Shown: one piece after another, positions 1 through 32,000 of the stretch
Numbering within the stretch: the stretch's first letter is position 1
Layout of the letters: each line of letters starts with the position of its first letter
Assembly (NCBI GenBank): GCA_964586355.1
Contig: CAZPGO010000011.1
Span: 1 to 32,000 of the forward strand
Length of the DNA stretch: 32,000 nucleotides
Direction: 5' to 3'
Source: an uncultured archaeon
GTDB lineage: Archaea > Iainarchaeota > Iainarchaeia > Iainarchaeales > CSSED10-239
The notes under the pieces: generated by a model
Database searches by the model: none
The model's input: only the letters and a program-made list of their open reading frames with translations
Told to the model about the DNA's origin: nothing
Made by a program: the position numbers and the translations under genes

Positions 1-99
1 TATAGAATAACTATAGATAATATTGATTACTATATAGATTTAGTCTTTTATCATAGAATATTAAAATGTTTTATATTAATTGATCTTAAAACAAGAAAA
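1..99 (+). pseudogene. Truncated fragment of a DUF1016/YhcG-like PD-(D/E)xK nuclease, running off the 5' edge
   Basis: Frame +1 reads YRITIDNIDYYIDLVFYHRILKCFILIDLKTRK then TAG at 97-99. The D-L-x-FYH ... [IV]DLK pattern matches the nuclease core of YhcG/DUF1016 proteins. The reading frame stops well short of the usual C-terminus. Confidence 0.4.
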
Positions 100-661
100 T
101 AGAAGATTTTCAGAAGATATAGATTTTGATTTTTATTCTAATGAGAGTTTATCTATTATTAAAGAAAAGTTATATAAAAAAATAAAAGAAATATTAAAAG
201 AATATGATGTAAAGAAACCAAGAATGATGAATCAAACAATGAGGTTTGATATTTATTATACTGGCATACAAAAAGACAAAATAATATTAGAATTTAGAAT
301 AATTTCAAAAAAAACACCTAAAACAACAAGTAAAATTGTTGATTTTAGTTTTATTCCATTTACTGCATCCATCTACCCAATTTATAGTTTAGAAGAATTA
401 ATTAATCAAAAGCTACTTGCTTTTGTTAATAGAACTGATGGAAAAGACGCATATGATCTTTATTATTTATTACAATTGGATTACAAATCTCAAGATATTA
501 AAAAAGATCTAATTATTAGATCTAAAGAGAAAATAAATTATTTATTATTAGATAAAAAACAGATTAAATACTTAGAAAATTCCATAAACTACTATATACC
601 AAGATCTAAAAGACTTTCTTTAGATTCATTATTAAATGAACTTTTAAATTTTCTTAAATAG
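80..661 (+). CDS. AbiEii/DUF1814-like nucleotidyltransferase (type IV toxin family), N-terminally truncated and possibly a pseudogene
   Basis: RFSEDIDFDF near the N-terminus is the R-x-S-x-D-[IL]-D-F catalytic motif of AbiEii. KLLAFVNRTDGKDAYDLYYLL matches the family C-terminal signature. The upstream GG[TS]AL glycine motif is missing. The ORF only opens with TTG at 80, and the first ATG is about 48 codons in. Confidence 0.55.
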   Translation: MILKQENRRFSEDIDFDFYSNESLSIIKEKLYKKIKEILKEYDVKKPRMMNQTMRFDIYYTGIQKDKIILEFRIISKKTPKTTSKIVDFSFIPFTASIYPIYSLEELINQKLLAFVNRTDGKDAYDLYYLLQLDYKSQDIKKDLIIRSKEKINYLLLDKKQIKYLENSINYYIPRSKRLSLDSLLNELLNFLK

Positions 662-725
662 TTTTTTTTGTACTCCAGAAATAGAATAAATATCTTTATA
701 TATTATTTAGATCTACATCTTTATT

Positions 726-935
726 ATGATCGAAAACACAACATTACTTATTGTAATAGGAATAATAGCAATTTGGGAAATGATTTGGAAAGGAATAGCT
801 TTATGGAAAGCAGCAAAAAATAATCACACAAGATGGTATGTTTTTTTGCTGATCTTAAATACTGCTGGACTACTTCCAATATTATACATATATTTTTTTT
901 CTAAAAAAAAACAAAAAAGCAAAAAGATTTTATAG
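726..935 (+). CDS. Small two-TM membrane protein, DUF5652-like
   Basis: 69 aa with two hydrophobic helices. WKGIALWKAAKNN...W..FLLILNT.GLLPILY resembles the DUF5652 family common in CPR/DPANN genomes. The C-terminus is lysine-rich. Confidence 0.55.
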   Translation: MIENTTLLIVIGIIAIWEMIWKGIALWKAAKNNHTRWYVFLLILNTAGLLPILYIYFFSKKKQKSKKIL

Positions 936-3239
936 ATCTTCTTCTTTTTTATTATCTTTTAATCTTTTAACCATCTTTGGAACAAAGTCTTCCTTATACC
1001 ATTTCTTCCATTTTTCAAGCAGATCAGAGTAGTTGACTTTACCATGTTCTTCAATATAACTCTCTTTTAATAACAATAATTTATTATGAGTAATAACTGT
1101 TTGTTCAGCTTCCAATAATTCAAAAAACCGAAGCTCTCTTGCAAGTTCTACCTGATAACTTTTTTCTTCAGCAAGCATCTTAATATTATCCCAAACTTCT
1201 TCAATATTCATTCCTGATAATGTACAGATCTTTGTAAATAGTTCAGAGTCTTTTAGAGCATCTTCATTTAATATTAAAGAATCCTTACTAGCATCAAAGC
1301 TCATAAGATCCAATAATCCTCCCTCAGCATCAGGATCTTCGTTCCAGTGTTTTTTTACTTCTGTAATCTGTACAACCCTTCTGTAAGATTTTAAAGACCC
1401 TTTAAACCTAATAGGCTTAGCAACAACAACTAAATCTGTTGCTTTAAAAGAAGTTGTTGGAACTTCTAAGTCATTTACCACTCTATCCCAAACAGCATAG
1501 GCAGAGTCTGCGTGAATTGTTCCCATAACAACATTACCTGCAGCACCAACCCTCATAGCCTCATAAAGCACTTTTGCTTCAACTGATCTAACTTCTCCAA
1601 CAATCAAAGCAGAGTCTCCAAGCCTTAGAGCCGTTCTTAGCGCATCCTCTGGCTTTACTTCTGCAGATTCTTCGTCTGCTCCAACTGATGATCTTGTTTT
1701 TAATCTCTGTGCATTAAATCCAATATCTTTCATATACAAAACAGGCAACTCTAAAGTATCTTCTTGAACAATAATTCTTTTATTTTGTAAAATTTCAAGC
1801 ATTAATGCAGTCATTAAAGAAGTTTTTCCTGCACCTCTAGATCCTGCTACAAGTATTGTTGAGTTGTTGTCTATAAAGAATGATAATAATCCAGCAGCAA
1901 GAGGATTAAGGGACTTAACATTAATCAATTGTGGTAGTGTCCACGGAGTCTCTTTATGCAATCTAAAAGCAAAAGCTATTCCATCTGTTGCTAATGGATG
2001 ACCAATAACTGCAACTCTAGTATTAACATCAGGAAGATCAAAATCCAAAATAGGATGAGCATCATCAAAAGGTCTTCCAGACATTGCTCTCATTTTTCCA
2101 ACAAGGCTTTCTGCATCTCTTTCTGTGTATAGGATATTTGTTTGGCATTGCCCAAATTGACTATGAACTAAATAAATTGGTCTTCCTCCGATTGGTGAAT
2201 CAATGTATACATCTGTTATTCTTTTGTCTGATAATAGTAGTTCTAATATTCCGTAACCAATAGTATATCTTGTAACAATCTCTGATAGGGTGTTAATATC
2301 ATCAGGGCTTAAAGAAATTCCATATCTTCTACCAATATCAGCAATTGTGCTTTGATAGATTCTTTGAAAATATTTTTTTGTTGAAGATCCACTTGTTAAA
2401 GTTACTTTCCCTGGTTGATAGTTCGCAACAGTTTCTTTTGTTTTAGATAATACAAAGTAATGGTCTGGGGATAAAGTATACTCTGGTGGATTAATATAAT
2501 AAGTGTATTCAATTTTATCAGGATTTTTAAATATTTGAACACTGGTGTTAAGTACTGGATATTCATCAACCAGTTCCAGTTTTTCAGAGTCACCAAAAAG
2601 TAATTGTGATCCAATAAATGCTGGTTTTATTTGTGCTTCAAATACTGTTTTGTAGATAGCTGTTAGATCATTTAGATCTTTTGCTTTCATTATTATTGGT
2701 TTTAGTGTTTTTATAAATGTTGATTCTTCATATTGTTCTTTTAATTTTGTTAGGTGTTTAAAATTAGCTAAAAAACATTTTTCACATGGTTTTCCTTTTT
2801 GATCTTCTGCTCTTTGTCTGTTGTTTTCTATTTCTCTAGTAATACTTATATATGATGCTATTGGATCATATGATAATAGATCTCTTGCAAACTTAATAAT
2901 ATTATTATGCCTTTCAGGATAACACTCATCACAATCAATATCATTTACTCCTAGATGTGAGCTTACCCATACAGCTCTATTTTCAAAATCTAGTAAAAGG
3001 TTTACCATTTCTTTTAGATATTTTGTTTGTTCTTTATTATATACTCTTTCATAAACTTCTGCTAAAATAATTTCATCAGCATCAACAGTTTCAAGAAGTT
3101 TTAGAATATGGAATCTACATCTTGGATCATCAGAAAGTGATGTGTTATAAACACAGTTTCTACAATCCACCACCAATTTTTTTTTATTGCCTTCAGTATC
3201 TACTGCATAATCTCCTACAGTGTAGTTTCCTATTTTCAT
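930..3239 (-). CDS. Type II/IV secretion / type IV pilus assembly ATPase (VirB11/FlaI/PilB superfamily) with a large Cys-containing N-terminal extension
   Basis: 769 aa. Walker A is GSRGAGKTS, Asp box QEDTLEL, Walker B/Glu LIVGEVRSVEA and His box GTIHADS. The N-terminal region of about 300 aa carries CRNC...C and C.EC / CEKC cysteine pairs. Confidence 0.85.
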   Translation of the reverse strand: MKIGNYTVGDYAVDTEGNKKKLVVDCRNCVYNTSLSDDPRCRFHILKLLETVDADEIILAEVYERVYNKEQTKYLKEMVNLLLDFENRAVWVSSHLGVNDIDCDECYPERHNNIIKFARDLLSYDPIASYISITREIENNRQRAEDQKGKPCEKCFLANFKHLTKLKEQYEESTFIKTLKPIIMKAKDLNDLTAIYKTVFEAQIKPAFIGSQLLFGDSEKLELVDEYPVLNTSVQIFKNPDKIEYTYYINPPEYTLSPDHYFVLSKTKETVANYQPGKVTLTSGSSTKKYFQRIYQSTIADIGRRYGISLSPDDINTLSEIVTRYTIGYGILELLLSDKRITDVYIDSPIGGRPIYLVHSQFGQCQTNILYTERDAESLVGKMRAMSGRPFDDAHPILDFDLPDVNTRVAVIGHPLATDGIAFAFRLHKETPWTLPQLINVKSLNPLAAGLLSFFIDNNSTILVAGSRGAGKTSLMTALMLEILQNKRIIVQEDTLELPVLYMKDIGFNAQRLKTRSSVGADEESAEVKPEDALRTALRLGDSALIVGEVRSVEAKVLYEAMRVGAAGNVVMGTIHADSAYAVWDRVVNDLEVPTTSFKATDLVVVAKPIRFKGSLKSYRRVVQITEVKKHWNEDPDAEGGLLDLMSFDASKDSLILNEDALKDSELFTKICTLSGMNIEEVWDNIKMLAEEKSYQVELARELRFFELLEAEQTVITHNKLLLLKESYIEEHGKVNYSDLLEKWKKWYKEDFVPKMVKRLKDNKKEEDL

Positions 3240-3578
3240 TTTTGATCTTTTTTATATTTATTATATATCTATAATATAAGGTAAATTAGTTTATATTTAT
3301 TTGTTTTGATATGCTTGATCAGAATTATTATAAAGTTTAAAAATTGTTTGTTTAGTTTATTCTTTTTTTGTTACAAGTTAAACTGATCTTTTTTTAATGC
3401 CTTTTTTTCTTTGCTATTTAGTGGCTTTTTTTTATTGATTTATGCCTATAAAGATTATTAATGATATTAATTAATTTATGTTTTATATTTTTTTTATTGA
3501 ATAAATAGAATATTAAAAATAAATTTCTATTTTTTTAGATTTAATTTTTGGAACTTTTGGTTTAATAACTCCTTTTTT

Positions 3579-3761
3579 TTAAAAGACTATTTTTTTTATT
3601 ATTTTTGGCTTTAAATTTAACTCATCAATAGGGTGCCAATCCATTTCTTTCATAAATCTAATATCTGCTCTAGAGATTTTCTTATTTTCCATAAATTTTT
3701 GATAAATCTCTTTTTTTCTATCATCAACACTCTTTTTTTTAAAAAACAACATGTTTTTCAC
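3579..3761 (-). CDS. Hypothetical small lysine-rich protein (doubtful)
   Basis: It is the only ORF (60 aa) in a 650-bp intergenic region. I recognise no motif in it. Confidence 0.25.
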   Translation of the reverse strand: MKNMLFFKKKSVDDRKKEIYQKFMENKKISRADIRFMKEMDWHPIDELNLKPKIIKKIVF

Positions 3762-3840
3762 CCACTGGACAGATCTGACAGGACCCCCCTCTTAAGATCT
3801 TTTTTATAACCTTTTCCTATAATAATATATTTAGGTTCTA

Positions 3841-3885
3841 TTTTATAAAGATTAGTAAAATAGCCCACAAACATATAAAAAGGGA
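3841..3885 (+). promoter_or_regulatory. Putative archaeal promoter (TATA-like TTTTATAAA) plus SD-like AAGGGATT upstream of the RPA gene
   Basis: TTTTATAAA lies at 3841-3849, about 45 nt before the ATG at 3892. AAAGGGATT lies 6-7 nt before the ATG. The same AAGGGATT-N6-ATG layout precedes top6B. Confidence 0.3.
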
Positions 3886-3891
3886 TTATTT

Positions 3892-5226
3892 ATGACACAA
3901 TTAACTGCTGAACAAATTTATGAAATAATAAAAACAGAAACAGGTCTTTCTGATTCTGAGCTTCAAAGCAAAATATCGGAGATTAAGGAAAAATATCAGG
4001 GTCTATTAAGCGATGTTGGTGCTAACATAATGCTTTCTAAACAACTAAATGTAAATTTAGATCTAAAAAACAAAGTTTCTCAAAACACAACTATTTCAGA
4101 AATATTAAGTAACTCTGATATGGATTCTGTTTCTGTATATGCAAGAATAAGATCTATACCTCCAATAAAAAAATATAAAGCAAAAGATGGATCTGATGGT
4201 AAGATTCAATCTATTTATTTGTATGATGGGGATAATCTATTAAAACTAAACTTATGGAATGAAAAGGCCTCTGTAATTGATGAGTTAGATCTTGAGGTTA
4301 ATGATCTAATATTAGTAAAAGATGCTTTTATTAGTACTTATAATGACAAAGTAGAAATATCACTAAGAGCTGGTGGACAAATAATAAAAAATCCAGAAAA
4401 TTCAAATACAAATATTTCTATAAAAAATTCTTTTATCTCTGTTAGTGATGCTACTAGTAGTGAAGATCCAATTGAAACTGTTGGAAGAATAACTGTAATC
4501 TATCCAAAAAAATCATTTACCTCTCAAGAAAGAGAAAAGTTTGTAACTAATTTTGAGATTAGTGATGGAAAAAAATCTGTCAAGTGTGTGGCTTGGGATC
4601 CATGGGCTGAAGTTGTTTCTGATAGTTTTTCTAAAGGAGATCTAGTAAAACTAAGTAATATTATGGCAAAGGATGGTCTTTATGATCTAGAGTTTCATCT
4701 AAACTTTATGTCAACTATTAAAAAAAATCCAAAAACTCCAAAAGTAACAATCCCCCCATTAAGTGAACTATTGTCTTCTGATTATGAGTTAGGAAAAACA
4801 AATGATCTAGAGCCTGATAAGTCCTATAAGTTAGAAGGAACAATTATTTCAGTAAATAGAAATAAATTAAGATCTTTTAAGTGTCCTGTTTGTAAAGAAA
4901 GAGTAAGTCTAATAAACGAAACTGATTTTATTTGTGAAAGTTGTGCTACTAATGTAGATCCTGATGTGATTATCTTTTCTAGTATGGAACTAGATGATGG
5001 TAATGGAACTATAAAGCTAACCATGTTTGGAAGTTTAGTAGAAGATCTATTCTCAGTAAAAAAAGAAGATCTGAAAAAAGAACTATCAGAAGAAGAAAAA
5101 GAAAATCTTTTCTTAAATGCAGAAAAAAAGATATTAGGTAAACAAGTAATTGTTACTGGAAGAGCTAAATTAAATAATTTTTCTAATGCAGTAGAATTTA
5201 TGGTTAATTCTTTAGAAATAAATTAA
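3892..5226 (+). CDS. rpa: Replication factor A / RPA-like ssDNA-binding protein (multiple OB folds plus Zn ribbon)
   Basis: 444 aa with repeated OB-fold-like segments (ISEI...VSVYARI..., VGRITVIYPKK..., YKLEGTIISVN...). A C4 zinc ribbon, CPVCKERV...CESC, is embedded in the last OB fold, as in archaeal RPA1-type proteins. Confidence 0.75.
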   Translation: MTQLTAEQIYEIIKTETGLSDSELQSKISEIKEKYQGLLSDVGANIMLSKQLNVNLDLKNKVSQNTTISEILSNSDMDSVSVYARIRSIPPIKKYKAKDGSDGKIQSIYLYDGDNLLKLNLWNEKASVIDELDLEVNDLILVKDAFISTYNDKVEISLRAGGQIIKNPENSNTNISIKNSFISVSDATSSEDPIETVGRITVIYPKKSFTSQEREKFVTNFEISDGKKSVKCVAWDPWAEVVSDSFSKGDLVKLSNIMAKDGLYDLEFHLNFMSTIKKNPKTPKVTIPPLSELLSSDYELGKTNDLEPDKSYKLEGTIISVNRNKLRSFKCPVCKERVSLINETDFICESCATNVDPDVIIFSSMELDDGNGTIKLTMFGSLVEDLFSVKKEDLKKELSEEEKENLFLNAEKKILGKQVIVTGRAKLNNFSNAVEFMVNSLEIN

Positions 5227-5242
5227 GGTCTAAAATAAAAAA

Positions 5243-5268
5243 AAAATGAATACAGAAAAACTAAGAGG
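5243..5268 (+). repeat. Direct repeat copy 1 (26 bp, AAAATGAATACAGAAAAACTAAGAGG)
   Basis: Identical to 6654-6679. It contains an ATG opening only a 21-codon ORF (MNTEKLRGKKILNVKKYRLQK*) that mimics the first 8 codons of tmk. Confidence 0.9.
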
Positions 5269-5282
5269 AAAAAAGATTTTAA

Positions 5283-6644
5283 ATGTTAAAAAATATAGAT
5301 TACAAAAATAAAGAATATGATAAAATTTTAGAAAAAATCTTTTCAAAAAAAAAGATTTCCCAAAATATTTTTGAGCCCTATTTTTTAAAAAATTTATCTT
5401 CTTTAAATAAAAATAATTTTTTAAATTTATTATCTAAAATAGATACCAAAAATATAGCTGCTCCTGAGATTATAGAGAATACAAAAAAAACCTTTTCTAA
5501 ATATTTAATTTCTGAATTTGCAAATTATCTTGTGGATTATTTAATAGGTTATAGAGAGCTTTCTAAGTTAATGACTTCTAATGATTATGAAGAAATAATG
5601 ATAAATGATTATGATAAGGTGTTTGTTTTTTCTAGAGATAATCAATTTTATAAAACAAATGTTGTTTTTGAAGAGAGAAATTATTCAGAATTTATTAAGT
5701 ATTTAAAAGACACTTTATCAACAGACTTTGATACTAGAGAGTTTATTGATGGAATATTGCCGGATAGATCTAGAATAAATATAGTTTCTAAATCAATATC
5801 TGGATTTAATGTTATAACTATTAGAAAATATCTAAAAAAACCATTAAACATTATAGATCTAATAAAAAATAAAGAGATTACTCCTGAAATTGCAACCTAT
5901 TTTTGGATAGCTATAGATGGTCTAAATGTAAAACCAGCAAATCTTTTTATCTGTGGTGGAACTAGCACAGGTAAAACAACTTTGTTAAATGCTTTATTAG
6001 ATTTTGTGCCTTCTGACTCTAGAATTATTGGTGTTGAGGATACTTTAGAAATTGATTATAGTAATTTTGAAAACTATGTTTGTTTATCTAGCAACATTTC
6101 CAATGAAAATAGTCTTTATGATATTTCAGTAAATATTATGAGAATGAGACCTGATAGAATAATTATTGGCGAAACTCGCGGAAAAGAAGTAAGAGCTTTG
6201 TTTTTAGCTATGAGCACAGGTCACGAGGGTTGTTTGTCTACAATACATGGTAATAATGTTAATGATTTACTAAACAAGTTATCTTCTTATCCATTTAATA
6301 TAGATCAAAACTATTTGTCTTTGTTAAATGTTGTTGTTACTTTAAAAAAAGTATATGTTAATAGAAAAATAAATAGATTTGTTTCAGAAATATCTGAGAT
6401 CTCAAAAATAGGTAATATTACTACTAATGAGATCTATTCTAAAGAAAATTCAGAAAAAATAAATTTTATGGCTTCTAGTTTTTTTGAAAAGGTTTGTGAT
6501 TTATTAAATATTAAAAAAACAGATCTAAAAAAAGTTATTGAATATAGATTAAATATTATTAATAAAATGGTAGCTGAAAATATTACTGATACTAAACGAA
6601 TAAGAAAAATAATTTCTGAAAATAGAGAAATAAGCTTAGACTAA
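5283..6644 (+). CDS. Type II/IV secretion system ATPase (VirB11/CpaF/TadA-like)
   Basis: 453 aa. Motifs: ITIRKY, Walker A GGTSTGKTT, Asp box GVEDTLEI, Walker B RPDRIIIGETRGKE, His box STIHGNN. Confidence 0.85.
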   Translation: MLKNIDYKNKEYDKILEKIFSKKKISQNIFEPYFLKNLSSLNKNNFLNLLSKIDTKNIAAPEIIENTKKTFSKYLISEFANYLVDYLIGYRELSKLMTSNDYEEIMINDYDKVFVFSRDNQFYKTNVVFEERNYSEFIKYLKDTLSTDFDTREFIDGILPDRSRINIVSKSISGFNVITIRKYLKKPLNIIDLIKNKEITPEIATYFWIAIDGLNVKPANLFICGGTSTGKTTLLNALLDFVPSDSRIIGVEDTLEIDYSNFENYVCLSSNISNENSLYDISVNIMRMRPDRIIIGETRGKEVRALFLAMSTGHEGCLSTIHGNNVNDLLNKLSSYPFNIDQNYLSLLNVVVTLKKVYVNRKINRFVSEISEISKIGNITTNEIYSKENSEKINFMASSFFEKVCDLLNIKKTDLKKVIEYRLNIINKMVAENITDTKRIRKIISENREISLD

Positions 6645-6653
6645 AGAGTGACT

Positions 6654-6679
6654 AAAATGAATACAGAAAAACTAAGAGG
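6654..6679 (+). repeat. Direct repeat copy 2 (26 bp), covering the ribosome-binding spacer and first 8 codons of tmk
   Basis: Identical to 5243-5268. Similarity decays over the next ~10 nt (GKKIL versus GKIIV). Confidence 0.9.
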
Positions 6680-7343
6680 GAAAATAATAGTTATTGAAGG
6701 AAGTGATGGTTGTGGAAAAACCACACAAATAAACCTCTTAAAACAGTATTTAGAAGATCTTGGAGAAAAGGTGGCTCTTTTTGATTTTCCAAGATATGGT
6801 GAAAAATCAGCAGTTTTAGTTGAAGAATATCTTAATGGGGATTTTGGATCTGCAAAAGAGGTGGGTGCCTACAGAGCTTCTATATTTTATGCTTGTGATC
6901 GTTATGCTGCATCTTTTGAGATGAAAAAAGCAATTGAGGAAAAAAATATTATTCTTTGTAACAGATATGCAACAGCAAACATGCTTCACCAAGCAGGAAA
7001 GATATCAGACCTTAAGGAAAGAAAAAAGTTTCTTAAGTGGCTAGTTAATCTGGAGTTTGATATCTTTAACATCCCTAAACCAAATCATGTAATTTTTTTA
7101 TATTTAGATTCTTCCATTTCTTCAAAACTAGCAACACAAAAACAAGCAAGACATGATAATATTATTCAAAGTAATGATATTCACGAAAAAGATCTAAACC
7201 ATTTAAAAGAAGCTACAGATTCTGGTCTTTGGGTTTCAAAGATCTATAAATGGATAGTAATTAATTGTCAAAATAGAAATAAAGAGATCTTAACTATTAA
7301 AAAAATTCATAAAAAGATTCTTAAGAAATTAGGTGTTTTATAG
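6657..7343 (+). CDS. tmk: Thymidylate kinase (dTMP kinase)
   Basis: The P-loop IVIEGSDGCGKTTQ and the DRY-type motif (CDRYAAS) are typical of the family. ATG at 6657 follows GAGTGA (SD-like). The ORF track opens 9 nt earlier at GTG 6648. Confidence 0.9.
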   Translation: MNTEKLRGKIIVIEGSDGCGKTTQINLLKQYLEDLGEKVALFDFPRYGEKSAVLVEEYLNGDFGSAKEVGAYRASIFYACDRYAASFEMKKAIEEKNIILCNRYATANMLHQAGKISDLKERKKFLKWLVNLEFDIFNIPKPNHVIFLYLDSSISSKLATQKQARHDNIIQSNDIHEKDLNHLKEATDSGLWVSKIYKWIVINCQNRNKEILTIKKIHKKILKKLGVL

Positions 7344-7497
7344 AAAAATAATTATACACTATCAAGTTACTAACCATTTCTAGAAAATTTACCCCCACAC
7401 TTCCGGTAATAAAAAATAAGCACTTTTATTTTTTGTTTTTGTTTTTCAAATATGTTTTACTTAATAAAGAAACACTCTATATATTATATGTGATTTT

Positions 7498-9645
7498 ATG
7501 GCTGACAAAGATTTTCAAGAAGATTTTGTAGATTTTCAAGAACCTACAAGCACAAACATAGCTGTTGAAGAATATATTGATATTTTTCAAGAATTTCTTG
7601 AAGCCGTTTATAAAAGAGATGTTGAGTTTCTTGCTGCTAATTATCCTGATCAAAAATCAATAGAAATAGATTTTAAAAAACTAGAAGCCTATGATCTAAC
7701 TCTTGCAGAAAGATTAATAGAAGATCCACATACAATGATTGATGCTGCAAATGAAGCACTAAAAAGAATTGATGTTGGTGTTTTAGAGCAAGAAGCTGAT
7801 GTGGATTTTGAGCCTAGAATTAGATTTTTTAATCTTCCTGAAGAATCAAAAATAAGTATAAGAAATGTTGGTTCTGAGTGTATAGGAAAATTAATTTCTG
7901 TTGAAGGAATGGTAAGACAAATAACAGAAAGATTAGAAAAAATGACTGTTGCTCATTTTGTTTGTAGAAGATGTCAAAACAGTTATGATATTAAACAACT
8001 AAGTCAACAAATAAAAAAACCTGTAATGTGTGAATGTAAGTCTAGAGAGTTTGATATAGATCTAGAACAAAGTAAATTTATTGATTATCAAAAAATACAA
8101 GTTCAAGAACCCTTAGAAAGCTTAAAAGGTAGTGAACAAGCAAGCCATATGGAAGTGTTTTTATCTGAGGATCTTGTAAATTTGTGTTCTGCTGGTGATA
8201 AGATAATTATTACTGGTATTGTTAAACTTAAACCACCAAAATCAAACGATTCAAACATTTATCAGAAATATATGGTTGCAAACCATATCGAAAAAGTCGA
8301 TCAAGAATTTGATGAATTAAAGATCTCTCCAGAAGAGGTTGAAGAGATAAAACAACTTTCTAGAAAAGATAATATTTATGAATTGTTATCAGGATCTATT
8401 GCTCCAGGAATCTATGGACACGATATAGTAAAAGAAGCAATAATGCTTCAGATGTTTGGTGGTGTGAAAAAAAAGGTTGGAAAGCAAGATCTTCGTGGAA
8501 ATATTCATGTGTTGTTAGTTGGTGATCCTTCTACTGGTAAAAGTCAATTGTTAAAATATGGTTCAGAGATTGCTCCAAAAAGCATTTATGTTGCAGGAAA
8601 AAGCGCTTCTGGTGCAGGACTAACTGTTAGTGCTGTAAAAGACGATTTTGGAGAAGGCGGTTGGACATTAAAGGCTGGTGCTGTTGTTCTTGCTAGTGGT
8701 GGTATTGCAATGATTGATGAGTTTGATAAGATGGAGGCTGAGGATCGTAGTTCTCTTCATGAAGCCATGGCTCAGTCAACAGTTTCTGTATCTAAGGCTG
8801 GGTTATATGCTAAGTTTAGAGCAGACACCTCAATATTAGCCGCAGCAAACCCAAAACTAAACAGATTTGATAAATTTAAGAATCCAATCGAGCAGATTGA
8901 TCTTCCTTTTTCTTTATTATCAAGATTTGATCTTTATTTTATAATAAGAGATTCATTAAATAGAAAGCTTGATATAGAAATGGGAAGTAAAATCATGGAA
9001 GTTCATGAGGCTGCAGAGAAATTAGCACAAACTGATTCTTCTAAATCTATTTCTAAAGAAGAGCTTGAGGATATAGAGCAAAAGGTTTTGCCAAAAGTAG
9101 ACCCAACCCTTTTTAAAAAATATGTTGCTTATGCAAGACAAAATATTAAACCTATTTTGACAAAAGAAACTTCTGATAAAATACTTAATTATTATATTGA
9201 ATTAAGAGATATTGGTAGAGCCCAGGAAAGTTTTTCAGCAACCCCTAGACAGCTAGAAGGTTTAATAAGGTTGGCAGAAGCAAGTGCAAGAATAAAACTA
9301 AAAGACAAAATAGAAATTGATGATGCTCTAAGAGCTATAAGGATTTTTAAGACTTCTTTAGAGCAAACTTCTACAGATCTTGATACCGGTAAAATAGATA
9401 TTGATATCATAAGTAGTGGACACAGTACTAGTGAGAGGTCATTTTTAAAAAAGGTTTTGAGATTAATTGAAGAGTTAAGTGTTGATGGTGCTCCTGTGGA
9501 TATTTCTGAGTTACAAAAATTAACTGAGCAAGAGAATATTAAAAAAGATAAATTGGTTGATGCTATTATAAAACTAAAAAAATCAGGGGATATATATGAG
9601 CCAAAAAATGGTTTTTATAAAGCAACGAATTTTATGACTCAATAG
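7498..9645 (+). CDS. mcm: MCM replicative helicase
   Basis: 715 aa. N-terminal C4 zinc finger CRRC...CEC, Walker A GDPSTGKSQ, Walker B MIDEFDKM, Arg finger SRFDL. Length fits an intein-free MCM. Confidence 0.95.
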   Translation: MADKDFQEDFVDFQEPTSTNIAVEEYIDIFQEFLEAVYKRDVEFLAANYPDQKSIEIDFKKLEAYDLTLAERLIEDPHTMIDAANEALKRIDVGVLEQEADVDFEPRIRFFNLPEESKISIRNVGSECIGKLISVEGMVRQITERLEKMTVAHFVCRRCQNSYDIKQLSQQIKKPVMCECKSREFDIDLEQSKFIDYQKIQVQEPLESLKGSEQASHMEVFLSEDLVNLCSAGDKIIITGIVKLKPPKSNDSNIYQKYMVANHIEKVDQEFDELKISPEEVEEIKQLSRKDNIYELLSGSIAPGIYGHDIVKEAIMLQMFGGVKKKVGKQDLRGNIHVLLVGDPSTGKSQLLKYGSEIAPKSIYVAGKSASGAGLTVSAVKDDFGEGGWTLKAGAVVLASGGIAMIDEFDKMEAEDRSSLHEAMAQSTVSVSKAGLYAKFRADTSILAAANPKLNRFDKFKNPIEQIDLPFSLLSRFDLYFIIRDSLNRKLDIEMGSKIMEVHEAAEKLAQTDSSKSISKEELEDIEQKVLPKVDPTLFKKYVAYARQNIKPILTKETSDKILNYYIELRDIGRAQESFSATPRQLEGLIRLAEASARIKLKDKIEIDDALRAIRIFKTSLEQTSTDLDTGKIDIDIISSGHSTSERSFLKKVLRLIEELSVDGAPVDISELQKLTEQENIKKDKLVDAIIKLKKSGDIYEPKNGFYKATNFMTQ

Positions 9646-9799
9646 TTTTTAACAGAAAGAAAAGGCTCTCAAATATTTTTATTATGTTGTCTGATATCAC
9701 TTTTAATTAGAGCAAATTGTCTACTATTATTTCCATAAAAACTTTCTGTTTTTAATATTTTGTGATAACTATTATTATATTATTTTAATTTGAAAAAAT

Positions 9800-10648
9800 A
9801 TGAAAAAACAATCAGCAATACATGATAAAAGGTTTATACTAAATTTTATTATTTTATTTTTAGCTGTGCATATCTTAGGGCTTTTTGTTGCACACCACTA
9901 TTCTTTATTAGATCTGCAATTATCTGTTTTTGGAGATCCTAATAGCATCTATAATGCTTTGTTTATTGTTGGCTATATTTTATTTTTAACTTTGATGATC
10001 TTGTTAATGAAAAAACTTTTTAAAAGCGGGAAATATATCTATCTATTTGAATTTTTTGCTTTGTTTTTTGCTATGGGTCTTGTTTTTGAGATCTTTTTAC
10101 CTTTTTTACATGCTTATTTTTTAGCAGGTATTTTATTATTTTTTAAAAATCTATTTGAATCTGAAAAAATAAAATTATGGTTTAATAATTTTGTGTTAGG
10201 GGTTTCTTTAGCAGGTGCTGGAACCCTCTTAGGGTTAGGGCTAGGTCTTGTTCCAATAATTGCTTTGTTATTTTTATTAGCAGTTTATGATATTGTTGCT
10301 GTATTTTACACCAAGCACATGGTTTCTTTAGCAAAACTAATAATTTCAAAAAAAGTTTCTTTAATATTTTTACTACCTTCAAAAAAAAGAGTGTATAGAC
10401 TTGGTGGTGGCGATTTTGCTATCCCTTTAGCTGTTTCTGCTAGCTTGTTTAATATCTTAATTAGAAAATTTAGTTTAGTAACAACATTAATACCAATTTT
10501 TTTTGTGTGGGTTGCGGCAATTTCTGGTATGTTATTAACTTTTTATATTTTAGATAAAAAAAAGATAAATGCTTTACCAGCACTACCTATTCAGGTTTTT
10601 TTAATGATATTAGTTATTGTTATTTCTTATTTTATTTTACTATACTAA
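9800..10648 (+). CDS. Presenilin/signal-peptide-peptidase-like GxGD intramembrane aspartyl protease (archaeal PSH, A22 family)
   Basis: Polytopic membrane protein with YD (LLAVYDIVAVFY), GxGD (RLGGGDFAIPL) and PAL (NALPALPIQ) motifs in the canonical order. Confidence 0.8.
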   Translation: MKKQSAIHDKRFILNFIILFLAVHILGLFVAHHYSLLDLQLSVFGDPNSIYNALFIVGYILFLTLMILLMKKLFKSGKYIYLFEFFALFFAMGLVFEIFLPFLHAYFLAGILLFFKNLFESEKIKLWFNNFVLGVSLAGAGTLLGLGLGLVPIIALLFLLAVYDIVAVFYTKHMVSLAKLIISKKVSLIFLLPSKKRVYRLGGGDFAIPLAVSASLFNILIRKFSLVTTLIPIFFVWVAAISGMLLTFYILDKKKINALPALPIQVFLMILVIVISYFILLY

Positions 10649-11036
10649 CACTGTTTGTTCTTACAAACTCACAAGTTTTTGTAACTTCAACAAGATATTT
10701 TATTTTCCCATCTTTATTTTTGCACATATTTTCTTTTTGATCATCTAAAAAGCTAACTCTTGGCGAGTGAACAACATCACAACCCCAACCTAAGGCGACA
10801 TTTTCTGAAAGACAGGGACCAGATTCAAGCAAATTGCCTTTTGCTATCTCTTGCTTACAAAGAGCAACACAGTTTTTTATTGCGTCTTCTTCATAATCTA
10901 AAGTTGCATCTCTAAAAACTATATTTAATATTCCAAAAACAAGTATTATTCCTAAAATAATAACATACAAATACAAACTTATTTTACTTGGTCTAAAAAG
11001 ATTAAACTTTTCTTTCTTCTTTTTTTTCTGGTTCAT
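10632..11036 (-). CDS. Membrane-anchored Cys-rich hypothetical protein
   Basis: 134 aa. A lysine-rich N-terminus is followed by one TM helix (LYLYVIILGIILVFGILNIVF) and an extracytoplasmic domain of about 90 aa with 6 Cys. Its 3' end overlaps the convergent presenilin gene by 17 nt. Confidence 0.5.
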   Translation of the reverse strand: MNQKKKKKEKFNLFRPSKISLYLYVIILGIILVFGILNIVFRDATLDYEEDAIKNCVALCKQEIAKGNLLESGPCLSENVALGWGCDVVHSPRVSFLDDQKENMCKNKDGKIKYLVEVTKTCEFVRTNSVSIVK

Positions 11037-11174
11037 ATTATTTTGCCTTCTTTATAATAGATCTTTTTTTATATCTTCTTCTATTATGGAATATAAAACA
11101 ATATACTCTATAAAAACCTTTCTTTATTTACAAAAATAAAAGGGTTTTAAAATAAATCCATATATATATATTAT

Positions 11175-11627
11175 ATGACAAAGTCCAAAACAGAGCAACC
11201 CTCTTTACCAAAATTAGAATTAAATTATAATCAATTACTGGATAGACTATATATGTCTTTACCACAAAAGGCAAAAGAGTCTGTAAGATATGAAATGCCT
11301 ACCGCTATTTCAATGATACAAGGTAAACAAACAATCTGGAAGAATTTCATAAAATGTGCTAAAGATCTTGATAGAGATCAAAACTTATTATATAAGTTTG
11401 TTATGAAGGAGATCAGCACATCTTCAACAATAGTAAACAATCAATCATTAGTATTAAACGGTGCATTTGATAATCAAAAAATTAATTTAATATTAGAAAA
11501 ATTCATTAATGCTTTTGTTTTGTGTTCTGAATGTAAAAAACCAGACACCACAATAATAACACAACACAATATAAAGGTGTTAAAATGCTCTGCATGTGGA
11601 GCAATATCTGCTTTACCAAAATTATAG
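11175..11627 (+). CDS. eif2b: Translation initiation factor aIF-2 beta subunit
   Basis: Y.QLLDRLY..LP start, central helix-turn-helix region and C-terminal zinc ribbon CSECKKPDT...LKCSACGA. Confidence 0.9.
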   Translation: MTKSKTEQPSLPKLELNYNQLLDRLYMSLPQKAKESVRYEMPTAISMIQGKQTIWKNFIKCAKDLDRDQNLLYKFVMKEISTSSTIVNNQSLVLNGAFDNQKINLILEKFINAFVLCSECKKPDTTIITQHNIKVLKCSACGAISALPKL

Positions 11628-11640
11628 ACTTATTTTTAAT

Positions 11641-11931
11641 ATGATTGGAAAAATACATAAATATGCTGGGCAAAAGATTTTTGCTTGTTGTGATTTTGAG
11701 CTTTTAGAGAAAAATATTCTCTTTAATGATGTCAAGATACATATACGCTCAGGTTTTTATGGTTCTACTAAGCTTACAAAAAAAGAAATTCTTGATTTTG
11801 TATCTGAAGCAAATCAAGTTAATGTTTTTGGAAAAAGGGTTTGTGATCTTTTACTTTCAAAAAACATAATTACTAAAGAGGATGTTATTTATATAGAAAA
11901 TATACCACATATTCAAATCTATAAAATTTAA
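11641..11931 (+). CDS. DUF424 family protein
   Basis: About 96 aa from ATG 11641 (MIGKIHKY...FACCDFELLEK...FYGS...NVFGKRV...IENIPHIQIY). This is the DUF424 pattern and the family's usual position next to aIF-2beta. The track ORF start at 11596 overlaps eif2b and is unlikely to be real. Confidence 0.7.
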   Translation: MIGKIHKYAGQKIFACCDFELLEKNILFNDVKIHIRSGFYGSTKLTKKEILDFVSEANQVNVFGKRVCDLLLSKNIITKEDVIYIENIPHIQIYKI

Positions 11932-11958
11932 AAAAACTTTTGGAGGTTATATAAAAAA

Positions 11959-12417
11959 ATGCAAAAACACTTTAATAAAAACAGAACACCAAACCCTGCC
12001 TTTGATCCAACTAATGAGTTTAAAAAATTAAGAACTCCTTTTAGAAAAGATCTAGAAATGTATGGCAAAATAACTAATTTAATGGGAACAAATCAAGTAA
12101 AAGTTGCTTGTGAAGATGCCACAGAAAGGATCTGTAGAATTCCTGGAAAGATGTTTAGACATATCTGGATAAAAACAAATGATATTGTTATTATTAAACT
12201 TTGGGACTTTCAACCAAGCAAAGCAGATGTTGTTTGGAGATATCAAGGTTTTCAAAAAAATGCTTTAGAAAGGCGTGGAGAATTAACAAAACTTTATGCG
12301 TTTACTCATGATGAGGTCTCTAATAATCCAAGATATTTACCACAAAATAACACCCCTCAAAAAGAAGAATCTTCTTCTGATATTAAAGAGTTACCAGATT
12401 CAGACAATAAAGAATAA
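11959..12417 (+). CDS. eif1a: Translation initiation factor aIF-1A (S1-like OB fold) with a long acidic/Ser-rich C-terminal tail
   Basis: RIPGKM...IWIKTNDIVIIKLWDFQPSKADVVWRY is the eIF1A OB core. GGAGGT (SD) lies 10 nt upstream of the ATG. Confidence 0.9.
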   Translation: MQKHFNKNRTPNPAFDPTNEFKKLRTPFRKDLEMYGKITNLMGTNQVKVACEDATERICRIPGKMFRHIWIKTNDIVIIKLWDFQPSKADVVWRYQGFQKNALERRGELTKLYAFTHDEVSNNPRYLPQNNTPQKEESSSDIKELPDSDNKE

Positions 12418-12434
12418 TATAAAAAAAGATCAAA

Positions 12435-13184
12435 ATGCTTCCAATAAAAAAGATAGAAGGTTATGTTTTTGATAATACTGTTCATGAGGCCTTATTTAAA
12501 TTATCAAGTAATGGTATAATAGATTCTATTGATGAACCAATAGCATCAGGAAAAGAAGCAATTACTTTTTTAGGGCATATTGATAAAACTTATTTGGTTG
12601 CAAAGATCTATAAGATAGAAACCTCTAATTTTAAAAAACTTGGTAAATATATTAAAGGAGATTATAGATTTAAAAAAATAAAAAATGAAAGAAGAAATCT
12701 TTTTTTAATATGGGCAAGTAAAGAATATAAGAATCTTACTCTTGCAATTAACAATGGGGTTTCTGTTCCGGTACCAATAGCAAGAGAAAAAAACATTTTA
12801 ATTCTTTCCTTGGTTGGAACAAAAGAGGGTAATCCTCATCCAAAGTTAATTAAGTTTAGAAAATATGATTTTGAGCATGTTTATTCACAAATAATAGAAA
12901 ACTATGCAAAACTATTATATGGTGCAAAGATAGTTCATGCAGATTTTAGTCCATATAATATTTTGATAGATCCAGAAACTCAAAAAATAACAATAATAGA
13001 TATGGGTCAAGCTGTTGTTCACACTCACCCAAAAGCAAAAGCTTTTTTAAAAAGAGACATAATTAATATTACTGATTTTCTAAATAAAAGAGCAAAAAAC
13101 AAAATAACTTATGAGCAGTTTTTAGAAGATCTAAAACATAAAAAAAAGGAATTGTACAAAAGCGAGGTTAATAAAAATGAGTAA
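12435..13184 (+). CDS. rio1: RIO-type serine/threonine protein kinase (Rio1-like, no N-terminal wHTH)
   Basis: Motifs: SGKEAITF (nucleotide loop), VAKIYK, catalytic IVHADFSPYNIL, metal-binding IIDMGQAV. It sits in the conserved archaeal aIF1A-RIO-KH neighbourhood. Confidence 0.85.
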   Translation: MLPIKKIEGYVFDNTVHEALFKLSSNGIIDSIDEPIASGKEAITFLGHIDKTYLVAKIYKIETSNFKKLGKYIKGDYRFKKIKNERRNLFLIWASKEYKNLTLAINNGVSVPVPIAREKNILILSLVGTKEGNPHPKLIKFRKYDFEHVYSQIIENYAKLLYGAKIVHADFSPYNILIDPETQKITIIDMGQAVVHTHPKAKAFLKRDIINITDFLNKRAKNKITYEQFLEDLKHKKKELYKSEVNKNE

Positions 13185-13389
13185 AATAAAAAAAAGACCA
13201 TTAACTCTAATAATATTAGCAATATTTTTTGGAGTGTTTGCTTGGTTGTATATTTTTGAAAATAGAAAAACCGAATTTTGGGTAGGTGTTTCTTTATCAG
13301 TACTACTTTGCTGGACAATTGTTGTTCCTGTTGGTTTTTATATTTGGTCACTAGTTGATTGTATACTTTATAGTGATAAACTATACTAA
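13177..13389 (+). CDS. Small two-TM membrane protein, hypothetical
   Basis: 70 aa with two hydrophobic helices. Its ATG overlaps the rio stop (AATGAGTAA), suggesting translational coupling. It interrupts the usual RIO-KH adjacency. Confidence 0.45.
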   Translation: MSKIKKRPLTLIILAIFFGVFAWLYIFENRKTEFWVGVSLSVLLCWTIVVPVGFYIWSLVDCILYSDKLY

Positions 13390-13404
13390 AATTTTGGAAA
13401 AGTT

Positions 13405-13983
13405 ATGGAAGAAATAATTAAAGTTAATCATCAAAGATTGCCAATTATTATTGGTCATGATGGAGAAACAAAAAAACTTATTGAAAAAAAAACTAATGTA
13501 GCTTTAGAGATTGATAGTCATACTGGTGAAATTGTAATTGTTGGTCAAAGCAATTATTATAATGTCTATAATGCAAAAAAAGTAATTACTGCAATCTCTA
13601 GAGGTTTTTCTCCAGAAAATGCTTTTAATATTCTAAAGGGAGACAACACCTTAGAAGTTATGTCCATTGAAAACTTTATTGGTAAAAACACCAATAGAAT
13701 TCATCAGATAAAAGGAAGAATAATAGGTAGAGATGGAAGCATAAAAAACATAATTGAAAAAAAATATGGGTGTTTTTTAGCAGTTTATGGAAAAACAGTA
13801 GCAATTATAGCAAGATCTGATTACATGGGAGAGATCATGGAGATTGTTGAGTCTTTGATTAATGGTGCAAAACACACAGCAGTTTTTAAGATCTTAAAAA
13901 GATCAAAAGTGAGAAACACCATAGGAAATAGAATAGTTAAAGATAATGTTACTGAAAAAATTGATGATATTTCTTTTAAATGA
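13405..13983 (+). CDS. KH-domain RNA-binding protein (archaeal Dim2/Pno1-like, two KH modules)
   Basis: Two GxxG-type KH segments (IIGHDGETKKLIE and IIGRDGSIKNIIE). It holds the conserved position downstream of aIF1A-RIO. Confidence 0.8.
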   Translation: MEEIIKVNHQRLPIIIGHDGETKKLIEKKTNVALEIDSHTGEIVIVGQSNYYNVYNAKKVITAISRGFSPENAFNILKGDNTLEVMSIENFIGKNTNRIHQIKGRIIGRDGSIKNIIEKKYGCFLAVYGKTVAIIARSDYMGEIMEIVESLINGAKHTAVFKILKRSKVRNTIGNRIVKDNVTEKIDDISFK

Positions 13984-13998
13984 TTTTTTTTATTTTTT
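13984..13998 (+). terminator. Oligo-T tract (archaeal-type terminator) after the KH gene
   Basis: T8-A-T6 immediately follows the TGA stop. Confidence 0.4.
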
Positions 13999-14045
13999 AA
14001 ATAAAAAAAGAACTACTATTTTTAAATCTTTTTGACTATAATATA

Positions 14046-14087
14046 TTTATATAAATATATTTAAGCTATTTTTAATATTAGAAGGGA
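14046..14087 (+). promoter_or_regulatory. Putative promoter (TTTATATAAA) plus SD-like GAAGGGATT upstream of top6B
   Basis: The TATA-like element lies about 45 nt before ATG 14095 and AAGGGATT 6-7 nt before the ATG. This is the same architecture as the RPA gene. Confidence 0.3.
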
Positions 14088-14094
14088 TTTAGAA

Positions 14095-15792
14095 ATGAGT
14101 AAAGAAAAAACTATTAAAGATAAAGATGTTATAAATCAATTAGATGCTGATGAATTATTTACTGAATTTAAGGAACATTCAGTAGCAGACTTTTTTAAAA
14201 AAAACAAACAGATGTTAGGTCTTTCTGGAAAACAAAGATCTTTAACAACAATTATACACGAACTAGTAACCAATTCCTTAGATGCTTGTGAAGAAGCGGG
14301 GTTGCTTCCAGAAATTGAAGTAAAGCTATCAGAAATAGGCTCAGAATACTATGAGATATCAGTAAAAGATAATGGCCCAGGCATTCCAGAAGACAAAATA
14401 GCAAGTGCTTTAGGTAAATTACTTGCAGGAACCAAATTTCATAGACTGGTTCAAACTAGAGGTCAGCAAGGAATTGGTGTTAGTGGAATTATTTTATTAT
14501 CTCAAATGACTACTGGAAAACCAACAAAAGTTATTTCCGGAACCAGTAAAGGTAAAACAAGTTCTCTAGAAATTTCTATTGATAGTAAAACAAACACTCC
14601 AAAGGTTGTAAACAAACATTATTTAGAAAATAAATATAGAGGTCTTGCAATCAAATGTAAGTTTAAAGAAATAATTTACAAAAAAGGTCAAAACAGTGTT
14701 GATGAATATTTAAGAAGAACAGCAATATCCAATCCTCATTTATCTCTTTTTTTTGAAGACCCTAATGGAGAGATTACAAAATACACAAGAACAGTAACAA
14801 AACTACCAAGAATACCAAAAGCAGTAAAACCACACCCAAGAGGAACAACAGTAGATGAACTTTTAAGTTATGCTAGACATGCTAGTGCAAGAAAAGTAAA
14901 TTCTTTTTTAGCAACAACTTTTGATAGGGTTGGTCAAACATCAATTGATAACATCCAAAAAATAGTTCATTTTGATCTAAATAAAGATCCTAGATCTCTA
15001 AGTTGGGAAGAAGCAGAAGATCTTGTAAAAGCTATTAAAGAAACAAAATTTATTGCTCCAAGCACAGATAATCTTGTGCCAATAGGTGAAGATCAAATAA
15101 AAAAATCTTTAAAATCAATTGTTAGTCCAGAATTTTTGTCCGTGGTAACAAGAAAACCAGGGGTTTACCAAGGAGGATATGCTTTTCAAGTTGAGGCTGG
15201 TGTTGCTTATGGTGGTGGCGCTGGTAGACTTGTAAGTGTTGAAAAGATAGTAGAAAAAGGGGTTACAAAAAAAGAAGAAGTTAGAACCTCTGAAATAATA
15301 AGATTTGCAAATAAAGCCCCATTATTGTTTGATGCTGGAGGTTGTGCAATTACAAAAACTGTTGAATCTGTAGATTGGAAAAGATATGGTATCTCTAATT
15401 TTGATTCTAGTCCATTATCAATATTTGTGAACTTAATCTCTGTTCATATCCCTTACACATCTGCAGGAAAATCTGCTGTCTCTGATGATAATGACATTGT
15501 TAATGAAATTAAGTTGGCAGTAATGGATGTTGCAAGAAGAGTAGGAATATACATTATTGAGAAAAAAAGAGAAGCAGAAAAAAAAGAAAAAAGAAAAGTT
15601 TTTGGAAAATATGCTCCATATGTTGTAGAGGCTTTAGTTCATACAACAGGAGATAATAATAAAGAGCTTTTATTAAAAAATCTAAATAACATGGTTTTAG
15701 AAAAACTAAAAATGGAAGAAGAAGTTCCCTCTTCTAAAGACGAAGCTGTTGTTGAAGAAGAGGTTATTGAAGATGATGAAATTAATGAATAA
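14095..15792 (+). CDS. top6B: DNA topoisomerase VI subunit B
   Basis: GHKL/Bergerat ATPase motifs ELVTNSLDA, DNGPGIP and GQQGIGVS, then H2TH and transducer regions, then an acidic tail. It lies directly upstream of top6A. Confidence 0.95.
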   Translation: MSKEKTIKDKDVINQLDADELFTEFKEHSVADFFKKNKQMLGLSGKQRSLTTIIHELVTNSLDACEEAGLLPEIEVKLSEIGSEYYEISVKDNGPGIPEDKIASALGKLLAGTKFHRLVQTRGQQGIGVSGIILLSQMTTGKPTKVISGTSKGKTSSLEISIDSKTNTPKVVNKHYLENKYRGLAIKCKFKEIIYKKGQNSVDEYLRRTAISNPHLSLFFEDPNGEITKYTRTVTKLPRIPKAVKPHPRGTTVDELLSYARHASARKVNSFLATTFDRVGQTSIDNIQKIVHFDLNKDPRSLSWEEAEDLVKAIKETKFIAPSTDNLVPIGEDQIKKSLKSIVSPEFLSVVTRKPGVYQGGYAFQVEAGVAYGGGAGRLVSVEKIVEKGVTKKEEVRTSEIIRFANKAPLLFDAGGCAITKTVESVDWKRYGISNFDSSPLSIFVNLISVHIPYTSAGKSAVSDDNDIVNEIKLAVMDVARRVGIYIIEKKREAEKKEKRKVFGKYAPYVVEALVHTTGDNNKELLLKNLNNMVLEKLKMEEEVPSSKDEAVVEEEVIEDDEINE

Positions 15793-15802
15793 GTGATAAT
15801 TT

Positions 15803-16942
15803 ATGACAAAATCAAAACCGAAAAAAAAAGTTTTAGAAGAATTTGAAGTAGAAACAACTAAGGATATTGAAAGAAAAACATTTCAAATCGCAAAAGATAT
15901 TGTTGATCAAATAAAAGCTAATCAACAACCAACCTTTGTGACAAAGGTCAGAGGACTTAGTAATGTTTACTTTGATGACGAGAAACAATACATTCAGTTA
16001 GGAGATAAGACAGTTGCAAGACCTTTTCTAAATCTTGGTGCTGCAAGAAAGTTTATGCAGACAATGTTAGTTAATGACAAATGTAATGAATACTTAAAAG
16101 AAGGAAAAACAGCATCAATCAGAGAAATCTACTACGAACTAAAAAGAACAGTAGCTAACACCAAGGAGAACACTTTTGATGGGCAAAATGAATCTAATGA
16201 AGTAATTGTTGATATTGAGCATGCTGCAAACACCATAAGAGAAAAGTTAGGTCTTCATGCAGAGTCTAAAGGATCTTTATATGGGGATATTACTTTAAAA
16301 GATCTAAAACACGATGGAGATGTTTTTAATTGTAACACCCTTGGTCGTGGTGGCTGGTCTATAATGTCTAGAATAGAACCTGAAGAAATTGAAATAGTTG
16401 ATGTTAATGCAGAAGTAGTTTTAGTTATTGAAACTGCTGCGATGTATAACAGGCTTATTGAAGAAAGATACACCAAATCACACAAAGCAATATTAATAGG
16501 GACCGGGGGCCAAGCAGCAAGAGGTGCAAGAAGGTTAATACATAGATTAAGATATGAATATGATCTTCCTGTTATTGTTTTTACTGATGGGGATCCATAT
16601 GGTTGGTATATTTATTCAGTAATTAAAAGTGGATCTATGGCTCTAGCAGCACATTCCAAATATTTAGCTGTTCCTGATGCTAAATATGTTGGTATGACTT
16701 TAACAGATGTTGAGACTTATGGTTTGCAAAATGTTACTGAAAAAATGAAAGATGGAGATATTAAAAGAGCAAAAGAATTAATGAGCTATGATTGGTTTAA
16801 ATCAAATGAATGGCAAAAAGAACTAAAGCTTGCAATTGATAAAAAAATAAGAATTGAGCAACAGGCTTTAGCAAACAAATCATTAGACTTTGTTGCAAAA
16901 AAATATCTTCCTGAAAAAATTGAAAAAGAGATTTTTTTATAA
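15803..16942 (+). CDS. top6A: DNA topoisomerase VI subunit A (Spo11 family)
   Basis: Winged-helix region with IREIYYEL (catalytic Tyr region). Toprim motifs VLVIETAAM and VFTDGDPYGWYI. Confidence 0.95.
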   Translation: MTKSKPKKKVLEEFEVETTKDIERKTFQIAKDIVDQIKANQQPTFVTKVRGLSNVYFDDEKQYIQLGDKTVARPFLNLGAARKFMQTMLVNDKCNEYLKEGKTASIREIYYELKRTVANTKENTFDGQNESNEVIVDIEHAANTIREKLGLHAESKGSLYGDITLKDLKHDGDVFNCNTLGRGGWSIMSRIEPEEIEIVDVNAEVVLVIETAAMYNRLIEERYTKSHKAILIGTGGQAARGARRLIHRLRYEYDLPVIVFTDGDPYGWYIYSVIKSGSMALAAHSKYLAVPDAKYVGMTLTDVETYGLQNVTEKMKDGDIKRAKELMSYDWFKSNEWQKELKLAIDKKIRIEQQALANKSLDFVAKKYLPEKIEKEIFL

Positions 16943-16951
16943 TTTTTTTTA

Positions 16952-18151
16952 CTAATTTTTTTTATTTGGAAGTATTGCATTTAATATTACTCCAACAACA
17001 CTACTAAGAGCAACACTTCCAAGACTAAAGGTGCCTCCAAAATTTATTATAGCCCCTCCAACTCCTAGAATTAACATTACAGATATTATTACCATATTTT
17101 TTGTTTTGTTAAGATCTACTTTTGAATCAATAATTGTTTTTATTCCAACAATAGTTATCATTCCAAATAAAAGAATCATAATACCTCCAAGAACAGCTTC
17201 TGGTATTGTTCTTAAAAAACCACTCATTTTTCCAATAAAGGATAATATTACCGCAGTAATTGCTGCAATTCTAAGGATCATAGGGTCTGTTATTTTTGTA
17301 AGAGTTATTGCACCAGTAACCTCTGAATATGTTGTAACTGGTGTTCCTCCAAACATACCTGAAAAAAAAGTAGCACACCCATCACCAAGTAAAGTTCTTT
17401 TTATTCCTGGATTTTTTACAAAATCTTTTTTTGCAACTTTGGAAATTGCATAAATATCCCCAATATGCTCAATTATTGGTGCTATTGCAACTGGTACTAA
17501 AAATAAAATAGCTGATAGATTAAATACTGGTGCACTAAATGCTGGTAATGAAAACCAAGGTGCGTTTATTATTGGAGAAAAATCTATTTTATTTAAAATA
17601 ATTGCTGTTAAATATCCTGCAATAATTCCAAAAAGGACAGGCAGTAATTTTATTGTTTTTTTACCAAAGATAGTTACAAAGATCGCAGTCATTAAAGAAA
17701 TACCAGCAAGAACCCAATTACTACTTGCCATTTCAACTCCAACTCCTGCAAGTGCTAAGCCTATGATCATAATTACTGGCCCTATTACTATTGATGGAAA
17801 TATTTTTTGAATAAATTCTATTCCTTTTTGTCTTACAATTAATGAGACCAACATATATGTAACACCAACACCCATAATCCCACAAAGAGCTCCAGAATAT
17901 CCATAAAGTTCTATGGCTTTAATAACTGGAGCAATAAAAACAAATGAACTTCCTAAAAATATAGGAACTTTTTTTTTTGTAATCATATGAAATATTAAAG
18001 TACCACACCCCGCAGTAAATAATGCGATTGATGGATCTATACCAACTAATAATGGCACTAATACGACAGCTCCAAAAGCCACACAAAGCATCTGTATTCC
18101 AAGAATTATTTTTTTAAAAAGAGATATGTTTTTTAGATCTTCAGTTTTCAT
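16952..18151 (-). CDS. NCS2-family nucleobase permease (uracil/xanthine permease-like)
   Basis: 399 aa with about 12 TM segments. NCS2-type motifs are present (GTLIFH...VPIFLGSSF, TTYSEVTGAITLTK). Confidence 0.8.
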   Translation of the reverse strand: MKTEDLKNISLFKKIILGIQMLCVAFGAVVLVPLLVGIDPSIALFTAGCGTLIFHMITKKKVPIFLGSSFVFIAPVIKAIELYGYSGALCGIMGVGVTYMLVSLIVRQKGIEFIQKIFPSIVIGPVIMIIGLALAGVGVEMASSNWVLAGISLMTAIFVTIFGKKTIKLLPVLFGIIAGYLTAIILNKIDFSPIINAPWFSLPAFSAPVFNLSAILFLVPVAIAPIIEHIGDIYAISKVAKKDFVKNPGIKRTLLGDGCATFFSGMFGGTPVTTYSEVTGAITLTKITDPMILRIAAITAVILSFIGKMSGFLRTIPEAVLGGIMILLFGMITIVGIKTIIDSKVDLNKTKNMVIISVMLILGVGGAIINFGGTFSLGSVALSSVVGVILNAILPNKKN

Positions 18152-18239
18152 AAATTAAAGTGTCTTTAAAAGAGTATATAAATATAATTGTTTTTAATAT
18201 ATATTATTTAACATAATAAAAAAAAGAGGATTTGATAAA

Positions 18240-18455
18240 ATGCCACCTAAGATACTAAAAACAGTAAAACTAAAAACAGCATCAAAAAAACCAATTGTTA
18301 GAGAAAAAAGAAAAGAAAATACATCGCCTAATCTACGAGGAGTTTCTGTAGAAGATGTTGAAAATTTTTTAAAAGAGAGAAACCGTCGTTTTTCAATTCA
18401 AAGAAAAAGATCTGAGATTACAGATTCTAAAAAAAGACAAAAGCAAAAATATTAA
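18240..18455 (+). CDS. Small highly basic hypothetical protein
   Basis: 71 aa, about 35% K/R. AGAGGA (SD-like) lies 9 nt upstream. I recognise no family. Confidence 0.45.
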   Translation: MPPKILKTVKLKTASKKPIVREKRKENTSPNLRGVSVEDVENFLKERNRRFSIQRKRSEITDSKKRQKQKY

Positions 18456-18472
18456 TTTATTTTTGTTTTTTT
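18456..18472 (+). terminator. Oligo-T tract after the small basic ORF
   Basis: TTTATTTTTGTTTTTTT immediately follows the stop. Confidence 0.35.
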
Positions 18473-18530
18473 AGAAATTTTAAAAAATTATAATCTATAT
18501 ATTATTAAAAAGAAAAAAATGAAGTCTGAT

Positions 18531-18734
18531 ATGCCTTTAAGATTAACCCCAAAAAAATGAGTAGAATAAAAAAAAGTATAATGGTAAAAAAAAAGTGTCA
18601 CAAATAATTCTAAAATAGCATTAAAAGGCATGATCCTTGAAGATGTAACTAAATTAATATTAGAACAGAAAAAAACATTAGATTCAGAAAAAAATGTTTT
18701 ATTATTTCCAAAACAAAGAATAAAAAAAAGATAA
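18531..18734 (+). pseudogene. Possible frameshifted tandem paralogue of the 18240-18455 basic protein
   Basis: Three frame pieces: MPLRLTPKK / MSRIKKSIMVKKK / ..NNSKIALKGMILEDVTKLILEQKKTLDS..KQRIKKR. They loosely parallel MPPKILKTVKLK...NTSPNLRGVSVEDVENFLKERNRRFS...KKRQKQKY. The frame changes fall at A7-A9 runs. Confidence 0.3.
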
Positions 18735-18769
18735 ATTATATTTTATATTTTTCTAAAACATGATTAAAT

Positions 18770-19951
18770 ATGAACATATTAGTAATTAATGCAGGCAGCA
18801 GTTCTTTAAAATTTCAATATATTAATCCCATCTCTCAAGATGTTTTAATTAAAGGACTTTATGATGGTCTAAATAGAAAAGATCACAAAGTAAAATTAAA
18901 ACTTACAATAAAGGATTCCAAAGAAACAGAAGAAAAAACAATTAAAAACCATTCAGCTATCGTTGATGATCTTTTATCAAAGTTAATTGAAAAAAAAATA
19001 ATCTCAGACTTTTCAGAAATAAAATACATTGGACACAGAGTTGTTCATGGAGCAGAAGATTATTCCCAGACAACAGAGATAACAGATTCTATGTTAAGAC
19101 ATCTAAAAGCAATTTCTTTTTTAGCACCTTTACATAATCCAGTAAATATTGAATATATAGAGATCTTAAAAGAAAAATTAAAAGATGCAAAACAATTTGC
19201 TGTATTTGACACCGCTTTTCATCAAACAATCCCTCCGGAAATCTATCTTTATGGTCTTCCAAAAGAGTTATATGATAAATATAAGATAAGAAAATATGGT
19301 TTTCATGGAATTAGTCATAAATATGTGTCCTATAAAGCAAGCGAATTATTAAATAAAGATTATAATTTATTAAAAATAGTTAATTGTCATTTAGGAAATG
19401 GTCAAAGCATTTGTGCTATTTTAAATGGAAAAAGTTTTGATACTTCTATGGGCTTTACTCCTTTAGATGGGCTTCCTATGGGTACTAGAAGTGGAAGCTT
19501 TGATCCTGAAATTATTCTTTTTCTTTTAGAGCGTGGTTATTCTAAAGAACAAATAAAAACTTTAATAAACAAGGAATCAGGGCTAGTAGGTATTAGTCAG
19601 ATAAGTGCAGATCACAGAAAAATTGAAGAGTTATCTATGGCTGGAGAGGTTAATGCAAAACTAGCTAATGATATTTTAGTTAAAAGAATAGTCTCTCTTA
19701 TAGGAAGTTATATTGCAGAAATGAATGGTGTCGATGTTATTGTTTTTACAGGAGGTATTGGAGAAAAATCTGCATATTTGAGAAAATTAGTTTTAGATCA
19801 TTTTAATTATCTAGAATTATTTTGTGATGATGAACCAAATTCTGCTCATGAAACAATAATTTCAAAACCAAATAGTAAAGTTAAAGTTATGGTAATTCCA
19901 ACTAATGAAGAATTACAGATCGCAAAAGAGGTTTATGATATTATAAAATAG
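18770..19951 (+). CDS. ackA: Acetate kinase
   Basis: 393 aa. Motifs: MNILVINAGSSSLKFQ N-terminus, GHRVVHG, FDTAFHQTIP, YGFHGISH, NCHLGNG, FTGGIGE, VIPTNEEL. Confidence 0.95.
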   Translation: MNILVINAGSSSLKFQYINPISQDVLIKGLYDGLNRKDHKVKLKLTIKDSKETEEKTIKNHSAIVDDLLSKLIEKKIISDFSEIKYIGHRVVHGAEDYSQTTEITDSMLRHLKAISFLAPLHNPVNIEYIEILKEKLKDAKQFAVFDTAFHQTIPPEIYLYGLPKELYDKYKIRKYGFHGISHKYVSYKASELLNKDYNLLKIVNCHLGNGQSICAILNGKSFDTSMGFTPLDGLPMGTRSGSFDPEIILFLLERGYSKEQIKTLINKESGLVGISQISADHRKIEELSMAGEVNAKLANDILVKRIVSLIGSYIAEMNGVDVIVFTGGIGEKSAYLRKLVLDHFNYLELFCDDEPNSAHETIISKPNSKVKVMVIPTNEELQIAKEVYDIIK

Positions 19952-22000
19952 TTATTTACTAAGTTCTTCTTGTCTTAGTAAACTATTCCATTTATTATCA
20001 ATATCTTCTTGAATAGATCTCAAAACCTCTTTATTTTTTTCCTTTAATACTTCTTTAAACTTTGTTTGTGTTTTTAAAAATTCTTCAATAGATATTCTGT
20101 TTTTTGGTTTATAGTTAATAGTTAATTTTCCATCCTCATATTCATAAAGAGGCCAGAAATTACTTTCTGTTGCAAGTTTACTGATAGCAATTGTTTGTGA
20201 TGGATCTGCTTTCATATTTGTTGGACACGCAGCATATGCAATTAGAACTGCTGGGCCTTTTTTTTCAAAGGCTTTTTTTGCTTTGTTATACATATCTATT
20301 TGGTTATAAGGATTTACTTGAGCAACATAAGGGATATTGTGAGCAATTGCTATTTGGGTTAGATCTTTATTATACTCTATTTTACCATAAGAATTTACTC
20401 CAGATGGAGTTGTACTTGTTGATGCTCCTTTTGGTGTGGCTGATGATCTTTGATTCCCGGTATTATGAACTACAATTCCATCTGCAATAAAATTATGTTC
20501 TCCTTCAACTCTTAAATCAAAAGTTTTTTCTTTGCCAATTTCTTTAATGTTTTTTATAATTTCAGTATCAAAATTTTTATTTCCAATTAAAAAGTTTTGG
20601 TATTTATATTGAGTAGGATATTTTTCAATATTCCAAGGATATTTTTTACTAAAACATATGCTATAATATTTACTATCTTTTAATAACGGACGATAAACCA
20701 CAAATGTGCCTTTTTCTCTTTTTTGAATTGTTATTTTTCCAACTCTGTAATCTAATGTTTGTAATAATAATCTTAATCTTAAAATAAGTTCTTTACTTGC
20801 CGAAAGATATCTACAACTGTCTTTTTTTTTTTTTTTATAAATATACCCATCAGATAATAATAATCCTTCAATAAACGCTTCTTTTTGATCGTCAGGAATT
20901 GTATAGACCCAAGACGGAATTATTTTGTTTTTTGCACCGTGTTTAAATCCTAATGATTCAATAAATTTAGCAATATTTACTGAATATAGGTAAATATATA
21001 TTTTATCTGTTTTTATTTGTTTTAATTTAAATATTTTTTCACATGCTTTGATACATTTATCCCTACCAACTGTGCCTTCTGGTAATGCAAATCCAATTTC
21101 TCCTTTTTCTGTTCTAGACCAACCATCGCCAATATAAAGTCCTAAAAATAGCATTAAATCTTTGGTTGATTTTATAGGTATTTTAACATTATTTATACAA
21201 TTAACTTTGTAATCTCCTTTTTTTACAAGTTTTATTTTTTCAAAAGTAAAAGCTTTTTTCCCTTCTAATTTTTTTAAAGTAATAACTTGATCTCCTTTTT
21301 TTAATTCCGTAAGTGTTTTCCAAAATAATGTGTTTGGTTTGCCTCTAGGCTTTTTATCAACAATTAAAAAAGGATGATTTCCTGTTGCTTTAATATTGTG
21401 GTGAAATGTTTCAATTTCATACACTTTTTTAACGCCATTATTAAAAACGCCACTACAGTTTTTAAGAACCAATTTATGAGTTTTTTGATCAAAAGCATAA
21501 ACTTTTTCACCTACAATAATTTCTGAAACTTTTTTTAATCCATTTTCTGTATAAATTAATGAATCTTTGCTTAAACAATTCATATACCCTTCGTTTGTGT
21601 AACAAAGATAAACAAAATTATGTCCCCTCTCCAGAGCTCCAGACAATGCGGATAAGCCAATATCAAATGATCCGCCGTCTCCTGCAATTACCAAAAAATT
21701 TATGTCTTTTTTTATTTTCCCTTTTTTCTTTAATGCCAAATAAGCCTTTTCCACTCCAGAAATTGTTGCAGCAGAATTTGCAAATGCAGAATGAATCCAA
21801 GGCATATTCCAAGAAGTTTGTGGGTAGATTGTTGTTGTTACTTCTGCACATGATGTTGCACTCGAAACAACAACAGGATCATCACTAGCACTAGCAACAG
21901 TTCTAGAGATTATTCCTATAGGGCACCCTGAGCAGGTTCTATGTCCTGACACCATCACATTTTTTTTTTCTATTCTTTCTGCAAGTTCTTTTATATTCAT
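19952..22000 (-). CDS. porB: Pyruvate:ferredoxin oxidoreductase beta (TPP-binding) subunit, interrupted by an in-frame intein
   Basis: N-extein (141 aa) has the CSGC Fe-S/TPP region and GDGGSFDIG...NEGYMN. C-extein (169 aa) starts TGNQRSSATPKGASTSTTP. Joined exteins total about 310 aa, the normal PorB size. It is the last gene of the porG-D-A-B order. Confidence 0.9.
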   Translation of the reverse strand: MNIKELAERIEKKNVMVSGHRTCSGCPIGIISRTVASASDDPVVVSSATSCAEVTTTIYPQTSWNMPWIHSAFANSAATISGVEKAYLALKKKGKIKKDINFLVIAGDGGSFDIGLSALSGALERGHNFVYLCYTNEGYMNCLSKDSLIYTENGLKKVSEIIVGEKVYAFDQKTHKLVLKNCSGVFNNGVKKVYEIETFHHNIKATGNHPFLIVDKKPRGKPNTLFWKTLTELKKGDQVITLKKLEGKKAFTFEKIKLVKKGDYKVNCINNVKIPIKSTKDLMLFLGLYIGDGWSRTEKGEIGFALPEGTVGRDKCIKACEKIFKLKQIKTDKIYIYLYSVNIAKFIESLGFKHGAKNKIIPSWVYTIPDDQKEAFIEGLLLSDGYIYKKKKKDSCRYLSASKELILRLRLLLQTLDYRVGKITIQKREKGTFVVYRPLLKDSKYYSICFSKKYPWNIEKYPTQYKYQNFLIGNKNFDTEIIKNIKEIGKEKTFDLRVEGEHNFIADGIVVHNTGNQRSSATPKGASTSTTPSGVNSYGKIEYNKDLTQIAIAHNIPYVAQVNPYNQIDMYNKAKKAFEKKGPAVLIAYAACPTNMKADPSQTIAISKLATESNFWPLYEYEDGKLTINYKPKNRISIEEFLKTQTKFKEVLKEKNKEVLRSIQEDIDNKWNSLLRQEELSK
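20462..21577 (-). mobile_element. Intein (372 aa) with LAGLIDADG homing-endonuclease domain inside porB
   Basis: Cys1 (TGT at 21575-21577; CLSKDSLI, block A). TGNHPF (block B, TxxH). LAGLIDADG motifs LGLYIGDGW and FIEGLLLSDGYI. C-terminal FDLRVEGEHNFIADGIVVHN (blocks F/G) is followed by Thr+1 (ACC at 20459-20461). Confidence 0.9.
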
Positions 22001-22006
22001 AAATAA

Positions 22007-23173
22007 TCATTCTTTTATTCCAACATATCTTTTTTCTTTTGGTTTATTATCTATTACAGAGACTAAAAGGTCTTCAATATTTTTTTGAGTAATCTCCCGT
22101 CCACCAAGACCAAAAACATAAGATCTTATTTTTGGTTTGTTTTTTAGATGGTTATAAGCAGTTAATAAAATATCCTTGTAGATTGGAGAATTAGATCCTG
22201 GACCTTCACTTCTTTCAAGTACAACAATATTTTCTGCATTTTCTAAAGCTTTAGAATATTCTTCATATAAAAATGGTCTGTAAAGTATTGGTCTTAATAG
22301 TCCTACAGATCTATTTTCTTTTCTTAATTTATCTATAACATCTTTGCTACTCTCAGCAGTTGAGCTTAAAGTAATTAATACCGTTTTAGATTCTTTTGCA
22401 TAATACTCTTCATAAAAATTAATCTCTTTATCAAATATTTCTTTAAACTCTTTAGAGATCTTTTGGTAATTTTCTTTAACTTTTAAAAAAGCATCAAACA
22501 TTCCTTTTCTTATTTCAAAGTAACTATCCTGAAGTGCAAGTGCTCCAACTGTTATTGGATTATCTGTGTCTAACAAACTATAGCTAGGAGAAAACTCTCC
22601 AATAAATTTTTTAACCAAAATATCATCATATGTGTCAAGATTTTCAAGATTGTGACTTGTAAAAAAACCATCAATACAAACCATTATTGGTAAATAAACA
22701 GATTCTGCTAGTCTTAAACCAAATAATGTCATATCATAAGCTTCTTGAGCATTTTGGCAATAAACTTGCATCCATCCTTGATCTATTGCTGACATGCTAT
22801 CTGAATGATCACAATGTATGTTAATTGGTGCGGATATTGCTCTGTTTGCTACAGGCATAACAATTGGTAATCTTAGACCAGACGCAATTCCTAATGCTTC
22901 AAACATATAGAGTAATCCTTGAGAAGCTGTTGCTGTTACTGCTCTAGATCCTGCAGCTGATGCACCGATAGCTGCTGATAATGCTGAGTGCTCTGATTCT
23001 GTTCTTATAATTTCTGTATTAACTAATCCGTTTGCCTGATATTTTGAAAAGGTTTCTATTATTGGTGTTTGTGGTGTTATAGGATACATTGGAAATACAT
23101 CAGGATCTATTTGTTTTAGAGCATAAGCTATTGCTTCTCCGCCTGTCATTGCTGTTTTATTTTTTTTACTCAT
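22007..23173 (-). CDS. porA: Pyruvate:ferredoxin oxidoreductase alpha subunit
   Basis: 388 aa. MTGGEAIAYA..., YPITPQT and SEHSA motifs are typical of 2-oxoacid:ferredoxin oxidoreductase alpha. It overlaps porD by 8 nt. Confidence 0.9.
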   Translation of the reverse strand: MSKKNKTAMTGGEAIAYALKQIDPDVFPMYPITPQTPIIETFSKYQANGLVNTEIIRTESEHSALSAAIGASAAGSRAVTATASQGLLYMFEALGIASGLRLPIVMPVANRAISAPINIHCDHSDSMSAIDQGWMQVYCQNAQEAYDMTLFGLRLAESVYLPIMVCIDGFFTSHNLENLDTYDDILVKKFIGEFSPSYSLLDTDNPITVGALALQDSYFEIRKGMFDAFLKVKENYQKISKEFKEIFDKEINFYEEYYAKESKTVLITLSSTAESSKDVIDKLRKENRSVGLLRPILYRPFLYEEYSKALENAENIVVLERSEGPGSNSPIYKDILLTAYNHLKNKPKIRSYVFGLGGREITQKNIEDLLVSVIDNKPKEKRYVGIKE

Positions 23174-23450
23174 CTTCTTCCTCTTTAACCATTTTTATTG
23201 CTTTAACAGGGCAAATATTTGCACATATTCCACAACCTTTACAATAATCTAATTTTGTTTTGTCTCTTTTAATATTTCCATCTTTGTCTTTTTTAAACAT
23301 TATTGCTTTTTCTGGGCAAGCATTATAACAAAGCATACAATGAATACATTTTTTTTCATCCCAAACAGGTTTTTGTGATCTCCAAGATCCTGTTTTGTTT
23401 TCTAATGATGTTTTTGCTGGTAATACTCCTGCAATTTTTTTAGATTTCAT
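23166..23450 (-). CDS. porD: Pyruvate:ferredoxin oxidoreductase delta subunit (2x[4Fe-4S] ferredoxin-like)
   Basis: 94 aa with two CxxCxxCxxxCP motifs (CIHCMLCYNACP, CKGCGICANICP). Confidence 0.9.
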   Translation of the reverse strand: MKSKKIAGVLPAKTSLENKTGSWRSQKPVWDEKKCIHCMLCYNACPEKAIMFKKDKDGNIKRDKTKLDYCKGCGICANICPVKAIKMVKEEEDE

Positions 23451-23465
23451 GTTTTTTTCCTATTT

Positions 23466-24008
23466 TTAATAATTATAACCTTTTTCTAGGCATTTTATAT
23501 TTGGTTCTATAACTTCCAACTTGCCTTTTTTTTCAAACTCTTTTTTTATAATGTTTTTTACTGAGTCTAATGTCACTATGTTTGTTATTTTTATTAATAC
23601 TCCAATTAGCACCGTGCTAGGATTATTAATTTTAATCAGTTCTTGAGAGATGCTAGATCCATCAATAGTATAGATCTCTTTATTTTTTAGATCTTTAAAA
23701 TTTTCTTTTTGTTTAGTGGTGTTAATAATGTATGTTGAATCAAAATCTTTTAATGTAGAAATATTATTAAATAATTTATCATCTAAAACCATAACTACAT
23801 CAGGATTAGAGATCGGCTCATGTATTCTTATTGGTTTATCTGATATTCTTACAAAAGATCTAACAGGAGCACCTCTTCTCTCTGGCCCATATTCAGGGAA
23901 TGCTTGAATGTATTTTCCATCAATTAAAGCCGATTCTGCAATTAGTTGTGCACAAGTTTTTGCTCCTTGTCCCCCTCTACCATAAACGATTATTTCAAAG
24001 TCTTTCAT
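23466..24008 (-). CDS. porG: Pyruvate:ferredoxin oxidoreductase gamma subunit
   Basis: 180 aa. GRGGQGAKT...PEYGPERRGAP is the signature of the gamma subunit. Confidence 0.9.
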   Translation of the reverse strand: MKDFEIIVYGRGGQGAKTCAQLIAESALIDGKYIQAFPEYGPERRGAPVRSFVRISDKPIRIHEPISNPDVVMVLDDKLFNNISTLKDFDSTYIINTTKQKENFKDLKNKEIYTIDGSSISQELIKINNPSTVLIGVLIKITNIVTLDSVKNIIKKEFEKKGKLEVIEPNIKCLEKGYNY

Positions 24009-24124
24009 GTTTCTTCTCTTTTTTTTATAAATTAGTATTTATAATATATTATAAAAGGTTTTATATATTTATTTAATAACAAATAATATAACCAACAAAC
24101 TATTTTAAAGCTTGTGAAACAAAC

Positions 24125-25456
24125 ATGAAAGATCTAAACAAATTTTTTAATCCAAAAAGTATTGCAATAATTGGTGCTTCTGAAAAAGAAGGGTCTGTTG
24201 GAAGAACAGTTGTTAAAAATTTAGAATATTTTTCTGGAAATAAATTTTATGTTAATCCAGGACACGATAAAATTTTTAATAAAAAAGCTTACAAATCAAT
24301 AATAGAGATAAAAGATGTAGATCTTGCAATTGTTGTAACCCCTGCAAAAGCAGTTTTATCAGTTATTCACGAAATTTCAAAAACCAATTGTAAGAACATC
24401 TTAATGATTACTGCTGGTTTTGATGAGATTGGAAATAGTAATTTGTCTTTAGAGATAAAAAAAATTTTAGATAAAAATAGAATAAATCTTATTGGTCCAA
24501 ATTGTTTAGGAATACTAAATCTAGAAAATAACTTAGATGCAACTTTTAATTCTAGAGAAAAAATAGATCTTCCAAAACCAGGCAATGTTTCAATAATCTC
24601 TCAATCTGGGGCACTAGGTGTTGCTTTACTTGATCTTTCTAGTTATGAGAATCTAAATATTAACAAATTTATTTCATATGGTAATGCCTTAGATGTTGAT
24701 GAGTCAGATCTTTTGGAATTTCTTGGACAAGATAAAAAAACAGATGTTATTCTTTGTTATATTGAAGGAATTAAAGATGGAAATAAGTTTTTAAGAGTTT
24801 TAAAAAACATAACAAAAACAAAAAAAGTAATTATTCTTAAGGGCGGAGTAAGTCAAAAAGGAACAACAGCAGTAAAAAGTCACACAGCTGCAATTGCAGG
24901 ATCTAGTGAAGTTTTCTTTTCAGCTATTGATCAGTTTGGAGCGTATTCTGTTGATTCTATAAAAGATCTTTTTAATCTTGCAAAAGTTTTTTCAAAATAT
25001 AAAAACCAAGAAATAAAAAATATTCAAATAATTACTAATGGCGGTGGTTTTGGTGTTTTGACTACTGATCAATTAGATCTAAATAATATTTCTCTTTCTT
25101 CTCTAGGTGTTGAAACCATAAAAAAAATAAAAAAAATAGTTCCAGAATATGCAGTAATAAGAAATCCAATTGATTTAACTGGAGATGCTGATAATAAAAG
25201 ATTTATTAATACCATTAAATTTTGTTTAGAGGACAAATCTGTTTCAGCAATTGCTCTTTTAATATTATTTCAATTGCCAGCAATTGATGAATCCATTATT
25301 ACAGATCTAAAAAAACTTAATTCAAAAAAACCTATTTTTGTTCTTGCAATTGGTGGTAAGAAAACAAAAGATATAATTTATAAAATAGAACAAAATGGAT
25401 TTGTTTGTTTTAGTGACCCAAAAGAGCTTGCAAGAACTTTATCAATAATACCATAA
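24125..25456 (+). CDS. acdA: Acetyl-CoA synthetase (ADP-forming) alpha subunit / CoA-binding, succinyl-CoA-synthetase-like
   Basis: 443 aa. FNPKSIAIIGASEKEGSVG (CoA-binding Rossmann), IGPNCLGI, and the phosphohistidine loop KSHTAAIAGS. No ATP-grasp (beta) domain is fused or adjacent. Confidence 0.85.
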   Translation: MKDLNKFFNPKSIAIIGASEKEGSVGRTVVKNLEYFSGNKFYVNPGHDKIFNKKAYKSIIEIKDVDLAIVVTPAKAVLSVIHEISKTNCKNILMITAGFDEIGNSNLSLEIKKILDKNRINLIGPNCLGILNLENNLDATFNSREKIDLPKPGNVSIISQSGALGVALLDLSSYENLNINKFISYGNALDVDESDLLEFLGQDKKTDVILCYIEGIKDGNKFLRVLKNITKTKKVIILKGGVSQKGTTAVKSHTAAIAGSSEVFFSAIDQFGAYSVDSIKDLFNLAKVFSKYKNQEIKNIQIITNGGGFGVLTTDQLDLNNISLSSLGVETIKKIKKIVPEYAVIRNPIDLTGDADNKRFINTIKFCLEDKSVSAIALLILFQLPAIDESIITDLKKLNSKKPIFVLAIGGKKTKDIIYKIEQNGFVCFSDPKELARTLSIIP

Positions 25457-25464
25457 AGATTTTT

Positions 25465-25908
25465 ATGTTAAGAATATTTAAACCAAAAAGAAAAAAGAAA
25501 AAAATAATTAATCCAGAATACTCTAACAAAAGATATCTTGGTCCAAATAATTTACACCCAAAAGATATACCTACTCAGTTTATTTCTGGTAAGCAAGGTA
25601 TAGTTTTAGAAAAGGGTACAAAAATAAAAAAAGTAATTAATCCAGAGATCGATTCAAATTATTCTACAATAGTAACAGCAAAAAAAAGTATAGCAATTCC
25701 AGCTTATGAAAGAAAAGAGGGTTTTTTTCCTGGTGGACCTATAAAAAAACTAGTTAATAGCTTAGTTAATAAAATAAATAAACTTCATAAAAAACAACAG
25801 CTTTATGGCTTAACAAAAGTAGAAAAAATAAGATTAGGTCAATATCAGGCACAATTAAGAAACATTGTTGCTACTAGAGAGGGTACAAAAATAAAAAGAA
25901 TAAATTAA
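25465..25908 (+). CDS. Lysine-rich hypothetical protein with internal GTKIK[KR](V)IN(PE) repeats
   Basis: 147 aa, 9 nt downstream of acdA. Repeated KKKIINPEYS / GTKIKKVINPEIDS / GTKIKRIN(stop). Confidence 0.5.
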   Translation: MLRIFKPKRKKKKIINPEYSNKRYLGPNNLHPKDIPTQFISGKQGIVLEKGTKIKKVINPEIDSNYSTIVTAKKSIAIPAYERKEGFFPGGPIKKLVNSLVNKINKLHKKQQLYGLTKVEKIRLGQYQAQLRNIVATREGTKIKRIN

Positions 25909-26559
25909 TTATTTGTTTTTAGATTTTATGGCTTTATCTCTTTCTTTAAGTTTTTTATTAATTTCTAAAATCAATTCTTTTTTTGGAATACCATAGTTAT
26001 CACAAACCTCTCCAATCTCTAAAGAATCAATTTCTAATTTTGCCATAGGGCAAGAAAGACAAGGTACATTATATTTTTCTAAAATTTTTTCCATGCCTTT
26101 TAATTTAATTATTTTTCCAAGTTTTGTGTGTTCATCAACTTTCATTAAATCACCTACCTTGTTTTTTTCTAAATAATTTTTAATAGCTAAATGTAAGGCA
26201 TCTGCAGATAGATTAGAACAGTGCATTTTTACTGGTGGTAAGCCATCAAGTTCTTTTGCAACATCTGTTCTTGTTATTTTTAAGGCTTCTTCAAGAGTTT
26301 TTCCTTTAGCAAGATCAGTAATCATTGATGATGTTGCAATAGCAGCAGCACAACCAAGTGTTTTAAACTTAATATCTGTTATTATTTCTTTTTTTGTCTT
26401 TGGATCTTTTTTAACATTAATATAAATTCTCATAATATCCCCACATTTTAATCCTCCAACTTCTCCAAAAGAATCAGCTTTTTTAAGCTCTCCAAGGTTA
26501 TGTGGTTTTAAGAAATGATCCATAACTTTTTTTGAATATTTTTCCATATGTTTTTTCAC
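25909..26559 (-). CDS. nifU: IscU/NifU-type Fe-S scaffold fused to a C-terminal DUF1858-like CxxC domain
   Basis: The three scaffold cysteines sit in GLKCGD, LGCAAAIATS and HCSNLSADAL. The C-terminal ~70 aa (KILEKYNVPCLSCPMAK...VCDNYGI) resembles the hybrid-cluster-protein-associated redox disulfide/DUF1858 domain. Confidence 0.8.
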   Translation of the reverse strand: MKKHMEKYSKKVMDHFLKPHNLGELKKADSFGEVGGLKCGDIMRIYINVKKDPKTKKEIITDIKFKTLGCAAAIATSSMITDLAKGKTLEEALKITRTDVAKELDGLPPVKMHCSNLSADALHLAIKNYLEKNKVGDLMKVDEHTKLGKIIKLKGMEKILEKYNVPCLSCPMAKLEIDSLEIGEVCDNYGIPKKELILEINKKLKERDKAIKSKNK

Positions 26560-26562
26560 ATT

Positions 26563-27708
26563 TTATTTTTTTAAAGGCGACATTTTTCTTAATTGGTCAA
26601 CTATCTCTGTGATTGTTTCAATTGTGTATTTAATGTCTTCCTTTGTGGTTTCTTTACCAAGACTAATTCTTATAGATCCATGTGTGTCTTCTTGTCTAAG
26701 GCCAATAGCACTTAAGACATGGCTTGGTTCTAATGTATTAGAGGAACAAGCAGAACCAGTTGATACCTCTATTCCCTTGTGATCTAAAAGCAAAAGAATA
26801 GATTCTCCTTCTGCATATCTAAAAGTAACATTTACATTATTACACAATCTTTTTTTACCTAGTGGACCATTAATCCATGAATCATCAATATCAGATAATC
26901 CTTTTATTAATTGATTTCTTAATTCTTCCATATGTGAAATATCTTTTTCTTTAATAACATCAACAGATTTTCCAAAACCAACAATTCCAGAAACATTACT
27001 AGTGCCGCTTCTTATTCCATATTCATGTCCACCACCATGTAATAATGGTTCCAGTTTTAGACCTTCTTTTACAAATAACCCTCCAACGCCTTTTGGGCCA
27101 TAGATCTTATGAGCATTAATGGTCATAAAATCTATTTCTTCTTTTTTAAGATCAATTGGTACCTTTGTAAAACTTTGACAAGCATCTGTATGTAAAAGTG
27201 TTTTTTTTTCATGAACTATTTTTGATATTTCTTTAATATTTTGTATAGTTCCAATTTCATTATTTCCATGAATTATTGAAACCAATAATGTTTCTTTTGT
27301 TATTTCTTGTTCCAGTTTATTTAAATCAACAAACCCTTCTTTATCTACTGGTAAATAACTTATTTTATATCCGTTTTTTTCTAGGAATTTACAAGAATTA
27401 AGAACACAATCATGTTCTATTTTTGTAGTAATTATATGTTTTTTTTCTTTATTTGCATAAGCAAGACCTTTTAGAGCAAAATTATTACTCTCTGTTCCTC
27501 CAGAGGTAAATATTAATTTGTGGTCTTTGCCATTAGTTTTTTTAGAAATCTTTTCTCTAGCATTCTCCATAGCGTCTTTTGCAATTTCGCCCATTTTATG
27601 TAAAGAGGCAGTATTTCCATATTCTTTAGAAAAGAAAGGTTGCATTTCTTCAAAAACTTTCTTATCTACTGGTGTTGTTGCTGCATAATCTAAATATCTT
27701 TTTTTCAT
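26563..27708 (-). CDS. nifS: Cysteine desulfurase (NifS/IscS class)
   Basis: 381 aa. YLDYAATTP, PLP-lysine region INAHKIYGPKGVGGL, active-site loop STGSACSS. Confidence 0.92.
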   Translation of the reverse strand: MKKRYLDYAATTPVDKKVFEEMQPFFSKEYGNTASLHKMGEIAKDAMENAREKISKKTNGKDHKLIFTSGGTESNNFALKGLAYANKEKKHIITTKIEHDCVLNSCKFLEKNGYKISYLPVDKEGFVDLNKLEQEITKETLLVSIIHGNNEIGTIQNIKEISKIVHEKKTLLHTDACQSFTKVPIDLKKEEIDFMTINAHKIYGPKGVGGLFVKEGLKLEPLLHGGGHEYGIRSGTSNVSGIVGFGKSVDVIKEKDISHMEELRNQLIKGLSDIDDSWINGPLGKKRLCNNVNVTFRYAEGESILLLLDHKGIEVSTGSACSSNTLEPSHVLSAIGLRQEDTHGSIRISLGKETTKEDIKYTIETITEIVDQLRKMSPLKK

Positions 27709-27714
27709 ATTTTC

Positions 27715-28017
27715 TCAAATTTTATTTTGTTTACATCCGTTTTTACAATTATTTTTCATATGTTTTTCTACTATTAAAAATAAGGGATCTAGTGTTTTTT
27801 TATTTACTCTGTAAATTATTTTTTTACCAACTCTTTTTGAAAAAACAACATTACACCCTGCTAATATTTTTAAATTATGACTAACTTTTGATTGTTCTTC
27901 TGTAATTTCTTTACAGATATCAGAAACACATTTCTCTCCAGAATAAAGTGAACTTATAATATTCCATCTTGTTTTGTTGGAGATGACATTAAAAAAATAA
28001 TATGAAATGCATTTCAT
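27715..28017 (-). CDS. ArsR/SmtB-family winged-helix transcriptional regulator
   Basis: 100 aa. ...RWNIISSLYSGEKCVSDICKEITEEQSKVSHNLKIL...V.SKRVGKKIIYRVN is a typical ArsR HTH. It heads the nifS-nifU operon with a 6-nt gap. Confidence 0.8.
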   Translation of the reverse strand: MKCISYYFFNVISNKTRWNIISSLYSGEKCVSDICKEITEEQSKVSHNLKILAGCNVVFSKRVGKKIIYRVNKKTLDPLFLIVEKHMKNNCKNGCKQNKI

Positions 28018-28141
28018 ATATAATATATATCATATGTTCTATAAAAAGCTTTCTTTTTTTCCATAAAAAACCCATAACCTCTATTTTTAAAAATAATCTT
28101 TCTAATATCTAATAATAAAATAATTTTAAGAGAGAGAATAT

Positions 28142-28612
28142 ATGAAAAAACCAACAAGTGGATTAACAGCTATAAGAAATTTACAAAACTCAGCAAAAAA
28201 TTCTAGTAAGTTAAAAAGTTTTTTAGGAATAAAACCAAAAGCCCTAGGTGCAAAATATCTAAAAGATATAAGTCCAGTTATCGATTCTATAATAACACAT
28301 AAAATAAAAAATAAAAGATTATCTGTTTTATTAGGTGAAAAAACAGACTTTTCTTTAAAAGTATTAAAAATAAAAAAACATTTTTTAGATCTTTCTAATA
28401 AAGATCCTATTCTTGCAAGAGAAAACCTAGTTTCTGAAATCCACTCTTTACAGGCAGAATATTCAAAAGAAGTAAAGGTTTTAAAAAAACATACTTCTAA
28501 AAAAGCTGTTTTTGAATCAGTTGAACAAGATCTATCAAAAGCTTATTCTTATGTAATTAATATTTTAGATTCTGTTATATCTGTTTTACCCAAAGAAAAC
28601 AAAAGAAGATAA
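28142..28612 (+). CDS. Lysine-rich hypothetical protein
   Basis: 156 aa with no recognisable motif. AGAGAGAGAA lies upstream. Confidence 0.45.
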   Translation: MKKPTSGLTAIRNLQNSAKNSSKLKSFLGIKPKALGAKYLKDISPVIDSIITHKIKNKRLSVLLGEKTDFSLKVLKIKKHFLDLSNKDPILARENLVSEIHSLQAEYSKEVKVLKKHTSKKAVFESVEQDLSKAYSYVINILDSVISVLPKENKRR

Positions 28613-28613
28613 G

Positions 28614-29825
28614 TTATTTACTTAATATTTCTTTTACTTTTTCTATATTATTATTTTTTAACAGATCATATATTCTTTTATAATCAAAATTTGAAGAAAT
28701 GGGTAATTGTTTAATCTGTTCAAAAAAGATCTCAAAAGAGGTATCATTAATATTTACATTTTCTTTAGATTGTATTTCTTTTAATTTATCTATACTTTCT
28801 TTTAATGATTTTTCTTCAAGGTTATTAGTTATTGATAATATAACTTTTTCTTCATATTCTTTTTTTAGATTAGAAATGTTTAGATCTTTATTATATTCTC
28901 CAAGATTTAGATCTCCCTTTATTCTTACTCTTATAAGTGGTTTTTTTGTTTCATTTTTTGTTTCTATTATTTTTTTATTAATTTCTTCTTTTATTTTTTG
29001 TAAGATGTTTTCTGTTTTTTCTTTATTAAATTTAAGATCAATATAATAAGTTTTTCTTACATTTTTAATTATTTCAAAATCTATAGTTTTTAAAATAGTG
29101 TCAATTACAAAAAAACCCTTTTCTTTTCCAGTTTCTAATTTTTTTAATTGTGTAGTAACGGTTGATCCTGGTAAAATAAAAGTAGTTCCATTTTCTAATT
29201 TTTCTAAGCTTGACCAATGAAGGTGACCATTAATAATTAGATTAAAATCTTTTGGCAAATGTGATAAGGAAATAGTTGAGATCATATCATCTTCAAAAGG
29301 AAGATATTCTTTTATAGATTGATGTAACATTAATATGTTATATTCATTTTCAATAGGTTGTGGATTCCATTCCTTTAATACCTCTAAAGCATATTTGTCA
29401 GGAATTCCACTCATTCCAAAAACATTTATTTTTTCCGAATCTTTTGTAATTGTTATTTTTGATTTATGTAAAAAAGTTGTAAAACCAATAGCTTCTAATA
29501 TATCTACAGTGCTTTTTTGGTCTTTTCCTCTGTATTCGTGATTACCTATTATTGAGATCATTGGTATTTTTAATGTTCTATTTGAGTGGTTTTTAAGATC
29601 TAGATTATTTTCAACATTTATTTCAGACAAAAGGTTTATAGCATCATAAAAAATCTCTTGATTTGGGGTGTTTTGATCAAAAAGATCTCCTGGTGCTAGA
29701 ATCAGATCAACTTTTTTTTCTTCAATTTGTTTAAATGCTTCTTTGAGATTAAAAAAAGAGTCTTTTTCTAGTTGTGAACCCCAATCCACTCCAAGATGCC
29801 AATCACTAATAACTGCTATTTTCAT
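28614..29825 (-). CDS. mre11: Mre11/SbcD-like metallophosphoesterase nuclease
   Basis: Calcineurin-like phosphoesterase motifs are in order: ISDWHLG, GDLFD, GNHE, HQ, GHLH. The likely start is MKIAVISD (ATG at 29823-29825); the track ORF extends 16 codons further. The C-terminal coiled region is lysine-rich. Confidence 0.8.
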   Translation of the reverse strand: MKIAVISDWHLGVDWGSQLEKDSFFNLKEAFKQIEEKKVDLILAPGDLFDQNTPNQEIFYDAINLLSEINVENNLDLKNHSNRTLKIPMISIIGNHEYRGKDQKSTVDILEAIGFTTFLHKSKITITKDSEKINVFGMSGIPDKYALEVLKEWNPQPIENEYNILMLHQSIKEYLPFEDDMISTISLSHLPKDFNLIINGHLHWSSLEKLENGTTFILPGSTVTTQLKKLETGKEKGFFVIDTILKTIDFEIIKNVRKTYYIDLKFNKEKTENILQKIKEEINKKIIETKNETKKPLIRVRIKGDLNLGEYNKDLNISNLKKEYEEKVILSITNNLEEKSLKESIDKLKEIQSKENVNINDTSFEIFFEQIKQLPISSNFDYKRIYDLLKNNNIEKVKEILSK

Positions 29826-29924
29826 ATATATTTTATGGTTAGAAATCTTTTTTAAATGAAAACTTTTACACATATTTATTTTTAAATAACAATATAAACT
29901 TTTAGATCTTTTATATTTCTTATT

Positions 29925-31067
29925 ATGCTTAATAAAAGATCTGTTTCCCCATTGATCGCAACAATTTTATTAGTTGTTCTCTCTGTTATATTGATCACTG
30001 TTGTTTTAACATGGGGGAAAGGTTTTTCAAAAGAGAAATTAGATCAAACAAAAATAAAAGATACAAGTTATATTGGTTTAATAACAGCAAAACAAGTTTC
30101 AGATAATGCTTTTTATTTAATAACAACAAAAAACCTGCCATCTACTGAAATAATAGCATACAAAATTATTCCGTCATTAGAGCATCCTATCTTTTATTTA
30201 CTTGAAGATAAGATCTATACTTTATCTGAATCAGTTAACTTAACACCAAACTCATCTACTCTTTTTACAATAGATTGTGCTCCAGAAAAAAAATATACTG
30301 TTGTTTTAATTACTAGTGATAATAAATATATTCCAATAGAAATAAACAGCAATCTTTCTTACACTTATCTTGGTTGTATTGAAAAAAGTTGTATGGCCTA
30401 TAAAGAGAAATTTGTTAACTTGCCAGATGGTAATTATCCAATACAAATAGATAGTTTTCTATTTGATGTTTATTGTGACATGACAACAGATGGTGGTGGT
30501 TGGGCAATTGTTGCAACAAATAAAAATAATAGTAATCCAAATCATTTATCTGCAGCAAGTAGAGAAGTTTTTATAAATAATAATTATTCTGTTATTCCAG
30601 AAATAAGTACAATAGATAATGTTACAAAAGAAGGATACATTGCTTTAAAATATTGGACAGATCTAGCAAAAACAAAAGAACTAAGATTTGTTGTTGGGCA
30701 AAACACTCTTAAACTTGGTGGTTGGGAGTTTAGATCTGGACCAAGTTCTGATTGGTTACATTATTGGAATTATGCTGAATGTACTGGTCCTTATGCTGAT
30801 AGTTGTTGGGCTGCTAGTGATAATTGTGGTTTTACTTTTGACACACCCAGTGGAGAAAAAAACAGAGGCAGCATTTGCTATGGTTGGGCATATACAAGCA
30901 GCAACAACATATTTGCAAAAAAAAATTCTCCAAGATCTGGGTATTGGTTAGGTTGGTATTATAATGTGAGTAGATTTAATTTATTAGGAAATGCGCCAGA
31001 CACATTGTCTCCAGAATGGATGGATGTTGCCGGTGCTGTTGGCGACGCTCATATTGCTGTAAGATAA
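29925..31067 (+). CDS. Archaeal type IV pilin-like protein (class III signal peptide) with C-terminal fibrinogen-related (FReD-like) domain
   Basis: The N-terminus MLNKRSVSPLIATILLVVLSVILITVVL matches the archaeal pilin N-terminal motif ([KR]-x-VSP[VL]IAT[IV]LL). Residues ~151-380 start C..SC.AY......DG.Y.I.....FDVYCDMTTDGGGWAIV, the hallmark of fibrinogen C-terminal globular domains. Confidence 0.75.
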   Translation: MLNKRSVSPLIATILLVVLSVILITVVLTWGKGFSKEKLDQTKIKDTSYIGLITAKQVSDNAFYLITTKNLPSTEIIAYKIIPSLEHPIFYLLEDKIYTLSESVNLTPNSSTLFTIDCAPEKKYTVVLITSDNKYIPIEINSNLSYTYLGCIEKSCMAYKEKFVNLPDGNYPIQIDSFLFDVYCDMTTDGGGWAIVATNKNNSNPNHLSAASREVFINNNYSVIPEISTIDNVTKEGYIALKYWTDLAKTKELRFVVGQNTLKLGGWEFRSGPSSDWLHYWNYAECTGPYADSCWAASDNCGFTFDTPSGEKNRGSICYGWAYTSSNNIFAKKNSPRSGYWLGWYYNVSRFNLLGNAPDTLSPEWMDVAGAVGDAHIAVR

Positions 31068-31154
31068 TTATATTTTAGTAAATAAAAGTAGTATTCCTTT
31101 TAAAGATATTGGCTCTTAAATATTATAGATTTAATATATATAGAAAATAGATGT

Positions 31155-31225
31155 GCCTTGGTGGCAGACCGGTCATGCATTCGCCTGCAGAGCGAAAGAA
31201 TGGGGTTCGACTCCCTACCAAGGCT
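31155..31225 (+). tRNA. tRNA-Cys (GCA)
   Basis: Cloverleaf folded by hand. Acceptor GCCTTGG/CCAAGGC, anticodon stem TTCGC/GCGAA, loop CT-GCA-GA, T arm TGGGG-TTCGACT-CCCTA. Discriminator is T (U73, the Cys identity element). No encoded CCA and no intron. It is a GC-rich island in AT-rich DNA. Confidence 0.9.
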
Positions 31226-31232
31226 TATAATT

Positions 31233-31610
31233 TTACTTTGTTTCTTCAATTGCTTGGTCTATAACTTTTTTTTGTTGTTCAAGAGTTTTAATCTCTTCTC
31301 TTAATTTTTTAAAAAACTCTGGGTAACTACTGTTACTTCTAACGAACAAATCTAGATCAAATTCTTCTAATCCAACAACTTTTTTAGGTTCTTTCTTTGC
31401 AAGCTCATATATTTTTCTATAAGCTGTTTTTTTTCTTTTAATTGTTTTTTCATACATTTGACCAAAGCCTTGTAATTTTTTTGTTTTCTGTACTTTTGTT
31501 GATCTTGGATCTCTTAAAATTTCAGTAAGACTTTTTAATTTAGAATCCAAAATCTTTTTTGTTGCTGATTTTTTTCCAGTACCAGGTCCTTTAGGTGGCA
31601 TTTTTATCAC
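31233..31610 (-). CDS. Lysine-rich, coiled-coil hypothetical protein
   Basis: 125 aa (MIKMPPKGPGTGKK...). Its start lies 3 nt after the stop of the upstream partial ORF, so the two are probably co-transcribed. Confidence 0.5.
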   Translation of the reverse strand: MIKMPPKGPGTGKKSATKKILDSKLKSLTEILRDPRSTKVQKTKKLQGFGQMYEKTIKRKKTAYRKIYELAKKEPKKVVGLEEFDLDLFVRSNSSYPEFFKKLREEIKTLEQQKKVIDQAIEETK

Positions 31611-31613
31611 TCT

Positions 31614-32000
31614 TTACATTTCTTTTATATCTTTTAATACCTTTTTTATTTTTTCTTTTGCTAGCATACAAACAGATCCTGGAAACTCATCTCTAAGTTT
31701 TTCTCTCTCCATTCCAGTAAACAAAAGATCTATTGGTATAATTATTTGTTTTACTTTTTTTATTTCTATTTTTGCAAGATCTCTAATATTTAAATTACCA
31801 TTAACATCAATATATTCTTTTTTATCTTTTTGAAAAGTTTCTATTTTTTTTTGAGAAGGTGATTTTTCTTCAATCTCTTTTTTTTTAACTTTTGGTTTTT
31901 TTCCTCTTACTATCTCCCAGTGTTCGCTTTCGTGTTTTATTCTCCCTTCTATTAGTTCTTCAAGTTCTTCTGGTTCAGGATAATTTTGATCATTAACTTT
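31614..32000 (-). CDS. Hypothetical protein, partial (N-terminus beyond the 3' edge of the window)
   Basis: Open frame on the minus strand from the window edge to TAA (31614-31616). It translates ...EHWEIVRGKKPKVKKKEIEE...IIPIDLLFTGMEREKLRDEFPGSVCMLAKEKIKKVLKDIKEM. It is absent from the ORF track because no start lies in the window. Confidence 0.45.
   Translation of the reverse strand, partial: KVNDQNYPEPEELEELIEGRIKHESEHWEIVRGKKPKVKKKEIEEKSPSQKKIETFQKDKKEYIDVNGNLNIRDLAKIEIKKVKQIIIPIDLLFTGMEREKLRDEFPGSVCMLAKEKIKKVLKDIKEM

Follow-up and report, generated by a model that had tools for sequence, protein, structure and literature searches.

A predicted class 1 intein with a nested LAGLIDADG endonuclease in the cofactor-binding loop of the pyruvate:ferredoxin oxidoreductase beta subunit

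Several inteins of solved structure, including TliVMA and PhoVMA (7QSU, 7QSS, and 7QST), PI-PkoII (2CW7), PI-SceI (1VDE and 1LWS), and PI-PfuI (1DQ3), have a splicing (HINT) domain with a two-motif LAGLIDADG endonuclease set into it, and their hosts are V-ATPase, DNA polymerase, and ribonucleotide reductase. The Ssp and Npu DnaB mini-inteins (1MI8, 4O1R, and 6FRG) are devoid of an endonuclease domain and reside in a replicative helicase. Inteins are also found in metabolic enzymes of Methanocaldococcus jannaschii (PEP synthase, GlmS, and UDP-glucose dehydrogenase; InBase), where they likewise lie in catalytic sites of central metabolic enzymes, albeit in other hosts and at other sites than the intein considered here; to our knowledge, none of these hosts is a 2-oxoacid:ferredoxin oxidoreductase. 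Overall, 67% of archaeal intein hosts belong to replication and repair and 8% to nucleotide metabolism (PMC4760082).

Here we analyse an intein in porB, which encodes the pyruvate:ferredoxin oxidoreductase (PFOR) beta subunit, within a 32-kb stretch of DNA, the whole of which is referred to as the window. The PorB intein shares with the solved two-motif inteins the domain arrangement, Cys1, the block B TxxH motif, and the terminal His-Asn pair (TM-scores of 0.56-0.73, normalised to the query), but it is only 13-20% identical to them in sequence, is more compact (372 aa) than PI-SceI or PI-PfuI, and resides in a thiamine pyrophosphate (TPP)/Fe-S oxidoreductase, a type of host not represented among them. 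For the splicing halves, the closest solved inteins by sequence are the Ssp and Npu DnaB mini-inteins (E-values of 4e-11 to 1e-9, about 30% identity over the HINT parts), and the nearest full-length relatives outside PorB, which have the same domain order, are metagenomic inteins of SufB (P0266, P0275, P0280, and P0301), another Fe-S-related host outside replication, and of T4-like phage portal proteins (P0268 and P0273). The SufB and portal inteins are about 30-33% identical to the PorB intein and carry Val or Ile at position 41, where PorB inteins have Cys, whereas PorB inteins are at least 52% identical to the window copy; the PorB inteins therefore form a tight family of their own.

The porB frame is open over 2049 nt, encodes a 682-aa precursor, and lies together with porG, porD, and porA. 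The identical 682-aa protein occurs on 8 contigs (the three places shown represent three different samples), and its presence on contigs from different samples rules out an assembly artefact. The features of the locus are as follows.

19952..22000 (-): porB precursor open reading frame, 682 aa; N-extein, intein, and C-extein in a single frame
21578..22000 (-): N-extein, residues 1-141, defined by alignments to 9bt4_C, 5c4i_C, and 1b0p_A and by residue conservation
20462..21577 (-): intein, 372 aa, Cys1 to Asn372 (residues 142-513 of the frame)
21263..21577 (-): N-terminal splicing (HINT) half, block A (Cys1) included, intein residues 1-105
21368..21385 (-): block B, TGNHPF (residues 206-211; intein Thr65 and His68); Thr and His each in 120/120 homologues
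20588..21172 (-): nested LAGLIDADG homing-endonuclease domain, intein residues about 136-330
21119..21145 (-): LAGLIDADG motif 1, LGLYIGDGW (residues 286-294), with predicted catalytic intein Asp151; Asp in 117/120
20840..20875 (-): LAGLIDADG motif 2, FIEGLLLSDGYI (residues 376-387; LLLSDG), with predicted catalytic intein Asp243; Asp in 117/120
20462..20575 (-): C-terminal splicing part, block F TFDLRVEGEHNF (Asp354, His361) and block G VVHN (His371, Asn372); intein_Cterm TIGR01443
19952..20461 (-): C-extein, residues 514-682 and stop codon, starting with Thr+1 (TGNQRSSATP); contains the fourth [4Fe-4S] ligand, Cys592
22007..23173 (-): porA (alpha subunit) of the porB operon; POR_N and PFOR_II domains, best NCBIfam match PorA_Arch
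23166..23450 (-): porD (delta subunit, two-[4Fe-4S] ferredoxin-like)
23466..24008 (-): porG (gamma subunit)

The first-pass annotation of this DNA had read the insert as a LAGLIDADG intein that divides the PorB loop binding TPP and Mg, and this reading proved correct in every testable detail, with coordinates exact to the base. All of the strings it quoted are present (the initial CLSKDSLI, then TGNHPF, LGLYIGDGW, FIEGLLLSDGYI, and the final NFIADGIVVHN before Thr514), and the intein and endonuclease profile searches it had proposed both return matches, far above chance level: Pfam Intein_splicing with an E-value of 3.8e-19 (69 bits, the cut-off being 35.8) and LAGLIDADG_3 with 1.4e-8, the latter at residues 371-436. 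The NCBIfam models intein_Nterm (TIGR01445, residues 142-213) and intein_Cterm (residues 493-514) both exceed their cut-offs, and the N-terminal HINT half additionally matches the Ssp DnaB mini-intein (residues 2-107). Residue 142 of the precursor is the class 1 nucleophile Cys1 in 120/120 homologues, block B reads T206-G-N-H209, and the C-terminal part carries the Asp and His of block F and the penultimate His and terminal Asn of block G. Cys1, Thr65, His68, Asp354, His361, His371, Asn372, and Thr+1 are invariant across 120 homologues of 52-85% identity (120/120 for each of the C-terminal residues), and the +1 residue, Thr514, is found in all 120 proteins and in 74/74 genome loci.

Structural modelling points in the same direction. 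The AlphaFold2 model of the intein (pLDDT 92, pTM 0.91) has its best Foldseek matches in TliVMA, PhoVMA, PI-PkoII, PI-SceI, and PI-PfuI, with E-values of 3.5e-21 to about 1e-11. Its splicing halves match mini-inteins and the hedgehog Hint domain, as expected of a HINT fold, and full-length matches to TliVMA, PI-SceI, and PI-PfuI, together with the helix/strand pattern of the model, place the endonuclease domain between the two HINT halves. Both LAGLIDADG motifs end in an acidic residue (LGLYIGD151G and LLLSD243G), and the position in motif 1 is Asp or Glu in 148 of 150 stretches aligned from related inteins outside PorB. As far as sequence and model comparison reach, the analysis confirms porB residues 142-513 as a canonical class 1 intein with a nested two-motif LAGLIDADG endonuclease, and we put the probability of a genuine intein of this kind between Asn141 and Thr514, with the splicing and homing outlined below, at roughly 0.88; our verdict is that of a real intein of ordinary mechanism in a new host protein. 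When the intein was searched by phmmer against the six-frame open reading frames of at least 60 aa in the window, the only match was the intein itself, and the MCM, Topo VI A/B, and RPA genes of the window carry no intein, as had been noted before.

The insertion is in frame at a conserved host site, and its removal restores the host sequence. The alignment of the spliced 310-aa product with the PFOR beta subunit of M. acetivorans (9bt4_C, E-value of 2.5e-70) runs through the junction without a gap, and the joined exteins are colinear with solved PFOR and oxalate oxidoreductase (OOR) beta subunits, as the earlier reading required of PorB homologues. The NCBIfam PorB model is split on the precursor (residues 7-142, model positions 5-134, and residues 512-680, model positions 133-298) and matches the spliced sequence in a single stretch (residues 7-302, model positions 5-296 of 300). 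A clean gap at the intein position in 120 homologues without an intein rules out a normal PorB domain, and solved or characterised PFOR and OOR beta subunits have no insert there. Like the M. acetivorans subunit (9BT4, chain C) and M. thermoacetica OOR beta (5C4I), the spliced PorB contains GDG-X26-N, YMNTG.Q, and four Fe-S cysteines, and with its porGDAB operon it is a normal member of the four-subunit PFOR family. Its score against the PorB model is 326.6 bits, below the equivalog cut-off of 405, although PorB is still the best model (the next, of VorB type, scores 274 bits); family membership is thus clear, while pyruvate as the substrate is a best guess. The description of this protein as the only visible pyruvate-oxidising enzyme can be upheld for the 32-kb window only.

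Within the host protein, the N-extein carries three [4Fe-4S] ligands (C23, C26, and C51), the GDG motif (residues 107-109, including D108), Asn136, which binds Mg, and, at position -1, Asn141; the spacing X26 agrees with the TPP/Mg motif GDG-X(24-27)-N, and the protein matches Pfam TPP_enzyme_C. The four proximal [4Fe-4S] cysteines (C23, C26, C51, and C592) are kept in at least 118 of 120 homologues and align with chain positions 811, 814, 839, and 1070 of D. africanus PFOR (1b0p_A), which we take to be the Fe-S ligands Cys812, Cys815, Cys840, and Cys1071, assuming a numbering offset of one residue. The insert interrupts the cofactor loop GDG-X26-N...YMNTG.Q, which completes both the TPP/Mg2+ site and the pocket for the substrate, between YMN and TG.Q and parts the Fe-S ligands 3+1. 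Asn141, five residues past the Mg-binding Asn, aligns with Asn996 of D. africanus PFOR, which lies in the substrate pocket (residue roles from PMC5020499). Active-site and Fe-S residues of the exteins are equally conserved in intein-bearing and intein-less alleles.

Splicing and endonuclease activity are inferred from these sequence features, the splicing steps following the standard class 1 pathway. The 682-aa precursor would be made as a single chain, in which Cys1 would attack the carbonyl of Asn141 in an N-S acyl shift assisted by Thr65 and His68 of block B. The N-extein would then be moved to the hydroxyl of Thr+1 by transesterification, and cyclisation of Asn372, assisted by His371 and by Asp354 and His361 of block F, would free the 372-aa intein. 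An O-N shift would finally create the Asn141-Thr514 peptide bond, giving a normal 310-aa PorB that assembles with PorA, PorD, and PorG. Before splicing, the enzyme would be inactive, because the 372-aa insert breaks the cofactor loop and separates the Fe-S ligands. The free intein is predicted to act as a site-specific endonuclease that cuts intein-less porB at the conserved site between ...GAAGGGTATATGAAT and ACTGGAAATCAA..., into which the intein would be copied by repair; such homing would account for the patchy but very wide distribution of the PorB intein.

An intein occupies this site in no fewer than 120 protein clusters (90% identity) and 219 species-level genomes of both domains. The insertion had been called unusual, which holds for the class of host but not for the element, which is far from rare and is common among uncultured anaerobes, both archaeal and bacterial. 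Carriers are labelled as DPANN archaea, methanogen relatives, Omnitrophota, Planctomycetia, Patescibacteria, and others, these labels being those of metagenome bins and possibly wrong; the cross-domain claim is based on the gene content of two contigs and the label of one single-cell genome. For the two contigs, mis-binning of a "bacterial" carrier is ruled out by bacterial-type PheS/PheT and GlmS/GlmM in one case or FtsK and PgpA in the other. The closest intein-less relative (P0121), with 81% extein identity, has a syntenic locus and an intact empty site, where 48/60 surrounding nt are identical to the joined exteins of the window. In the 40-bp empty site of locus L004, the junction lies between TTATGTTATGATAACGAAGGGTATATGAAT and ACTGGAAATCAAAGAAGTTCAGCAACACCA.

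Among close relatives, intein-bearing and intein-less alleles interleave by extein similarity, and intein and extein share their nearest neighbour in only 24/67 cases. Some pairs combine inteins of 71-81% identity with exteins of only 43-55% identity, a pattern indicative of horizontal spread of the PorB intein by homing; patchy presence, empty alleles, and conflicting relatedness together form the population signature of homing. The endonuclease domain is about as conserved as the host (mean pairwise identity of 0.63 versus 0.57-0.67 for exteins), and the high conservation of the intein could partly be due to strong constraint and not to recent transfer. One intein at the same site (P0271) retains the splicing residues, lacks both catalytic Asp residues, and has a shorter domain; it shows the stage of decay expected of a homing endonuclease. 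Base composition in the window gives no sign of recent import: intein GC is 0.25 against 0.34 for the extein, yet the GC3 of 0.116 lies within the range of host genes (0.10-0.19), so the intein is either long resident or derived from a genome of similar composition.

Other readings of the locus were weighed against a splicing and homing intein. It is unlikely that in this lineage the endonuclease no longer cuts and that a splicing-competent relic is passed on by vertical inheritance only, being kept since imprecise loss destroys PorB. Much vertical descent is indeed indicated by the correlation of intein with extein identity (r = 0.61) and by the 96/117 intein alleles whose nearest allele also has an intein; GC3 equal to that of the host and the decayed P0271 at the same site fit as well. 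The window copy, however, keeps a full-length domain with both motifs and both catalytic Asp residues, and the inteins of its nearest relatives are more conserved than the exteins (e.g., 85% versus 73-75% in P0004 and P0006). Far less plausible is a permanent extra domain that is not spliced, or a porB pseudogene left by a dead mobile element: the frame is open, none of the catalytic splicing residues varies among 120 diverged homologues, and the extein active-site and Fe-S residues are conserved as in intein-less alleles. Moreover, activity is hard to reconcile with 372 aa inserted five residues past the Mg-binding Asn, right behind the substrate-pocket Asn.

We also consider it improbable that the intein has been domesticated as a conditional-splicing switch that holds back PFOR, and with it the feeding of pyruvate into acetyl-CoA and ATP production, until a signal arrives, for which reducing conditions, TPP/Mg2+ or Fe-S availability, and PorA docking are candidates. 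PFOR is an enzyme of anaerobes, in which redox control is plausible, and the intein lies in the cofactor site with the Fe-S ligands split around it, persists, highly conserved, in many lineages, and has a Cys41 that is invariant in 120/120 PorB inteins and replaced by Val or Ile in related inteins of other hosts. Conditional splicing has a documented precedent in the RadA intein (PMC4513877 and PMC5790916). Such a post-translational gate would keep the oxygen-sensitive enzyme inactive until conditions are suitable, Cys41 perhaps trapping Cys1 by a disulfide under oxidation, and the spread of the intein would partly reflect host benefit, a scenario that we hold to be quite doubtful. Close intein-less relatives such as P0121 do well, the patchy distribution and the conflict between intein and host relatedness are typical of a selfish element, and the conserved endonuclease residues would be superfluous in an insert with a purely regulatory role. 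Thr at +1 also makes the known Cys1-Cys+1 disulfide trap impossible, and the redox-sensitive splicing through Cys1 suggested in the first-pass annotation is so far pure conjecture.

A full-text literature search found no paper describing an intein in PorB or PFOR, and the co-occurrences that were checked were unrelated; a JGI pipeline labels such proteins "PorB/intein/homing endonuclease". The list of intein hosts, which mostly comprises proteins of replication, repair, and nucleotide metabolism (PMC4760082), gains a central catabolic Fe-S/TPP enzyme. Intein-bearing porB genes currently bear names such as "hypothetical protein", "LAGLIDADG family homing endonuclease", or "thiamine pyrophosphate-dependent enzyme", and PFOR may therefore be missed or misjudged in metabolic reconstructions of DPANN, CPR, and Omnitrophota. 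Since the PorB intein family is large, well conserved, and apparently cross-domain, it would be a good natural system for studying homing among uncultured anaerobes, and it might also supply a compact intein of the Cys1/Thr+1 type as well as a new LAGLIDADG specificity. As is the rule for inteins, the window copy targets a cofactor-binding motif. Separately, relatives of Ca. Ainarchaeum have a second intein site, which lies within the GDG motif itself.

Residues 142-513 of the 682-aa porB product (PorB, the beta subunit of pyruvate:ferredoxin oxidoreductase, PFOR) constitute, judging from sequence, a real and canonical intein. The strings on which the first-pass annotation had based this call (CLSKDSLI, TGNHPF, LGLYIGDGW, FIEGLLLSDGYI, and ...NFIADGIVVHN followed by Thr) are all present, and boundaries, motifs, profiles, and junction agree with its proposal that a LAGLIDADG intein splits the TPP/Mg loop of PorB. 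The features concerned are as follows:

19952..22000, minus strand, porB precursor ORF of 682 aa (ORF call)
20462..21577, minus strand, intein, an exact match to protein residues 142-513
22007-23173, minus strand, porA, in the operon
23166-23450, minus strand, porD, in the operon
23466-24008, minus strand, porG, in an operon with porD, porA, and porB
18770..19951, plus strand, acetate kinase (ack), converging with porB, the ORFs abutting with zero spacer
24125..25456, divergent from porG, ADP-forming acetyl-CoA synthetase alpha subunit

The porB gene is the final gene of the porG-porD-porA-porB operon, and with the acetyl-CoA synthetase and acetate kinase genes on either flank, two routes to acetate, starting from acetyl-CoA or acetyl-phosphate, border the operon; no pta gene is visible in the window. 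Between ack and a permease gene lies an intergenic stretch (18150..18770) whose GC is very low (0.20-0.23) and whose AT skew is strongly positive; within it a 71-aa ORF is called on matching contigs.

Pfam searches of the 682-aa protein matched Intein_splicing (E 3.8e-19, residues 151-513), LAGLIDADG_3 (E 1.4e-8, residues 371-436), and TPP_enzyme_C (residues 56-145). The NCBIfam models intein_Nterm (142-213) and intein_Cterm (493-514) each exceeded their own cut-offs, and the NCBIfam PorB match was broken in two, at 7-142 (model 5-134) and 512-680 (model 133-298). These searches therefore exclude chance as the source of the intein-like strings. An assembly artefact was likewise ruled out, because 8 contigs encode the identical protein, the three places listed being from different samples. 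Across a comparison set of 120 PorB homologues that carry the intein (each about 675 aa long, 52-100% identity to the query), Cys1, Thr65 and His68 of block B, Asp354 and His361 of block F, His371, Asn372, and Thr+1 each occur in 120/120, a residue set that, by its motifs, is that of a complete class 1 intein, and the LAGLIDADG catalytic residues D151 and D243 are each kept in 117/120. Mean pairwise identity is 0.67 in the N-extein, 0.65 in the N-terminal splicing part, 0.63 in the endonuclease domain, 0.74 in the C-terminal splicing part, and 0.57 in the C-extein; thus, the endonuclease is under as much constraint as its host enzyme.

An AlphaFold2 model of the intein from 59 sequences (pLDDT 92, pTM 0.91) had as its top PDB matches TliVMA, PhoVMA, PI-PkoII, PI-SceI, and PI-PfuI (E 3.5e-21 to about 1e-11), all of them endonuclease-bearing inteins. 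Both splicing halves of the model were also matched by mini-inteins, and the nearest solved relatives by sequence are the Ssp and Npu DnaB mini-inteins. A search of a library clustered at 50% identity gave about two full-length representatives of PorB inteins at 440 bits, whereas the next matches, hosted by SufB, T4-like phage portal proteins, and a methyltransferase, reached at most 250 bits at about 30-33% identity; given this steep drop, PorB inteins form a distinct, tight family among ordinary class 1 inteins.

In-silico removal of residues 142-513 leaves a 310-aa product that aligns with the M. acetivorans PFOR beta structure (9bt4_C) at E 2.5e-70, gap-free across the junction (...lcytnegymn joined to tgnqrssatp versus ...vcvdneaymntgiqrssgtp), and likewise with oxalate oxidoreductase beta and the D. 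africanus PFOR (DaPFOR). The product fits the PorB model as a single stretch (7-302 to 5-296 of 300), and although its 327 bits fall below the strict NCBIfam cut-off of 405, PorB is still the best model, so that pyruvate is the likely substrate of the spliced enzyme. Alignment with DaPFOR places D108 within the GDG motif, N136 at the Mg-binding position (GDG-X26-N), and Asn141, the -1 residue, opposite DaPFOR Asn996. According to a structural paper on the Sulfolobus OFOR, Mg2+ is bound by the GDG motif and a downstream Asn, Asn996 of DaPFOR lines the pyruvate pocket and rotates when substrate binds, and the residue equivalent to it influences substrate preference (PMC5020499). Four cysteines are conserved, namely C23, C26, and C51 in the N-extein and C592 in the C-extein. 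By alignment to DaPFOR, we take these to coordinate the proximal [4Fe-4S] cluster; with three of them on one side of the insertion and one on the other, the intein separates the cluster ligands as well as breaking the TPP/Mg/substrate loop. We infer that activity is very unlikely before splicing. An insertion at this site makes PFOR dependent on splicing, as any active-site intein would its host.

The first-pass annotation had also conjectured redox-sensitive splicing. A Cys1-Cys+1 trap is excluded because the +1 residue is Thr, and the sole hint in this direction would be Cys41 (21455..21457, minus strand; protein residue 182), which all 120 PorB inteins share; related non-PorB inteins have Val or Ile there in 150 of 161 aligned stretches. 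A regulatory role for the intein has a low probability.

Were the insert a normal domain of the family, an equivalent would be expected in intein-free homologues, but in a joint alignment 120 such proteins have at least 99.5% gaps over the intein columns. A spliced-extein search returned close, insert-free PorB homologues of 300-312 aa, the closest (P0121) being 81% identical. Around its empty site (AACGAAGGGTATATGAAT running directly into ACTGGAAATCAAAGA), 48 of 60 nt are the same as in the window's joined exteins, and its locus is syntenic with the window (acs, porG, porD, an extra HD-domain gene, porA, porB, ack, permease, topo VI A). The HD-domain (YfbR-like) gene lies between porD and porA at 2240-2824 of that locus (L004); the window has no such gene. 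Sorted by extein identity to the query, intein-bearing and intein-free alleles interleave (top values 0.80 and 0.81, respectively), and for about one-fifth of alleles the nearest neighbour by extein is of the other kind.

Across GTDB contigs of one genome per species, 219 loci carry a PorB intein; the best 80 of these are 54-84% identical across all 372 residues, and a pattern-based parse recovered both junctions in 74 of the best 80, with Thr+1 in 74/74. Archaeal labels of carriers include Iainarchaeota (Ca. Forterrea, Ca. Iainarchaeum), Woese-, Nano-, Aenigmat-, and Micrarchaeota, Methanosarcinales, ANME-1, Bathyarchaeia, and Heimdallarchaeota; among the others are Omnitrophota (one a single-cell genome), Planctomycetia, Patescibacteria, Aerophobetes, Clostridia, Cloacimonadota, and Vermiphilus. 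The window's intein is 67-68% identical to those of Iainarchaeota, the closest named carriers, and 81-84% identical to those of several 'archaeon' genome bins. Gene neighbourhoods were checked on two 'bacterial' contigs and are bacterial in both, one with bacterial-type PheS/PheT, GlmS, GlmM, and RarA nearby, the other with FtsK and PgpA adjoining porGDAB. Going by these labels and neighbourhoods, the PorB intein occurs widely among uncultured archaeal and bacterial anaerobes. On a Parcubacteria contig (JBDRPV010000079.1, L005 6244-8274), an intein-bearing porB has glmM on one side and a DUF4352 gene on the other, with porA, porD, and porG all absent within 6 kb upstream and 10 kb downstream; this porB may encode an orphan subunit or belong to a dispersed operon.

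The intein is probably still mobile. In 67% of 6786 pairs of intein-bearing proteins the inteins are more alike than the exteins (mean identities 0.636 versus 0.615, r = 0.61), which is unexpected of a neutral passenger in a conserved enzyme, and only 24 of 67 complete genome loci have one and the same nearest neighbour by intein and by extein. Identities for intein, N-extein, and C-extein, re-checked by independent pairwise alignment, are 81%, 48%, and 50% for loci L078/L037; 76%, 52%, and 49% for L053/L050; 72%, 54%, and 50% for L015/L074; and 71%, 55%, and 43% for L056/L040. Inteins so much closer than their exteins point to horizontal transfer apart from the host gene, i.e., homing, whose target would be the DNA stretch held constant by the NE[AG]YMNTG.QRSS motif. 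The first two pairs, on short contigs, join bins labelled Cloacimonadota and Clostridia with bins labelled Methanosarcinales and Bathyarchaeia, and going by these labels the intein may have crossed domains. A 607-aa homologue (P0271) carries the intein at the same site with intact splicing residues, both catalytic Asp replaced (LGIFIASGQ, MTNTNG), and an endonuclease domain about 60 aa shorter, which shows the decay stage of the homing cycle. The intein's GC3 (0.116) lies inside the range of 14 other window genes (0.10-0.19) and therefore indicates no recent arrival from a compositionally different donor.

The description of the host as unusual is fair with respect to host classes: a survey places 67% of the hosts of archaeal inteins in replication/repair and 8% in nucleotide metabolism (PMC4760082). 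However, the element is common in metagenomes. As the first-pass annotation had noted, the window's MCM, Topo VI B and A, and RPA lack inteins; each gives a contiguous domain match, and phmmer with the PorB intein found no second intein in the window. The host protein is new insofar as a full-text literature search found no paper on a PFOR intein; automatic pipelines already tag such proteins, as 'pyruvate/2-oxoacid:ferredoxin oxidoreductase beta subunit/intein/homing endonuclease' (JGI) or 'DOD-type homing endonuclease domain-containing protein' (UniRef).

A second insert of about 340 aa occurs between GDGG and SFDIG in six homologues (P0016, P0256, P0257, P0259 from Ca. Ainarchaeum with 1023 aa, P0272, and P0276), which brings the intein sites of PorB to at least two, both within the TPP motif. 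This insert interrupts the Mg-binding GDG motif, starts CYIPGT..., ends ...STNMN before S without a penultimate His, and looks unrelated to the window's intein; P0016 has this insert and the other intein together in one protein, and the gene product is named by NCBI a 541-aa 'LAGLIDADG family homing endonuclease'.

Follow-up and report, generated by a model that had tools for sequence, protein, structure and literature searches.

In lectins built on the fibrinogen-related domain (FReD), Ca2+ and ligand are bound by the C-terminal P subdomain. How DPANN archaea recognize partners or surfaces and become attached to them is, to our knowledge, largely unknown, and we know of no cultured representative of the Iainarchaeota. 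In Streptococcus sanguinis, the bulky modules of PilC and PilB imply a location of these pilins at the pilus tip (Raynaud et al., 2021, PMC8179133; Shahin et al., 2023, PMC9934059). The modular-pilin survey of PMC8179133, which left out archaea, includes among the 'modular pilin' architectures of its Dataset S1 the combination of IPR012902 and IPR002181 (Fibrinogen C), with 8+2 proteins. For archaeal class III signals, the published rules call for a short charged leader with G, A or S at position −1 and a charge at −2, cut ahead of a hydrophobic H-domain of ~20 aa (PMC4371748). Literature searches on fibrinogen together with pilin and DPANN, on prokaryotic FReDs and on Bdellovibrio with fibrinogen returned nothing relevant, the modular-pilin papers being the only pertinent ones.

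We describe here a gene at 29925..31067 (+) of the window (by which we mean the whole 32-kb stretch of DNA analysed), a complete ATG-to-stop ORF of 380 aa, which encodes a modular pilin-like surface protein in which a pilin module (aa 1–151) is joined to a FReD-derived head (aa 152–380). The protein is probably a surface adhesin, and we lean towards reading it as a divergent, modular adhesin with pilin-like features from a DPANN archaeon of the Iainarchaeum type. The head may have lectin activity and the protein may be incorporated into a pilus; the glycan recognition and the host-adhesion role put forward in the original prediction were pure inference. Its guess of a DPANN source was right, since the MCM and acetate kinase proteins of this archaeal window of low GC content (~28%) share clusters at at least 90% identity with proteins of 'Candidatus ainarchaeum sp.' An identical protein is encoded on 7 metagenome contigs from 4 samples, the JGI samples 3300077317, 3300077562 and 3300077564 being among the sources, and its NCBI entry reads 'hypothetical protein'.

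The N-terminus of the protein reads MLNKRSVSPLIATILLVVLSVILITVVLTWG and contains a class III site, MLNK-R(−2)-S(−1)↓VSPLIATILLVVLSVILITVVLTW, that conforms to the published site rules. Within the family the site (KRS↓VSP in our protein) is strongly constrained, with K or R at −2, Ser at −1 and Ser at +2 in 46/46 members, V, L or I at +1, and Pro at +3 in 41/46. Site rules and family alignment together predict a leader peptide of aa 1–6 (MLNKRS; 29925..29942, +), which a PibD-type prepilin peptidase would remove by cleavage after Ser6. The hydrophobic N-terminal α-helix that follows (aa 7–40, with the H-domain at aa 7–30; 29943..30044, +) was modelled by AF2 over aa 9–40 with a pLDDT of ~93–95, and the β-sandwich 'stalk' (aa ~50–151, ending at the Cys118/Cys151 pair; 30072..30377, +) as 7 strands with a pLDDT >90, the value also exceeded overall for aa 9–150. 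In a Foldseek search with this model the top six matches were all subunits of archaeal type IV pili (8fk7, 8q30, 6nav, 6w8x, 8fj5 and 6w8u; best E 6.5e-6), and a pilin fold of aa 9–150, i.e. a long helix followed by a β-rich globular domain, is thus well supported by the predicted structure. The class III signal and pilin helix proposed from the sequence at the outset are borne out by the site and by these structural matches, whereas the Pfam check suggested along with them gave a Pilin_N (PF07790) score of 18.0 bits, below the cut-off of 25.2. TIGR02537 was likewise below threshold on our protein (18.1 bits against 20); among family members this model matched 13/19 (best E 1.8e-4) and the UpsA model 7/19, all weakly. 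No second class-III-like N-terminus was found in the 32-kb window.

The pilin module is common to at least 45 Iainarchaeota-type paralogues, often lying in tandem arrays (up to 6 copies in relatives), whose heads are mostly LamG domains, some being of the FGE-sulfatase type and some lacking an assignment. Over the N-terminal 145 aa our protein is 33–47% identical to paralogues with LamG, FGE-sulfatase or unassigned heads, and the cysteines of the scaffold are kept whatever head it carries (C118 in 40/46 members, C151 in 42/46). One pilin scaffold with interchangeable heads points to a diversified surface-binding specificity. The genes of the family vary between closely related genomes.

On the profile evidence, the first ~110 residues of the head are clearly homologous to FReDs. 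This N-terminal half (aa 152–260; 30378..30704, +) corresponds to the FReD A subdomain and apparently to the first part of B, and contains the YCDMTTDGGGW motif as well as C156 and C184, which stand in register with the Cys–Cys pair of FReDs; the string VYCDMTTDGGGW lies at aa 182–193, precisely at nt 30468–30503 as originally located. The NCBIfam model NF040941 (GGGWT_bact) matched at E 5.8e-13, its 48.6 bits lying above the cut-off of 30, and an hhalign comparison of the head with 73 canonical prokaryotic FReDs gave a probability of 99.3% and an E-value of 3e-20, aligning head residues 5–113 with FReD positions 9–114 of 228, so that the match extends well beyond the short motif string. Pfam Fibrinogen_C (PF00147), the profile proposed for checking the assignment, also came out above its gathering threshold (22.5–23.7 bits against 22), though over profile positions 18–52 of 221 only. 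In a PDB profile search with the head, intelectins were the best matches (7e1e, 4wmo and 4wmq; E 3e-7 to 1e-5), and tenascins aligned over up to ~140 residues, tenascin reaching about residue 166 (E 1e-4).

The C-terminal half of the head (aa 261–380; 30705..31064, +) is of a different character: a Trp/Tyr/Cys-rich orphan region (4 of the 8 Cys of the head, and 8 Trp) that ends in GDAHIAVR and includes the CYGWAY and GYWLGWYYN segments noticed earlier. Neither Pfam nor NCBIfam gave a match to aa 261–380, and the C-terminal 120 aa had no PDB match below E 1, which argues against a C-terminal region of the intelectin type. An HMM of the C-terminal half of canonical FReDs scored −5 bits on the protein, a value beaten by 1598/2000 shuffles, and hhalign of this half against the FReD P subdomain scored 16.2 against a null of 12.4±2.7, with 14/150 shuffles scoring as high. 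The head has neither the DxDxD Ca2+ site nor the NC...WWYxxC disulfide signature; in the BLASTP mapping onto a canonical pilin–FReD, which is colinear up to head residue 199, the position of the Ca2+ loop is taken by FDTPSGE and the second Cys is missing. Two candidate mappings, 'GYWLGWYYNVSRFNLLG' onto 'WWYxxCxxSNLNG' by eye and 'AEC..DSCW' onto 'NC..WWYxxCW' in the MAC extension of hhalign, are inconsistent with each other and neither is significant; we rejected both as proof that a P subdomain is conserved. A jackhmmer coverage of FReD segments to about position 200 was set aside as no evidence, its columns having very low conservation and falling occupancy. AF2 gave a pLDDT of 30 for the head alone (alignment of 3 sequences) and, for the full-length protein with an MSA of 70 sequences, canonical FReDs among them, of 30–50 for aa 160–380 and 30–40 within aa 261–380. 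The structure prediction proposed at the outset thus gave no confirmation of a ficolin or tachylectin fold. As far as its sequence can be read, the part of the ancestral FReD that held the ligand pocket is remodelled beyond recognition. Of the proposal that the C-terminal ~230 aa form a FReD lectin, the first ~110 residues hold up by NF040941 and hhalign, and the last ~120, which give no FReD signal and lack the P-subdomain signature, do not. Because the half expected to bind is unlike that of any characterized lectin, the function of the head cannot be read from ficolins or intelectins.

Close homologues of the head are few: only two proteins (P0001 and P0002) were found among ~15 billion, and both are 74–80% identical to ours with every Cys and Trp invariant, which leads us to regard ours as a real, constrained protein. 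The orphan region is itself conserved in these two (76–80% over aa 261–380). An exhaustive HMMER search with a head profile over 1.84 billion cluster representatives returned 744 matches, all of which except P0002 fell essentially at profile positions ~8–60, and no intermediate relatives bridging the C-terminal half were among them. A scan of GTDB genomes with peptides of the protein itself gave no relative; one with the N-terminal family was successful.

These results bear on two other ways of reading the head. That the motif is a chance string, or the gene an artefact of annotation or a pseudogene in decay, might be suspected from the borderline Fibrinogen_C score and its span of 35 residues; this idea can in practice be dismissed, considering the NF040941 match, the extent of the hhalign match to FReDs (102 columns), the intact ORF found in identical form on all of its contigs, and the retention of all Cys and Trp residues in the two homologues. 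A weightier alternative, which we think doubtful, is that the head is not a lectin, and that a FReD A/B scaffold has been combined with a new C-terminal region that binds something other than a glycan (a protein, a lipid or a mineral surface) or has a purely structural or oligomerization role. It is consistent with a C-terminal half that scores like shuffled sequence against the P subdomain and that lacks the Ca2+ site and the disulfide signature, and the intelectins are a case in which the N-terminal region of a FReD is coupled to a ligand-binding part of quite another kind. Against it, carbohydrate-binding sites typically have surfaces rich in aromatic residues, the LamG (ConA-like) heads of the sister paralogues are usually lectins, and the colinearity with a canonical pilin–FReD reaches beyond the N-terminal half of the head.

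Two pilus-type assembly ATPases had been reported for the window, and both are present as genes of the T2SSE family. One (5283..6644, +; 453 aa) belongs to the FlaI/PilB superfamily (Pfam T2SSE, E 2.9e-27) and has FlaI as its best NCBIfam match (200 bits against a cut-off of 550); its product is possibly an assembly ATPase, with a putative link to our protein. The second FlaI/PilB-superfamily ATPase (930..3239, −; 769 aa, with a ~300-aa N-terminal extension) matches T2SSE at aa 403–607 (E 6.2e-17) and FlaI with 159 bits, also below the cut-off, and its link to our protein is likewise putative. Both genes lie 23–29 kb from our gene with no PilC/FlaJ-type gene adjacent, and both products weakly match the model of the bindosome ATPase BasE. 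No prepilin peptidase (Peptidase_A24), PilC/FlaJ platform or other pilin gene was found in the 32-kb window and the 10 kb downstream; the gene at 9800–10648 encodes a presenilin-type PSH and not PibD. The neighbours of our gene are housekeeping genes (a Mre11-like phosphoesterase, tRNA-Cys, a PPDK-like gene and RadA).

We suggest that the precursor is exported and then processed after Ser6, as its signal motif would predict, and that the freed helix (aa 7–40) may become packed in the core of a type IV filament, assembled by ATPases of the FlaI/PilB type, or anchor the protein in the membrane until then. The Ig-like β-sandwich, which is predicted with high confidence, would act as pilin globular domain and spacer, and the 229-aa head, descended from a fibrinogen-related domain if the homology of its first part is a guide, would be the displayed binding module. 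Since this head is bulky, the protein would, by analogy with S. sanguinis PilB and PilC, most likely be a minor, tip-located subunit and not the main building block of the filament. We consider it rather unlikely that the protein is instead a membrane-anchored receptor that never polymerizes, its signal and helix only anchoring it or belonging to a short pseudopilus or 'bindosome'-like structure and its head binding a substrate or surface close to the cell. Class III signals do occur outside pili, on substrate-binding proteins of Sulfolobus, on sugar-binding 'bindosome' subunits and on many PibD substrates without known function (PMC4371748), the gene lies outside a pilus operon with no platform protein or peptidase nearby, the size of the head would suit such an arrangement, and the weak BasE matches of both ATPases point the same way. 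However, the predicted fold of aa 9–150 best matches subunits of assembled archaeal pili, genes for archaeal adhesion pilins are often unlinked to biogenesis genes (e.g. H. volcanii pilA1-6; PMC4371748), and in bacteria, modular pilins whose heads are just as bulky are built in at the tip of the pilus (PMC8179133, PMC9934059). Less probable still is a role as the major filament subunit, in which FReD-derived heads all along the shaft would make up a multivalent 'lectin brush': the globular domains form the outer surface of archaeal pili, the family has multiple copies, which is common for major pilins, and a linker around C151 could let the heads splay outwards, but an extra domain of 25 kDa per subunit would crowd the lattice of a type IV pilus, the modular pilins characterized so far are minor and tip-located (PMC8179133, PMC9934059), and the window shows no small companion pilin.

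The fusion as such is not the unusual architecture it had been taken for, given that ~17 of the top 112 prokaryotic FReD matches have archaeal or bacterial pilin N-termini and that Dataset S1 of PMC8179133 lists a bacterial pilin with IPR002181. Examples of canonical pilin–FReDs are P0261 of Aenigmatarchaeota ('fibrinogen-like YCDxxxxGGGW domain-containing protein'), P0276 of Nanoarchaeota ('fibrinogen-related protein'), P0231, P0246 and P0274, P0248 of Paceibacterota, and P0279. The pilin–FReD fusion is therefore already known and recurs in ultrasmall archaea and bacteria; what sets our protein apart is its very divergent orphan head. The heads of canonical pilin–FReDs share 40–83% mutual identity, including 50–61% between those on archaeal-type and those on bacterial-type pilins, and such similarity, above 50% between ultrasmall archaea and ultrasmall bacteria, suggests an exchange of recognition modules between the two domains. 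Tandem pairs of LamG and FReD pilins are found in archaea and in bacteria. Considering these pairs in both domains, the identity of heads across pilin types and the unrelated stalks beneath them, a more speculative reading, which we think less likely than not, is that DPANN archaea and ultrasmall (CPR-like) bacteria share a horizontally exchanged pool of pilus-displayed recognition heads (FReD, LamG), grafted time and again onto unrelated pilin scaffolds, and that in our protein a FReD head has had its ligand-binding half rebuilt into a new Trp/Tyr/Cys-rich fold. If so, the protein would be a recognition module peculiar to its lineage, directed at a host or a surface, and a starting point for studying partner choice in the Iainarchaeota. 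The locus and its relatives offer a concrete, testable set of candidate adhesins for DPANN attachment, and the structure and ligand of the head would be new information.

Finally, each of the known systems shares part of its design with this protein. The canonical pilin–FReDs have the same plan, i.e. a signal and helix of the pilin type, then a stalk of ~100 aa, and at the C-terminus a FReD-type head that starts with SC...YCDMTTDGGGW, but their heads are complete (FTTFDADHDxxxxNC...WWYxxCWxG...WIR), whereas ours lacks the P-subdomain signature and is only 26–39% identical to them in local alignments. Their stalks are unrelated to ours, and common ancestry of the whole fusion was rejected, given that only the signal and helix (aa 1–43) align. 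With the animal FReD lectins (ficolins, tachylectin-5A, tenascin/FIBCD1) and the intelectins (XEEL, ITLN1) our protein shares the A-subdomain sequence and its disulfide, and with the intelectins also the succession of a FReD-like N-terminal part and a divergent C-terminal part that ends in a hydrophobic strand and Arg; it differs from both groups in showing no detectable similarity to their Ca2+ and ligand sites and in its prokaryotic, pilin-fused context. Like S. sanguinis PilC and PilB, it combines a class III signal and pilin moiety with a spacer of the Ig-like type and with a binding module grafted on, and the ConA-like lectin of PilC has its counterpart in the LamG (ConA-like) heads of most of the paralogues. 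In contrast to those pilins, its signal is of the archaeal type, with neither N-methyl motif nor Glu5, its predicted pilin fold is archaeal, and its head is a strongly remodelled FReD in place of a ConA or vWA module. With the archaeal adhesion pilins (H. volcanii PilA1-6, Sulfolobus Aap and Ups, Pyrobaculum pili) it has in common a class III site of the R-[A/S]↓V-S type, an N-terminal helix with a β-rich globular domain, and a gene that, as is often the case for theirs, is unlinked to biogenesis genes; those pilins are single-module subunits of ~130–140 aa, whereas our protein adds to such a subunit a head of 229 aa.

The gene at 29925-31067 (+) encodes a strongly divergent modular protein of type IV pilin-like kind, and belongs within a recurrent prokaryotic architecture that joins pilins to fibrinogen-related domains (FReDs). 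Its reading frame runs from ATG to stop over 380 aa; all strings quoted in the original prediction are found in the protein, and VYCDMTTDGGGW lies at aa 182-193 (nt 30468-30503), exactly where it had been placed. The identical protein is present on seven metagenome contigs from four JGI samples, and NCBI lists it, on a contig of 91 kb, as a 'hypothetical protein'. The gene content of the window is archaeal (MCM, topoisomerase VI A/B, aIF2-beta, aIF1A, RIO kinase and RPA; GC ~28%), and since its MCM and acetate kinase share ≥90% identity clusters with MAG proteins of 'Candidatus ainarchaeum sp.', the supposed DPANN source is upheld as an archaeon of the Iainarchaeota (Diapherotrites) type.

Residues 1-151 are well supported as 'pilin-like' by sequence logic and predicted fold, since the signal motif fits the archaeal prepilin-peptidase rules and the predicted fold matches archaeal pilus subunits. 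The N-terminus, MLNKRS-VSPLIATILLVVLSVILITVVLTW (hyphen at the putative cleavage site), agrees with the published requirements for such substrates, namely G, A or S at -1, charge at -2 and cleavage ahead of the hydrophobic domain; the site reads RAVS in H. volcanii PilA (PMC4371748). In an alignment of the protein with 45 relatives, K/R at -2, Ser at -1 and Ser at +2 are each found in 46/46 sequences, and Pro at +3 in 41/46. The class III signal and pilin helix are thus borne out by motif and predicted fold, but not by profile scores, since both Pilin_N (18.0 bits, cut-off 25.2) and TIGR02537 (18.1 bits, cut-off 20) stay below threshold on this protein; weak TIGR02537 matches occur in 13/19 relatives and matches to the UpsA pilin model in 7/19. 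AlphaFold2, run on the full-length protein with a 70-sequence alignment, modelled aa 9-150 with pLDDT >90 as a beta-sandwich of seven strands preceded by one long helix (aa 9-40). In the PDB, Foldseek matched this model best to pilus subunits from assembled type IV filaments of archaea: P. calidifontis 8fk7 (E 6.5e-6), S. acidocaldarius Aap 8q30, S. islandicus 6nav, S. solfataricus 6w8x, H. volcanii 8fj5 and P. arsenaticum 6w8u.

Moreover, we demonstrate that scaffold and head are modular. Among 5.8 billion protein clusters searched, the head recurs in only two other proteins (P0001, 74% identity; P0002, 77%), and at least 45 further proteins have just the first ~145 aa in common with ours (33-47% identity) and differ in their C-terminal domains. 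LamG/Laminin_G_3 (PF13385) is the head of most of these scaffold relatives, four carry FGE-sulfatase (PF03781), and others have a head without a known domain. Considering that C118 (40/46 members) and C151 (42/46) are conserved whatever the head type, the module boundary lies directly after C151. The family ranges over Ca. Iainarchaeum/ainarchaeum and Diapherotrites MAGs, and Nanopusillaceae and Nanoarchaeota YN1 have the helix alone in common with it. Single-copy in the window, the scaffold genes are arrayed in tandem in relatives: Ca. ainarchaeum STD2_171 has six on an 11-kb contig, and GCA_030154545.1 has six that surround a PPDK gene. On the related Iainarchaeota MAG contigs L005 (2572-12273) and L006 (1504-8426), the arrays reach six paralogues, with mostly LamG and some unassigned heads; the L005 copies flank a PPDK gene.

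Judged by its sequence, the head (aa 152-380) is FReD-derived. The proposal that the C-terminal ~230 aa form a FReD stands for the first half, and fails for aa 261-380, which score at the level of shuffled controls. NCBIfam NF040941 ('fibrinogen-like YCDxxxxGGGW domain') gives 48.6 bits (cut-off 30), and Pfam Fibrinogen_C, as the suggested profile check found, barely exceeds its gathering score and covers only 35 residues. Beyond the short motif, hhalign against 73 canonical prokaryotic FReDs (99.3% probability, E 3e-20) aligns head residues 5-113 with positions 9-114 of 228, and a PDB profile search with three head sequences recovered intelectins and XEEL (E 3e-7 to 1e-5) as well as tenascins. 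Set beside these scores and the complete frame, a chance FReD match or a pseudogene is hardly credible. For aa 261-380 alone the hhalign score was 16.2, against a column-shuffle null of 12.4±2.7 (reached by 14/150 shuffles); an HMM built from the C-terminal halves of canonical FReDs gave -5 bits, with most of 2000 shuffles higher, and there was no PDB match and no Pfam/NCBIfam match at E≤10. Canonical prokaryotic FReDs carry the signature FTTFDADHDxxxxNC...WWYxxCWxG; the DxDxD motif is missing from our head and, by BLASTP mapping, so is the second cysteine. Two AlphaFold2 runs gave the head pLDDT 30 and 30-50, and no intermediate relatives turned up when 1.84 billion representatives were searched exhaustively with HMMER. 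Even so, aa 261-380 are conserved, with every Cys and Trp kept in P0001 and P0002, and this segment is aromatic-rich (17.5% W+Y+F) with 4 Cys. The presumed ligand-binding half has either diverged past recognition or been replaced; that the head is no lectin at all, which would leave the architecture proposed below largely unaltered, we regard as possible though doubtful.

We give somewhat better than an even chance to a modular, minor, probably tip-located pilin-like adhesin. Its class III signal would be processed after Ser6, its helix inserted into the membrane or the core of the filament and its Ig-like stalk used as a spacer, and the FReD-derived head would be a putative binding module; polymerisation, a place at the tip and binding of glycans or a host are inferred. 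The helix could instead anchor a non-polymerising receptor, which we consider rather unlikely, and a major pilin bearing its heads along the shaft is less probable still. The two predicted pilus-type ATPases are indeed in the window (FlaI/PilB superfamily, 930-3239 and 5283-6644); within NCBIfam both match FlaI best (159 and 200 bits, under the equivalog cut-off). The first ATPase, on the reverse strand (769 aa, core aa ~300-690), has a ~300-aa N-terminal extension without a family match. Neither a PilC/FlaJ gene, beside either ATPase or elsewhere, nor a Peptidase_A24 gene was seen in 32 kb + 10 kb of sequence. The GxGD protease at 9800-10648 (+) was rejected as a PibD/FlaK pilin peptidase, being a PSH-like intramembrane aspartyl protease of the presenilin/signal-peptide-peptidase family (78 bits, cut-off 125).

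No pilus operon surrounds the gene, which is unexceptional among archaeal adhesion pilins (PMC4371748). It is flanked by a divergently oriented Mre11-like phosphoesterase gene (28614-29873) and tRNA-Cys (31155-31225), with a PPDK-like gene, RadA and a restriction-modification pair downstream. Past the window end, contig L001 (14970-16699 and 18736-20187) holds an NgoPII-type restriction enzyme and DNA methylase pair and a 483-aa DsbA/thioredoxin-like protein, which could be relevant to disulfides of our 8-Cys protein. Elsewhere in the window, a pyruvate:ferredoxin oxidoreductase beta subunit gene (TPP_enzyme_C; 19952-22000, reverse strand; 682 aa in total) is split by an intein that contains a homing-endonuclease domain of LAGLIDADG type, and a TTG-start ORF at the window edge (80-661, +), possibly truncated, matches the AbiEii nucleotidyltransferase toxin of type IV toxin-antitoxin systems (E 5.6e-16).

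The architecture had been thought unusual, yet it is not very much so: 17 of the best 112 prokaryotic FReD matches have pilin N-termini. Eleven are of archaeal class III type (P0205, P0231, P0236, P0246, P0261, P0262, P0274, P0276, P0301, P0303 and P0306) and six of bacterial N-methyl type (P0248, P0255, P0260, P0266, P0268 and P0279). Names that some of them already bear in databases include 'fibrinogen-like YCDxxxxGGGW domain-containing protein [Aenigmatarchaeota]', 'fibrinogen-related protein [Nanoarchaeota]', '[Candidatus Paceibacterota]', 'flagellin-like protein' and 'pseudopilin PulG'. Unlike our protein, these canonical fusions have complete FReD heads, to which its own head is an outlier (26-39% identity). 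Since their stalks are unrelated to ours, aligning only over aa 1-43, FReD heads have been grafted on different pilin scaffolds more than once. Archaeal-type and bacterial-type heads are 50-61% identical, as similar as within one domain, which suggests, on sequence similarity, inter-domain transfer of the head module; the heads are alike across archaea and bacteria, apparently of ultrasmall lineages, with P0248 (Paceibacterota) the only bacterial example carrying a taxonomic label. On L019 (6802-9333) a canonical archaeal fusion gene lies beside a NurA nuclease gene, and a second small protein of class III type is encoded after it; this locus and our gene, with its Mre11-like neighbour, have proximity to DNA-end-processing genes in common, which may be coincidence. 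Separately, in the set P0050-P0062, P0174 and P0240-P0300, very large bacterial proteins reach 6,800 aa and up to 15 tandem FReD-like domains, and Bdellovibrio has a conserved ~475-490-aa family with two such domains each; we found no paper connecting Bdellovibrio with these.

Finally, we consider the comparison set more interesting than the gene itself, given its swappable-head scaffolds and FReD heads alike across domains. No publication on pilin-FReD proteins of archaea or DPANN came up in our literature searches, nor any, for archaea, on swappable-head scaffolds or cross-domain FReD head similarity. The domain entry IPR002181 is the fibrinogen C-terminal domain. A survey that took the bacterial pilin motif IPR012902 as its key, and never names archaea in its main text, collected >1,200 bacterial modular pilins in 264 architectures, and its Dataset S1 holds IPR012902-IPR002181 (n=8 proteins) and IPR012902-IPR013545-IPR002181 (n=2) (PMC8179133). 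With its diverged or replaced half, our head is reminiscent of intelectins, yet not related to them. As a class, modular pilins are established in the literature: in S. sanguinis PilC a pilin module is joined to an Ig-like one and to a lectin of ConA-like type, and this protein binds glycans and has been modelled at the pilus tip (PMC9934059). An 806-kb bacterial contig (L018, 6785-9230) carries adjoining 409-aa N_methyl pilin genes, one with a LamG and one with a Fibrinogen_C head, the same alternation as in our archaeal family.
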